The notes: generated from the sequence alone by a model not told the origin. 64,000 nt of DNA from an uncultured delta proteobacterium (GCA_963785725.1 CAWAWS010000026.1:128001-192000), one strand, 5' to 3'. Shown: positions 1 to 64,000, numbered from the stretch's first letter. Program-made: numbers and translations.

Positions 1-432
1 GCAAATGTTCCCCGGCAACAGCTCTTTCTCGGTGTAGAAGCGCTCGCACGAGACGCAGTACCAGCCTTCGTAGTCGCCCTCGTAGATGAAGCCGTTCTTG
101 TCGAGATCGCGCCACAGCTGCTGGACCGTGGCTTCGTGATCGGCGTCGGTCGTGCGGATGAAGTCGTCGTTCGAGACCTCGAGCGCCTTCCACGTCGCGC
201 GATAGGCGTCGGCGAACTTGTCGGCGTAGTGGCGCGGCGTGACCTGCGCCGTCTCGGCCAGGCGCGCGATCTTCTGGCCGTGCTCGTCGGTGCCGGTGAG
301 GAACATCGTGTCGTCGCCGCGCAGGCGGTGATAGCGCGCGAGCGCGTCGCAGACGATCGTCGTGTAGGCGTGGCCGATATGCGGCACATCGGAGACGTAA
401 TAAATCGGCGTCGTGACGTAGAAGCGGGACAT
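1..432 (-). CDS. metG: Methionyl-tRNA synthetase, N-terminal part (continues beyond window start)
   Basis: Manual translation from ATG at 432: MSRFYVTTPIYYVSDVPHIGHAYTTIV with HIGH motif, then GTDEHGQKI. Absent from the ORF track because it is truncated. Confidence 0.96.
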   Translation of the reverse strand, partial: MSRFYVTTPIYYVSDVPHIGHAYTTIVCDALARYHRLRGDDTMFLTGTDEHGQKIARLAETAQVTPRHYADKFADAYRATWKALEVSNDDFIRTTDADHEATVQQLWRDLDKNGFIYEGDYEGWYCVSCERFYTEKELLPGNIC

Positions 433-433
433 G

Positions 434-2278
434 TCAGCTCTCGTGATGATCGTCGGAGTCGTTGGGTTCGGCGTCGTTGTTGGGCACGACCGGCAGCCCG
501 CGCTTGCCCAGCTGCGGCGGCGGAACGAGCACGGTCAAGACGTCGGGCGGGAAGATCTCCGAGCCGCCTTCGTCGAACCAGACGCGCACTTTTTGCCGCA
601 GGACATCGAGCTCGACGACCTTGCCGTTGCCGGCCGGCGTCGAGACGCGCTTGCCGACTTTGGGCAGCGTCTTGCGCATCTCTTTGTACAGGTCGTGCTC
701 GTAGACCAAGCAGCACTTTAGGCGCCCGCATTGACCCGACACTTTGCTCGGGTTGAGCACGAGGCCTTGATCCTTGGCCATCTTGATCGACACCGGGACG
801 AACGCCGGCAGCCACGTCGAGCAGCACAATTCGCGACCGCAGGAGCCGATGCCGCCGACCATCTTGGCTTCGTCGCGCGCGCCGATCTGCCGCATCTCGA
901 TGCGCGCGTGCAGCTTGGCCGCTAGGTCTTTGACGAGGTCGCGGAAGTCGACGCGCTCGTCGCTGGCGAAGAAGAAGAGGACCTTGCCCGACGAGAGCGG
1001 ATACTCGACGCGCACGAGCTTCATGCCGAGGCGATGATCGCGAATGCGCTGCTTGCAGTAGAGGTAGGCTTCGCGCTCGCGGGCGGCGTTCTTGTCCTTG
1101 GCGCGCTCGTCGGTCTCGACGGCACGGCGCAAGATGCGGCGCAGCGGGTCGAGCACGGGCAGGCGGCGCGCCGAGACGGCGATGGTGCCGACGAGCGGAC
1201 CGCGATCGCTCTCGACGACGATGCGATCGCCGCGCACGTAGCCGACTTCGCCGGCGTCGAACTCGTAGATGGTGCCGGCGTCGCGGAACTTCACGCCGGC
1301 GACGTTGGCGAGCGTGCCGGCCGGGACTTGGACCTCGTCGGCGAGCGTGAAGATGTCTTCGCCGTCGGGATCGCGCGCCTCTTTGGCGGCGATCGGCGTC
1401 GGCAGGCGCTCGGGCGCGGCGGCTTCGGCGGCGGCGGCGGCCGGCGGCGGGGTCGCGGAGTCGTCGAGCGTGCCCCAGCCGGCGTCGATCTCGGCAGACG
1501 GGCGCGCCAGCACTTGCGGGCCCGATGGCGGCGTCGCTTGCGGCTGCGTGGGCGCGGCGGCGGCGGGGCGGTCGTCGCGTCGCTCGGGCCGGCGGTCGCG
1601 ATCGCGCGGCGCGCGGTCGTTGTCGCGCGCGGCGTTGGCGTTGGCGTCGCGCGCCGGGCGGTCGTTGTTGTCGCGCGGGCCGCGGTTGCGGTCGCTGCCG
1701 CCGCGATCGCCGCGCGGCTCGCTCGGGCGATCGGGGCGCGCCGACTGCTGCGGCCGCTCGTTGCGCGGCCGTTCGCCGCGGCCCGGCTGCGGCGCGCGCT
1801 CGCTCGGGCGCTCGTTGCGCGGACGCTCGCCGCGCGCGTCGTTGGGTCGCTCGCCGCGCGGACGGTCGCCGCCGCGGGCTTCGGCCGGCCGCTCGCCGCC
1901 GCGACCGCTCGCGCGATCCTGACGCGGGCGATCGCTGTTGTTGTTGGGGTTATTGGGACCGCGTGGTCGTTCGCCGCGCGGTCGATTGCCGTCGCCGCGC
2001 GCGTCGGCGGCCGGACGCGGTCGGTCGGCCGCGTCGTCGCCGGGACGGTCGCCACGCGGCGCCGCCGGTCGTTCGCCGCGCGCTTCGGCCGGACCGCGCG
2101 GCGCGTTCGTTGCCGCCGGCGCCGGGCGTGGACGCTCGCCGGCGTCGCCGGTCGCATCCCCGGCGCGCGCGTCGTCGCGCTCGCCCGGACCGCCGCGTCC
2201 GCGACGACGACGGCGCCGATTGTTGCCGCCGCCACCGCCCGCCGGCGGCGCTCCTTCGGATGGCCCTTCGTTACTCAC
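434..2278 (-). CDS. ricT: PSP1/RicT (YaaT) family protein with a long disordered N-terminal extension
   Basis: C-terminal half has FFFASDERVDFRDLVKDLA, RIEMRQIGARDEAK, GGIGSCGRELCC and SGQCGRLKCCL; conserved holB-yaaT-metG order. Confidence 0.92.
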   Translation of the reverse strand: MSNEGPSEGAPPAGGGGGNNRRRRRRGRGGPGERDDARAGDATGDAGERPRPAPAATNAPRGPAEARGERPAAPRGDRPGDDAADRPRPAADARGDGNRPRGERPRGPNNPNNNSDRPRQDRASGRGGERPAEARGGDRPRGERPNDARGERPRNERPSERAPQPGRGERPRNERPQQSARPDRPSEPRGDRGGSDRNRGPRDNNDRPARDANANAARDNDRAPRDRDRRPERRDDRPAAAAPTQPQATPPSGPQVLARPSAEIDAGWGTLDDSATPPPAAAAAEAAAPERLPTPIAAKEARDPDGEDIFTLADEVQVPAGTLANVAGVKFRDAGTIYEFDAGEVGYVRGDRIVVESDRGPLVGTIAVSARRLPVLDPLRRILRRAVETDERAKDKNAAREREAYLYCKQRIRDHRLGMKLVRVEYPLSSGKVLFFFASDERVDFRDLVKDLAAKLHARIEMRQIGARDEAKMVGGIGSCGRELCCSTWLPAFVPVSIKMAKDQGLVLNPSKVSGQCGRLKCCLVYEHDLYKEMRKTLPKVGKRVSTPAGNGKVVELDVLRQKVRVWFDEGGSEIFPPDVLTVLVPPPQLGKRGLPVVPNNDAEPNDSDDHHES

Positions 2279-3201
2279 GCGCGCGCCTCTCGCAAAGTCA
2301 GCAGCAGATGCTCCATGGCCAAAGGTGGCGACACATTGCCGCGCAGGGCTTCGACCGTTTCATCGATGGCGCGCAACGCCGTCAAAAGCGACGACGTCGA
2401 CCAATTGGACCAGCCACGCGCCAGGTCGACGCGCGCCGCCGACACGCGTGCGCCAGCGTCGTCGTTGCCGTCGTCACCGCCGGCCGACAGCTGCTCGCGG
2501 ACCAAGATCGCGTCGCGCAGGCGGCGCCACAAGGCGGACGTCAACGCCAGCGCCTCGTCGCGATCGCCGGCCAACTCCGAGGCGGCCGCGAACAGCGCCG
2601 ACACTTTGGGCGCGGCCGTCGCCGCTTCCAGCGTCGCCATCGCCGCTTCTCGCTGCGCGCGCGCTTCGTCGTCGAGGACAGGCTCCTCGCGCGGCCAAAA
2701 ACGCAGCCGCTGACAGCGCGACAACACCGTAATCGGCAGACGCCGTGCCTCGGCCGTCACGAGCAAGAAGTGCGTATTGGCGGGCGGCTCTTCCAGCGTC
2801 TTCAAGAGCACGTTGGCCGCTTCGGCGCGCTCGGGCACCGGCGCCAAGAGGTGCGCCGGGTCGAAGATGACGACGCGGGCGCGCCCTTCGTGCGGGCGAA
2901 ACCCGAGCGTCGTCAACAGCTCGCGGACGCGCTCGGTGAGCCCTTTGGGCGTCATGTCGAACCAAACGACGTCGGGATGCGTGCCGGCCTCGACCTTGGC
3001 GCACGAGGCGCAGGTGCCGCAGCCGTCGGGGTCGCGACGGTCGCATTCGAGCGCCATCGCCAGGGCGCGCGCGCAGGCGGCCTTGCCCGCGCCCTCGGGA
3101 CCTTCGAAAACATAGGCGTGGTGCAGTTTTTTCGCGGCGAGCGCGGCGCGCAGAATGTCGACGGCGCGCGTCTGTCCTTCGATGCTGCCGAGGCCGGCCA
3201 T
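2275..3201 (-). CDS. holB: DNA polymerase III subunit delta'
   Basis: HHAYVFEGPEGAGK, Zn motif CGTCASC, HPDV, AANVLLKTLEEPP, TVLSRCQ. Start taken at ATG 3201 (alternative 3219). Confidence 0.93.
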   Translation of the reverse strand: MAGLGSIEGQTRAVDILRAALAAKKLHHAYVFEGPEGAGKAACARALAMALECDRRDPDGCGTCASCAKVEAGTHPDVVWFDMTPKGLTERVRELLTTLGFRPHEGRARVVIFDPAHLLAPVPERAEAANVLLKTLEEPPANTHFLLVTAEARRLPITVLSRCQRLRFWPREEPVLDDEARAQREAAMATLEAATAAPKVSALFAAASELAGDRDEALALTSALWRRLRDAILVREQLSAGGDDGNDDAGARVSAARVDLARGWSNWSTSSLLTALRAIDETVEALRGNVSPPLAMEHLLLTLREARA

Positions 3202-3261
3202 GTGGCGCCAGCCTAGCATGCCGCCGGTGGATTCGCCTGCGCGATGACGTATAAAGAAGTC

Positions 3262-3927
3262 ATGGGAATCCTCGATCGGATCTCGCGGCTGGTCTCCTCG
3301 AACGTCAACTCGGCCATCGACAAGATGTCGGACCCGGGCAAGGAGATCGATCAGCTCGTCATCGACATGGAGCAGCAGCTCAAGAAGGCGCGGCTCGAAG
3401 TGCACGGCGCGCTCGCCGTCGAGAAGCGGCAGCGGGTGCGCGCCGAAGAGCTGGCCAAGAGCTCGCAAGAGTGGCAGGACCGCGCCGAGCGAGCGCTGCG
3501 CGCCGGCGACGAGAGCTTGGCGCGCGAGGCGCTCAAGCGCAAAGGCGAGATCGACGCCGAAGGCTTGACGGCGACGCGCGGTTTGAGCGACTCGGTGGCG
3601 CACGCCGAGGCGCTGACGACGGCGCTGAAGCAGCTCGAAGCGCGCATCGGCGAGGTCAAGCTGCGCAAGGAGTCGCTCAAGGCCAAGGCGCGCGCGAGCC
3701 GGGGCAAGAATCCGCTCGGCTCATCGGCGCTGGACGAGTTCGATCGCCTCAACGGCAAAGTCGACGCGCTCGACGCCGAGGCCGAGATCGACGAAGAGCT
3801 GGCCAAGCTGAAGCACGAAGACGCGGCCAGCCGCGAAGTGGAGCGCAAGCTGAACGCGCTCAGCACGAACAAAGACCTCGACGATCGGCTGGCGGCGCTG
3901 AAGGCGAAGCTGGATAAGCCCGAATAG
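3262..3927 (+). CDS. pspA: PspA/IM30 family coiled-coil protein
   Basis: MGILDRISRLVSSNVNSAIDKMSDPGKEIDQLVIDM N-terminus, GDESLAREAL, and LAALKAKL C-terminus. Confidence 0.88.
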   Translation: MGILDRISRLVSSNVNSAIDKMSDPGKEIDQLVIDMEQQLKKARLEVHGALAVEKRQRVRAEELAKSSQEWQDRAERALRAGDESLAREALKRKGEIDAEGLTATRGLSDSVAHAEALTTALKQLEARIGEVKLRKESLKAKARASRGKNPLGSSALDEFDRLNGKVDALDAEAEIDEELAKLKHEDAASREVERKLNALSTNKDLDDRLAALKAKLDKPE

Positions 3928-3938
3928 GTGGAAAAGCG

Positions 3939-5303
3939 TTATTCGCCCTTGAAGAAGAAGGGGAACGAGACGTTGCAGATGACGCCGTTGGGCTTCGGGA
4001 ACTGCCAGTTCTTGACCTGACGCGACATGCAGCTCTCGGCGCTGGGGCTGCCGAGTGACGAGCTCTCGACGCGCGTGCCTTCGACGTGACCGTCGAGCTG
4101 CACCTTCCAGTTGAGCACGACCTTGCCGGCCAAGTGCGGGAAGCGCTGCAGCTCCTTCGAGTAGCAGAACTCGAGCGCGGCGCGATGCGCGGCCACGACC
4201 TTGTAGATTTGCTCTTTGGAGAGGCCGCCGTCGGCGTCGGCGGTGCCGGTCTGCATGCCGACCTTCATCTCCTTGCCGAGGTGGCCGCCGCCCGAGCCGG
4301 TGGCGTGCGCGCCTTTGCCGCCGCCGCCCGTCGCCAAGTTGCCGACGCCGAGCAGCTGTCCGTTGCCCTTGCCGCCGCCGCCGCCGCCTTCGCCGCGCGT
4401 CGACATGCCGCCCGAGCCGCGTCCGACGACGAGCTCGGTGCCCTTCAAGCCGGCCAGCGCCGTCGTCATCGTGGCGTCGGGCGTGTCCGAGAGCAGCGTC
4501 TTGAGCGCCTGCGACTGCTTGCCGGCCTTGAGCGACCCGAGCAGGCCCATGTTTTGCACTTTGCGCACGATTTGATCGCGGTCGCCTTTGGGAATCTTCG
4601 TCTCGGCGACCTTGGCGTCTTGGTTGCCGACTTTGCCTTCCTTCTCGCGTGCGCGCTTCGACGCGTCGTCTTCGCGGACCTTGCGCTTGCCGCCGTCGGC
4701 CTTCTTCTCTTTTTCGGGCTCGGGCTCTTTCGGCGCGTCCATGAGGATCTTGGCGATGGCCGTCGACGGCGGCGGGTCGAGATCCATGGCGTCGTTCGGC
4801 TCCCACATGATCCAGCCGATCGTGAGGATCGCGATCTGGACGACGGCGCTCATCGCCAGCGCCTGACCGAAGAACTTGTCGAGCCAGCCGCCGGCGGGTC
4901 CGACGGCGACGCCGGGCGCGATGAACTGGAAGAAGAAGGCGACGTCGCCCGAGTCGTCGAGGCCGATGATGCCCCAGTCGCTCGTCGCCAGCGGCTGCTC
5001 GCGGAAGGGGCCGGCCGACACGCCGCGGCCGTCACGCACGAAGTCGCGCACCGCCTGCTGCTGATGCTCGACGTTGAGCTTGCCGCTCATGCCCTCGGCG
5101 AGCGTCAGCACGTAGCCGGTGTTGTCGGCCGAAGCGCGGAAGAGCGGGAACTCTTCGCCGAGCGCGCCCGAAGAGGGGACGATGAACGTGTCCTTCTTCG
5201 ACGACCCGACGGTGATGGTCTGCGGCGTGGTGAAGACGCGCTCCTCGAGTGGCTCACCATGCCACACGAGCACGACTCTAAGAGGACGCGAGCCGGAATT
5301 CAT
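3939..5303 (-). CDS. GltG/NfsG (PglI/AgmX)-like inner-membrane protein with TonB-C-like C-terminal domain
   Basis: FHA-like N-terminus, one TM helix, charged and Gly-rich linker, C-terminal CYSKELQRFPHLAGKV...WQFPKPNG...VSFPFFF. Confidence 0.85.
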   Translation of the reverse strand: MNSGSRPLRVVLVWHGEPLEERVFTTPQTITVGSSKKDTFIVPSSGALGEEFPLFRASADNTGYVLTLAEGMSGKLNVEHQQQAVRDFVRDGRGVSAGPFREQPLATSDWGIIGLDDSGDVAFFFQFIAPGVAVGPAGGWLDKFFGQALAMSAVVQIAILTIGWIMWEPNDAMDLDPPPSTAIAKILMDAPKEPEPEKEKKADGGKRKVREDDASKRAREKEGKVGNQDAKVAETKIPKGDRDQIVRKVQNMGLLGSLKAGKQSQALKTLLSDTPDATMTTALAGLKGTELVVGRGSGGMSTRGEGGGGGGKGNGQLLGVGNLATGGGGKGAHATGSGGGHLGKEMKVGMQTGTADADGGLSKEQIYKVVAAHRAALEFCYSKELQRFPHLAGKVVLNWKVQLDGHVEGTRVESSSLGSPSAESCMSRQVKNWQFPKPNGVICNVSFPFFFKGE

Positions 5304-5318
5304 CGCGTCATCAGCGTA

Positions 5319-5636
5319 TCACATCTCGTCGGTAGAGCGCTTCAATTCGGGGATGAAGCTCCGTTTGTCGGGCGTTGTCGTATCGAACTCCGACTTCATG
5401 CGGTTCAAGAAGTACATGAGCTGCGGCGTCTTCAACTTGCCGTCGATATCGAGCCCGCCGAACGTGTATTGCTTCGATTTCTGACCCGTCTTGGCGTCGA
5501 CGGTGGTCGGTCCGCCGTCGTCGGGCTTGGCCTTTTCGGGCGCCTTTTTCTTCTGCGCGGCGGCGGGTGTCACTGCCATGAGCGCGACGGCAGTCACCGT
5601 AACGATCGCAAGAACAGCGCGACGAGTGAGACTCAC
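5319..5636 (-). CDS. GltF/CglF/NfsF-like small secreted protein
   Basis: GTG at 5636 overlaps the upstream TGA and follows a GGAGG RBS; signal peptide; FGGLDIDGKLKTP...RSFIPELKRS resembles the GltF motif; sits between GltE- and GltG-like genes. Confidence 0.75.
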   Translation of the reverse strand: MSLTRRAVLAIVTVTAVALMAVTPAAAQKKKAPEKAKPDDGGPTTVDAKTGQKSKQYTFGGLDIDGKLKTPQLMYFLNRMKSEFDTTTPDKRSFIPELKRSTDEM

Positions 5637-6856
5637 GGTGAACCTCCCGGCTTCTTCAGTTGTGACGACGGCGACGCCGCTGACGGCGGCGGCGGCGCCG
5701 ACTTGGCCAGCTCTTTCAGGCGCGCTTCGGCCTCGGCATGGCGCGGATGGCCGAGCGTCGCGACCTTCATGTATTCGTCGAGCCGCGCGCGCGCCTTGGC
5801 GGGATCCTTTTTGAAGTCCATGTGCAGGACGACCAAGTTGTAGAGCGCGTCGGCGGCGCCGAGGCCGTTCGGCTCGGCGGCGAGCGCCTTCTCGTACGAC
5901 TTCTGCGCGGCGTCGAACTTGCCCTGTCCGCGCTCGGCGACGCCCAATGCGTTCCACGCGTCGACGTCGCTGGGATCGGCCTTGGTGATGCCGCGTAATT
6001 CCTCGGCCGCGCGCTCGTAGTCGCCGCAATCCAAGTAGACGATCGCTTTATTACGCCGAGCGACTGTCAGCGTCGGATCGAGCCGCGACGCCGCGTCGAA
6101 GTGCGCGAAGGCCTCCTGATCGCGCCGGCGCGCCAGCGCCACGAGCCCCAAATTGTTGTACACGTCGGCGGCGGCGCGACCGTCTTTGTCGCCCTCTTCT
6201 TTGTGCGCGCCGGCTTTGGGCTCGGCGATATCGAGCGCGCGATGCAGCACGAGGTCGGCCAACTCATGCTGGCCGCGCGCTTCGTAGACCATGCCGAGCG
6301 CGTTCAGCGCCGTCGACGAGCGCGGCTCGGCGCGCAAGACGCCGCGCAGCACCTCGGTGGCGTCGTCGAGCTTGTTGGCGCGGCGCAGCGCGTTGGCCAA
6401 CTGCACGCGCGCCGCGGCCGTCGCCGCGCCCGGCGGCGGCTTGTCGACCCAGCCGCGCAGCACCTTGACGGCATCGGCGGCGCGACCGGCCTCCAGATAG
6501 GCGTCGGCCAGCGCCTGCACCGTCGGCAAATGCGTCGGCAAAATGGAGTGCGCCTTTTCCAGCGGCGGAATGGCCTCCGCCTCGTGATGGCGCTGTAACT
6601 CGAGATAGCCGGTGTCGTACCAGGCTTCCCAAAGCCCGGCGTCGAGGTCGATGGCGTCTTTGAGCCGCTCGAGCGCGCGATCGTAGTTGCCGCTGCCGAG
6701 GCGCACGAGGCGCGCGGCGTCTTTGAGCGCCTCGATCGCCTCCGGTTTGGCCGGCGGCAGCTTGGGCACTTCGACTTGCTTGGGCGCCGACGCGCAGCCC
6801 GATATCGCCATAATCAATATCGAATGCGCGAAAACGAATGCGAAACGGCGATTCAT
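5633..6856 (-). CDS. TPR lipoprotein, GltE/AglT/NfsE-like
   Basis: Lipobox ISGC followed by many TPR repeats (ALNALGMVY, VYNNLGLV, AWNALGVA); operon position. Confidence 0.8.
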   Translation of the reverse strand: MNRRFAFVFAHSILIMAISGCASAPKQVEVPKLPPAKPEAIEALKDAARLVRLGSGNYDRALERLKDAIDLDAGLWEAWYDTGYLELQRHHEAEAIPPLEKAHSILPTHLPTVQALADAYLEAGRAADAVKVLRGWVDKPPPGAATAAARVQLANALRRANKLDDATEVLRGVLRAEPRSSTALNALGMVYEARGQHELADLVLHRALDIAEPKAGAHKEEGDKDGRAAADVYNNLGLVALARRRDQEAFAHFDAASRLDPTLTVARRNKAIVYLDCGDYERAAEELRGITKADPSDVDAWNALGVAERGQGKFDAAQKSYEKALAAEPNGLGAADALYNLVVLHMDFKKDPAKARARLDEYMKVATLGHPRHAEAEARLKELAKSAPPPPSAASPSSQLKKPGGSP

Positions 6857-9800
6857 CGCTGCACCGCCGAGACGAACGGCAGCGCGGGGCGCGGCTCGGC
6901 GACGGCCGGACGTGCGCGCGCTTCGGCTTCGGGCGGGAACTCCTGGTCGCTCATGCGTCCCAAGGCCGCGCGCAGCTTTTGCGTAAACTCGTTATAAACG
7001 CCGAGCTGCAGCGCCTTTTGATAGCCCGTCTTGTACGCGTCGATGGCCTTCTCTTCGACGACGACGACCACCTTCTCGAGCTCGTCGCGATAGACCTGCT
7101 GCTCGTCGGCGCTCAGCTGCGCCGGCACCGGTGCGCCGCGCAACGCCTTGGCAAATCGCTCATAAGCGTCACCGATGCGATACAGCGCCGCGGTCGCCCA
7201 TTCGGGATCATTGAAAGTGACGACGTCGACATAAGCCTGCTTGGCCTTCTCGAGCAGCTGCGATTTCTCGTCGAGCGTGCGCTTGAGCTTCTTGGCGTCG
7301 GTGGCCAACTTCACGCGCTCGAACTCGTGAAACAGCAGCTCGCCTTCGAGATAACGCGCATGCGCCGCCGCGCCCGCCGCCGCTTTGTCGTTCGTCCGCT
7401 TGAATAACGCGACCGCCTCTTTGAGCGGGCCGGCCGCCTTCTTCTCTTGATTGGCGGCGATATATTCGGCGCCTTGTCGCGAGAAGGCCTCGATGGTCTG
7501 CGCAGTTCCCGGATAACGAACGGCATAATCGCTGAACGCGTGCGCCGCCGCCTCGTGCTGGCCGGCGTCGGCATAGACGACACCGATACGGAACGCGACC
7601 TGCTTGACGTCGTCGCGCTGCTGATAGCGCCGCGCATAAGCGCCATAAGCGGTAATCGCCGCCTGCGTGTCGCCCAAATGCTCGCGCAACAAACCGGCAT
7701 TGAAGAGGGCATCGGCGGCGTGCGTATCTTTAGGATAACGATCGGCCAATAGTTGATAAAAGCGCGCCGCTTGATCCCACAATGCCGCTTGTTCGTAGAG
7801 CTTGCCGGCATTCCATGCGGCATTTCCCGCTTCATTCGAGTTGGGATATTTCTCGACCAGAATGGCGTCCAGCTTGACCGCCTCTTCCGGTTTTCCCGCG
7901 CGCACATACAAGCTGGCGGCATTGGTCAGCGCCGCCGTCGCGCGCGTCGACGCCGGGAATTCGTTGGCCACGCGCGTGTAAATCGCGGCCGCGGCCAGCG
8001 GATCGGTCTCCGCCTTTTGCTCGCCCGCCTTCATGCCGGCGTCGACGACCAGCTTCGACAGTCGCTCCTGATCGTCCTTGGCCTGAAACGCCGGCACTTT
8101 CAATAGACGCCGCGCCCACGCTTCGACGTTCTCGTAGTCCTTGGCCTTGTTCAGCGACTCCAAGATCCGATCGCCGGCCGCGGCCGCCGCCGGATTTTTC
8201 GGATACTTTTCGACGATCAGTCCAAAGCGTTTTACGGCTTCGTCATAATCGCCGTAGTCATAGAAGAGCTGACCATTCTTCAAGAGCACGCCGGCGATTT
8301 CCGGATCTTGCGGGAACAGCGTCGCATAGAGGTCGATCGCTTCGCCCATATGCTTGTCCGACGGCAAGATCTCGCGCTTCGACCCCGTTACGCGCTCGCG
8401 CCGCACTTTCTCGTAAGCATTGATCGACTGCAACAACGCCTCGCGATGCAGCTTGCCGACCGGCTTCGCTTTGCCGACCGCCAAATAAGAATCGCCCGCT
8501 TCCTCGTATCGCTTCAGCTTGAAGAAATAGATATCGCCGAGCAGGTAATGCGCTTCGGTGGCATCGGGGTCGTGCTCGAAACGCGAGAGATAGTAGGCAT
8601 AAGCCTCGGCCGCTCGCGTATAGCGCTCGCCGTCGATATGCCCGTGCTGCTGCTGCTCGTTCCTTTGCGCCTCGGCGTGCAGCCCTTTGGCCACCTCGTG
8701 CAGCATCGTCGCCGCCACTTGATGCGCGTGCTCGACCGCCTGCGGGTTCTGCTGCGCCTTGGCCCATTCGCTGTCGGGGCCATAATTCTCGGCCAAATGA
8801 CGCAGCTCTTTGACGGCCTCTTTGTTCTGATCCATTTCGCGCATCGCCTCGACGATGCGCTTTTGCCGGTCGGGGCTCTGCTCGTCATTGGGATCGAGCT
8901 TGATTAAGAAGCGCTCCGATTCGATGGCGCGGTCATAGCGCGCCTGCGCATAAAACGTGTCGGCCAACTTGGCGATGACTTTGCGCGAATACGAGGCACC
9001 GCCAATCGACGCCAAGAAATCGAAGGCGTCTTTCGGCCCTTTGCGCTCGTCTTCGGTGAACACTTGCACGAGCTGTTCGAGCGCTTCGCCTTTGAGCTCC
9101 TCGAGCCGCTTACGACCCGATTCCGTCAATTGATGGGCGCGGGCCACCGAGCTCGTCGTCGTGCCCGAGCCCAAATCGAGCACCTCTTTGAAACGCCGCG
9201 CCGCCTTATCCGACTCGCCTAGCTTCCAATAGCACCAAGCGGTCTTGAATAGCGCCAAGTCGTAGAGCGGTGAATCGGGAAACTTCAGCACCTCGTCATA
9301 TCCGGCGAGCGCGCTCTTGTAGTCGTTGTCGTCGTAAAAGCGCGCTTCGGCGACGGCCATCCAGGCGTCGGGACGAAAGCGCGACTCGGGATGCTCGTTC
9401 AAGATGCGTTTGTATTGCACCAGCGCTTGGTCGAGCTTGCCTTCGGAGCGCAGCGAAAAGCCGTATAGATAGAGCACCGCGTCGGTCTTGCGGAAATTGG
9501 GATATTCATTCAATAGCCGCTTGTAAATGACCTGCGATGACACGAGGTCGAGCTGCGGCTGCGGCGGCGAATGACAGGGCGCTTTGCCCTTTTGCGCGTT
9601 GCATTGCTCGACGGCGGCATTGAACGTCGCCATGTCGCTCAAGAACTGCGACTTCGCCTCTTCCCACTTGAGCTCGGCCAGCTGAAACATGACCTCCGCC
9701 GTTTGCGGCGTCGGTCCGTGCTCGCGCAGATATTGTTCGAGCAGCGCGATTCCTTGCCGCCGCTTGACCACGACTTGCGCCTCTTTTTGCCGCAAGACCT

Positions 9801-9945
9801 GCTCGACCTGCGCCGAAACCGCGAGATTGCGCGCGCGCGCGCCGGCCGACAGGCGCGCCTCTTCGTATTCGCCGCCGGCATAGGCCGACAGCGGGGCGCA
9901 CGCCAAGAAGGCCGCGAGTAGCTTATTTATAGTTTTCGTACTCAT
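6853..9945 (-). CDS. Large periplasmic TPR protein, GltD/AgmU/NfsD-like
   Basis: 1030 aa, signal peptide, extensive TPRs, C-terminal WATAALYRIG...YRDELEK...EEKAIDAY...ALQLGVYNEF typical of the GltD family. Confidence 0.82.
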   Translation of the reverse strand: MSTKTINKLLAAFLACAPLSAYAGGEYEEARLSAGARARNLAVSAQVEQVLRQKEAQVVVKRRQGIALLEQYLREHGPTPQTAEVMFQLAELKWEEAKSQFLSDMATFNAAVEQCNAQKGKAPCHSPPQPQLDLVSSQVIYKRLLNEYPNFRKTDAVLYLYGFSLRSEGKLDQALVQYKRILNEHPESRFRPDAWMAVAEARFYDDNDYKSALAGYDEVLKFPDSPLYDLALFKTAWCYWKLGESDKAARRFKEVLDLGSGTTTSSVARAHQLTESGRKRLEELKGEALEQLVQVFTEDERKGPKDAFDFLASIGGASYSRKVIAKLADTFYAQARYDRAIESERFLIKLDPNDEQSPDRQKRIVEAMREMDQNKEAVKELRHLAENYGPDSEWAKAQQNPQAVEHAHQVAATMLHEVAKGLHAEAQRNEQQQHGHIDGERYTRAAEAYAYYLSRFEHDPDATEAHYLLGDIYFFKLKRYEEAGDSYLAVGKAKPVGKLHREALLQSINAYEKVRRERVTGSKREILPSDKHMGEAIDLYATLFPQDPEIAGVLLKNGQLFYDYGDYDEAVKRFGLIVEKYPKNPAAAAAGDRILESLNKAKDYENVEAWARRLLKVPAFQAKDDQERLSKLVVDAGMKAGEQKAETDPLAAAAIYTRVANEFPASTRATAALTNAASLYVRAGKPEEAVKLDAILVEKYPNSNEAGNAAWNAGKLYEQAALWDQAARFYQLLADRYPKDTHAADALFNAGLLREHLGDTQAAITAYGAYARRYQQRDDVKQVAFRIGVVYADAGQHEAAAHAFSDYAVRYPGTAQTIEAFSRQGAEYIAANQEKKAAGPLKEAVALFKRTNDKAAAGAAAHARYLEGELLFHEFERVKLATDAKKLKRTLDEKSQLLEKAKQAYVDVVTFNDPEWATAALYRIGDAYERFAKALRGAPVPAQLSADEQQVYRDELEKVVVVVEEKAIDAYKTGYQKALQLGVYNEFTQKLRAALGRMSDQEFPPEAEARARPAVAEPRPALPFVSAVQR

Positions 9946-11833
9946 CGGCCCAACGTTCGTTTTCCGGCGGCCAATACTCCTCGTCGTCGCCGATAAGACC
10001 TTCGATGTGCAGCTTGCCGAACATCTCGGCCGGGAATCGTCCGGCCGCCAAATCCTCGATCTGCCGCTCGAGCTTGCGCTTCTGCCCGATGACGGCGTCG
10101 ATCTTGCCGAGCCGTGCCTGGCGCAAGAAGCCTTCGAGCCGCCCGCGCAGCTCCACCAGCGACTGGCGAATCAGCTCGCTCGACGCGGCGTCCACGTGCC
10201 AAGCCAAGCTGGCGGCGCGGGCGCGCAAGCCATCGGCGGCGACGACGTCGGCGTGCACGAGCGCGTTGAGCCCGCTGCGCTCGCCGCCGCCCGACGCGAC
10301 GTCGAGCACGCGCTCGAGCGTGCCCGCCAGCTGCGTCCGCCGCGCTTCCAACGCCGCCAGCGCCGTCTTGGCTTCGTCCGATTTGCGCGCGTCGATGCGG
10401 GCGCGGGCGATCTCGTCACCGAGCGCGTTCACCTTGGCGAGCAGCGCCGCGGCGTCGACGGGACCGCCGGTGACGGGCTGCACGTGATTGGTCGCGGCCT
10501 TGGCGCCACTTTCGGCGACGCGCTCGGCGAGCCGCTTCCAATCGCCCTCGACGTGATCGACGTCGGCCGCGCCATGCGTCAGGCCGCGGGCGATGGCGTG
10601 CAGGCGGAAGAAGCGCGCGTCGACCTCCAGCATCGACGCGATCTGCCCGTCGATGTCGTTGGTGGCGACGGGATGCAGCTCGTCGGCGGCCAATAAGCGC
10701 TCGGCCAGCGTGCGCCGCGTGGCCGCGTCGCCGAGCGCGCGGTCGACATAGCGCGTCAGCGGCTCGTACTCGGCGAGCACGGCGTCGAAGCCCTTCTCGG
10801 CGTCGACGAAGCGGCACGTCTTGACCTGCAGCGTGGCGCGCAGGAGGCGCGCCTCGGACGCGCGCGACGACGTGCCGTATTGCTTCATGAACTCGTCGAT
10901 GAGCCGCGCGCCCAAGTCGTACTCTTTGCGCGACAACGACGCCCACGCGGCCTCGAACAGCGCGTCGGGCAGCTTCTTGGAGTCCGACGGAATCAAGAAG
11001 TAGTGATAGAAGGCGTCGTCGTCGCGGCCCTCTTCGTGCGCGATGCGGCCGAGCGCCAGCCGCGCCAAGTCGCGCAGCGCGTAGTAGCGACCGTCGATAT
11101 AGAAGCGAATGGTGTCGCCTTTTCTGACGTCGGCGATGGCGCAAAAGGCGTCTTCGGCGCCGCGCAAGTCGCTGCGCTTGACGCGCATGACGCCGCGCAA
11201 ATAGAGCGCCGACGAGTAGAAGCGGCTGTGCGCCGACACCGTCTGCAGCTCCTGCTCGGCGCGCTCGAATTTGCCGGCGTCGTAGAGCGCGCGGCCTTGC
11301 AGGTAGGCGAGCTCCTGGTTGACGTCCTCGGCGCCGAGCTGCGTGATCTCCTGCGCGCACGCCGCCGCGATGTGCTCGTCGAGGCAGACGTCGACGTAGG
11401 CGCGCAGCGCCGCGTGGTAGTAGGGCGACTTGGCGCCGCGCGCGAGCGAGCGGCCGAGATAGCGCCGCGCCGTCGTCGTCGAGCCGCCGTGCGCGAGCGC
11501 GAGCCCGAGGCGATATTCGGCGTCTTGGAAGTCGGACGAGTCGGAGAAGTCCTGATAGCGCGGCCCTTCGACGACGGCATACAAGCGCGCCGCCGCCGCC
11601 TCGGGCTGACCGGCGACCAATTCGTCGTCGGCGCGACGCACCTCGGTGGCCAGCATCGCCGGCGTCACGACGGTCTTGTCGACGAGCCCGCGCGTCTCCA
11701 TCTCCTGCAAATAGGCGGCGGCTTCGGGCGCGCTCTTTTGCCCGGCCGGCGCGGCGACGGCGGGCACGGCCAGGCCGAGCGCGCCCACGACGGCGACGCG
11801 GCCCAACCGACGCTGCCGCCGACGCACGCTCAC
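9923..11833 (-). CDS. Periplasmic TPR protein, GltC/NfsC-like
   Basis: GTG at 11833 overlaps the upstream TGA; signal peptide; LARLALGRI, ALFEAAWA, and C-terminal EEYWPPENERWADE resembling the GltC WPF.GE.W.DE motif. Confidence 0.78.
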   Translation of the reverse strand: MSVRRRQRRLGRVAVVGALGLAVPAVAAPAGQKSAPEAAAYLQEMETRGLVDKTVVTPAMLATEVRRADDELVAGQPEAAAARLYAVVEGPRYQDFSDSSDFQDAEYRLGLALAHGGSTTTARRYLGRSLARGAKSPYYHAALRAYVDVCLDEHIAAACAQEITQLGAEDVNQELAYLQGRALYDAGKFERAEQELQTVSAHSRFYSSALYLRGVMRVKRSDLRGAEDAFCAIADVRKGDTIRFYIDGRYYALRDLARLALGRIAHEEGRDDDAFYHYFLIPSDSKKLPDALFEAAWASLSRKEYDLGARLIDEFMKQYGTSSRASEARLLRATLQVKTCRFVDAEKGFDAVLAEYEPLTRYVDRALGDAATRRTLAERLLAADELHPVATNDIDGQIASMLEVDARFFRLHAIARGLTHGAADVDHVEGDWKRLAERVAESGAKAATNHVQPVTGGPVDAAALLAKVNALGDEIARARIDARKSDEAKTALAALEARRTQLAGTLERVLDVASGGGERSGLNALVHADVVAADGLRARAASLAWHVDAASSELIRQSLVELRGRLEGFLRQARLGKIDAVIGQKRKLERQIEDLAAGRFPAEMFGKLHIEGLIGDDEEYWPPENERWADEYENYK

Positions 11834-12585
11834 TTCACGATCTCCACCGTCTCGACATCCGCTTTGACGCGCACGTCGAAGATGCCCTCTTTGTGCTTGG
11901 CGAGCTTGGTCGGCCCGTCGCCGGTCTCGTCGACCGAGAAGCTGACGCGCGTCTCTTTCTTCTCGGTGACGTCGATGACGAAGCTGCCCTCGGCGCCATA
12001 GGCGACGCGATCTTCGCCGGTGGCGCCGCATTCGACCTTGAGCGCCAGCGTGTGGCGGCCGGGCGCGGCGAAGCCGTCATACAGCTTGAGCGGATCGCCC
12101 GTCGCCGGCGAATCGGCGGTGAACACCGGCTGATCGTCGATCTTCAGCGTCACCTTCTTGATCGGCCAGGCGCGCTGCGCTTTGTACACGAACGACGACG
12201 TGATCTTGGTCTTGAACAGCGCGTCGCCGATCAAGTGCGCCTTGGCGCGCGAGCGAAACAGCTCGTCGCGCAGCTGGTTGTATTCGGACGCCAGCGCCTC
12301 CAAGTCGACCGACGATCGGCCCGTCGGGCCGGGTTCGGGCGACGGCGGTGGCGGGGGTGCGGGCGGCGGCGTCGCCGGCGTCGCGTTCTCGACCGGCGGC
12401 GCGCTGTCGGCGGCCACCGGCGCGCTGTTGTCCGTCGCCGGCACGTCGGTCGCCGTCGGCGCCGGCGGCGGCACGGCCGGCGTCGCCGGCGCCGGATGCT
12501 TGACCGGGTGCTTCTTGTGCGGCGCCGCCCAGCCGGCGGCCGCTGTCAGACATATCGCCATCGCGAGCGCCGTCCGCTTCATCAC
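11830..12585 (-). CDS. Secreted hypothetical protein (Pro/Ala linker, coiled coil, beta-rich C-terminal domain)
   Basis: Signal peptide, overlapping start/stop coupling on both sides, host-like codon usage. Start is GTG 12585 or the adjacent ATG 12582. Confidence 0.8.
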   Translation of the reverse strand: MMKRTALAMAICLTAAAGWAAPHKKHPVKHPAPATPAVPPPAPTATDVPATDNSAPVAADSAPPVENATPATPPPAPPPPPSPEPGPTGRSSVDLEALASEYNQLRDELFRSRAKAHLIGDALFKTKITSSFVYKAQRAWPIKKVTLKIDDQPVFTADSPATGDPLKLYDGFAAPGRHTLALKVECGATGEDRVAYGAEGSFVIDVTEKKETRVSFSVDETGDGPTKLAKHKEGIFDVRVKADVETVEIVK

Positions 12586-13244
12586 AGCCTCGTCGGCAGG
12601 AACACGCTCACGCCCAACGTGAGCGAGAAGTCCTGCACGTATTGTCGCACCGCGAGAATCTGCTGCTTGTACAGCTGATCACGCACGTCGAGCCGCATCG
12701 CCCACGAGCGCGACAAGAAGATCTTGGTGCCGACGCCGAACTGCGCCGCGGCGCCGAAGCTGGTGGCGTTGTCGATGATGCCGACGCCGGCGACGCCATG
12801 AATGTCGAAATGCACGATCGAGTCGGCGAAGAGCCGCATCTTGCCGTGCACCGGCGACCACACGAGATCGGTGAACACGAGATAGACGCGGTTCTGCTTG
12901 GGCAGAATCGTGACGCCGTGATCTTGCTCGAGCTGCGACGCCACCGACGAGCGCACCTGCGAATAGTTGAACGACGCCTCGATGCCCGCGTCTTCGGTCA
13001 AATGGTAGGTGTAAGCGGCGCCGACGATATAGGTGCCGTCGAGTAAGTCGCTGACGTAGTAGCCGCCCATGATGGTCAGCTCGTGGCGCGCCGTCTTGAC
13101 GAAGTCGAGCTCGTCGGAGCGGCGGCCGCGCTTCTCGTCGATGAGCTTCTTCTTTTCCTCGGGATCGACGCAGTCCGCCGCCGCGACTTGCAAGAACGAT
13201 TGGGCCAGCAGCCCGAGCAGCGATATGAGCAAAACCCGATTCAC
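12582..13244 (-). CDS. Myxobacterial outer-membrane beta-barrel protein (GltA/B/H-like)
   Basis: GTG at 13244 overlaps the upstream TGA; WSPVHGK motif, RLDVRD, terminal strand LGVSVFLP. Confidence 0.85.
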   Translation of the reverse strand: MNRVLLISLLGLLAQSFLQVAAADCVDPEEKKKLIDEKRGRRSDELDFVKTARHELTIMGGYYVSDLLDGTYIVGAAYTYHLTEDAGIEASFNYSQVRSSVASQLEQDHGVTILPKQNRVYLVFTDLVWSPVHGKMRLFADSIVHFDIHGVAGVGIIDNATSFGAAAQFGVGTKIFLSRSWAMRLDVRDQLYKQQILAVRQYVQDFSLTLGVSVFLPTRL

Positions 13245-13954
13245 GAGCGCGGCCCCGGAATGAATAAGGAGAGCCCCAATAAGCCGACCAAGTTGTTGGT
13301 GACGCGCTCGACGGAGACCGCCTCTTGGAGCATGAGGTAGTCGCGCAGGTCGAAGCGCACGGCCAGCCAGCGATTGGCGTACATCTTGAGACCGATGCCG
13401 GCGTCGAACGTGACGCCTTGGATGGTCGAGTTGAACGTGTTGCCGGCGCCGACGACGAAGAAGACGTCCCCGTGCGCGATGGCGTGCTCGGAGACGCGCA
13501 TCTTCAAGTGAATCGGCGACCACAAGAAGTTGCCGACGGCGATGAAGGCGAGCGAGCGCTTGAGCACTTCGCCGCCGAAGAACTGCGTCAGCGGCTTCTG
13601 AATGGCGAGATCGAAGGGCGTGACGACGAGCGACGCTTCGACGCCGAAGTCTTCGCCGAAATAGAAGGCGAGGGCGCCGCCGTAGTCGTACGAGCTCGAC
13701 AAGAGATCGCTGGCGTAGAAGCCGCCCCAGGCCGAGATCTCGAGCCGCAGGCGCTTGACGAAGTCGCGCTTCTGCACGCCTTTGCGTTTGCCGGCGGCGC
13801 CGAGCTCATCGTCGCTGTCGAGACAGCTGGCGGTCTGCGAGTCGGTGGTCGAATTAGGGGTCGTGTCGGCGTGCGCACGCGAGCCGGCGACGCCTTGGGC
13901 GAGCGTGAGGAAGCTGGCCAACACCACCGCCAGGCGAGATGATGAAGGAGCCAC
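13241..13954 (-). CDS. Myxobacterial outer-membrane beta-barrel protein (GltA/B/H-like)
   Basis: Signal peptide; GVQKRDFVKRLRLEI, WSPIHLK, RFDLRD, terminal LGLSLFIP; paralogous to the neighbouring barrel. Confidence 0.85.
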   Translation of the reverse strand: MAPSSSRLAVVLASFLTLAQGVAGSRAHADTTPNSTTDSQTASCLDSDDELGAAGKRKGVQKRDFVKRLRLEISAWGGFYASDLLSSSYDYGGALAFYFGEDFGVEASLVVTPFDLAIQKPLTQFFGGEVLKRSLAFIAVGNFLWSPIHLKMRVSEHAIAHGDVFFVVGAGNTFNSTIQGVTFDAGIGLKMYANRWLAVRFDLRDYLMLQEAVSVERVTNNLVGLLGLSLFIPGPRS

Positions 13955-14021
13955 GCGCGCCGACTATAACATGGGGCGACGGGTCCTCGCGCCCACAATG
14001 TGATAAAGTTTCAAATTGGAT

Positions 14022-15410
<1,389 letters not shown>

Positions 15411-15439
15411 CGGCGAGCCTCGCCGGTGTCGGGCCGGCG

Positions 15440-16771
<1,332 letters not shown>

Positions 16772-16776
16772 TCGAT

Positions 16777-16816
16777 CTGTGCGGATTTCTGCACAGCTGT
16801 GCGGCCAAATGCACAG
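16777..16816. promoter_or_regulatory. Two tandem 20-bp palindromic sites (CTGTGC-N8-GCACAG), putative EBP upstream activating sequences
   Basis: CTGTGCggatttctGCACAG immediately followed by CTGTGCggccaaatGCACAG, 65-105 bp upstream of a sigma54 core. Confidence 0.75.
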
Positions 16817-16879
16817 CTCAGATCGTCGAAAGTTGACATAACGGCAGGAAATAAAAGAGTTTCCATGTTCGACTTGCCG

Positions 16880-16895
16880 CGGCATCAGCTTTGCT
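16880..16895 (+). promoter_or_regulatory. sigma54 -24/-12 promoter
   Basis: CGGCATcagctTTGCT with GG(16881-82)-N10-GC(16893-94); AT-rich segment between it and the palindromes. Confidence 0.8.
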
Positions 16896-16905
16896 CTAGA
16901 TCACA

Positions 16906-16975
16906 TTCGGCTCTGGGGCCCGTGTTCGTCGAGGATCCCCCCCGCGACGAGCGCGGACCTCGGGGCCACCTTCAA
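16906..16975 (+). ncRNA. Candidate small RNA: 23-bp hairpin with C-rich loop (ends approximate)
   Basis: Arms 16909-16931 and 16945-16967 pair at 22 of 23 positions, including 5 G:U pairs that work only on the + strand; loop AGGAUCCCCCCCG; starts at the expected sigma54 TSS; no credible + strand ORF follows. Confidence 0.65.
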
Positions 16976-17031
16976 CCGCTCGCCGCGTTGCAGCGGTCGC
17001 GCGGATCTGGCAGTCGTAGCGGCGGCTGCAG

Positions 17032-18252
17032 CTACCAGCGCAGCGCGAGGCCGAGCTGGGCGATGAGCGAGTTGATGAGCCCGACGTCGCGCGCTTCGTT
17101 CGGCGGCAGCGGCGTCAGCTTTTGGTAGTCGATGAGATCGAGCTTGGCGTTGAGGTCGAGTGACTCGAAGACGCGCCAGACTTTGCCCTTCTCGTCGGCG
17201 TTCTTGATGTACGCGACCTTGAAGCCGACGAGCCAATCGCGGAACGGCGACAGCTCGCGATCGCCGGTAAAATATTGTCCAACGGGGCCGACGTTTTCGT
17301 AGCTGAGCGCCTCGCCGGCGTCGCGATAAAAGAGCGCGCGCGTCTGCTGATAGAAGCGGCCGCGCAAACGCAGCACGACCTGCGGATGCACCCATTCTTC
17401 CCACGCGACCTCGGCGGTGCCCGACTTGATGCCCCACGTGTCCCAATAAAAGCGGCCTTGAACGCCTAGCGCGCCATGCGCTTTGGGGACGGCGAAGCGA
17501 AGGCGGCCCTGCACCGAGACGCGCTGGCGCAGGTTGGGCTCGGACTCTTGCGCCTCGAACGTGCCGAAGAGGCGCACGCGGCGATAGGGATTGGACTGAA
17601 AGCCGTCGAGCACTTGGAAGCTGACCGACAGCTCGCTCAGGAGAAGCGGCGTCAACACCTGGGTCCACGACGCGGCGTAGCTGTCGATGGCGAGCGCCTC
17701 GGAGACGATGCCGGTGACCTTGGCGAAGCAGCCTTTGGAGTCGCCGAGCGAGCGTCGATCGACAGGCGAGACGCCGGAGTTGTCGACGTCGCAGACGGAG
17801 TCGAAGTTGTGCGCGTAGCCGAGCTTCAAGGTCGTGTTCTTGCCCCATAAGTCGACCTTGGCGGCGACGTCGATGGCGTTCGAGCGATAGTCGTTCTCGG
17901 TGCCGAAGGTGTAGCCGGCGTCGAGCGCCGTCGGGCCGAGGCGCAATTCGGCGCCGCCATGCACGGAGTGGCGCGTGTCGGAGAACTTCGTGGCCGAGGT
18001 GACGGCGTCCATCGCGCCGTACGTGCGCGGCGTGGCGCCGGAGACGACGTCGGCTTCGTAGCCGAAGTTGAACGAGAAGCTCGGATGCACGTCGACGTTG
18101 GCGTCGAGCTGCGGATGAAAGACCTGCAGCTTCTGCGCGCGCGCCGGCTCGACGAAGTATTCGGCCTTGACCTCGACCTTGTCCTCGGCGCGCGCGGAAG
18201 GCGCGAGCGTCGAGCCGACGAGGAGCGCCGCGGCGAAGGCGAGGCGACGCAT
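17032..18252 (-). CDS. DUF3570 family outer-membrane beta-barrel protein
   Basis: Signal peptide; DVVSGAT, DAVTSAT, ENDYRS, GFQSNPYRRV, RFYWDTWGI; terminal W; adjacent to DUF4266. Confidence 0.88.
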   Translation of the reverse strand: MRRLAFAAALLVGSTLAPSARAEDKVEVKAEYFVEPARAQKLQVFHPQLDANVDVHPSFSFNFGYEADVVSGATPRTYGAMDAVTSATKFSDTRHSVHGGAELRLGPTALDAGYTFGTENDYRSNAIDVAAKVDLWGKNTTLKLGYAHNFDSVCDVDNSGVSPVDRRSLGDSKGCFAKVTGIVSEALAIDSYAASWTQVLTPLLLSELSVSFQVLDGFQSNPYRRVRLFGTFEAQESEPNLRQRVSVQGRLRFAVPKAHGALGVQGRFYWDTWGIKSGTAEVAWEEWVHPQVVLRLRGRFYQQTRALFYRDAGEALSYENVGPVGQYFTGDRELSPFRDWLVGFKVAYIKNADEKGKVWRVFESLDLNAKLDLIDYQKLTPLPPNEARDVGLINSLIAQLGLALRW

Positions 18253-18464
18253 CAGTTGCAGCCGCACCCGCCGCCGGACGCGCCGAAGCCGCCTTCGGAG
18301 CCTTCGCGGTTGGACAGGACGTGCTGGTCGCTCGCGGTCTCGAGCGCGTCGTAGTCGGGCTGCATGATGCGGTCGGCGAGGAACTCCTTCTCGTCGGGGC
18401 GCACGGCGTAACGGCCGCAACCGGCGAGCGCGGCGAGCGTCAGCAAGATGTAGATGCGTCGCAT
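18252..18464 (-). CDS. DUF4266 family small lipoprotein
   Basis: Lipobox LAGC and diagnostic C-terminus REGSEGGFGASGGGCGCN. Confidence 0.92.
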   Translation of the reverse strand: MRRIYILLTLAALAGCGRYAVRPDEKEFLADRIMQPDYDALETASDQHVLSNREGSEGGFGASGGGCGCN

Positions 18465-18473
18465 GCGCGGCCC

Positions 18474-19259
18474 CTAAAAGAAGACCGCCAAGCCGCCCGA
18501 GTATTCCTGACGGTTGGTGGTCGAGTTGGGGGTGAACAGCGTGTAGTTGCGGACGTCGAAGCGCAGGATGATGCGCTTGACGAGGACGAGCGCGGCGCCA
18601 CCGCCGGCGTCGGCGGCGAACTGCGTCTTGCCGACGGCCGTGACGCCGTTGATCTTGGGGAACGACGTGCCGCCGCCGCCGCCGAGCGCGACGAACGGAA
18701 TCAAGGGGCCGAGCGGCCACAATAAAATGTCGCCGTCGAGGCCGTACAAGAGCAGCGAGCCGTCGCTGCCGACCGCTTCGCCGATGTGGCCTTCGAGCGC
18801 GAAGTGGGCGTCGAGCGTGACCGACGGGCGAAACAGGAACAGCCCGTCGCCGCCGAGCGCGCCGCCGGAGAACGTGAAGCCGACGTGCGACGACGGCACC
18901 GGCGACGGCGCGAACACCGTGCGCTTGACGGCCGCCCAGGCGCGCGACGCGGCCGAGCCTTCGAGGTCGACCTCGAACGGCAACACCTGCTCGCCGTAGA
19001 TCCAGCCGAAGCGGCCGTCGGGCAAGATCACGCGGAACCAATAGTCGGCGTTGCGGTCGACGACGGCGAAGACCTCGCCGTGCTCGGCGCGATAGAGCTC
19101 GCGATAGGTGTAGCCGGGACCCGAGCGCACCGGCGCGCGCGGCACGATGACTTGGAGCTGCGGATCGCCTTTGGCCAGCGCCGGCGCCGGCGCACAGGTG
19201 AGCGCGAGCGCGAGGAAAACAGCGAGCAGAATCGGCAGCCGCGACGGAGCGCGCGTCAT
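18474..19259 (-). CDS. SH3b domain plus outer-membrane beta-barrel protein
   Basis: Signal peptide; VRSGPG...WFRVILPDGRFGWI (bacterial SH3); barrel C-terminus RFDVRNY...GGLAVFF. Confidence 0.8.
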   Translation of the reverse strand: MTRAPSRLPILLAVFLALALTCAPAPALAKGDPQLQVIVPRAPVRSGPGYTYRELYRAEHGEVFAVVDRNADYWFRVILPDGRFGWIYGEQVLPFEVDLEGSAASRAWAAVKRTVFAPSPVPSSHVGFTFSGGALGGDGLFLFRPSVTLDAHFALEGHIGEAVGSDGSLLLYGLDGDILLWPLGPLIPFVALGGGGGTSFPKINGVTAVGKTQFAADAGGGAALVLVKRIILRFDVRNYTLFTPNSTTNRQEYSGGLAVFF

Positions 19260-19732
19260 TGCATGCCGAGCCACGTCGAGAAGAGCGCGTCGGCGGCGGC
19301 CTGATCGGTGACGACGTCGCCGGCCGGATGCGGCGTGCCGAGGCCCGACGGCACGATGAGCACGAGCGAGCCCAGCGGATCGCTGCAGGAGACGTTCGAC
19401 TGCACCGACATGAAGTTGAACTGCCACTGCGTCGGCCAGGTCGACGTCGGCGAGGCCGGATCGGGCGCCATCACCGCCGACACGTCCTGCAAGCGGAAGA
19501 AGCCGTGACCGGTGTTCTGGTCGTGGCAGTCGCTCTGGCCGCAGCTGTAGGTCGCGAAATACTTGGGCCAGACGTCGGTGACGAAGAAGGCGGGCGGCGC
19601 GTTGCAGCCGGCAGGCGGCTGCACGTCGGGTCCGGGATCGACGGTGCCGCAGCTCGCCAGAAGGGCGCACGCGATCCCGGTACAGCACACGAAGGTGGCG
19701 AACAGGCGCACGGCGTCACCACCATATCCCAT
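19256..19732 (-). CDS. Lipoprotein with CX4CH motif (possible atypical c-type cytochrome)
   Basis: Lipobox LASC; CGQSDCH; distal HPAG; stop overlaps the next start. Start is ATG 19732 or GTG 19711. Confidence 0.72.
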   Translation of the reverse strand: MGYGGDAVRLFATFVCCTGIACALLASCGTVDPGPDVQPPAGCNAPPAFFVTDVWPKYFATYSCGQSDCHDQNTGHGFFRLQDVSAVMAPDPASPTSTWPTQWQFNFMSVQSNVSCSDPLGSLVLIVPSGLGTPHPAGDVVTDQAAADALFSTWLGMQ

Positions 19733-19759
19733 CGGCGAAGTCTGGTAAACTCGCTGACC

Positions 19760-22459
19760 GTGTCGGAGACGAGAAATAGCTCGAATTCTGGTTTGATCGC
19801 GCTGCCGCCCGAAGCGCAGCTGTCGGTATCGGCGCCGCACAAGGTGACGATGCCGCTCATCGGCCGCGTGAACGAGCTGGCCGAGCTCGATGGCATCTTC
19901 GCGCGCGCCGTCGAATATCAGGCGCCGCAGCTCGTCACCGTCGTCGGCACGCAAGGCACGGGCAAGACGCGCCTCGTCGCCGAGTGGCTGAGCAAGCTGC
20001 TGGCGCGGCAAGCCGCCGGCACGGCCGGGCGACCGCGCGTCTATCGCGGTCGCGCCGTCGCCGGCTCGGGCAGCTACGCGCTCATCACCCGCCTGTTGCG
20101 CGACCGCTTCGCCATCGTCGAGGCCGAGGACGAGGCGCGACGACTGGATAAGGTGCGGACGCAGCTGGCCGGCGTCTTTGCCGACCGCCGCATGGCCGAG
20201 GTCATCCACTTCCTCGGCCGCTACCTCGACCTACACATCGGCGAGAATGCGTTCATTCGCGCCATCTCGCTGTCGGACGATCCGCGGCAGGAAGATCGCA
20301 TCGCGCGCACGGTCCTGCGTCGCTTCTTGGAGCTCGACGCCGAGCGCACGCCGCTCGTCTTGGCCTTCGACGACCTCCATCTGGCCGATGACGACTCGCT
20401 GACGCTCTTGTCGGAGCTGGCCGAAGGGCTGGTCGGCTCGTCGGTGTTGATGGTGGCGGCGGCGCGGCCGGAGCTGTTCATCCGTCGCCCCGGCTGGGGC
20501 ACCGGCGGCGCCGATCACACGCGCCTCGACCTCGCGCCGTTGACGAACGCCGACAGCGAGAAGCTCTTGCGCGGCCTGCTCGTGCGCGCCGAGCCGCTGC
20601 CGGTCGAGCTCATCGAGGACGCCTGCGAGCTGACGCGCGGCAATCCGTTCTTCATCGAAGAGTTGGTGCGCGTCTTTCACGCCAACGGCACGCTGACGGT
20701 GCAAGGCGACAAATGGCGCATCGATCCGGTGCGCGCGCTCGAGGCGACGCTGCCGATGAGCGTCGAAGAGGCGATTCAGGCGCGCATCGCGTCGCTGTCC
20801 AAGCAAGAGCGCGATCTGCTGGAGAAGGCGGCGACGCTGGGCAGCGTGTTCTGGCTGGGCGCGCTCGTCGTCCTACAGCGGCTCGACGCCGAAGCCGGTC
20901 CGCGGACGTTCTCGATCGAAGATCGCGCGCGCATCGAGGCCATGCTCGAGGAGCTGGTCGAGCGGGATTATCTGCTGAAAATGCCCGATTCGACGGTGCC
21001 GGGCGACGCCGAGTACATCTTCAAGCACAACTTGGAGCACGACCTGGTCTTGAAGCTCGTGCCCGCCGACCGCGCGCGCCGCTATTATCGCGCCGCCGCC
21101 GAGTGGCTGGAGACGCGGCTGCCCGAAGATGCCGACGAGCAGACCGGCGAGCAGGTCGAGCACCAGGCGACGCTTTACTCCAAAGGCGGCAACCGCGCGC
21201 GCGCCGCCGAGCGCTACATCGCGGCGGCGTCGAAGGCGCGCGATCGCTACGCCAACGAAGCCGCAGCCGATCTGTATGCGCGCGGCCTCGAGCACTTGGA
21301 GGCCGAGGATTTGTTGGCGCGCATCGAGCCGCTGCATGACTACGGCGACGTGCTGCAGCGACTCGGCCGCACCAAAGACGCGCTGGCCGCCTTCGAGCAC
21401 ATGCTGGAGGCGTCGTGGCGGCTCGATCACACGGCCAAAGCCGGCGCGGCGCACGGTCGCATCGCGCGCGCCTATCGGGCGCTCGGCGAATATGGCGAGG
21501 CCGAGGCGCACCTCGATCGCGCGCTCGTGCTCTTTCGCGCCGCCGGCGATGCGCGCGGCGTCGCCGGCGTCGAGGATGACCTCGGTCGCGTGGCCTTCTT
21601 GCGCGGCGCCTATCCGCAAGCGCTCGAGCGGCACAGCCACGCGCTCGATCTGCGCCGCGCGCTGGCGGGCGTGCCGTCGCCGTTCGCGCAGGCCGATCAA
21701 CGCTCGCTGGCGCTGTCGCTGCATAATCTGGCGCTCGTGCATCAGGCCTCGGGCGCGGAGGCGGAGGCGATGGCGCGCTTCTCCGAGGCGCTGGCGATTC
21801 GGCGCGAGATCGGCGATCGACCCGGCGTCGTCCAGTCGCTGCACGCGGTGGCGGCGGCGTGGCGCGATCGCGGCGACATCCAGCGCAGCTTCGACGTGCT
21901 CTCCGAAGGGCTCGTCCTCGCGCAGGAGATCGGCGATCGGCTGGAGCAGGCGGCGATCTTGACGCGCATGGGCGAGGCGCTCTTCAAGCTGCACCGCGAT
22001 CCCGAGGCGTCGCAGCATCTGTCGCGCGCGAGCGAGCTGGCGCAGTCGTTCGGCGATCGGCTGCTGCAGTCGGAGTCGTCGCGCATCCTGGCCGAGGTGC
22101 TGCTCGAGATGGGGGACCTCAAAGAGGCGCGTGACGAGGCGCGACGGGCGCTGGAGCTGGCCGAGAAAGTGGGCTCGCGCCCTTACGTCGGCATGGCCCA
22201 TCGCGTGCTCGGGACGATCTTGGGGCGCGGCGGCATCAGCGACGAGGACAAGGCCGACGCCGATCAGCACTTGCAGCAGTCGATCGAGATCTTGGGCGAG
22301 GTCGGCTACGAGAGCGAGCTCGGCCGTTCCTACCAGAGCTACGCCGACATCTTGAGCCATCGCGGCGACGACGACGGCGCGGCGACGCTGAGCGAGCGCG
22401 CCAACGAGATCAGCGATCGGCAAGGCCCGAAAGTCCCGCCCTTGTTCAATCCAAGCTAG
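19760..22459 (+). CDS. STAND-like AAA ATPase with C-terminal TPR array
   Basis: PLIGRVNEL, Walker A GTQGTGKTRL, Walker B FDDLHLAD, GNPFFIEEL, YIFKH, then TPRs. Start is GTG 19760 or ATG 19850. Confidence 0.88.
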   Translation: MSETRNSSNSGLIALPPEAQLSVSAPHKVTMPLIGRVNELAELDGIFARAVEYQAPQLVTVVGTQGTGKTRLVAEWLSKLLARQAAGTAGRPRVYRGRAVAGSGSYALITRLLRDRFAIVEAEDEARRLDKVRTQLAGVFADRRMAEVIHFLGRYLDLHIGENAFIRAISLSDDPRQEDRIARTVLRRFLELDAERTPLVLAFDDLHLADDDSLTLLSELAEGLVGSSVLMVAAARPELFIRRPGWGTGGADHTRLDLAPLTNADSEKLLRGLLVRAEPLPVELIEDACELTRGNPFFIEELVRVFHANGTLTVQGDKWRIDPVRALEATLPMSVEEAIQARIASLSKQERDLLEKAATLGSVFWLGALVVLQRLDAEAGPRTFSIEDRARIEAMLEELVERDYLLKMPDSTVPGDAEYIFKHNLEHDLVLKLVPADRARRYYRAAAEWLETRLPEDADEQTGEQVEHQATLYSKGGNRARAAERYIAAASKARDRYANEAAADLYARGLEHLEAEDLLARIEPLHDYGDVLQRLGRTKDALAAFEHMLEASWRLDHTAKAGAAHGRIARAYRALGEYGEAEAHLDRALVLFRAAGDARGVAGVEDDLGRVAFLRGAYPQALERHSHALDLRRALAGVPSPFAQADQRSLALSLHNLALVHQASGAEAEAMARFSEALAIRREIGDRPGVVQSLHAVAAAWRDRGDIQRSFDVLSEGLVLAQEIGDRLEQAAILTRMGEALFKLHRDPEASQHLSRASELAQSFGDRLLQSESSRILAEVLLEMGDLKEARDEARRALELAEKVGSRPYVGMAHRVLGTILGRGGISDEDKADADQHLQQSIEILGEVGYESELGRSYQSYADILSHRGDDDGAATLSERANEISDRQGPKVPPLFNPS

Positions 22460-22556
22460 CGCGTGATCGCGGTCATGCCGCGGGGAGCCCCAAAGGGCCG
22501 CCTCACGCCGTTGGGGATGCAGGATCGGGCGCGCTGATTTAGACTGCCAGCGAGCC

Positions 22557-23993
22557 ATGGCCGAACACGAGACCACCGCCGGCGAAGCGACCGCGCCGCT
22601 GCCGGTTCCCGACGATGTCGTCGATCTGTGCAAGAAGCTGCGTCACGCCGGCCACGAAGCCTGGCTCGTCGGCGGCGCCGTGCGCGATCTGCTGCGCGGC
22701 CTGCCCGCCAAGGACTACGACGTCGCGACGTCGGCCAAGCCGAGCGAGGTCAGCGCCGTTTTCGGCAAGAAACGGACGATTCCGACGGGCGAGAAGCATG
22801 GCACCGTCACCGTCTTGACCGAGCGCGACGGCGAAAAGGCGCAGGTCGAGGTCACGACCTACCGCGGCGAGGGCGCCTACAGCGACGGGCGGCGACCGGA
22901 CGCCATCACCTTCGTCAATTCGCTCGACGAGGACTTGAAGCGCCGCGACTTTACGATGAACGCCATCGCCTACGATCCGTTGGCCGTGCGGCTGGCCGAT
23001 CCCTATGGCGGACGGCGCGATCTGGCCGACCGGCGCATCCGCGCCGTCGGCGAGCCGCTCGAGCGTTTTCGCGAGGACGGCCTGCGCGCGATGCGGGCGG
23101 TGCGCTTCGCGGCGCAGCATGAGTTCGCGATCGATCCGCCCACCGAGCTCGCCATTGCGCAGGCGCTCGACGTCTTTGCCAAAGTGTCGGCCGAGCGCGT
23201 GCGCGACGAGCTGCTCAAGATCCTCCTGTCGCGGCGACCGTCGATCGGGCTCGAGCTCATGCGCACGACGGGCCTCCTCGGACGCACGATTCCCGAGCTG
23301 CTCGAAGGCGTCGGCTTCCATCAGAACCGCCACCACGCGCACGACGTCTGGGGCCACACGCTCGCCGCCGTCGACGCGACGACGCTCGGCGGCGATCCGC
23401 CGTGGCTCGTGCGCTTCGCGGCGCTCATGCACGACGTGGCCAAGCCGCGCACCGCCGGCGACAAGCCGGACGCGCCGGGCGAGCGCACGTTCTATCGTCA
23501 CGAGCATGTCGGCGCCGGCATGGCCGACGACATCACGCGCCGCCTCAAGCTGTCGGTCAAAGAGCGCGAGACCATCGTCAACTTGGTTGGCAACCACATG
23601 TTCTGGTACTCCGCCGAGTGGAGCGACGGCACCGTGCGCCGCTTCATCAGCCGCGTCGGCTCGGACCAGCTCGAAGGGCTGTTCGCGCTGCGCGAAGGCG
23701 ACGTGCGCGCCCGCGGTCGCGGCGAGAGCCCCGGCGTCGAGTTGGACGAGCTCAAGGCGCGCATCGCCGCCGAGATCGCCAAGTCGTCGGCGCTCAGCAT
23801 CGGCGACCTGGCCGTCGGTGGCGCCGACGTCATGGAGGTGCTCGGCGTGCCGCCCGGCCGCGTCATCGGCGACGTCCTGCGGCGCCTGCTCGAGCGCGTC
23901 CTCGACGACGATTCGCTCAACGACAAGGCGACGCTGCGGGCGATGATTCCGGCGGCGGCGGCGGAAGCGGGCGTTCCCGGCGCCAAGGCGTGA
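22557..23993 (+). CDS. cca: CCA tRNA nucleotidyltransferase with HD domain
   Basis: VGGAVRD, DYD, flexible loop EGAYSDGRRPD, RRDFTMNA, EDGLR, HDVAKP; no poly(A)-polymerase G[RK][RK]F signature. Confidence 0.88.
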   Translation: MAEHETTAGEATAPLPVPDDVVDLCKKLRHAGHEAWLVGGAVRDLLRGLPAKDYDVATSAKPSEVSAVFGKKRTIPTGEKHGTVTVLTERDGEKAQVEVTTYRGEGAYSDGRRPDAITFVNSLDEDLKRRDFTMNAIAYDPLAVRLADPYGGRRDLADRRIRAVGEPLERFREDGLRAMRAVRFAAQHEFAIDPPTELAIAQALDVFAKVSAERVRDELLKILLSRRPSIGLELMRTTGLLGRTIPELLEGVGFHQNRHHAHDVWGHTLAAVDATTLGGDPPWLVRFAALMHDVAKPRTAGDKPDAPGERTFYRHEHVGAGMADDITRRLKLSVKERETIVNLVGNHMFWYSAEWSDGTVRRFISRVGSDQLEGLFALREGDVRARGRGESPGVELDELKARIAAEIAKSSALSIGDLAVGGADVMEVLGVPPGRVIGDVLRRLLERVLDDDSLNDKATLRAMIPAAAAEAGVPGAKA

Positions 23994-25884
23994 ACGGCCC
24001 GCGCGACGACTCGGCCGACGGCGACGACGTCGCGCGCGCGCTCGCGGCCGCCGGCGACGTCGAGCGCTTCTTGTCCGCCGCCGGCGACGTCGAGCATTTC
24101 TCGGCCGAGCCGGTGCCGCGCGCGCTGCTCGAAGGTATCGTCGACGCCGCCACCGCCTGGCGTCCGCCGCGTTTTCAACAGCCGCCCGCGCGCGTGCTCA
24201 TCGTCGTCGGCGACGAGCGCGAGCGGCTGATCGCGCGGCTCTCGGAGGCGCTCGGCCGTCATTGGGGCACCGGCAGCGCGCCGCGCGGCCTCGGTCCCGC
24301 GTCGGTGCTGGCGGCGCCGGCGCTGGTGCTCGTGTTCTCGACCGGCTTGCCGTCGGAGGGCAACGAAGCCTTCGGCGTCGTCGCCGCCGCCGTGCAAAAC
24401 CTGGTGCTGATGGCGACGGCGGCCGGCCTCGGCAGCCATCGCATCGCCGCCGCGCATGCCGTGTCCGAAGCCGCGCTCGACTACGCCGCCGAGTTTCTCG
24501 GTCCGCAGGTGCGTGGCGGCGATCTGGCAACTTTGTTGGCGGTCGGCTGGCCCGAAGGCGAAGCGCCGCCGCGCGTGCCGCTCGCTCGGCGTGCGTCCGG
24601 TGTGGGCCGGCGCCGGTCCGCCGCTCGACGAGATGCCGTCGACGCCGTCCGACGACTTGCGCCCGCCCGCCGAAGTCTTGCGCGCCCGCGAACGCGAGCG
24701 GGTCATGGTCGTCGATCCGTATCCCTACAACCGCGCGAACTTGGAGGCGCAGCTCGTCCGCGCCGGCTACGAAGTCGAGGTGTTCTCCGACGGCACGTCG
24801 CTGTGGGCGCGCGTGCAGGCGAGCGGTCCGCCGGCGCTGTACATCGTGTCCGACACGCTGCCGGACACGCACGGCTTCGAGCTGGTGCGCCGGCTGACCG
24901 GCGGCGGCCAAGACAAGCGCGCGCCGGTGATGGTCACGGCGGCGCGGCGCGACTCGGCGTTTCGCGTGGCCGGCTTGGCCGCCGGCGTCGACTATTATCT
25001 GCGTAAGCCGGTCAACGGCGTCGAGCTGTTCACGGCCGCGCGCATCCTGCTCGATCGCCATCGGCTCGTCGAGGATCTGCGTCGCGCCAACAGCGAGCTC
25101 GAGCGGCTGCTCGTCGAATTGCGGGCGACCCAAGCGCGGCTCGTGCAGCACGCCAAGATGGCCGCGCTCGGGCAACTCGTCGCCGGCGTCGCGCACGAGA
25201 TCAACACGCCGCTGGCCGCCGTCGTGAACAACAACGATCTGTTCCTGCGCATCTTTGCGCGCATGCGGCAAGGGCGCATCGAAGAGCGCGACCTGGCCGC
25301 GATCGAGGACCTGTCGAAGGTGACGCGGCTGGCCTGCGCGCGCATGAGCGACATCGTGCGCACGCTGCGGACGTTCGCGCGGCTCGACGAGGCCGACGTC
25401 AAATCGGTCGATCTGCGCGAGGGCCTCGAGTCGACGCTGGTGCTCATCGCGCACCTGACCAAGAGCGGCATCGCCGTCGAGCGTCGTTACGGCGAGCTGC
25501 CGCGCGTCGAATGCCACCCGAACCAGATCAACCAAGTGTTCATGAACTTGTGCGTCAACGCCTGCCAGGCGATGGGCGAGCGCGGCACGCTGACGATCAC
25601 GACGCGCGTCGTCGACGAAGGCGCCGTCGAAGTGCGCATCCGCGACACCGGCGCCGGCATCGCCGCAAGACAAATTGCCGCGCATCTTCGATCCCGGCTT
25701 TACGACCAAGGGCGCGCTCTTCGGCACCGGTCTCGGCTTGTCGATCGTCTACCAGATCGTCGTCGACGGCCACGGCGGCGAAATCGCCGTCGAGAGCGAG
25801 CCCGGCGCCGGCACCGAGTTCGCCGTCAAGCTGCCCATTCACCACCTGCGCGACGTCAGCGGCCGCCAACTCTGGTCACGCTGA
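23990..25884 (+). CDS. Nitroreductase-like domain / atypical receiver / histidine kinase fusion (frameshifts near 24585 and 25670)
   Basis: GTG at 23990 overlaps the cca TGA; FSAEPVP, AAVQNLVLMATAAGLGS, LAVGWP; receiver ending YYLRKP; H-box VAHEINTP; NQVFMNLCVNA, DTGAG, and FTTK/GTGLGL in a third frame. Confidence 0.72.
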
Positions 25885-25958
25885 CGCGCTACGCGGCCCC
25901 GTTCGTTTACGGTCGGATGCGAGCCTGCCGGCAGAAGGCGATCCGGCCGTAAAGCGGC

Positions 25959-26756
25959 TCAGGGAAACTGCAAGGTCAGCCGCGGCGGCGTCAGGAGTCG
26001 TCGCGCGTCGCGCAGGCGGTCGGCGTCCATGGCGATGATGAACCAGCCGGGCAGCGGCCCGTCGACGGCGTGCGGCGGGCCGACCAGGCGCACTTGGCCG
26101 CGCGAGGCCTGCACGGTCCAGCGATAGTCGACGCGCGCGACCGGCCGATGCAGCGTCTCGTGCTGCGGATCGGCCGCGCGGCAATAGGTCGTGTAGCTCG
26201 ACGCGACGGGCTCGGTGCAGCTCGGCTTGCCGCTCGGTCCGACGGCACAGACGAGCGTGCGCGCTTCGCATTCGTACCACTCCTCGAAGCGCGGATACTT
26301 CAGCCACGGCATCTTCCCGGGACACGTCCAGTGCACGAAGGTCCCGCGCACGACCACAGCCGCGTCGTCGGTGCCGGCGATGTCGTCGATCTCCGAGTCG
26401 TAGCGACCGCCGTTGTTCAAGAAGGACTGCAGCGCGGGCAGCTGCTGCCAGTCGGGCAGCCACCAGCCGGCGTTGGTGCGCAGCGTGAAGTCACAGGCGC
26501 CGCGCCATTGAATCACGCGCGCCTCTTGGAACGGCGACGCGACCAAGGGCGCGACACGGCCGGCGCCACAGCTGTGCGGCGGCGTCGTGCAGACCGAGCG
26601 ATCGACCTCGGGCCCGTCGCCGAGCACGGCGCGACAGAGCGCGTCGAGCGTGGCGTAGGGCCCGACCATTGGCAGCGCCACGAGCGTATCGCGCGCCGGC
26701 TCGGCCAAGCTCGGCAGCGGCAGAGCGATCGCGAGCACGAAGAGGAAGCGGCGCAT
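25959..26756 (-). CDS. Secreted Cys-rich hypothetical protein
   Basis: Signal peptide MRRFLFVLAIALPLPSLA; 9 Cys; protein-like composition; fills the gap between neighbours. Confidence 0.7.
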   Translation of the reverse strand: MRRFLFVLAIALPLPSLAEPARDTLVALPMVGPYATLDALCRAVLGDGPEVDRSVCTTPPHSCGAGRVAPLVASPFQEARVIQWRGACDFTLRTNAGWWLPDWQQLPALQSFLNNGGRYDSEIDDIAGTDDAAVVVRGTFVHWTCPGKMPWLKYPRFEEWYECEARTLVCAVGPSGKPSCTEPVASSYTTYCRAADPQHETLHRPVARVDYRWTVQASRGQVRLVGPPHAVDGPLPGWFIIAMDADRLRDARRLLTPPRLTLQFP

Positions 26757-26825
26757 GCTGACTCAACATACGAACGCCATCAGCCACGCCTTCCTCGGCC
26801 GCGTCATCGTCGGCGCGCGGGCGAG

Positions 26826-28424
26826 CTACGTCGCGCGGCGGCCGAGCTCGCCCGTCGCCGACAGCACCGCCGGCTCGGCGCCGACGTAGAGCTCGAGCTC
26901 GAACGTCACGTCTTCGTCGGCCGCGCACGACGCCACCTTGAGCAAGAGCTCGGCGACGGCGCGCTGGTCGGCCGCGCGCCGCGCCGGAGTCGCCGCCGCC
27001 AAGGTCGCCGCGTCGGCGCGCGTCAGCGGCAAGAGCGCGCAGGCCGTGCCGATGCGCAGCGTGAGGCCGAGCCCTTTTTCGGGCGTGATCTTCACCTTCA
27101 CGCGCGGCGCTTCGGGGAAACGCTCGCGCACCATCACCGACGGCATCGGCTCCGTCGCGTCGAACGACTGCAAGAGCAGCGCGGCCAAGCGGCGCACGTC
27201 GGCCATCGTCTCGGCCACGCGCTCCTCGGTCGGCGTCGCCAAGATGCAGGGCACACCAATCTGCTTGGCCAGCTTGGTCGCGCCCGTCGGCGTGTTCGTC
27301 GGCGCCTGCCGCGTCACCCGCGCGCCGTAAGCCTTCAACAGGCGCTTGGCGTCGTGATCGGCGAGCGCGCCTTCGGACTCGCCGCGCACGCGACCCGCCA
27401 GCTCCTTGTCGGCGCGCGTGCGCACGCGGCCGCTCTCGGGCTCGACCGGGGGCGCCGCCAACGCCGACAAGAGCGCGCGCAGATGCTCGGGGTGGCGCAG
27501 ATCGGCGCTCAACAGCTGCACGCCGTCGACCTGCGGCACGAGCGGCTGCGGCGGCCCCACCGGCGACGAGGACGATAGGACGCGAGGCCGAGGCCGCGGC
27601 CGCCACCGCCGCGTCCAGCTCTTCGGGCGCGCGCTCGTCGACGCCGACCACCTGCGGCCACGAGACCGACGGCGCGCACCTCGTCCTCGACATAGGCGCG
27701 TCCGCCGCCGACGACGACGACTTGCACGGCCGCGCCCGGCGTCACGCCGGCGTCGAACAGCTGCACGTGCGCCAGGAACGACGAGAGGCCGCCGGGTCCT
27801 TCGACGACGACGGCGCCGGCGCGACGGGCCACGGCGCGACAGAGCGCGTCGCCGCCCCAAACCACCGCCGGCTTGGCGCCGAGCACCGCACGCAGCGACG
27901 CGCCTTGGCGCCGGCGCCGAGGACGAGCCCGATCGACGCCGTCATGACGTCGGCGTGCAGGAAGGCCAGCGCTTCGGCCGGATCGCCGTCACCGACCGAG
28001 ACAATCCACGACAGGCCGAGCCCGCGCGCCAACGCCAGCGGAGCCAAGATCGGGCAGCGCGTCGCGCGTGGGCACGACCAGCGCCACGCCGCCGGCGCGC
28101 GGCAGCGACGGCAAGCGGCGCATCGAACGGCGCCACCTGCCCGCGCACGTTGACGAAGCCGAAGCTGCGCGGACCGAGCGTGCCGGCGAAGCTGCCCAAG
28201 CCCACCGACGGCGCGTCCTCGGGCGGACGGGCGCTGCCGACCCAGGCCGCGGCATCGGCGGCGATGGCGCCGCCGTGCAGCGCCAAGTTGCGCGCCACGC
28301 GATCGCTCGACGCGCCCAGGCGAAATTCGCGCGCCGTGAGCAGCGCATACAGCGGCGTGTCGGTCGGGCCGCGCGTCGGCGGCTGCGGCTTCTCGCTCGC
28401 GCCCGGGCGACGAGCGCGCGCCAC
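26826..28424 (-). CDS. Divergent acyl-CoA synthetase (NDP-forming)/acetate-CoA ligase-like protein, multiple frameshifts
   Basis: Fragments in successive frames: LGPRSFGFVN, RGLGLSWIVSVGD...AFLHAD, and ATP-grasp-like LADHDAKRLLKAYGARVTRQ...IGVP, LLPLTRADAATL. Confidence 0.6.
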
Positions 28425-29123
28425 TCAGCCGTCCCCTTTGCGCGGCGTCCGTGACGGCAGGAGCCCATCGGCGCGCAGCCGAGCCACGAGCGCCGCCGCG
28501 TTCGGCAGCACCAGCGGCGGCGACGGCGGATGCATGCCCGGCGCGGCCGCCGGCGCAAAGCGGCGGCGATAGGCCAGCTCGGCCGCGCTCATCCCGACCT
28601 TCGACAGCGTCCAGCTCTCGATCTCGGCGATGGCCGCGCCCTCATGCAGCGCCGGCGGTGTGGCGTCGTCGACGATGAGGCAGATGAGCGCCGGCGGCGG
28701 GCTCGCCAGCGTGCGCACGAGCGAGCGACTGCGCCGTTGCACGCGCAGCTTGCCTTCGTGAGCGGCGACCGACAGCGCCTGACCGAGCAGCGGCAGGCCC
28801 AAGCGCTCGGCCACGGCCGGTCCGACGCAGTTGCGCCCGCGATCGCCCGCGAAGATGACCGTCGGTGTCGCGCTCGGATCGCCGACAATCGCGCGCACGG
28901 CCGCCGCCAAGACATAGGCGACGCCCAAATAATCGGCGGCGTCGAGCGAGGGATCCCACACGCGCACGAGCCGCGCGGCGCCGGCCGCTTTGGCCGCCGT
29001 CATGAGCGCGCGCGTCGCGTCGTCGTCGGCCGTGGCGGCGAGCGCCGTCGTCTCGCCCAGCGCCGCTGCCGCGCGCACGAGCGGCAGATCGGCGGCGCGC
29101 CGCAAAAGGACGACCGCGCGCAT
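28425..29123 (-). CDS. Divergent electron transfer flavoprotein beta-subunit-like protein
   Basis: AAGAARLVRVWD...DYLGVAYVLAAAV, VIFAG...VGPAVAERLGLP; translationally coupled to the ETF-alpha-like gene. Confidence 0.72.
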   Translation of the reverse strand: MRAVVLLRRAADLPLVRAAAALGETTALAATADDDATRALMTAAKAAGAARLVRVWDPSLDAADYLGVAYVLAAAVRAIVGDPSATPTVIFAGDRGRNCVGPAVAERLGLPLLGQALSVAAHEGKLRVQRRSRSLVRTLASPPPALICLIVDDATPPALHEGAAIAEIESWTLSKVGMSAAELAYRRRFAPAAAPGMHPPSPPLVLPNAAALVARLRADGLLPSRTPRKGDG

Positions 29124-29983
29124 CAGCCGTCCTCGCGCAGGAGACGCGTGCATTCGCGCGCCAACGTCGCCGCGTCGCCGCTGACGACGTAGTCGACCTC
29201 GGAGTCGCCGTCGCCGAGGCGCACGCGGCGTTCGGCGGCGGGGCAGGGCGGTCCGACGGTGACGTGGAGGCGCGCCGCCGTCGCGTGCACGTCGTCGCCG
29301 GCGCCGGCCACACCGCCGAGCGCGGCCGCCAGCTCGACGGCCCACGGCTCGGCGCCGCCGTCGGACACGACGAGCGCCGCCGGCCGCGCCTCGGCGACGA
29401 CCGCCAGCTCCTCGAAGTCGGGCGATCTCCCGATCGTGGCCACGACCTCCACTTCCGCTTCATCATCGCCGGCAGCGACGGCATAGCGACCCGCCGGCAC
29501 CGTGGCGACGACCGCGAACTCCAGATCGCCGTCGAGCGCGCGGGCGTCGGCGCCGTCGCCTTCACCGAGCTGCAGCTGCCCGTCTTTGGCGTCGATCCAT
29601 GCGCGAGACAGAAACGCCGCGCCCATGCGTGCCGCCGCGCGCGCCGCCACCTCACGCGCCGCCGGCGTCAGGCCGAACAAGAGCAGCGACGGCGACAGCT
29701 GATCGCACACGGCCGACAACGGCGCGCCATGCGTGCCCCAGCGCAGCTCCTCGCAGTCGACGAGCGCCTCGGCCGTCGCCAGGATCACCTTGTCGGCGCC
29801 GTGCTTGGCCAGCTGCGCCACGAGATCGTCCTCGCTCCACGTCGGCGCTTTCGGCAGCGCGACGACGGCATACAACGTCGCGCCCAGCTCGCTGGCGATG
29901 CGCCGGCCTTGACCCAACACCTCGAGCGACACCGGCAGCGCGCGGCCATTGAACAGCTCGATCACGCACAACACATTGGCCAC
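29123..29983 (-). CDS. Divergent electron transfer flavoprotein alpha-subunit-like protein
   Basis: N-terminal domain is typical (VSLEVLGQGRRIA, HGADKVI, LLLFG...AREVAARAAARMGA); C-terminal FAD domain is eroded. Confidence 0.75.
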   Translation of the reverse strand: MANVLCVIELFNGRALPVSLEVLGQGRRIASELGATLYAVVALPKAPTWSEDDLVAQLAKHGADKVILATAEALVDCEELRWGTHGAPLSAVCDQLSPSLLLFGLTPAAREVAARAAARMGAAFLSRAWIDAKDGQLQLGEGDGADARALDGDLEFAVVATVPAGRYAVAAGDDEAEVEVVATIGRSPDFEELAVVAEARPAALVVSDGGAEPWAVELAAALGGVAGAGDDVHATAARLHVTVGPPCPAAERRVRLGDGDSEVDYVVSGDAATLARECTRLLREDG

Positions 29984-29987
29984 TGAC

Positions 29988-30749
29988 TTATCGCGCGAGC
30001 TGTCCGCCGTCGAGGACCAGCACCGAGCCGGTCATGAACGCGGCGGCGTCCGAAGCCAAGTAGACGACGAGCGGCCCGATCTCTTCTGGCTGACCGACGC
30101 GGCGCAGCGGGATGTGCGCGACGATCTTGGGCCCGATCTTGATGTCGTCGAGGGCGCTCTTGTTGAGATCGGTGCGGAAATAGCCGGGTGCGATGGCGTT
30201 GACGGTCACGTTGTAGCGCGCCCATTCGATCGCCAGCGCCTTGGTGAACGAAATGATGGCGCCTTTGGACGCGCAATAAGCGGTCAAATCTGGCTCGCCA
30301 CCGAGGCCGGCGACGGAGCTGATGTTGACGACGGTGCCTTTGCGCTGCGCCACCATGTGCGCGCCGAACGCCCGCGCGCACAAGAAGCTGCCGATGACGT
30401 TGGTGTCGATCACGCGGCGCAGCTCGGCCAACTCCAGGTCGAGCAGCGGCGACACCGAGGCCACGCCCGAGTTGTTGACCAGCGCATCGACGCGGCCGAA
30501 CGTCGCCAGCACCAGCGACGCGGCCTCCTCGACGGAGTCTTCGTTGGCCACGTCGCAGCTGACCGCGAGCGCTTTACGCCCGTGGGTCTCTTCGATCTCG
30601 CGCGCCATCGACTCCAGCGCTTCGACCGAACGCGACAACAACGCCACGTCGGCGCCGGCTTCCGCCAACGCCCAGGCTGCGGCTGCGCCGAGCCCACGCC
30701 CACCGCCGGTTACGACGGCGACTTTCCCTTCCAGCTGATTGCCGGCCAC
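29988..30749 (-). CDS. Short-chain dehydrogenase/reductase (FabG/gluconate dehydrogenase-like)
   Basis: TGGGRGLG, NNSG, YCASK, VNAIAPGYF; GTG start at 30749. Confidence 0.93.
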   Translation of the reverse strand: MAGNQLEGKVAVVTGGGRGLGAAAAWALAEAGADVALLSRSVEALESMAREIEETHGRKALAVSCDVANEDSVEEAASLVLATFGRVDALVNNSGVASVSPLLDLELAELRRVIDTNVIGSFLCARAFGAHMVAQRKGTVVNISSVAGLGGEPDLTAYCASKGAIISFTKALAIEWARYNVTVNAIAPGYFRTDLNKSALDDIKIGPKIVAHIPLRRVGQPEEIGPLVVYLASDAAAFMTGSVLVLDGGQLAR

Positions 30750-30893
30750 GTGTGCGTCATGGTATCGCGCGCGACGACGGGAGAGCAAGAAAACCGAGCG
30801 ATTACCGCGACGGCCGGTTCCTCGCGCGCAGACCGGCGACGCAGGCGACGGGCCGCCGGCGACGAGCGCCGCACGGCCGTCGCGCCCGTGACG

Positions 30894-31055
30894 CTAGATC
30901 ATGCGCCGGTCGGTGCCCACCCCGCGCACGAAATGCAGGACGATGGCGACGAGCGCCAAGATCAGCAGGACGTGAATCGCCGCCGATGTGACGTGGTAGA
31001 CGCCGAAGCCCAGAATCCAGGCCACTCCAAGGATCACCGCGAGCAACAGCAGCAT
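30894..31055 (-). CDS. 53-aa two-TM membrane protein (lmo0937/DUF5670-like)
   Basis: Manual translation MLLLLAVILGVAWILGFGVYHVTSAAIHVLLILALVAIVLHFVRGVGTDRRMI; strong AGGAGG RBS; below the ORF-track cutoff. Confidence 0.85.
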   Translation of the reverse strand: MLLLLAVILGVAWILGFGVYHVTSAAIHVLLILALVAIVLHFVRGVGTDRRMI

Positions 31056-31082
31056 GGGCAAAGCCTCCTATCGAGGAGTCAA

Positions 31083-31098
31083 TGCACGACGCCGGCCA
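31083..31098 (-). promoter_or_regulatory. Possible sigma54 promoter for the 53-aa protein gene
   Basis: Minus strand TGGCCGgcgtcGTGCA with GG-N10-GC spacing; predicted TSS just upstream of the RBS. Confidence 0.45.
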
Positions 31099-31150
31099 AA
31101 CGCATCGCTCGCGCGGCGAAATGGTGGGAAAAACGCGAGAGTGGCGAGGG

Positions 31151-31663
31151 TTACTCGAGGCCGTGCTTACGCTTGATCTGATCCATCGCGCGCTTGTACT
31201 CGAGCTCCCAGGCCTGCGTGCCTTCCTCGAGGTTCTTGATGCGATTGCGCACCTCGGTGTCGAGCTCTTCCTCGACCGCCATGTGCTTGCGCAGGATCTC
31301 GCGGACCTTCTTGCGCAGGACCGTGTCGTCGGCAAACACCTCGTCGACATGCGCGGAGGCCATGAAGCTCTCGAGGATCTGATTGGCCATCCAAGCCGTC
31401 GCTTCGTCGCCGAGCGCGAACTGCCGCTCCTCGGCCAACGCGCGCTTGAGCTTGCCGAACTGCCCATAAGGCAGATTCTGGCGCTCCATCATATCCTTTG
31501 CCTTGTCCGTCAGCTCGCGATCGAGCCGGACGTATTCTTTCAAGATCGCCTCGATGTCGAGCTGCGCCTCGTGCGCCTCGCCGACCTCGATGTCGCCATC
31601 GCTGACGAGAGTGCGGATGGTCTCTTCCGCGATGCTCCCGATCTTTGCCGTATACAGCTTCAC
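31151..31663 (-). CDS. DUF507 family protein
   Basis: VDEVFADDTVLRK, EEELDTEVRNRIKNLEEGTQAWELEY; GAGGAG RBS; GTG start. Confidence 0.82.
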   Translation of the reverse strand: MKLYTAKIGSIAEETIRTLVSDGDIEVGEAHEAQLDIEAILKEYVRLDRELTDKAKDMMERQNLPYGQFGKLKRALAEERQFALGDEATAWMANQILESFMASAHVDEVFADDTVLRKKVREILRKHMAVEEELDTEVRNRIKNLEEGTQAWELEYKRAMDQIKRKHGLE

Positions 31664-31726
31664 GTTCGTCTCCTCGACGGCGAACCATAGGCCGCAAGGT
31701 TGGTGACGTCAAGGTAAGATGGGGCT

Positions 31727-32143
31727 GTGAATGAGCTTTTGAGCGGACAAAATCGCACTCGTAAGCTGGTGGTCGCCGCGCTCGTGCGTGACGACGCCGG
31801 TCGCATCCTCTTGACGCAGCGGCGCCACGATCAGCCGATGCCGCTCAAGTGGGAATTTCCCGGCGGCAAGGTCGAGCCGGGCGAGGCGCCGGTGGCGGCG
31901 TTGGCGCGCGAAATCGAGGAGGAGCTCGGTTGCCAAGCCGAGATCGGTCGCATCGACGAGGTGGTCTTCCACGCCTACGCCGACTTCGATCTATATATGC
32001 TCGTCTACCGCTGCCGCTTATTGGGCGCTGCGCGCGCCGTCGAGGTCGCGCAGGTCCATTGGGTCGAGCGCGACCGCCTCTTGACCTACGACGTCCTGCC
32101 CGCCGACGTCGCGCTCGTCGAGCGGCTCGCCCGCGACGGCTGA
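31727..32143 (+). CDS. NUDIX hydrolase, MutT/NudG-like
   Basis: Nudix box WEFPGGKVEPGEAPVAALAREIEEELG; C-terminal LPAD. Confidence 0.92.
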   Translation: MNELLSGQNRTRKLVVAALVRDDAGRILLTQRRHDQPMPLKWEFPGGKVEPGEAPVAALAREIEEELGCQAEIGRIDEVVFHAYADFDLYMLVYRCRLLGAARAVEVAQVHWVERDRLLTYDVLPADVALVERLARDG

Positions 32144-32212
32144 AGCCGCGAAAGCCGCGGCAACGGCTCGACAGGGCTGACGAAATGGGGCGCCGTCGGC
32201 TACCATATTCGC

Positions 32213-34378
32213 GTGCACGCCCTCGCCGACCAGGTCCTGCTCGGCCCACGCTCGCTGCCGCCTTTGCTCGGCGGCTGCGTCGGCATGGCGTTGGCGCTCT
32301 TTTTGGCCATCAAGCCGGGCGAGTCGCGCAAGCGGACGTGGTTCGCCATCATCGCCTTTTGCTCGACGATCTGGTCCTGGGCGGCGGCGCTGTCGCTCGG
32401 CGCCTTGTCGCCCGAGCTCGGCTCGTGGCTGACGCGCGTGTCGTACGCGGCGATCGCGCTGGCCGGGCCGTGCGCGCTCAGCTTCGGCGCCGAGCTGGCG
32501 CGCGCGCCGACGAAGTGGCAGCGGCCGGCGCACGCGGTCGCGATCGTGGCCGCGGTCGCGATCTTGTGGCTGCCGGCGCTGACACACGTGCGACCGCGGC
32601 TGGGCGGCGGCTATTGGCCGGCGCCGTCGTGGTCACTCCTGCTGGCGGCGCTGGCGTCGGGACCGCCGCTCGTCGGCGGCATGCACCTCGTGCGGCGCGC
32701 GTGGCGACGCCTGCCGCCTTGCCGGCACCGGCGGCAGCTGGCGTGGGCGTGGGCGGCGCTGCTGCTCGGCGCGCTCGGCGTCTTCGATCTGCAGACGGTG
32801 CTGACCGGCTTCTATCCCACGGCCTGGCTGACCAGCATGCTCTCGTCGGTGACGCTGTTCTACGCCATCGCCCAGCATCGGCTCATGGCGACGCGCACGT
32901 TCATTCGTCAGGCGCTCATCGGCACCGTCGGGCTGTGCGCGGGCGCGCTCGTCGTCGTGGCGCTGGTGTCGTGGGCGCCGCGGCTGTTCGCGCAAGGCAG
33001 CGCCGGGCTCTTTTTGACGACGCTGGCGCTGTTCGCCGTCGTGCGGCTGTGGTCGAGCGCGGTCGAGCCGGCGCTGACGTATCTGTTCGGCTGGCGGCGC
33101 CGCCACATCGACCACGCCTTCGTCGAGTTCGAGCGCCGCTCGCTGGAGGCGCGCTCGACGGAGGAGGTCGCGCTGTGCCTGGCCGGCGCGCTGCGCGAAG
33201 CGTTCGACGCGCGCCTCGTGCGCCTCTTGCCGGCCGATCGCGACCGCGCCGACGAGCATCCCAGCATCGGCGTCGCTGAGGACGCGCTGGCCGAGTCGGG
33301 CGCGCCGCTCTTGCGCGATCTCGTCGAGCTCGATGACGCCCGCGCGCCGCGCATGCTCGACGCGCTCGATCGCTTGGGCGCCGACGCGCTCGTGCCGCTC
33401 ATGCGCGACACGCAGCTGCAGGCGATGGTGGCCATCGCCGGCGACGCGCTGTCGCCCGCCGACGACCTCGTCGCCGACGAGCTGCGCCGCATGGGTCAGC
33501 GCGCGGCGCTGGCCTGGGTCAACGCGCGGCTCTACAGCGAGGTCGCGCGCCGCTCGGCCGGCCTCGAGACGCAGGTTCGCCTGCGCACCGCCGAGCTCGA
33601 GCAGGCGCTCGGCGAGCTGCGCACGGCGCACGCGCGGCTCGTCGAGGTCGAGCGCACGTCGTCGCTGGGCCTGCTCGTCGCCGGCATCAGCCACGAGATC
33701 AACAACGCGCTCAACATCATCCACGCCAACTTGCCGACGCTGGCCCGCTACGCGCAGCGCTACGACGAGCTGGCGGGCGACGGCGGCTCCGCCGACCTGC
33801 AGATCGCGCGACAGCTGTGGCCGCGCGCCATCGCCGAGCTCGGCGACTCGGTGCGGCGCACGCGCGCCATCGTCGACAATCTACGCAAGTTCGCGCGGCC
33901 CGACACCGAGCGCCGCCTCGTGCGCGTGCAAGAAGGGCTCGACGCCGCGCTCAACCTCCTGCGCCGCCGCACCGACGGCCGCCTCGACATCGCGCGCGTC
34001 TACGCCGGCACGCCTTCCATCGACGGCTATCCCGGCCAGCTGAACCAGTGCTTCTTCAACCTGCTCTTGAACGCCGTCGAGGCTGCGCGCAGTGAGATCT
34101 GGGTCGTCCTCGGCCCGCGCGACGAATCGGGCGGCGTGTCGCTCATCATCAACGACGACGGCGACGGCGGCGAAGCCGACGACCAAGAGCGGCTCTTCTC
34201 GCCCGTCATGACGGCGCGTGAGCGCGCGAGCAGCCTCGGCCTCACCGTCTCGCGCAGCATCGTGCAGCGCCACGGCGGCACGCTCGAGGTCGCGCGCGCC
34301 GCCGGCGCCGGCGTGACGGTTCGCCTGACCTTACCGCCGAGCGCGCCCGCGCCGGCCGCCCCGAAGGACTCGGCATGA
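32213..34378 (+). CDS. Multi-TM (7TM-type) sensor histidine kinase with intact H-box and degenerate F/G2 boxes
   Basis: Many TM helices, GAF-like region, AGISHEINNAL, QCFFNLLLNAVEA, DDGDG, then LFSPVMTARERASSLGL. Confidence 0.88.
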   Translation: MHALADQVLLGPRSLPPLLGGCVGMALALFLAIKPGESRKRTWFAIIAFCSTIWSWAAALSLGALSPELGSWLTRVSYAAIALAGPCALSFGAELARAPTKWQRPAHAVAIVAAVAILWLPALTHVRPRLGGGYWPAPSWSLLLAALASGPPLVGGMHLVRRAWRRLPPCRHRRQLAWAWAALLLGALGVFDLQTVLTGFYPTAWLTSMLSSVTLFYAIAQHRLMATRTFIRQALIGTVGLCAGALVVVALVSWAPRLFAQGSAGLFLTTLALFAVVRLWSSAVEPALTYLFGWRRRHIDHAFVEFERRSLEARSTEEVALCLAGALREAFDARLVRLLPADRDRADEHPSIGVAEDALAESGAPLLRDLVELDDARAPRMLDALDRLGADALVPLMRDTQLQAMVAIAGDALSPADDLVADELRRMGQRAALAWVNARLYSEVARRSAGLETQVRLRTAELEQALGELRTAHARLVEVERTSSLGLLVAGISHEINNALNIIHANLPTLARYAQRYDELAGDGGSADLQIARQLWPRAIAELGDSVRRTRAIVDNLRKFARPDTERRLVRVQEGLDAALNLLRRRTDGRLDIARVYAGTPSIDGYPGQLNQCFFNLLLNAVEAARSEIWVVLGPRDESGGVSLIINDDGDGGEADDQERLFSPVMTARERASSLGLTVSRSIVQRHGGTLEVARAAGAGVTVRLTLPPSAPAPAAPKDSA

Positions 34379-34454
34379 GCGAGCGTGCGCGTTTGACCGA
34401 AGCCCGTCGGGCTCGCCGATCGACGGTAGGCCCTTTGCCGAACGAAGGGCAGCC

Positions 34455-35282
34455 ATGAGCGGCAAAGTGCTCATTCTCGACGGCGACGCCGCTCGCATCG
34501 GCCGCTTGGCGCAGGCCGTCACGCAAGCCGGCGGCGAGCCGCTCGAAGTGACCTCGACGGCGGCCGCCTTGCGCGTCGCCGCCGCCGCCGATTTGGCGTT
34601 GCTCGCCGGCAGCGAAGGCTTGGCCGCGCTGGCCGCGCTGTCGGCGTCGCATCCGTCGCTGCCGCGCATCAGCGTCATCGGCAACGCCACCGGGCCCGAG
34701 CTCGAGCGCCTGACCAGCACGATCCGCGTCGCGCTCTTGGCCAAGCGGCCGTCGGTGCGCGACTTCGAGACGCTGATTCGCGATCGCCGCACCGGCGCCT
34801 TCGGCTACCACTATTTCCGCGTGCGCCTCGCCGACGAGCTCGATCGCGCCGGCCGCTACGCGCGCGCCTTGTCGCTCATGTTCGTCGACGTCGATGATCT
34901 GCGCGGCCTCAACGATCGTCTCGGTCGTCCGGCCGGCGACTTCGCGCTCATGCAGGTCGCGCAGGCGCTGACCGCCGGCGCGCGCTCGGTCGACTGCGTC
35001 GGTCGCTGGGCGGGCGGCGGCTTCGCGGTGCTGTTGCCGGAGACGGCCGTCGGCGCCGCCTACGGCTTGGCCGAGCGGCTGCGCGCCGACCTGGCCGCGC
35101 GGCGACTGCCGGCGCCGCCCGCGCTCGTGCCGCAAGGTCGCCAGCTGCGCGTCACCGTCAGCTGCGGCGTGGCCTCGCTGTACAAAGACGGCACGGCGCG
35201 CCCGCAAACGCTCGTCGCCCGCGCCGACCACGCGTTGTGGCGCGCCAAGCTGAGCGGCCGCAACCGCTCGGTCGTCGACTAA
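34455..35282 (+). CDS. Pseudo-receiver plus degenerate GGDEF domain protein
   Basis: LMFVDVDDLRGLNDRLGRPAGD, RSVDCVGRWAGGGF, ADHALWRAKLSGRN. Confidence 0.88.
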   Translation: MSGKVLILDGDAARIGRLAQAVTQAGGEPLEVTSTAAALRVAAAADLALLAGSEGLAALAALSASHPSLPRISVIGNATGPELERLTSTIRVALLAKRPSVRDFETLIRDRRTGAFGYHYFRVRLADELDRAGRYARALSLMFVDVDDLRGLNDRLGRPAGDFALMQVAQALTAGARSVDCVGRWAGGGFAVLLPETAVGAAYGLAERLRADLAARRLPAPPALVPQGRQLRVTVSCGVASLYKDGTARPQTLVARADHALWRAKLSGRNRSVVD

Positions 35283-35288
35283 CGGCGC

Positions 35289-37490
35289 ATGATCAGGCTG
35301 TATCCGACCGGCTGGCTCGCGCTCTATTGGCTGTCCGCCGCCGTCGGTGCGCTGTTGACCGTGCTGCTACGCCAGCGCGGCCACGGGCTGTTACGCCGGC
35401 GCGTCACGCTCATCCTCGCCAACGTCAGCGTCGTCCTCTTCAGCAACGGCCTCATCCTCGGCGCCACCAACGCCCTGACGGCGACGTGGGCCGTCCGCTT
35501 CTCGCAGTTCTTCGTCTGCTGGCTGCCCTTTACCGGCGTGCGCTTCGTGACGGCGTTGGCCAATCGCCGCATGGTCGTGCTCGAGCGCGCCACGCTCATC
35601 GCCGCGCCCTTGACCGCGCTCTTGTCGCTGGCCACGCCGTGGGTCATCGCCGACGCGCGGCCCTATCCGTACGGCTTTGCGGGCGTGGCCGGGCCGCTCT
35701 ATCCCTTGGCGCTCGGCGAGATGATGCTGATGGTGGCGATGCCGCTCGTCGTCTTCGGCGCCTACTTGGACGAGCGGCGACCGCTGGAAAAGCGGCAGCT
35801 CGCCAACATCGCCGTCGCCTGCGCGTCGGGCATGATCGCGTTCGTCGACATTCTGCCGGTGCTCGGCTTCGACGTGCCGCCGATCGGCTGGATACCGCTC
35901 GACTTCGCCGCCTTCGGCCTCATCACCGCCATCATTCGCTACCGCTTCCTCGACATTCGCATGGCCTCGCGGCGGCTGTTGTGGTGGACGGCGACGACGC
36001 TCGCCGGCGCGCTCGTCTTCGCCGTGCCGCTCGGCCCGCTGGCGCCACATCTGACGCGCCATCGGCTCGCGCTCGGCATCTTCGCGGCGCTCCTCCTCTT
36101 GCTCATGCGCGTCTGGGTGGGCACGGCGCAGGCGCGCATCGATCGGCTCGTCGGTCGCCGGCGCCGCGACCTCGACGCCGAGATGGCGCACCTGTCCGAC
36201 GCCGTCGCCGCGCTGCAGACGACCGAAGCGCTCGGCCGCGCCATCGACCGCTTCTTGGTGGCGATCGATCGTCGCTTGGCCGCGCTCGTCGTGCTCGAGC
36301 CGTCGGGCAAGGCGCGCGTCGCCTTGTCGGCGTGGGGCTCGGTGCCGGCGCCGTCGCGGCAGAGCCCGCTGTACGCCGAGCTGCGCGCGCTCGGTCCGCT
36401 CGTGTGGCGCGATCAGGTGCGCGGCAGCAAAGTCGAGGTCGAGCGCGCCTGCGTCCGCTGGGGTGCGGAGTACCTGGCGCCACTCGTCGATGGCGAGGAG
36501 CTGTTGGCCATCGTCGCGGTGGCGCCCAAAGCCGGCGGCGGTCTCGCCGACGTGCTCGAGCTGGAGGCGCTCGAGCGCATGTGCGTGACGGTGACGGCGG
36601 CGCTGGCGTCGGCGCGGCTCTACGAACGCTTGCGCGCGCTGCACCACGAGCTCGAGGCGAAGGCCGAGGCGCGCCAGGTCTCGCTGGCGACCGCGCTGCG
36701 CGACCTGCGCGGCGCCGAGCAGCGGCTCGTGCAGTCGGAGAAGATGGCGTCGCTCGGCCAGATCGTCGGCGGCGTCGCGGCCGATCTCGTCGACGAAGTG
36801 CGCGGCGTGCACGACCGCGTCGCGCAGCTGCGCAGCCACGCCGAGGAGGTCGCGACGGCCGTGCACGCGCGCCTCGACGCCGCGCCCGAGCTCGCCGACG
36901 AAGCGGTGCGCGACATGGCGCGCGATCTCGGCCCGCTGCTCGACGCCGTCGGCGAAGGCGGCCGCCGCGCGCTCGCCATCGCCCAAGATTTGTCGCGCTT
37001 CGCGCCCAGCGCCGATGAAGAGGCCGAAGGTCCGCGTCGCGCGCCCGCGCGTCTCCAAGATCTATGCGACGGCACGCTCAAGCTGTGCGCCGGCCACTTG
37101 GCGGGCGTCGACGTAGTTCGCCGCTACGACGCCGACCTGCCGCCGGTGCTGGTGGAATCGGGCCCACTGGGACAAGTCGTGCTCAACCTCGTCCTCAACG
37201 CGACGCAGGCCATGAAAGGCGTCGGCACCTTGACCATCGCCACCGCGCGCTGCGAGTGGGACGGCCGCGCCGGCGCCGAGCTCATCGTGCACGACACCGG
37301 CCCCGGCATCGCGCCCGAGATCTTGCCGCGCATCTTCGAGCCCTTCTTCTCGACCAAGGGTCAAACCCTGGGCACGGGCCTCGGCTTGAGCGTCAGCTAC
37401 GGCATCGTCGAACGCCACGGCGGCCGCATTCATGTCGAGTCCAAACCGGGTGCCGGATCGACCTTCCGCGTACAACTACCGATAGGCTAA
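35289..37490 (+). CDS. Multi-TM (7TM-type) histidine kinase-like protein lacking the phosphoacceptor His, intact HATPase
   Basis: QSEKMASLGQIVGGVAADLVDEV (His replaced by Ala); QVVLNLVLNATQAM, DTGPGI, FEPFFSTK, GTGLGL. Confidence 0.88.
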   Translation: MIRLYPTGWLALYWLSAAVGALLTVLLRQRGHGLLRRRVTLILANVSVVLFSNGLILGATNALTATWAVRFSQFFVCWLPFTGVRFVTALANRRMVVLERATLIAAPLTALLSLATPWVIADARPYPYGFAGVAGPLYPLALGEMMLMVAMPLVVFGAYLDERRPLEKRQLANIAVACASGMIAFVDILPVLGFDVPPIGWIPLDFAAFGLITAIIRYRFLDIRMASRRLLWWTATTLAGALVFAVPLGPLAPHLTRHRLALGIFAALLLLLMRVWVGTAQARIDRLVGRRRRDLDAEMAHLSDAVAALQTTEALGRAIDRFLVAIDRRLAALVVLEPSGKARVALSAWGSVPAPSRQSPLYAELRALGPLVWRDQVRGSKVEVERACVRWGAEYLAPLVDGEELLAIVAVAPKAGGGLADVLELEALERMCVTVTAALASARLYERLRALHHELEAKAEARQVSLATALRDLRGAEQRLVQSEKMASLGQIVGGVAADLVDEVRGVHDRVAQLRSHAEEVATAVHARLDAAPELADEAVRDMARDLGPLLDAVGEGGRRALAIAQDLSRFAPSADEEAEGPRRAPARLQDLCDGTLKLCAGHLAGVDVVRRYDADLPPVLVESGPLGQVVLNLVLNATQAMKGVGTLTIATARCEWDGRAGAELIVHDTGPGIAPEILPRIFEPFFSTKGQTLGTGLGLSVSYGIVERHGGRIHVESKPGAGSTFRVQLPIG

Positions 37491-37632
37491 GTACAAATAC
37501 AGAACCGCAAACTGGCACTGCAACTGACGTTTCCCGCTGGGGTGAGGAGTCTCCCCCCCAAGTGGAGTCCACTTCGGGTTTACTGGGGTCTACTGTTTCC
37601 CGCAATTCACGGACTTCGGAACGAAACGGTCG

Positions 37633-37648
37633 TGGCGCGCAACTTGAA
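37633..37648 (+). promoter_or_regulatory. Possible sigma54 promoter (TTGA variant at -12) for the cupredoxin gene
   Basis: TGGCGCgcaacTTGAA; GG-N10-GA; about 50 bp upstream of the start codon. Confidence 0.5.
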
Positions 37649-37696
37649 AATGCGCTGTCACGTCTTCGTTCAAAAGTGACCTCCAAAGGAGCCGTG

Positions 37697-38593
37697 ATGC
37701 GTCGCAGCCCATATATGCTTTCTGTCGCGTTTGCCGCCACGTTGGTGAGCGGTTGCCTCGGCTCGGTGGGAACGCCTGAGCCGCAAACTCAGACCCCGAC
37801 GACCGGCAACGGCGCCAGCGCCGGTGGCGGCGGCAGCGCCGCGGCTGGTAGCGGCGGCAGCGCCGGCGGTGGCGGCACCGTCGCCGCGGCTGGCGGCGGC
37901 GGCTCGTCGTCCGCGGGCGGTGGCGGCACCGTCGAAGCGCCGCCGCCGGATGCCGGTCCGCCGGCGCTCACCGGCGCCATCGCCATCGCGCTCGACAAGA
38001 CGACGGATACCATCCGTCTCAACGAGAGCCACTCGTACACGGCCACGATCACGCCGTCGAACGGCTTCTCCGGCAGCGTCACGCTCGCGCTCGACAACCC
38101 GCCCGCGGGTGTGTCGGCGACCTTCGATCCGGCCGCCATCATGGTCTCGGCTACGCCGGCCACTGTCGCCGTGACCATCAGCGTCGCCTCCGACATGGCG
38201 ACCCCGGCCGCCTCGGTGCCGCTCTCGATCAAGGGCGTCTCGGGCGAGATTACGGCGGCCGCCGCGCTCGGCGTCATGATTCCCGCCGAGCTCTACGTGC
38301 AGATTCCGAAGGGCGTCAACATCGGCACCGCGGCCGCGCCCAACATGACCGCCTTCGGCAAGTACGGCATGCCCGTCATCCAAGTCGCCGCCGGCACCAA
38401 GGTCACTTGGGTCAACGGCGACACCATCAACCACGAGATCCACTCGGGCGGCGGCCAGGGCATCGCGCACGAGCCCGGTCCGCTGCTCGCCAACGGCGGC
38501 AACGCGTACTCGCAGACCTTCTCGGCCAAGGGCACCTTCACCTATCGCTGCCACATCCATCCGAACATGGAGGGACAGATCATCGTCCAGTAG
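37697..38593 (+). CDS. Lipoprotein with Gly-rich linker, Ig-like domain and C-terminal cupredoxin (type 1 copper) domain
   Basis: AAGGAG RBS; lipobox VSGC; GTKVTWVN...HEIHS...GTFTYRCHIHPNMEG (His, Cys, His, Met ligands). Confidence 0.88.
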   Translation: MRRSPYMLSVAFAATLVSGCLGSVGTPEPQTQTPTTGNGASAGGGGSAAAGSGGSAGGGGTVAAAGGGGSSSAGGGGTVEAPPPDAGPPALTGAIAIALDKTTDTIRLNESHSYTATITPSNGFSGSVTLALDNPPAGVSATFDPAAIMVSATPATVAVTISVASDMATPAASVPLSIKGVSGEITAAAALGVMIPAELYVQIPKGVNIGTAAAPNMTAFGKYGMPVIQVAAGTKVTWVNGDTINHEIHSGGGQGIAHEPGPLLANGGNAYSQTFSAKGTFTYRCHIHPNMEGQIIVQ

Positions 38594-38622
38594 TCGCACC
38601 ACCCAGCATCGACGTCCGGGTA

Positions 38623-38677
38623 CGGGCTCGCGAGCAACCATCTGGACCATGGGCGCTCGCGAGCCCGGTCTTTTTTT
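38623..38677 (+). terminator. Intrinsic terminator after the cupredoxin gene
   Basis: 13-bp stem CGGGCTCGCGAGC/GCTCGCGAGCCCG followed after 3 nt by T7. Confidence 0.8.
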
Positions 38678-38809
38678 CGGCCTTCCCGTCGGCTCCTCCT
38701 TCAACCTCACCGCTGTCGAGCTTTCGCCAACCTGATTGGCGGTGGCTGCCAAATCTCCACAAATTCCCTCAGCCTGGCGTTTCTCCCCATCCGCGCGTAG
38801 CCTTATCGG

Positions 38810-41800
38810 GTGCAAACCAAGTTGGCAGCGGCGGTGTGGAGCGGCCGCTGGCGGCTCGACCGCTGCGTCGGCACCGGCGCCGACGGCACGACGTGGGCCG
38901 CCACCGATCTGCGCGACGATCGCCCGGTCGCGCTCAAGGTCCTGCACGCGGCGCTCGACGAGGAGGCGCGTGAGCGGCTGCGCTGGGAGTTCGTGCTGCT
39001 CGGCGCCATCGAGCATCCGCATCTGGTGCGCGTCTTCGATCTCGACTGCATCGAGGGCCGGCCGTTCTACACGAGCGAGCTGCTCGACGGAGCCGCGCCA
39101 ACTCGGTTGGCGACGCTGCCGCCGGCCGAGCGGGCGCGCAAGCTCTGTCAGACGTTGGCCGAGGTCGGCAGCGCGCTCGACGCCTTGCATCGCCGCGGGC
39201 TCGTCCATCACGACGTCAAGCCGGCCAACCTGCTCGTCGATGCCGAGGGGCGCACGCGGCTCGGCGACTTGGGGCTGGCCGCGCTGCTCGGCGCCGTCGG
39301 TGGCAGCGGCGGGGCGCGCGGGACGCCGGCCTATCTGGCGCCCGAAGCGTGGCTTCGGCGGCGGCGATGCGCGCGTCGACCTCTATGCGCTGGGCGCGAC
39401 GGCGTACGAGCTGTGGAGCGGGCGCGCCCCGTTCGTCGCCGCTTCCTTGCCGAGCTGTTGGCGCAGACGCAGACGACGCGTCCGCCGCCGCTCGCCGACG
39501 CGCCCGAAGGGTTGGCGCAGCTCGATCGAGCGGCTCTTGGCGCTCGACCCGGCGGCACGCCCGTCGACGGCGCGCGCGGTCGTCGACGAAGCGCGGCGCT
39601 TGGGGGCGCGACTCGACGGTGCGCTCGACGGCGGTCGCGACGCGCCGGTCTTGTGTCGTCCGCTCTTGGCCGGTCGTGAGCGCGAGCTGTCGGCGCTGCG
39701 TTCGGCCTTGGCGACCGCGCGGCTCATCCTCGTCGAAGGCGCGCCCGGCTCCGGTCGCTCACGGCTGATCGACGAGGCGCGGCGCGCGCAGCAGCTCGAC
39801 GACGTGGCCGCGCGGCCGCGCGGCGACGCCGTGGCGGCAGCTCGCCGACGAGGCGCCGGCGCGGCTGTGCGCGCAGCTGGCCGCGACGCCGGCGCGGCTG
39901 CACGTGGCGCGCGTCGACGAGCCGCGCGTCGAGGAGCTGTTGACGATGGTCGCGCACGGCGCCGCCGCGCCGTCGGTCGTGCTGGCCGAAGTCGAGAGCG
40001 GGGCGTTGCCGCAGCTCGACGGTGAAGGTGTCGTTCGCTTGTCGCTCGATCGCCTCGACGAGCCGGCGGTGACGCGGCTCGTGACGTCGATGTTCGGCCG
40101 CGCTGACGACGAGCTGGCGCGTGCCGTCCATCGCGCCAGCGGCGGGCTGCCGCGCATCGCCGTCGCCATCGTGCGCGCGGCCGCCGCCGCCGCCGATGGG
40201 CAGCCGCTGGCCAACCAAGTGGCCAGGTTGGCAGGGCAGGGGCTCGGCGATTTGTTGGCGGCGTCGCTCGCTCGACTGCCGCCCGCGGCGCGCGCGCTCG
40301 TCGACGCTGCCGCCGTCTTGGGCCGCGCCGCATCGCTGCCGGAGGTCGCCGCGCTGGCGCAGGTCTCGGTGGAGGAGGCGTACGCGGCGGCGTTGCAGGC
40401 GCGGGCGGCGGGAGCGCTCGACCTCGACCGCAGCGGCCGCCTGCAGTTTCCGTCGACGGCGCACGCCGAGGCCGCCTATTCCGCGCTCGATCGGCGACGC
40501 CGCCCGGCGCTTCATCGGCGCGCGCTGGCGGACGCCGTCGACGTCGTCGATCGGGCGCGCCACCAGGTCGCGCTCGCCGACGATGACGCCGGCGCCGCGG
40601 CCGTCGTCGCCGGCGACCAGCTGCTCGAGCGCGGTCAGGCGCGCACGGCGCTGCGCCTCCTGGCCGACGCCGAGCGGCTCGGCGCCGACGTCTTGCCGCC
40701 CGCCGCGCAGCTCGTTCGCGCCCGCGCGTTCACGCAAACCGGCGACTACGACGCGGCGCTGTCCGCGCTCACCATCCTGGAACGCGCCCTCGATCGTTCC
40801 GCGGATCGCGTTGGCGATCGTGCCGGCGACGCGCGCTTGCGCCTCGACGCCGCCGTCATCGCGGCTCGCGCGCTGCAGCGGGCCGGCGATCTCGTCGCCG
40901 CCGAGGCGCGCCTGGCGCCCATCCTCGCCGCCGGCGCCATCGCCGGCACGACGCCGCGCAGCCGCGACGAAGTGCGCGGGCTCCTCGGTCGCATCTTGGT
41001 CGCGCGCGGCGCCTACGCCGAAGCCGTCGCCGCCTGCGCCAGCTCCGAGCTGCCGTCGGCTAGCGTCGCCGAAGCGCGCGGCCTCGGCAGCCTCTACCTC
41101 GGTCGCCTCGACGACGCCGACGGCGCCTTCGCCGCCGCCGAGCGCGCCGCCGCCGATGAGCCAACTTCGTTGGCAAGGGCGCGATCGCTGCGCGGCATGG
41201 CCGCTCACGGCCGCGATCGGCTGGCCGAAGCCGCCGCGCTCTATCAGTCGGCGCTCGAGCTCGCCCGTAAAGCCGACGATCTGCATGGCGCCGCCATTTA
41301 CGCCGCCAACCTGGGCGCGGTGTTGCGCGAGCAGGCCGAGTACGAGCGCGCGTTGCCGCCGACCGCCGACGCTGCGCGCGACCTCGGTCGTCTCGGCAAG
41401 CGCGCCGAGCGCGCCTTCGCGCTCTACAATTACGGCAACCTGCTCCTGTCGATCGGCGATCTGGACGGCGCCGAGCAGGCCGCGACCGATGCTGCGGCCT
41501 TGGCGCGCGCCGCCGCCGCCACGCGTGAGCTCGGCTACGCGCAGCTGCTTAGCGGCGATCTGGCGCGCCGCCGCGGCGACCATCGAGCGGCCGTCCTCGC
41601 TTATCGCGCCGGCGCGGCCAGCCTGGCCGGCTCGCCCGCCGCCGACCGCTTGCAAGCCGCGCTCAACGTGGCCGAAGCGCTCGCCGAGAGCGGTGATCCG
41701 GCAGCCGGACGCGCCGCCTTGGCCGACGCTCGGACACTGGCCGCCGCTGCCAACCAAGTTGACAGCTTTCATCCGACCGCCGCGCGGGTGGCGTTGCTCG

Positions 41801-43921
41801 TCGGTGACACCGTCGCCGTCGAGCTGCTGGCCGAGCTGACCCGCCTGCGCGAGCAGGCCGCCGTCAGCTTGCGCCGCGATCTCGCCTTTCGCGCCGATGT
41901 CTTGGCCGCGCGCGCCCACATCCGCGCCGGCAACGGCGCCGCCGCCTACGACTGCCTCATCCGTGCCCGCTCGACCTGGGAGGAGATTCGCATGCGCACG
42001 CCCGAGCTCCGTCGCGAAGCCGCCGACGAAGATCCCGACGCCCGCCGGCTGCGCGAGCTGCTTGCCGCCGCCGCCGATTCGTCGCGCAGCCGGCCCGCGC
42101 CGCCCGCGTCACCGCCACCCGCGCTCGCGGCGACGGCGAGCTCGCCGGCGTTGCCGCTCGTGTCAGCGGCGTCGCTCGTGTCGTCCACGTCCGCGCCATT
42201 CGGTGTGTTAACGCCGACATTACCCATATCGGCGCCGTTCGCGCTCCAGTCATCGCCCTTCGGCGCGCTCGCGCCGTCGCTGTCATCGTCGGCGTCGCTG
42301 CCGCTTTCGCCGTCCGCCGCAGCGTCGTCGCCGTCGCCGCCGGATGCCGCCGCGCTGCGCCGTCTCCTCGGCATCAACAAGCGGCTCAACTCCGAGCAGC
42401 GCTTGCCGGTCCTGCTCGATCTCATCCTCGACACCGTCCTCGACCTCGCCTCGGCGGAGCGCGGCTTCATCCTGCTCACCGACGGCGCCGGCCAGTGGCA
42501 AGTCGAAGCCGCGCGCAACATCGCCGAGGAGCAGCTCGCCGCCGACGGCCCCGGCGGCGCCTTCTCGCGCAGCATCGCCGAGCGGGCCGCGCGCGAAGCC
42601 GTCCCCATCGTCACGCTCGACGCCAGCGGCGATCACCGCTTCGAAGCCGCGCTCTCCGTCTCCGACCTCAAGCTGCGCTCGGTCCTCGCCGTCCCGCTCA
42701 TCGTCAAAGGCACCGTCGTCGGCTGCGTCTACGCCGACCATCGTCTGCGCGCCGGCGCCTTCGGCTACAGCGAGGTCGCGCTCGTCTGCGATCTCGCCGA
42801 GCAGGCCGCCATCGCCGTCGAGAACGCGCGCCTGCACGCCGAAAACGAGCGCCGCCGTAAAGCCATCGACGAGCTCAACCGCGAGCTCGAGCACAAGGTC
42901 GCGTCGCAAGCGCTCGAGCTCGGCGAGCTGCACAAAGAGGTGCGCACGAGCCGCGCCGCGCTCTCGTCACGCTACAACTACGACAACTTGGTTGGCAGGA
43001 CGCCGCGCATGCTCGAGCTCTTTCGGCTGCTCGACCGCGTCACCGAGACGTCGCTGCCGGTCGTCATCTACGGCGAATCCGGCACCGGCAAGGAGCTCGT
43101 CGCCCGCGCCATCCATCACAACGGCCCGCGCCGCGCCCGCGCCTTCGTCACCGAATCGTGCGCCGCCATCCCCGAGACGCTGCTCGAGGCCGCGCTCTTC
43201 GGCCACGTGCGCGGCGCCTTCACCGGCGCCGACGCCGATCGCCGCGGCCTCTTCGAGATCGCCGACCAGGGCACGCTCTTCCTCGACGAAGTGGGCGAGA
43301 TGTCGCCGGCGATGCAGTCGAAGCTCTTGCGCGTGCTGCAACAGGGCGAGTTCCGTCGCGTCGGCGGCGAGAAGACGCACAAAGTCGACGTCCGCCTGCT
43401 CGTCGCCTCCAACCGCGACCTCGGCCGCCTCGTCGAGCAGGGCAAGTTTCGCGAGGATTCGTTCTACCGCCTCAATGTCGTGCGCGTCGGCCTGCCGCCG
43501 CTGCGCGAGCGGCGCGACGACATCCCGCTCCTCGTCGAGCACTTCCTGAAGAAATTCGCCGACGAGAACAAGCGCCCGCCGCGCCGCATCGCCCGCGCCG
43601 CCTTGCACAAGCTCATCGGCTACCGCTGGCCCGGCAACGTGCGCGAGCTCGAGAACGAGGTCGTCCGCGCCGCGTCGCTCGGTGGCGAGACCATCGCCGT
43701 CGACGATTTGTCGCCGCCGGTGGCCGCCGGCGAGCCGGAAGCGGCCGTCGACTCGCCCGACGATCCTCGGCATCAAGCCGCGCGTCGAACGCTTGGAGCG
43801 CACGCTGCTTCGCGAAGCCTTGCAGCGCGCCGACGGCAACCAGACCCAAGCCGCCAAGCTGCTCGGCCTGTCGCGCTTCGGTCTGCAGAAGAAGCTGCGC
43901 CGCTATGGTCTCGAGGCCTGA
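38810..43921 (+). CDS. Ser/Thr kinase - ATPase - TPR - GAF - sigma54 AAA+ - HTH fusion (several frameshifts at about 39350-39850 and 43765)
   Basis: VALK, HHDVKPAN, DLG, GTPAYLAPE; LAGRERELSAL, GAPGSGRSRL; TPRs; GAF (AERGFILL...RSVLAVPL); [39 protein letters not shown] in a shifted frame. Confidence 0.8.
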
Positions 43922-44010
43922 CCGCGCACTCGGTTGCGTGACTTGCCAACTAAGTTGCCAATGCCGCCGATGCGACGCACGTCGTTCGCGGAGTTGCGCG
44001 CGCCGTCGTC

Positions 44011-44026
44011 TGGCGTAACACTTGCT
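44011..44026 (+). promoter_or_regulatory. sigma54 -24/-12 promoter
   Basis: TGGCGTaacacTTGCT; GG(44012-13)-N10-GC(44024-25); TTGCCAA direct repeat at 43943 and 43955 upstream. Confidence 0.7.
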
Positions 44027-44054
44027 CTCGTCTAACTTGCACATGCGCGCGCGA

Positions 44055-44447
44055 ATGACGTCTCGGCTGCGAATCGGCTTCATGGCAACGCTGTTGGCGC
44101 TTGCCGGCGGCCTGGCGTGCAACACGCCGTCGGTGCCGCTGCCGCCGCCCTCGCTCGACGTCATCACCTTCCAGCCGGCGACCGCCAGCGACACCGTCGT
44201 CCTGCAAGGTCTGCCCAAAGCGGCGCACGCCAACGCGCGCTTCTACGTCTTCAACCTGACCCGCAACGAAGGCGTCATCAGCGACGCCGCTGCCGACGGC
44301 AGCTTCACCACCGATCCGTTCCCGGGCGCCAACGGCGACACGGTCGAGATCTACTACGACGCACCCGGTAGCGGCGAGCGCTCGCCCAACGTCTGCGTCA
44401 CCCTGCAGATCGGCGCCGTGCTCATAGGCAGCGACTGCCTGCTCTGA
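44055..44447 (+). CDS. Small lipoprotein with Ig-like fold (hypothetical)
   Basis: Hydrophobic signal ending GGLAC, then NTPSVPLPPP; AAADGSF. Start uncertain (44043, 44055 or 44082). Confidence 0.75.
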   Translation: MTSRLRIGFMATLLALAGGLACNTPSVPLPPPSLDVITFQPATASDTVVLQGLPKAAHANARFYVFNLTRNEGVISDAAADGSFTTDPFPGANGDTVEIYYDAPGSGERSPNVCVTLQIGAVLIGSDCLL

Positions 44448-44584
44448 TTCCGCTGAGTCACTTCGATAACAATTTCGCTATACGCATCAAGTGTCCGCAG
44501 TAATTGCAATTTCTTCTCGACCGTGTGCGTAACACACACTAGCGCACGTTGCTTTGCCCACCTTCCGCTCCTACGGTAGAACCG

Positions 44585-45025
44585 ATGGACACCAGCGGCG
44601 CGTTGGGGTCGAAGACGCGTTCGGGCGCGCATCTGGCGGTTCCTCTCCTGCTCGTCGTCGAAGATACCGAAGAGCTGTATGAGCTCTACTCCGACTTCTT
44701 GGCCGGCGTCGGCTACGCAGTCGAGGGCACGAACAACGGCGTCGAAGCGGTCGAGGAAGCGCGCCAGCTCTTGCCCGATCTGATCCTCATGGATCTGGCG
44801 TTGCCGCGCATGAACGGCTGGGATGCGATCGCGCTCCTCAAATCGCAAGAAGCGACGCGCCACATCCCGATCATCGCGCTCACCGGCCACGTGCAGCCGC
44901 GGTTCGCGCAGCTGGCGCGCAGCGCCGGCGCCGACGTCGTGCTCCTGAAACCGTGCGAGCTGACGCAGCTGCTGGGTGAGATCGAGCGGTTGTTGGGACA
45001 CGCCGCGCCGACGCATCATGCCTAG
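44585..45025 (+). CDS. Single-domain response regulator (DivK/CheY-like)
   Basis: LLVVED, PDLILMDLALPRMNG, IPIIALTG, LLKP. Confidence 0.92.
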   Translation: MDTSGALGSKTRSGAHLAVPLLLVVEDTEELYELYSDFLAGVGYAVEGTNNGVEAVEEARQLLPDLILMDLALPRMNGWDAIALLKSQEATRHIPIIALTGHVQPRFAQLARSAGADVVLLKPCELTQLLGEIERLLGHAAPTHHA

Positions 45026-45077
45026 ATGCGCGGCGGACGTGTAGATCTGCGAAGGAAGGAAGCGAGAAGGGGACGAG

Positions 45078-45926
45078 CTAGCGCGTTTGGCGAGCGTGCG
45101 GCGGCAGCATGAACGTGAGGCCGACGCCGAAGAACAAGTTGTTCTGCGGACCTTCGTCGGCCTTCGTCAGCAAACGATCGCCGTTGACGTCGAGACCACC
45201 CGGGTTCGCGCCGACGACGTAATCGCGCAGCTCGAACTGCAGGCCCAGCCACTCGTTGAAGTAGACGTGCGCGCCGACGCCGAACTGACCGCCGATCTTG
45301 AGACCGGCGAACAACGCGCCGCTCTGCTCGTTCGGATCCGTCGGCAGGCCGGGCGTCTTGCCGTTGGCGCCCGGCGCCGTCTGGCAGCAGCCCTTCTGCA
45401 CGTAGTTGACGAAGCCGACGCCGCCGTTGACGTACAGATCGTAGTTCACGAACAGCGCCGAGAAGAACGCGATCTTGCCGTAGAACGGCGTGATCTGCGC
45501 GTATCCCGAGAAGATGGCGTTGATGCCCATCACGTGCTCGTCGTGAATGCTACGCGTCGGCTGCGGACCGTGATCCGAAGCCATCGGCATGTTGTAGTTG
45601 TAGTTACCCGGGTCGAGCTGCGCCCGCACCTTGTCTTCCAGCGCGGTGTCGGCGTTGAGCAAGTAAGCGCCCTGCACGCCGACCGCGAGCCAGTCGGTCA
45701 GGTGGAACTGAATGTTGATGCCGGGGCCGAAGGCGTGCTTGTAGTCCTGGTTGATCGACGTCACGAACTGCGGCGTCACTTCCAGACGAAGCTTACGCAT
45801 CAGGACGCGGCGCCGAACGGCCGGCTGGCCTTCCAGCGGATTGCGTCGATCGGCGCGCGCCACGGACGGCGCCACCATCGGCAGCGCCAACAGGGCCATG
45901 AGGGGAAGAAGTCGCGTCCGCATCAT
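45078..45926 (-). CDS. Myxobacterial outer-membrane beta-barrel protein (GltA/B-like)
   Basis: GAGGAG RBS; signal peptide; AVRRRVLMRKLRLEVTP, PFYGKIAFF, FELRDY, GLTFMLP. Confidence 0.85.
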   Translation of the reverse strand: MMRTRLLPLMALLALPMVAPSVARADRRNPLEGQPAVRRRVLMRKLRLEVTPQFVTSINQDYKHAFGPGINIQFHLTDWLAVGVQGAYLLNADTALEDKVRAQLDPGNYNYNMPMASDHGPQPTRSIHDEHVMGINAIFSGYAQITPFYGKIAFFSALFVNYDLYVNGGVGFVNYVQKGCCQTAPGANGKTPGLPTDPNEQSGALFAGLKIGGQFGVGAHVYFNEWLGLQFELRDYVVGANPGGLDVNGDRLLTKADEGPQNNLFFGVGLTFMLPPHARQTR

Positions 45927-45934
45927 TCTCCTCA

Positions 45935-46843
45935 TTAGCGCGTGTACTTGTACTCGAAGCCGGTGGGCAGGAACATGCCCACGCCGACTCCGAAGACGAG
46001 GTTTTGGACGAAGGAGCCGACTCCGCCCGGCGGCGGTCCGGTGACCGACGTACGATCGGCCGGCTCGAACTTGTCGACGAACATGTAGTCCTTCAAGTAG
46101 GCGTGGATCGCCAGCCACTTGGTGAGGAACAGGCGCATGCCGATGTCGACGTGCCACTGGATGTCGTAGTTCGTCGCCGTCGTAGCGGCCGGATCGCGCG
46201 CGATCCACTGGGTCTGGATGAGGCCGAGACCGGCCTGCACGTAGCCTTCCCAGTTGACGATCCACTTATCGAACAGCGCGAACTTACCGTAGAAGGGCAC
46301 GTACCCGAAGTTCAGGTCGGCGCTCCACCAGTAGCGGTTCACCGACGGCAGAATGCGATCATCGAGACCACGCAGGAAGTAATCCTGCTGCTGCTGGTCC
46401 TGATAATAGGTGCCTTCGATGCCGATGTTCAGCGTCTCGGACAAGAAGAAGTTCAAGATGCCGCCGAACCCGTGATGGCGATACAGCGGGTTATTGATCG
46501 TCACGTCATACGTGGGGATGAACTCGACGCGGTGGTACTTCAAAATCGTGCGTCGAGGCACCGTGACGATGTCTCGCCAGGAGATCGATCCCAGCTTGCC
46601 CGCCTCGCCCTGTTCGGCGGCTGGCGCGCCTCCAGGCGGATTGGGTTCCGATCCCGGTAGCGAAGGTTCGCTACCTGGCGGACTGGGCTCGCTTCCCGGC
46701 GGCGCTGGCTCGCTGCCGGGCGGAGAGGGTTCGTTGCCTCCGGGGGGCGTTGGCTCTTGCGCATTTCCGGTGCGGTCCATTCCGCACAGGGCTACTGCCG
46801 CGCAGAGGGCGAAAACGCTCACCCGGCAATCGAATCTTCGCAT
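45935..46843 (-). CDS. Myxobacterial outer-membrane beta-barrel protein (GltA/B-like) with N-terminal SEPxPPG repeats
   Basis: GAGGTG RBS; signal peptide; DIVTVPRRTILK, VPFYGKFALF, terminal GVGMFLPTGFEY. Confidence 0.87.
   Translation of the reverse strand: MRRFDCRVSVFALCAAVALCGMDRTGNAQEPTPPGGNEPSPPGSEPAPPGSEPSPPGSEPSLPGSEPNPPGGAPAAEQGEAGKLGSISWRDIVTVPRRTILKYHRVEFIPTYDVTINNPLYRHHGFGGILNFFLSETLNIGIEGTYYQDQQQQDYFLRGLDDRILPSVNRYWWSADLNFGYVPFYGKFALFDKWIVNWEGYVQAGLGLIQTQWIARDPAATTATNYDIQWHVDIGMRLFLTKWLAIHAYLKDYMFVDKFEPADRTSVTGPPPGGVGSFVQNLVFGVGVGMFLPTGFEYKYTR
46631..46756 (-). repeat. Six in-frame heptapeptide repeats, (S/N)EPxPPG, 21-bp period
   Basis: EPTPPGG-NEPSPPG-SEPAPPG-SEPSPPG-SEPSLPG-SEPNPPG; synonymous positions differ between copies. 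Confidence 0.85.
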
Positions 46844-46928
46844 GCTCACCTCGCGTGACACCGGCATTCGATAGCCAAATTTCACTGCAATATCAAGCGC
46901 TTACACCAATTTTGCAAGCGTTTTCGCG

Positions 46929-46958
46929 ACTATATCATGTGGTTTTTTGCACAATCAA
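46929..46958 (-). promoter_or_regulatory. Putative sigma70 promoter for the barrel gene pair
   Basis: Minus strand TTGATT-N18-TATAGT with extended TG, inside an AT-rich intergenic region. Confidence 0.5.
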
Positions 46959-46977
46959 GTAATTCCGCTTCGGCATG

Positions 46978-48084
46978 TCATTCGTAGAGCGCAGCGACGA
47001 ATTCCGCGGGGTCGAACGGACGTAGGTCTTCCACCTTTTCGCCGATGCCGACGAAGCGGACCGGAACGCCCAATTCATCGCTAATGCCGAGAATCACACC
47101 ACCTTTGGCGGTTCCGTCGAGCTTGGTGAGGACGATGCCGGTGATGTCCATCGCCTGCTTGAAGGTCGTCGCCTGGGCGATGGCGTTTTGTCCGTTGGTC
47201 GAGTCGAGCACCAAAAACGTCTCGTGCGGCGCGTCCGGCTGCGCTTTTTTCATCACGCGACGGACCTTCTCGAGCTCGGCCATCAGATTGTCTTTTGTGT
47301 GTAGCCGCCCCGCGGTGTCACAAATAACGACATCGAAACCTTCGTTTTGTGCGCGTTTTACCGCGTCGAACAGCACCGCCGAGGGATCTCCGCCTTCTTT
47401 ACCTTTGACCACCGGGACGCCGGTGCGCTGACCCCAGATCTCCAATTGCTCGGTCGCCGCGGCGCGAAACGTGTCGCCGGCGGCGAGGATCACCTTCTTG
47501 CCTTCGGCGGTCCATTTGGCGGCCAACTTGCCGATAGTCGTCGTCTTTCCGACGCCGTTGACGCCGATGACGAGGAGCACGAAGGGCTTGGCGCGGGCGA
47601 GATCCAACGGTCCGCCCTTGGCTTGCGCGCGATCGAGGATCGCCTCCGATTCCCGACGGATGACGGCCCAAACCGCGTCGGCGTCTTTCAGCTCGTTACG
47701 CGAAAGCGACGATTTCACCGCTTCGAACAGCTTGTGCGACGTGCGCGCGCCGATGTCGGCGGTAAACAAGATCTCTTCCAGCTGATCGACGAGCGCGCTG
47801 TCGATCTGCTTGCGACCGATGAGGCTGCCGATGCGCGCGACGAACCCTCCGCGCGTCTTTTCGAGCCCTTCCTTGAGCGCTTTGCCGCTCGGTTGCGGCT
47901 TCGTTTCGGCTTTGGCCGCCTCTGCTTGCGCGGGAACGAGCTTGAGATCGGGACGCTCGGCCAGCGGCTGCTGGTCGGCGGGCGATTGGACGGCGCCGCG
48001 CCGCTTCGACAGTCGCCAAATGATGAGGAGCGCGACGGTAAAGACGACGGCGAGTGCGACGTAGAGGATCCACGTCTGTTGCAT
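46978..48084 (-). CDS. ftsY: Signal recognition particle receptor FtsY with N-terminal TM anchor
   Basis: [38 protein letters not shown]. Confidence 0.97.
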
Positions 48085-48111
48085 GGGCGGCGGATAATAG
48101 AGCGAACGTCG

Positions 48112-49800
48112 TCAGCTGTCAGCAAGGAGCTTTGCCAGTCGCTCCGCTTCGGCCAGATCTTCGTGCGACGGCGCGTGCGCGGCCCACACCGCCGACTCGA
48201 CGAGCGCAGTGAGCGCGTGCAGCGGCTCGTTGGGCAGGAGCGCGCGCGCATCGACGTAACGGAGCAGCTCGCGTGGCGTCATGTACGTGTCGTTGGGGCG
48301 CTTCTTCTCCGGCTGCAGCGGTCCGGCGGCGCGGCGCCAGGCGTCGAAGATGCGGACGCGGACGGGCACGAGGCGAATGCGCGCGCCGCGCAGCTCGCCG
48401 CGATGGGGTAGGACGCGGCGGAAGCGCTCGGAGACGTAGCCGGCGGCGGCGATGTCGACGACGAACGGTCCAGGCGGCAGCCCCTCGAGCGCGAAGAAGC
48501 CGTTTTCGTCGACGGTGGCGGCGCGCGCTTCGCCGCTGGCGCTGCGGGCGACGACGCCGGCGATGGCGAGCGGGCGATCGTCGACGGCGTCGACGACGAC
48601 GCCGGTCAGGCCGTGATCGGCGCGGCCGCGCAAGGTCGACAGGATGCTCGGACGGCTCTCGGTCAAGCCGACCGCCGGCGGCGGCGCGGCGGCGCGCTTG
48701 ACGGCGTGACGACGGATGCGCCAGCGCTGCCAGCGCCAATCGCGGCCGGCCAAGAACAGCGCCGCCGCCAACAGCGTCAACAGCGGCGAGACGAGATAGG
48801 GCCACACCGTAATCGGCGGCGCTTCGATGAGCTTCACGGCCAGCGTCGGCGACAGCGCCGGCTCGCGCCAATCGTCGCGGGCATGCAGGCGCGCCTCCAA
48901 GAAGACGTCGCCGGGACGACCGAGCTCGCGGCCGTGCAGCGTCAGCGCGAAGTGGCCGTGCTCGTCGGTGATGACGTTGGCGAGGTCGGGGCCGCCCTCT
49001 TTGCCGATGGCGATGGCGGCGTGGGCGATGTGGCCGCCGTCGTCGGTGGCGAGGCCGTGCAGCCGCAGCGGCTCGTCGGGCGCGACCTGCGCGCGATCGG
49101 ATTCCAAGGTCACGCGGCTCGTCGTCGTCAACAGGATCGTGTGCGTCGCTTCGGCGGCGTTGCGCAGCTCGTCGGCGGCGACCGTGGCGACCAGCGAGAC
49201 GCGCTGGCCCGGCCGACCGAACGGACCGGGCAGGTCGATCTCGGCGCGGCCGTTGTTGAAGTGCGCGTCGCCGTAGGGTTTGCCATCGACGGAGAAGCGC
49301 GCGCTGACGTCTTGCAGCGCGTGCGGCGGGCCGTCGCCCTCGTCCTCGAGCCCTTCGACGACGACGTGCAGCGACTCGGCCGCCGTCTCCAGCCGCTCGG
49401 GCGCGTGCAAGACCAGCGTCGGCGTACGGCGCGCGACGTCGATGAGCCGGTCGATCGGCGGCGAGGCCAAGTCGTCGTCGTCGCCGCTGGCGGCGATGTG
49501 CAGCCGATAGCTGCCGAGCGGCAACGGCACGTGCCAGCGGAACGCGCCATCGGGACCGGTCGGCTCGGCGTAGTGATAGAAGCCGTGGTCGCCCTCGATC
49601 GAGATGGCGACGGTGCGGCCAGGCACCGGCTCTTCGGAGGCGTCGTCGCGCAGCTGGCCGCGCACGATGAGCCCGCCGGCCACGCGCTCGATGGCGTCGA
49701 TGTCGACTCGCAGCCGGGCGCGCACGTGCAGCACCGGCTCTTCCGCCGCGACCGAACCGGACACGAGCAAGCCCAATAATAGAGGAGCCAGGCGCCTCAC
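48112..49800 (-). CDS. Membrane-anchored Ig-like/carboxypeptidase-regulatory-like domain protein with DUF4129-like tail
   Basis: Signal peptide, beta-rich repeats, one TM helix, GVVVDAVDDRPL...GFFALEGLPPG, C-terminal TPRELL...LTALVESAVW. Confidence 0.7.
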   Translation of the reverse strand: MRRLAPLLLGLLVSGSVAAEEPVLHVRARLRVDIDAIERVAGGLIVRGQLRDDASEEPVPGRTVAISIEGDHGFYHYAEPTGPDGAFRWHVPLPLGSYRLHIAASGDDDDLASPPIDRLIDVARRTPTLVLHAPERLETAAESLHVVVEGLEDEGDGPPHALQDVSARFSVDGKPYGDAHFNNGRAEIDLPGPFGRPGQRVSLVATVAADELRNAAEATHTILLTTTSRVTLESDRAQVAPDEPLRLHGLATDDGGHIAHAAIAIGKEGGPDLANVITDEHGHFALTLHGRELGRPGDVFLEARLHARDDWREPALSPTLAVKLIEAPPITVWPYLVSPLLTLLAAALFLAGRDWRWQRWRIRRHAVKRAAAPPPAVGLTESRPSILSTLRGRADHGLTGVVVDAVDDRPLAIAGVVARSASGEARAATVDENGFFALEGLPPGPFVVDIAAAGYVSERFRRVLPHRGELRGARIRLVPVRVRIFDAWRRAAGPLQPEKKRPNDTYMTPRELLRYVDARALLPNEPLHALTALVESAVWAAHAPSHEDLAEAERLAKLLADS

Positions 49801-50014
49801 GCCGCCAGCATAGCCCCATTTTGCAGCTTGCAGATCTCGGGCGACAAAAACTTCAGCGCGGGCGGGATCTACATCTGGCGAGATCTACACGGAAAAGTTG
49901 GTCGAAAAGTTGCGCGGCCGAAGGGCGCCGGATAGCGTCGTTGATCTCAATGTAAAGCTCGTGGTAGCTTGCCTTTTGAAGTGACACTACGTTGCATTAC
50001 ATGAGCGAGGCTGC

Positions 50015-53602
<3,588 letters not shown>

Positions 53603-53628
53603 TCAGCGTCGCCGTAGGCAGATCCACG

Positions 53629-53665
53629 AAGCGCGCGCCGGAACATCGGCGCGCGCTTTGTTTTT
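53629..53665 (+). terminator. Intrinsic terminator of smc
   Basis: AAGCGCGCGCCG-gaacat-CGGCGCGCGCTT followed by TGTTTTT. Confidence 0.8.
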
Positions 53666-53697
53666 GCGGCGCACGCGCGCGGACGGCGGCTGGCGCA

Positions 53698-53733
53698 CAA
53701 ACGAAAACGCGCGCTCGGCGAACCGGCGCGCGT
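53698..53733 (-). terminator. Intrinsic terminator of the ferredoxin gene
   Basis: Minus strand ACGCGCGCCGG-ttcg-CCGAGCGCGCGT followed by TTTCGTTT. Confidence 0.75.
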
Positions 53734-53756
53734 GGGTGAATCAGGTGTGAATGTAG

Positions 53757-54059
53757 CTACTTGCGGAAGCGCGACAGGTTCGCGGGGAGCGCCGCCAGCT
53801 CGGGGAACGTCTGGTCGGGATGCAGCTTCTTGGCGCGACCCAGCAGCGCTTCTTCGGTCTCGACGTTGTTCGGATCGGGAATGCAGCACTCGACGGGGCA
53901 CACGGCTTGGCAAGCTTCGTAATCGTGGAAGCCGACGCACTCGGTGCACAAGTTCGGATCGATGACGTAGATGTCGTCACCCTCGGAAATGGCCTCGTTC
54001 GGGCATTCCGGCTCGCACGCGCCGCAGTTGATGCATTCCTCGGTGATCATCGTGGCCAT
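53757..54059 (-). CDS. yfhL: YfhL-family 2x[4Fe-4S] ferredoxin
   Basis: CINCGACEPECP and CTECVGF...CQAVCPVECC; GGAGG RBS. Confidence 0.93.
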   Translation of the reverse strand: MATMITEECINCGACEPECPNEAISEGDDIYVIDPNLCTECVGFHDYEACQAVCPVECCIPDPNNVETEEALLGRAKKLHPDQTFPELAALPANLSRFRK

Positions 54060-54086
54060 TTTGCGGTTACGTCCTCCCGGCTGCTG

Positions 54087-54115
54087 TCTATAGGATAGGG
54101 CTGCAACGCCGTCAA
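54087..54115 (-). promoter_or_regulatory. Putative sigma70 promoter of the ferredoxin gene
   Basis: Minus strand TTGACG-N17-TATAGA. Confidence 0.5.
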
Positions 54116-54711
54116 GACAAAGCGGAGACGAGATTTTTCGCTATCGCGTACAGGCCTTGCGCCGCTCGTCGATCGCGCGCCCACGGTAGTCGCGCCGGCA
54201 CGTGCACGAACGCAACCGGCGGCCGCCGCGGCAGATTCGCCGCTTGGCCGAGCGCGTGATAGAGCGCGGCGTTGCAGCAGAACGTGCCGGCGTGTGAGGA
54301 GACGTCGCAGGCCACGCCGGCGGCGATCGCGGCGTTGGCGGCGGTACGCGGGTCGAACGGGACGCGGCGGGCCAATTCGCCGCCGTGCGTGAGCTCCTCG
54401 TCGATGGGGCGGTTGCCGGCGTTGTCTTTGATGCGCGCGTGGGCCACGTTGACGGCCAAGCGCTCGACGAGCAGCTTGCGCGCGCTCGACGACTCTCCGA
54501 CCATCAGGAGCAGCAGCGGATCTTTGGCCAGCAGCTTGGCGACCGCGGCCGGCAGCGGCGCGAACGACGTCGGCAGCTGCGCGATCTCGACGACGGCGCC
54601 GCCGATCTCTTCGCCGGTCAATAAGTGGGCGGCGTCGAGCGAGCGGTTGCGCTTCTTGCCGCCGAAGGGCTCGAAGGCGGCGACGATGACGTGGCGTTTG
54701 CGATGGCTCAT
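54112..54711 (-). CDS. pcp: Pyroglutamyl-peptidase I
   Basis: ATG 54711; FEPFGG...N.S, ERLAVN, AGTFCCNAALY, FVHVP (Glu/Cys/His triad). Confidence 0.9.
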   Translation of the reverse strand: MSHRKRHVIVAAFEPFGGKKRNRSLDAAHLLTGEEIGGAVVEIAQLPTSFAPLPAAVAKLLAKDPLLLLMVGESSSARKLLVERLAVNVAHARIKDNAGNRPIDEELTHGGELARRVPFDPRTAANAAIAAGVACDVSSHAGTFCCNAALYHALGQAANLPRRPPVAFVHVPARLPWARDRRAAQGLYAIAKNLVSALS

Positions 54712-54716
54712 GTTCG

Positions 54717-56428
54717 TCAGGCGACTCGGGCGCGCGGCGACGGGGCCGCGCGTGCAAAGAGGGCGGCGACGTTGTCGGCGGCGAAGGGCACGACGCGCAC
54801 GCCGAGCGCGAGCAGGCGGCGCTCGGCGGCGTGCTCGCGGCGACGCTCGTGCCAGCCGAAGATCTCGGCCGCGCGCGCCGCGGCGCCGGCGTCGGCGCCG
54901 GTCGGCGTCACGATGCGCGCTTGCGGCACGGCGACCAGCAGACGATGGCCGCGCTTGCGAATCAGGCGCAGCGCGCGCGGCACCGGCCCGAGGTCTTCCA
55001 AGCCTTGCAGGTCGGAGATGACGACGATGCGCTGCGAGCCGCGCGCGGCGGCGGCCCGTTCGAGCGCGGCGCCGAGGCCGCGCGCGCGGCGGCCGGCGTC
55101 GGGCGCGCGTCGATAGGGCAGCTCGATGCCGCGCAGCCGACAAAAGGCGCGCAGCGGCGCCAGCTCGCCGCCGGTCGCGGCCGTCGTTTGCGGCGTGACC
55201 TTGGCTCGCGTCAGCGCTGCGGAGACCGCCGGCAGCACGATCTTGAGGTCATACAGGTCGCCCGTCGGTGAGGCGGCCACGTGGCTCCAGGCCGGGTCGT
55301 CGATGGGCGGCGTCTTGCGCAGGCGCGCGTCGAGCCCCTCTTGCAGCAGCAGATAGCGCGCCACGACGGCGACCAGCTCGGAGTCGCTCAGCTCGGTCAG
55401 ATCCTCGTCGACGACGCTCATCGACTCCATCAGCCGCTCGACGATGCGCAGGCGATGCACCGGGCCGTCGTTGGGGCGCGCTTCACCGACGATGCGGCCG
55501 TCGAACGTCAAGAGCGCCACGCGATCGCCGGCTTCGAGCACGCCGCGGGCGTAGGCGGCTGCCACGTCGACGGCCAGGTCGAGCCGCGCCTGGCCGGGAT
55601 GACCTTCGCGCATCGTGCTGGCGACGTCGACGAGCAGCCAATGCGTCACCATCGTCTCGCGATCGAGGTCGCGCACCATCAGCTTGCCGGTGCGCGCGGT
55701 CGCTTTCCAGGCGATGTTCTTGAAGGGATCGCCGGGCGCATGCTCGCGCAGCTCGCGAATATCGCCGCCGAGACCGCGCATGCGCAGCGACTGCGGACCC
55801 ATGCGCTCGTGCGGCGCGCCTGCTTGCGGACGATCGTGCGCCGGCAAGAGGCGCAGCGCGCGCGGCAAGATCTTGACCGCCAGCGGCGACGGGAAATAGG
55901 CCTCGACCGTGCACAGCCCGAGCGCGTCGCGCAGCTCGACGGCGGCGCCGTGCAGGAACCAAAAGCCGGCGCGCTGGGCTTGCACCTCGGCGGTCACCGT
56001 CGCCTCCCAGGCCGCCGGCAGCTCCAGCGCCAGCGACGGCGGCGGGGTGAGCGCGCTCGAGGTGAACGGCCGCAAGAGCGCGCGGCCGAGCGGGCGCGGC
56101 GCGCGATTGCGCAGCGTCACCGTCAGGCGAAACGGGCGGCCGGCGACGAAGCCGGCGGCGCCGTCTTCGCCGCGCTCGACGCGCCAGAGCAGCTCCAAGT
56201 GACGCCGCCAAATCAGCACCGACGTCGGAAAGAAGGCGACGTAGGCGCTGCCGAGCGCGGCCAGCGTCACGACGCCGAGGGCGGCCACGCGCCAAGCGCC
56301 GGCGAGCGCACCGAGCAGCAGCAAGAGCGCGCCGGCCGCGGCCCAGGCGCGACCGCGCGACGTGAGCGACGGCGCTCGACCGCTGTGGCTGCGGCCGGGT
56401 GCACGCTCGCTCGGGCGCGGCGGCGCGC

Positions 56429-56432
<4 letters not shown>
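54717..56432 (-). CDS. DUF58 (MoxR-associated vWA-like) membrane protein
   Basis: RELREHAPGDPFKNIAWKATAR, LVDVASTM, GDRVALLTFD, VVISDL. Confidence 0.9.
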
Positions 56433-57409
<977 letters not shown>

Positions 57410-57410
57410 G

Positions 57411-58679
57411 TCACCCGCTACCTTGCCCCTCTCGCGCCAGCGCGTCAAAGAGCGCCGTCGCCAGTTGATGCAGCCGCTCGAGCTGCCGCCGCGAAACCCA
57501 CTGCTGTGTCCGCGGCGCCGGACCGCGCCAGCCGAGGCGGCCGAACGCTCTCCACAGCTCGGTGGCGCGGCTGCCGGCGAGCTTTCCCGCTTTGCGCGCC
57601 ACGCGGCGGCCGAGCTCGGCCGGCGTCCAGCCCGCCACTTCGAGCACCGGGCTGCCGATGGCCGTCGACACCCGCGTCACGGCTTCGTCGCGCAGCGCCG
57701 CTGCCGGCAACGCCCAACCCCACGGCACCGTCGGCTGCGCGTAGCGGTCGACGAGCGACTGCCAACCGCCGTCGGGCGGCGCCGGCGCTCGCGTCCAGCC
57801 GCCGTCGATGATTTGCCGCTCGGGCCAAGCGCGCGACCACAAGAACAGCGCGATGACGGCCAAGAGCGTGCCCAGAAGGCCGAGGATGCGCCCGTCGGTG
57901 GCGGCGCCGTGAATGGCGTCGTCGATGAGCTGCAGCATGTGGTTGAAGCGCAGCCAGCCGTTGTCGCCTTCGTCGCCGAGATCGCCGGCCGGCTCGCCGC
58001 GCTCGACGAAGCTCTGCGTCACCAAGACGATGCGCTCGCCCGGCTTGCACGTGCGTTTGATGAGCGCGCGCGCAAAGCCCAAGTCTTCGTCGATCTCCAG
58101 CATGTTGTTGATGAAGATGCTGGGATCGGCGATGGCGACGAAGTAGCCGTGGCCGAGCCGCCCTTCGACGACGAGCGCCGCGCCCGGCAAGAACGAATAC
58201 GTCGCCGGCGTCGCCGCCGAAAAGAACGCGGCGTGATTGGCGACCAGCGACGCCGTGCCGTTCGACAGCTCGGTGCTCAGTGTCTGCTTGGCGATCGGCA
58301 GCGCGGCGTTGTCTTGATAGCGCTCGGCGCCGTCGAGGTCGGAGCGCAGCCGGCGAATCTCCAGCGCCGCCAGCGCCGCGTCCGACGCGCCGTAATCGTC
58401 GGCGAGGACGGCGCGCCCGCCGGCTTCGAGGTAGCGGCGCAGCTTGCCGCCGTCGACGGCCGTGCGCGGATAGACGAGCCACACGCTGTCGCGCGCGCCC
58501 AACGCCGACCAATCGAGCGACTCGGTGGGCTCGATGGTGCAGCCGGCGAGGCGGGCTTCGTCGGCCAAGCGCGACAGGCCGTTCCATTCATGCGAGTCGA
58601 GGCGATAGTCGGCATTGCTCGCCGCGGCGGTCGCCGACGCACAGGCGAGGAGAAGCAGCGAGAGCGAAGCGGCCCTCAC
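57411..58679 (-). CDS. DUF4350-like secreted/membrane protein of the MoxR cluster
   Basis: Signal peptide; WNGLSRL, YLEAGGRAVLADD, IADPSIFINNML; one TM helix; directly upstream of the MoxR gene. Confidence 0.75.
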   Translation of the reverse strand: MRAASLSLLLLACASATAAASNADYRLDSHEWNGLSRLADEARLAGCTIEPTESLDWSALGARDSVWLVYPRTAVDGGKLRRYLEAGGRAVLADDYGASDAALAALEIRRLRSDLDGAERYQDNAALPIAKQTLSTELSNGTASLVANHAAFFSAATPATYSFLPGAALVVEGRLGHGYFVAIADPSIFINNMLEIDEDLGFARALIKRTCKPGERIVLVTQSFVERGEPAGDLGDEGDNGWLRFNHMLQLIDDAIHGAATDGRILGLLGTLLAVIALFLWSRAWPERQIIDGGWTRAPAPPDGGWQSLVDRYAQPTVPWGWALPAAALRDEAVTRVSTAIGSPVLEVAGWTPAELGRRVARKAGKLAGSRATELWRAFGRLGWRGPAPRTQQWVSRRQLERLHQLATALFDALAREGQGSG

Positions 58680-59056
58680 ATCTCACCCAAGAGCGTGCGC
58701 GCGCCGCGTTCGAGCTCGCGCCGCGCCGTCGCCAGGTGCGCGTCGCGCTTGGTGGCGAGCACGACGAAGTAGCCTTCGGTCACCGAGCGCACGAGGACGA
58801 TGGCGCGCTCGCCTTCGATCATCAGCTCCTCGACCGCGCCCAAGCCGCGCGCCAACAGGCGGCGATTGGCCTGGCTCCACACGACGCCCCAATGCGCGCC
58901 GACGAGCTGGATGTCGAGCGGCGGAATGTGCGCGAATTGGTCGACGGGCTCGCCTTCCCAGTCGGAGAAGACGGCGCCGACCGCGCCCGGCACGCTGTCG
59001 ACGAGCGACTTCAGGATGTCGCCGAACGTGCTCAAGCGCGCGGGCTCACTCGGCAT
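58676..59056 (-). CDS. Roadblock/LC7 (MglB-like) domain protein
   Basis: FGDILKSLVDSVPGAVGAVFSDWEGEPV...EGYFVVLA...ARRELER; 126 aa. Confidence 0.82.
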   Translation of the reverse strand: MPSEPARLSTFGDILKSLVDSVPGAVGAVFSDWEGEPVDQFAHIPPLDIQLVGAHWGVVWSQANRRLLARGLGAVEELMIEGERAIVLVRSVTEGYFVVLATKRDAHLATARRELERGARTLLGEM

Positions 59057-59976
59057 CGTCTTTGTCTTTTGGCAGCCGCTCGGGATGGAGCTCGACGTGA
59101 TGGCGCGCCATCGCCTCGTCCATGAAGTGACCGAAGGCCAGCTTCTGCACTTCACTCTCGAAGAGGCCGCGGCGCAGCTGATCCTCCACCGCCGCCAGCG
59201 GCGTGTGCACCGCCGGCTTGAACCCGAGCATGTACAGCGCGTGCCAGCCGAACGTCGTCTCGACGACGCAGGTGTCGCCGCGCTTGTGCAGCTTCTCGAA
59301 CGCGCCGTACGAGAACGACTTCTGCGTCCAGCCGTCCTTCTCCGTCAGCAACTCCTCGGCTTTCGGCAGCGGCTGCCCGTTCCAAAAGGTCGTGTCGCCG
59401 AGCTGCATGAACTCGGGCTGCGTCAGCTTCTTCCCTTCGCTCGCCAGCTGCTCGGCCAGCGCCTTGGCTTCCGCTTTGTGCGCTTCGGTCGGCTTCTCAC
59501 CGACGGGAACGAGGATGTGAACGACGTCGATGTAGACGTCGTGATTGAGCTGCGCTTGGTTGCGAATATAGGCGCGGCGCACGCGATCGGCCGGCACGTC
59601 GGCGGGCGTGACGTCGTGCTCGAACGTCGTCTGCAAGTAGCGGCGGGCCAGCGCGCCTTTGGTCGCCAGCCGCACGTCGAGCGCGCGATCGAGCCCGCGC
59701 CGATGGGCTTCGCCGGCCATGGCCTCGGCGTCGATCAGGTCCGACAGCGCCGTCTTGGCGTCGACGCCGCGGGCGCGCGCCTGCTCGGCCACGGCGGCGG
59801 CGTAGATCGGCCGCCCGTCGACCGTCGCGACGACCGCGTCTGTCGGACACGGCCGTGAGCGGCGCGACCGGCGCATCAGCGCCGCCGTTTTCATGCTTGG
59901 TGCAGGCGCACAACGAGAGGACGCAGCTGCATAATAATGTCGTGCGCCGGCTCAGCCGTCGTCTGGGGCGCGGCAT
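59046..59976 (-). CDS. PpiC/parvulin-type peptidyl-prolyl isomerase lipoprotein (frameshift near 59840)
   Basis: Lipoprotein signal (..LSLCAC) from ATG 59976 in one frame; VVATVDGRPI, HILV, VETTFGWH in another. Confidence 0.75.
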
Positions 59977-60164
59977 CAGTCGCGCTCGACCAGCGCCAGC
60001 CGCGCCAGCTCGGCGCCGACATGAATGACCGACACGCCGACGAACAGCAGCAGAATCGCGGCCACGTAATCGCGCTTGCCGAGAAAGTGCACGCACTCGG
60101 CGAAGAAGCCGAGGCTGCCCAAGATCAGCAGCAGCGCCAGGCCCTCGAAGAAGTATTTGCGCAA
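59976..60164 (-). CDS. Small two-TM hypothetical protein
   Basis: 62 aa, two hydrophobic helices, tight coupling to both neighbours. Confidence 0.75.
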   Translation of the reverse strand: MRKYFFEGLALLLILGSLGFFAECVHFLGKRDYVAAILLLFVGVSVIHVGAELARLALVERD

Positions 60165-60165
60165 G

Positions 60166-60951
60166 TCAGTGCGCCCTTTGCCAGACGACGGCGGTCATCG
60201 CCGCCAGCGCCAGCGCGACCGAGAAGTAGAAGCTGGGGCGCGGACGACCGCGACGCGCGTGCCGACGATCGGCCTCCACCGTCGCCAACAGATCGCGATC
60301 GTGCTGCAGGTGAAGCTGTAGTGGCCCGAGGATATAGCCGCGCAACAGGCCGATCCACAAGAGGCCGACACCGACGGTGCAGAAGGCTTGCGCGCGTGCG
60401 GTGTGACGGCCGAACGACGCTGCCAGCGACGACGTGAAGTCGGGCCACAAGTCCACCATCGCCAGCAACGCCGTCGGCATGATGATGCTGAGGGCGACGA
60501 AGCCGCGGTAGACGCGCAGCCGGCGGCGCCAGCGCGACGGCGTCGGATCTTGGACCAGCCGGCGCGTCACCGTCGTCGCCAACGGTTGTGTCGCCGGCAA
60601 TTGCGCCCGCGCGGCGCGATCGAGCCCCAGCGCGACCGCGACGAGGTAGCCGACGAGCGACAGCGCCGTCAGGAACGTCGCCGCCGCCGGCAGCACGCGC
60701 GCCGACAGCTCGGCCGACGCCACCGCCTCCGGCAGCGCGATCACGATCGGGAAGGCGATGAACAGCGCCGTCGTCGAGCGGTGACGCAAGCCGAGCCAGA
60801 GGAGAGCCAGCGGCAAGGGCGCGCCCAAGACGACGATGAGCGGGCTCAGGCCGCCGAGGTTGCCGATTCCGTCGCTCGCCAACGCCAAGCCGAGCGGGAG
60901 CGCCACCGCCACCACCCAGAGGTTGACGCCGAGCGCCAGCGCGAGGCCCAT
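60166..60951 (-). CDS. Multi-pass membrane hypothetical protein
   Basis: About 7 hydrophobic helices; first gene of the minus-strand operon. Confidence 0.75.
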   Translation of the reverse strand: MGLALALGVNLWVVAVALPLGLALASDGIGNLGGLSPLIVVLGAPLPLALLWLGLRHRSTTALFIAFPIVIALPEAVASAELSARVLPAAATFLTALSLVGYLVAVALGLDRAARAQLPATQPLATTVTRRLVQDPTPSRWRRRLRVYRGFVALSIIMPTALLAMVDLWPDFTSSLAASFGRHTARAQAFCTVGVGLLWIGLLRGYILGPLQLHLQHDRDLLATVEADRRHARRGRPRPSFYFSVALALAAMTAVVWQRAH

Positions 60952-61056
60952 GCGGCGCCCACTTTATCACCGGAGCGCCCGACTTTGCATACTTGAGACG
61001 ACGAGGTCGTCCAGTCGTTGACACGACCCGTCGTCACGACCAAGATACGCCGCCGC

Positions 61057-61761
61057 ATGAGCACCCCACCCGCGACGGCGCCGACCGTCATCGCAACGGT
61101 CATCGCGATCGATGGTCCCGCCGGCGCCGGCAAGTCGACGGTGGCGCGAGCGCTCGCTCGTCGCCTCGGCTTCTTCCTGCTCGACACCGGCGCCATCTAT
61201 CGCGCGCTCGCGTTCGACGCCGATCGCGTCGGCATCGACTTCGCCGACGGCGCCGCGCTCGGTCCGCACGCCGCCCAGCTGCCCATCCGCTTTGACGAGG
61301 ACGGTCGCGTCTTTCTCGGCGACGAGGACGTCTCGACCGCCATTCGCACGCCCGCGATGTCGCAGGGCGCCTCGACGGTCTCCGCGCATCCGCTCGTCCG
61401 GCAGGCGCTCTTGGGCCTGCAGCGCCGGCTGGCGGCTCGTGGACGCTGTGTAGTGGAAGGACGCGATATCGGCACGGTCGTCCTGCCGACGGCGCCGCTG
61501 AAGATTTTTCTCACTGCCTCCCCCGAAGTCCGGGCGCGGCGCCGTTACGACGAGCTGACTGCGCGTGGACAAACCGTGGATCTGGCCGCCACGCTTGCGG
61601 AAATCGTCGAACGCGACGATCGCGACACGTCGCGCGCGACGGCGCCGCTCAAGCAGGCCGATGACGCCATCCTGCTCGACACCTCGGAGCTCTCCGAACC
61701 CGAAGTCGTAGACCGGATGGAGGCGCTGGCAAGGGCCCGGTTTGGCCATGAATTGCCTTGA
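61057..61761 (+). CDS. cmk: Cytidylate kinase
   Basis: IAIDGPAGAGKST, LDTGAIYRA, VVEGRDIGTVV, KIFLTASPEVRARRR; upstream of rpsA. Confidence 0.96.
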   Translation: MSTPPATAPTVIATVIAIDGPAGAGKSTVARALARRLGFFLLDTGAIYRALAFDADRVGIDFADGAALGPHAAQLPIRFDEDGRVFLGDEDVSTAIRTPAMSQGASTVSAHPLVRQALLGLQRRLAARGRCVVEGRDIGTVVLPTAPLKIFLTASPEVRARRRYDELTARGQTVDLAATLAEIVERDDRDTSRATAPLKQADDAILLDTSELSEPEVVDRMEALARARFGHELP

Positions 61762-61786
61762 CGACTAGCACTTTGGAGACTAAATT
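61758..61786 (+). promoter_or_regulatory. sigma70 promoter of rpsA
   Basis: TTGACG-N17-TAAATT overlapping the cmk stop codon. Confidence 0.7.
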
Positions 61787-61858
61787 CCGCGGACCTTTTG
61801 CACCCTCGGGGTCAAGAGGAATCCGCCCGCGAGAAGCGAAGGAGCACCGTTAAACCGA

Positions 61859-63589
<1,731 letters not shown>

Positions 63590-63604
63590 CTCACGACCCA
63601 TCCG

Positions 63605-63635
63605 CGGGCTGCGGCGTTCGCGTCGCAGCCCGTTT
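63605..63635 (+). terminator. Hairpin (terminator or attenuator) after rpsA
   Basis: CGGGCTGCGGCG-ttcg-CGTCGCAGCCCG followed by TTT. Confidence 0.65.
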
Positions 63636-63650
63636 GCGGAGCCCAAATAA

Positions 63651-64000
63651 GTGGAGAAGCGATCCGCGCTCTACGCACTATTGGTGTTCGGATCGCTTCT
63701 CGGTTTGTGCTTCGTCTTCCTGTTGTTTCTCTTCGCCGCTCTCGCAGACAAAGATGACACCGGCTGGGGCGATGGCTCCGGTCCGCACATCGCCGTCGTC
63801 GAGCTGACCGGCGAAATCAAAGACTCGCGCGAGATCCTGGGCCAGCTGCACGAGCTGCGGAAGGACGACAGCGTCAAGGCGATCGTCGTGCGCATCGACT
63901 CGCCCGGCGGCTCGGTGGCGCCGTCGCAGGAGATCTTCGCCGCGATTCAGCGCGCCAAGAAGGACAAGAAGATCGTCTGCTCGATGGGCAACTTGGCGGC
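63651..64000 (+). CDS. sppA: Signal peptide peptidase SppA, N-terminal part (continues beyond window end)
   Basis: Manual translation from GTG 63651: TM helix, [36 protein letters not shown]. Confidence 0.92.

What the first reader, a model, noticed from the sequence alone, without database searches (positions are those of the whole stretch)
32213..37490. Reciprocally defective pair of 7TM histidine kinases: candidate obligate heterodimeric kinase
Seen: two similarly built proteins (721 and 733 aa; TM bundle, GAF-like region, DHp, CA) in one co-directional cluster. Kinase A keeps the H-box (GISHEINN) but its ATP lid is eroded (LFSPVMTAR for IFEPFFTTK; SSLGL for GTGLGL). Kinase B has perfect N/G1/F/G2 boxes but its H-box reads GVAADLVDE, with no His. 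Neither change involves a frameshift. Known: many kinases phosphorylate in trans within a dimer, and single pseudokinases such as DivL exist. Inference: only the A/B heterodimer is active, with B's CA domain phosphorylating A's His. That would form an AND gate over two membrane sensors, with a degenerate GGDEF protein encoded between them.
Basis: partly seen in the sequence, partly recalled or inferred. Interest (0 to 1): 0.85.

Follow-up and report, generated by a model that had tools for sequence, protein, structure and literature searches.

The report
Two half-kinases that complete each other
Uncultured myxobacterial relatives (Polyangia) carry a conserved pair of neighbouring membrane sensor kinases, one that has lost the histidine that accepts the phosphate but keeps an intact ATP site, and one that keeps the histidine while its ATP site has eroded in some lineages, so the two likely work as a single enzyme built from two different halves.

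Summary
The sequences are as described, and the pair is conserved. Kinase A, a REC-GGDEF gene and kinase B are adjacent in all 10 genomes where either was found, across three families of the class. One genus has lost both kinases but kept the GGDEF gene between them.

B lacks the His in 56 of 56 close and 4 of 4 distant homologues, yet keeps intact ATP boxes. A keeps His-Glu in 63 of 63. The reciprocity is weaker than claimed. The lid collapse seen here occurs in only 4 of 63 A proteins (two independent events). The other 59 lost only the first G2 glycine, and 5 of 8 distant A proteins have an intact G2 box.

B's ATP lid is better conserved than A's (0.81 vs 0.55), and A's post-His helix better than B's (0.89 vs 0.55). 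That asymmetry is what trans phosphorylation in an A/B heterodimer predicts (about 0.6; binding untested). The ancestral output is an intact REC-GGDEF protein. In this family it has decayed to a pseudo-receiver with an RxxD site, so the phospho-acceptor is unknown. The AND-gate idea has no support. The closest precedent is streptococcal FasB/FasC.

The parts
32213..34378 (+). Kinase A (721 aa): HisKA_7TM helical bundle, GAF-like domain, coiled coil, DHp with His494-Glu495-x-x-Asn498, CA domain with eroded lid. Proposed phospho-acceptor subunit.
   Evidence: His box in 63 of 63 homologues
33692..33706 (+). A H-box core H494-E495-I-N-N498, which keeps both the kinase residue (acidic, H+1) and the phosphatase residue (Asn, H+4). 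The usual Pro at H+5 is Ala in all homologues.
   Evidence: roles of these positions from PMC3510030 (abstract)
33890..33982 (+). A's short, nearly invariant, Arg-rich DHp-CA linker and first CA helix (residues 560-590). Possible fixed docking surface (inference).
   Evidence: 25 of these 31 positions are 90% or more conserved; identity over residues 564-606 is 0.81 in A vs 0.55 in B
34163..34243 (+). A ATP lid to G2 box (residues 651-677): F box eroded, G2 reads ASSLGL (first and second Gly lost)
   Evidence: derived state of a nested three-member clade
34455..35282 (+). Pseudo-receiver plus degenerate GGDEF protein (275 aa): no acceptor Asp, GGDEF reads AGGGF (35010-35024), I-site RxxD kept (RSVD, 34983-34994). 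Descends from an intact REC-GGDEF response regulator.
35289..37490 (+). Kinase B (733 aa): same architecture, His-less DHp, long variable DHp-CA linker, fully conserved N/G1/F/G2 boxes. Proposed catalytic subunit.
36780..36785 (+). B Ala498-Asp499 at the His and His+1 positions
   Evidence: His in 0 of 56 (A51, T3, R1, S1); D or E at +1 in 58 of 58
37371..37388 (+). B G2 box GTGLGL
   Evidence: all three Gly in 57 of 57 homologues that cover it
31727..32143 (+). Nudix hydrolase gene just upstream, co-directional and syntenic in the family; fused to the GGDEF part in the genus that lacks A and B

Best explanation
A and B are sister paralogues from one duplication of a membrane (7TM-GAF) histidine kinase, B has lost the phospho-accepting His but keeps an intact ATP site, and the two likely form a heterodimer in which B's ATP-binding domain would phosphorylate His494 of A in trans. 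Shown: the operon, its conservation, the motif states and the opposite conservation patterns. Inferred: (1) A and B pair through their coiled coils and DHp helices. B keeps the buried heptad positions L500, V504, V507 and V511 while the exposed face varies. (2) The dimer phosphorylates in trans, so B's CA is the productive one. A's CA faces a His-less helix and is free to erode, which has happened stepwise: first G2 Gly lost in at least three places on the tree, full lid collapse twice. (3) Only A docks a response regulator and can act as phosphatase (Asn498 invariant). (4) The ancestral target is the REC-GGDEF protein encoded between them, which is intact in three distant genomes, so the pair originally would set c-di-GMP signalling. 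In the window's family that protein has become a pseudo-receiver with an RxxD site, likely a c-di-GMP-binding adaptor, and A's phosphate would go to a receiver encoded elsewhere. Dependence on B is likely absolute only where A's lid has collapsed (this window's clade, P0096). Elsewhere A may keep some activity of its own.
For: Adjacent A-(REC)GGDEF-B in 10 of 10 genomes holding either gene: 7 in the window's family and 3 in two families outside its order. In two of the ten an assembly break cuts one gene. Genus g5 (3 of 3 genomes, 76-90% complete) keeps the synteny and the GGDEF part but lacks both flanking kinases, which needs two deletions. B is His-less in 56 of 56 close and 4 of 4 distant homologues. 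Its N, G1, F and G2 key residues are present in 57-58 of 57-58. A has His-Glu in 63 of 63, the first G2 Gly in 0 of 63, and both G2 glycines lost in 4 of 63. In the same genome 129 of 135 scored CA domains keep that first Gly. Over 21 presumed pairs, lid identity is 0.55 in A (0.59 without the window's clade) vs 0.81 in B, and post-His helix identity is 0.89 vs 0.55. In 4 genomes with a canonical neighbour kinase as control, lid/whole identity is 0.81/0.81 for the control, 0.65/0.78 for A and 0.91/0.75 for B. A clade (SH-aLRT 99) and B clade (100) are sisters (92) in a quick tree built without the lid. The window's lid collapse is nested and separate from P0096. His-less plus G2-dead mutants complement in trans in EnvZ and GacS (PMC4734776, PMC8498467; passages). 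A natural division of labour of this kind is proposed for FasB/FasC (PMC12675982).
Against: Most A proteins keep the N-box Asn (63 of 64), G1 (62 of 64) and the F box (59 of 63), and A's CA as a whole is as conserved as B's (0.71 vs 0.69). So A's CA is not dead weight, and loss of one G2 glycine alone is not shown to stop ATP binding (searches found no paper on it). 5 of 8 distant A proteins have an intact G2 box although their lineage's B is already His-less. Whether this subfamily phosphorylates in cis or trans was not determined. A crude coiled-coil charge count favours A-A (-3.8) over A-B (-2.0) and B-B (+0.1), so A homodimers are not excluded. B also conserves an acid at His+1 without a His, so A's invariant Glu does not prove autophosphorylation. 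In the window's family the only co-encoded receiver has no Asp (13 of 13 rows, 10 distinct), and no acceptor was identified. The 21 pairs rest on equal contig lengths (indirect). The homologues are related and not independent.
Confidence: 0.6

Rival explanations
1. A is the working kinase/phosphatase on its own (homodimer or cis). B is a nucleotide-binding pseudokinase that tunes or blocks A by swapping into the dimer, as RetS does to GacS. The window's clade is then a late, kinase-dead offshoot.
For: A's CA is intact in 5 of 8 distant and nearly intact in 59 of 63 close homologues. Whole-CA conservation equals B's. The A-A coiled-coil charge count is favourable. Inhibitory HK heterodimers are known (PMC8498467, passages).
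Against: RetS has lost ATP binding and DivL binds it poorly (PMC8498467, PMC4211667), whereas B's ATP site is better conserved than A's and than a canonical control. Two independent A lineages lost the lid but kept His-Glu-x-x-Asn.
Confidence: 0.2
2. In the window's family the module no longer passes phosphate forward. The A/B complex is a phosphatase or an allosteric scaffold: B senses ATP/ADP, A drains a receiver through Asn498, and the pseudo-receiver GGDEF protein docks on A's conserved Arg-rich linker in a c-di-GMP-dependent way.
For: The co-encoded regulator lost its Asp and GGDEF acids in the same family in which A lost the G2 glycine. A's linker and first CA helix are nearly invariant. 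The pseudo-receiver part is gone where A and B are gone.
Against: His494 and Glu495 stay invariant (63 of 63), and the acid at His+1 serves kinase, not phosphatase, activity in HisKA proteins (PMC3510030, abstract). The GGDEF part persists without the kinases in genus g5, so it is not tied to them alone.
Confidence: 0.12
3. B's CA phosphorylates a different His-bearing partner (another DHp or a phosphotransfer protein), and A and B act in parallel on one pathway without forming a catalytic heterodimer.
For: The genome holds about 139 CA-domain hits, so other partners exist. No binding data.
Against: Strict adjacency and joint loss of A and B. B keeps the buried DHp and coiled-coil positions in register with A.
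Confidence: 0.05
4. The defects are sequencing errors or early pseudogene decay of a tandem duplicate.
For: The window has apparent frameshifts in nearby genes.
Against: Both states recur in dozens of independently assembled homologues down to about 36% identity, with open frames.
Confidence: 0.02

Closest known systems
FasB/FasC of group A Streptococcus (PMC12675982; read: abstract, sections 2.1, 2.5, 2.6, first part of Discussion)
   Same: Two membrane kinase-like paralogues in one operon with a response regulator. Two-hybrid shows heterodimers and no homodimers. FasC's His246 is needed while its kinase domain is dispensable. The authors propose that FasB's kinase domain phosphorylates FasC's His.
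   Different: FasB still has DHp histidines, and cis phosphorylation on H284 was not excluded. Here B has no His at all, in every homologue. A's ATP site shows a graded evolutionary decay. The architecture (HisKA_7TM, GAF, NtrB-like core) and the output (REC-GGDEF) differ. No homology test between the systems was run.
Split kinases CheA3/CheA4 of Rhodobacter sphaeroides (PMC3591291, passages) and Hik36/Hik43 of Synechocystis (PMC7656254, passages)
   Same: The His and the ATP-binding activity sit on different polypeptides. In CheA3/CheA4 neither autophosphorylates alone, and the His-bearing partner is also the phosphatase.
   Different: These are CheA-class proteins that physically lack whole domains. 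Here both partners are full-length HisKA-class paralogues with their own sensor bundles, disabled by point changes.
RetS-GacS heterodimer (PMC8498467, passages) and the ChrS pseudokinase/HrrS pair (PMC9491836, abstract)
   Same: A DHp-DHp heterodimer between different kinases.
   Different: RetS keeps its His, has lost ATP binding and inhibits a self-sufficient GacS. ChrS-fs is a laboratory-evolved CA frameshift. Here the pairing is predicted to be activating.
DivL pseudokinase of Caulobacter (PMC4211667; abstract and one results section)
   Same: HisKA-type protein with no phospho-His.
   Different: DivL binds ATP poorly and uses its regulator-docking face as an input. B has the opposite pattern: conserved ATP site, unconserved docking face.
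Engineered His-minus plus G2-minus complementation pairs (EnvZ H243A with G401A/G403A, PMC4734776; GacS H293A with G472A/G474A, PMC8498467)
   Same: The window's A (first two G2 glycines lost) and B (His to Ala) are the natural counterparts of these two mutants.
   Different: Those are laboratory constructs of one gene. This is a fixed two-gene system.

Membership tests
Canonical HisKA (NtrB-like) sensor kinase, protein A | Phospho-His with acidic H+1 and Thr/Asn at H+4 | tested here: met
   H494, E495 and N498 in 64 of 64
Canonical HisKA (NtrB-like) sensor kinase, protein A | Intact N, G1, F and G2 boxes | tested here: not met
   Window: F box eroded, two G2 glycines lost. Family: first G2 Gly in 0 of 63, F box in 59 of 63. 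Intact in 5 of 8 distant homologues.
Canonical HisKA (NtrB-like) sensor kinase, protein B | Phospho-His in the H box | tested here: not met
   0 of 56 close and 0 of 4 distant. No substitute His in the DHp above 36 of 56.
Canonical HisKA (NtrB-like) sensor kinase, protein B | Intact N, G1, F and G2 boxes | tested here: met
   57-58 of 57-58 at the key residues
FasBC-like heterodimeric kinase | Two membrane kinase paralogues co-encoded with a response regulator | tested here: met
   10 of 10 genomes adjacent. The regulator's receiver is intact in 3 distant genomes and a pseudo-receiver in the window's family.
FasBC-like heterodimeric kinase | His supplied by one partner, catalysis by the other | tested here: inconclusive
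   Motif and conservation asymmetry fit, but most A proteins keep much of the ATP site; no biochemistry
FasBC-like heterodimeric kinase | Heterodimers form and homodimers do not | not testable with these tools
   Needs two-hybrid or co-purification
CheA3/CheA4-type split kinase | Partners lack whole domains (His domain or catalytic domain); CheA architecture | tested here: not met
   Both proteins carry DHp and CA folds
DivL/RetS-type pseudokinase (protein B) | Weak or lost ATP binding | tested here: not met
   Sequence level only: B's lid identity 0.81-0.91, above A and the control
DivL/RetS-type pseudokinase (protein B) | Conserved regulator-docking face on DHp helix 1 (DivL) | tested here: not met
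   Exposed post-His positions vary; identity 0.55
PrsK (TIGR02916), 7TM-GAF-kinase of PEP-CTERM systems | Score above the curated cut-off of 300 bits | tested here: not met
   A 46.7, B 61.1 bits; no NCBIfam equivalog among those listed reached its cut-off
Degenerate GGDEF c-di-GMP receptor (middle protein) | GG[DE]EF signature lost, RxxD I-site kept | tested here: met
   [AS]GG[GAT]F with R-[SA]-V-D in 13 of 13 rows, 10 distinct
Degenerate GGDEF c-di-GMP receptor (middle protein) | Binds c-di-GMP and lacks cyclase activity | not testable with these tools
   Needs binding and activity assays

The most novel reading that the evidence does not exclude
This is a natural, fully obligate heterodimeric HisKA kinase caught at successive stages of its making. 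A duplicated sensor kinase first lost the His on one copy. Because catalysis runs in trans, the other copy's ATP site then became redundant and decayed repeatedly, locking the two genes together. In this window's clade neither protein can signal alone. A's retired CA domain has been re-used as a fixed docking surface for the c-di-GMP-binding pseudo-receiver protein encoded between them.
Probability: 0.35. Interest if true: 0.8.

Novelty: new variant of a known kind. Interest (0 to 1): 0.63.

Why it matters
HisKA kinases are treated as homodimers. Known heterodimers are mostly inhibitory (RetS-GacS), and the one proposed activating pair found in the searches (FasB/FasC) lacks biochemistry and keeps a His on both partners. 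This operon would be a clean natural case: one partner has no His in any homologue. The family also offers a graded series (A intact, A minus one glycine, A lid collapsed) in which dependence on B can be measured step by step. That makes directly testable whether heterodimeric kinases signal as productive units and how obligate heteromers arise from duplicated homomers. It also gives annotators a search rule: a His-less kinase with a perfect ATP site may be a catalytic subunit and not a dead gene.

Tried and rejected
The wide profile search was likewise never run, so more distant pairs may have been missed.

Single-chain AlphaFold models (mean pLDDT 83 and 84) confirm the architecture but cannot tell cis from trans. 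A's lid (663-669) and the end of B's lid (692-696) are both below pLDDT 50, which is uninformative. Foldseek and the PDB sequence search gave ordinary kinase cores (best: ZraS) and no heterodimeric template.

The phylum-wide search with the B alignment (401 genomes, only 2 candidates scored per genome) gave the window and two weak C-terminal hits that I did not examine. The class searches had the same shallow scoring and missed a known A in G001, so their blanks are weak.

A regex recount of G2 glycines in the genome's kinases (last part) caught G1 boxes and was discarded. The HMM-aligned count is used; it dropped 4 of 139 hits with gaps in the box.

An attempt to support the single Gly-to-Ala change with an AtoS or EnvZ mutant failed. 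AtoS Gly563 is the first G2 glycine, but searches and look-up found no paper and my recall of the phenotype is unsure, so it is not used.

The coiled-coil charge count does not favour A-B over A-A.

The search for a phospho-acceptor in the window's genome gave several receivers 40-48% identical to the ancestral one, none singled out.

Earlier scan notes held nothing on this locus.

Rejected: sequencing error, pseudogene decay, PrsK membership, CheA-type split kinase membership, and the AND-gate reading as unsupported.


Full report
OBSERVATION. A and B align at 31% over 574 columns. Both have a HisKA_7TM-like N-terminus (A above, B just below the Pfam cut-off) and HATPase_c. AlphaFold models show a long helical N-terminal bundle, a GAF-like alpha/beta domain, a coiled coil, DHp and CA in each, and distant A homologues hit GAF above cut-off. 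A has His494-Glu495-Ile-Asn-Asn498, intact N and G1 boxes, and an eroded F-lid-G2 stretch ending ASSLGL. B has Ala-Asp in place of His-Glu and textbook ATP boxes. Source labels of close hits say Polyangia or Myxococcales.

CONSERVATION AND LINKAGE. Among 41 genomes searched with A and with B, full-strength matches to both occur in the same 7 (G000-G004, G010, G012), always as A-GGDEF-B (in G001 the start of A is on another contig). A DNA pattern for B's H-box region gave 6 loci in the 185,579-genome collection, all titled as Myxococcales, Polyangia or delta-proteobacterial MAGs. Six metagenome loci carry B; five show A upstream and one is cut off. A distant His-less protein (P0135) led to three more genomes in two families outside the order (G445, G453, G460). 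They have the same gene order at about 35-44% identity (in G445 B is split over two contigs). So the pair is adjacent in 10 of 10 genomes where either gene was found. The large searches scored only 2 candidates per genome, so blanks there are weak. Genus g5 of the window's family (G008, G013, G014; 89, 90, 76% complete) keeps DUF507-Nudix-GGDEF-protein kinase in order but lacks both kinases. In G013 the GGDEF part is fused to Nudix without its receiver, and neither kinase was found elsewhere in those genomes. Since A and B flank the retained gene, losing both takes two events. The three genomes are kin and count as one case.

WHAT IS AND IS NOT RECIPROCAL. B has no His in 56 of 56 close homologues (Ala 51, Thr 3, Arg 1, Ser 1) or in 4 of 4 distant ones. 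It keeps both N-box Asn (58 of 58), the G1 Asp and glycines and all three G2 glycines (57 of 57). Of the 62 hits, three canonical outgroups and two truncated or frameshifted proteins were left out; the C-terminally cut P0028 and P0046 were also left out of the 56-row set. A keeps the His box in 63 of 63. The first G2 glycine is missing in 63 of 63 (typically KAAGLGL), whereas 129 of 135 scored CA domains of the same genome have it. But the F box is intact in 59 of 63, and both G2 glycines are gone in only 4: the window, P0064, P0065 and P0096. Of the 68 hits, the near-copy P0063, three frameshifted proteins and two distant ones were left out of that set. A tree built without the lid places the first three in one nested clade whose sisters have the common state. 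P0096, which has a lid deletion plus changes at the N-box Asn and G1 Asp, lies apart (quick tree). Among 8 distant A proteins, 5 have an intact GSGLGL and 3 have lost the first glycine, in two separate subclades. A and B form sister clades against canonical kinases (SH-aLRT 99, 100, 92, quick tree on a chosen subset of 51 rows). The order of events is thus: duplication, early loss of His in B, later and repeated erosion of A's lid.

THE ASYMMETRY. For 21 A/B pairs (paired by equal contig length, which is indirect), mean pairwise identity is equal in the membrane part (0.47/0.47) and in the whole CA (0.71/0.69). It is opposite in the two functional patches: post-His helix 0.89 in A vs 0.55 in B, ATP lid 0.55 vs 0.81 (0.59 vs 0.80 without the window's clade). 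In four genomes a neighbouring canonical REC-kinase serves as control. Its lid equals its average (0.81/0.81), A's lies below (0.65/0.78) and B's above (0.91/0.75). On B's helix 1 the buried positions (L500, V504, V507, V511) stay conserved and the exposed ones vary, as expected for a helix that still packs in a four-helix bundle but docks no regulator. B's DHp-CA linker is long and variable. A's is short, Arg-rich and nearly invariant together with the first CA helix. In a heterodimer that phosphorylates in cis, B's ATP site would be the useless one and should decay. In trans, A's would. The data fit trans (inference). Double Ala substitution of two G2 glycines is the standard ATP-non-binding mutant, which a His-less partner rescues in trans (EnvZ G401A/G403A, PMC4734776; GacS, PMC8498467; passages). 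The window's A has lost the first two.

AGAINST. A's CA as a whole is conserved, and most A proteins keep the N, G1 and F boxes. I found no paper on the effect of losing the first G2 glycine alone, so most A proteins may still bind nucleotide or even autophosphorylate. Intact distant A proteins coexist with His-less B. A crude charge count on the coiled coil favours A-A over A-B. B conserves an acid at His+1 without a His, which weakens the use of A's Glu495 as proof of kinase activity, although that residue serves kinase and Asn at H+4 serves phosphatase activity in HisKA proteins (PMC3510030, abstract). The cis or trans mode of this subfamily is not established here, and binding between A and B is untested.

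THE MIDDLE GENE AND THE OUTPUT. In G445, G453 and G460 the middle gene is a true response regulator: receiver with acidic pocket, Asp, Thr and Lys, Pfam Response_reg 69.6 bits for G453, and GGEEF or GGDEF. Its cyclase substrate-binding stretch is partly eroded, so activity is unsure. It is the natural cognate target (inference). In the window's family the receiver lacks the Asp and the signature reads [AS]GG[GAT]F, while the RxxD site is kept in 13 of 13 rows (10 distinct). By established GGDEF rules (recalled) this is a c-di-GMP binder, not a cyclase. The acceptor of A's phosphate in this family is unknown; several receivers in the genome are 40-48% identical to the ancestral one. The signal sensed is unknown. 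Nothing here tests an AND gate; one composite sensor is as likely.

COMPARISON AND NOVELTY. The working principle has precedent. FasB/FasC form heterodimers, need FasC's His and not its kinase domain, but FasB keeps histidines (PMC12675982; abstract, sections 2.1, 2.5, 2.6, first part of the Discussion). CheA3/CheA4 and Hik36/Hik43 split whole domains (PMC3591291, PMC7656254; passages). RetS-GacS is inhibitory (PMC8498467; passages). DivL is His-less with poor ATP binding (PMC4211667; abstract, one section). A His-less hybrid kinase was suggested to heterodimerise in Caulobacter (PMC11481889; passage). PMC12189002 (passages) and PMC9491836 (abstract) were also seen. No NCBIfam family among those listed names either protein above cut-off. 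Searches showed no paper on this operon or on a natural full-length HisKA pair with a universally His-less catalytic partner. None of them named the taxon or the 7TM domain, one search was swamped by unrelated papers, the library lacks most subscription journals, and no supplements were read. I rate it a new variant of a known kind.

VERDICT. Observation confirmed; interpretation partly supported. Heterodimer with B acting on A in trans: 0.6. A self-sufficient with B as modulator: 0.2. Phosphatase or scaffold: 0.12. Interest 0.63.

Noticed in passing
L073:8897-9868 (-), also L072 and L074 (genus g5): Nudix hydrolase fused in frame to the degenerate GGDEF domain (RxxD kept, SRGGF at the signature) in G013, with the two parts abutting in G008 and G014; these are the genomes that lack both kinases. 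Possibly a c-di-GMP-regulated Nudix enzyme.
   Followed up: partly
window 38810-43941: The protein kinase and TPR-GAF-sigma54 activator ORFs are split here but form one ORF in L044, L045, L046 and L073 (1548 aa in L073): a Ser/Thr kinase-TPR-GAF-sigma54 fusion, with a likely frameshift or assembly indel in the window.
   Followed up: partly
window about 24690-25870: A REC-HisKA-CA hybrid kinase, syntenic in G001, G002, G004 and G010, changes frame inside the ATP lid near 25700 in the window; intact in the relatives.
   Followed up: partly
window 33890-33982 (A residues 560-590): Nearly invariant Arg-rich linker and helix containing R-R-T-D, an RxxD-like motif, on A's CA domain; could be a partner or c-di-GMP docking site.
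   Followed up: no
G000:C39:718802-721429: Another kinase-like ORF of the same genome has no His in its H box (ANELNNPL) and an AAGLGL G2 box, so both halves are altered in one protein.
   Followed up: no
G000:C8:49661, C17:124901, C3:497896, C24:195906: Four kinases with Asn in place of the G1 Asp and N[LI]GLG at G2, with intact His boxes: a second group with a non-canonical ATP site.
   Followed up: no
window 37697-38593: Cupredoxin-domain protein with a lipoprotein-like N-terminus and a Gly-rich linker follows B in the window's family (7 genomes) and is also missing from the locus in genus g5.
   Followed up: partly
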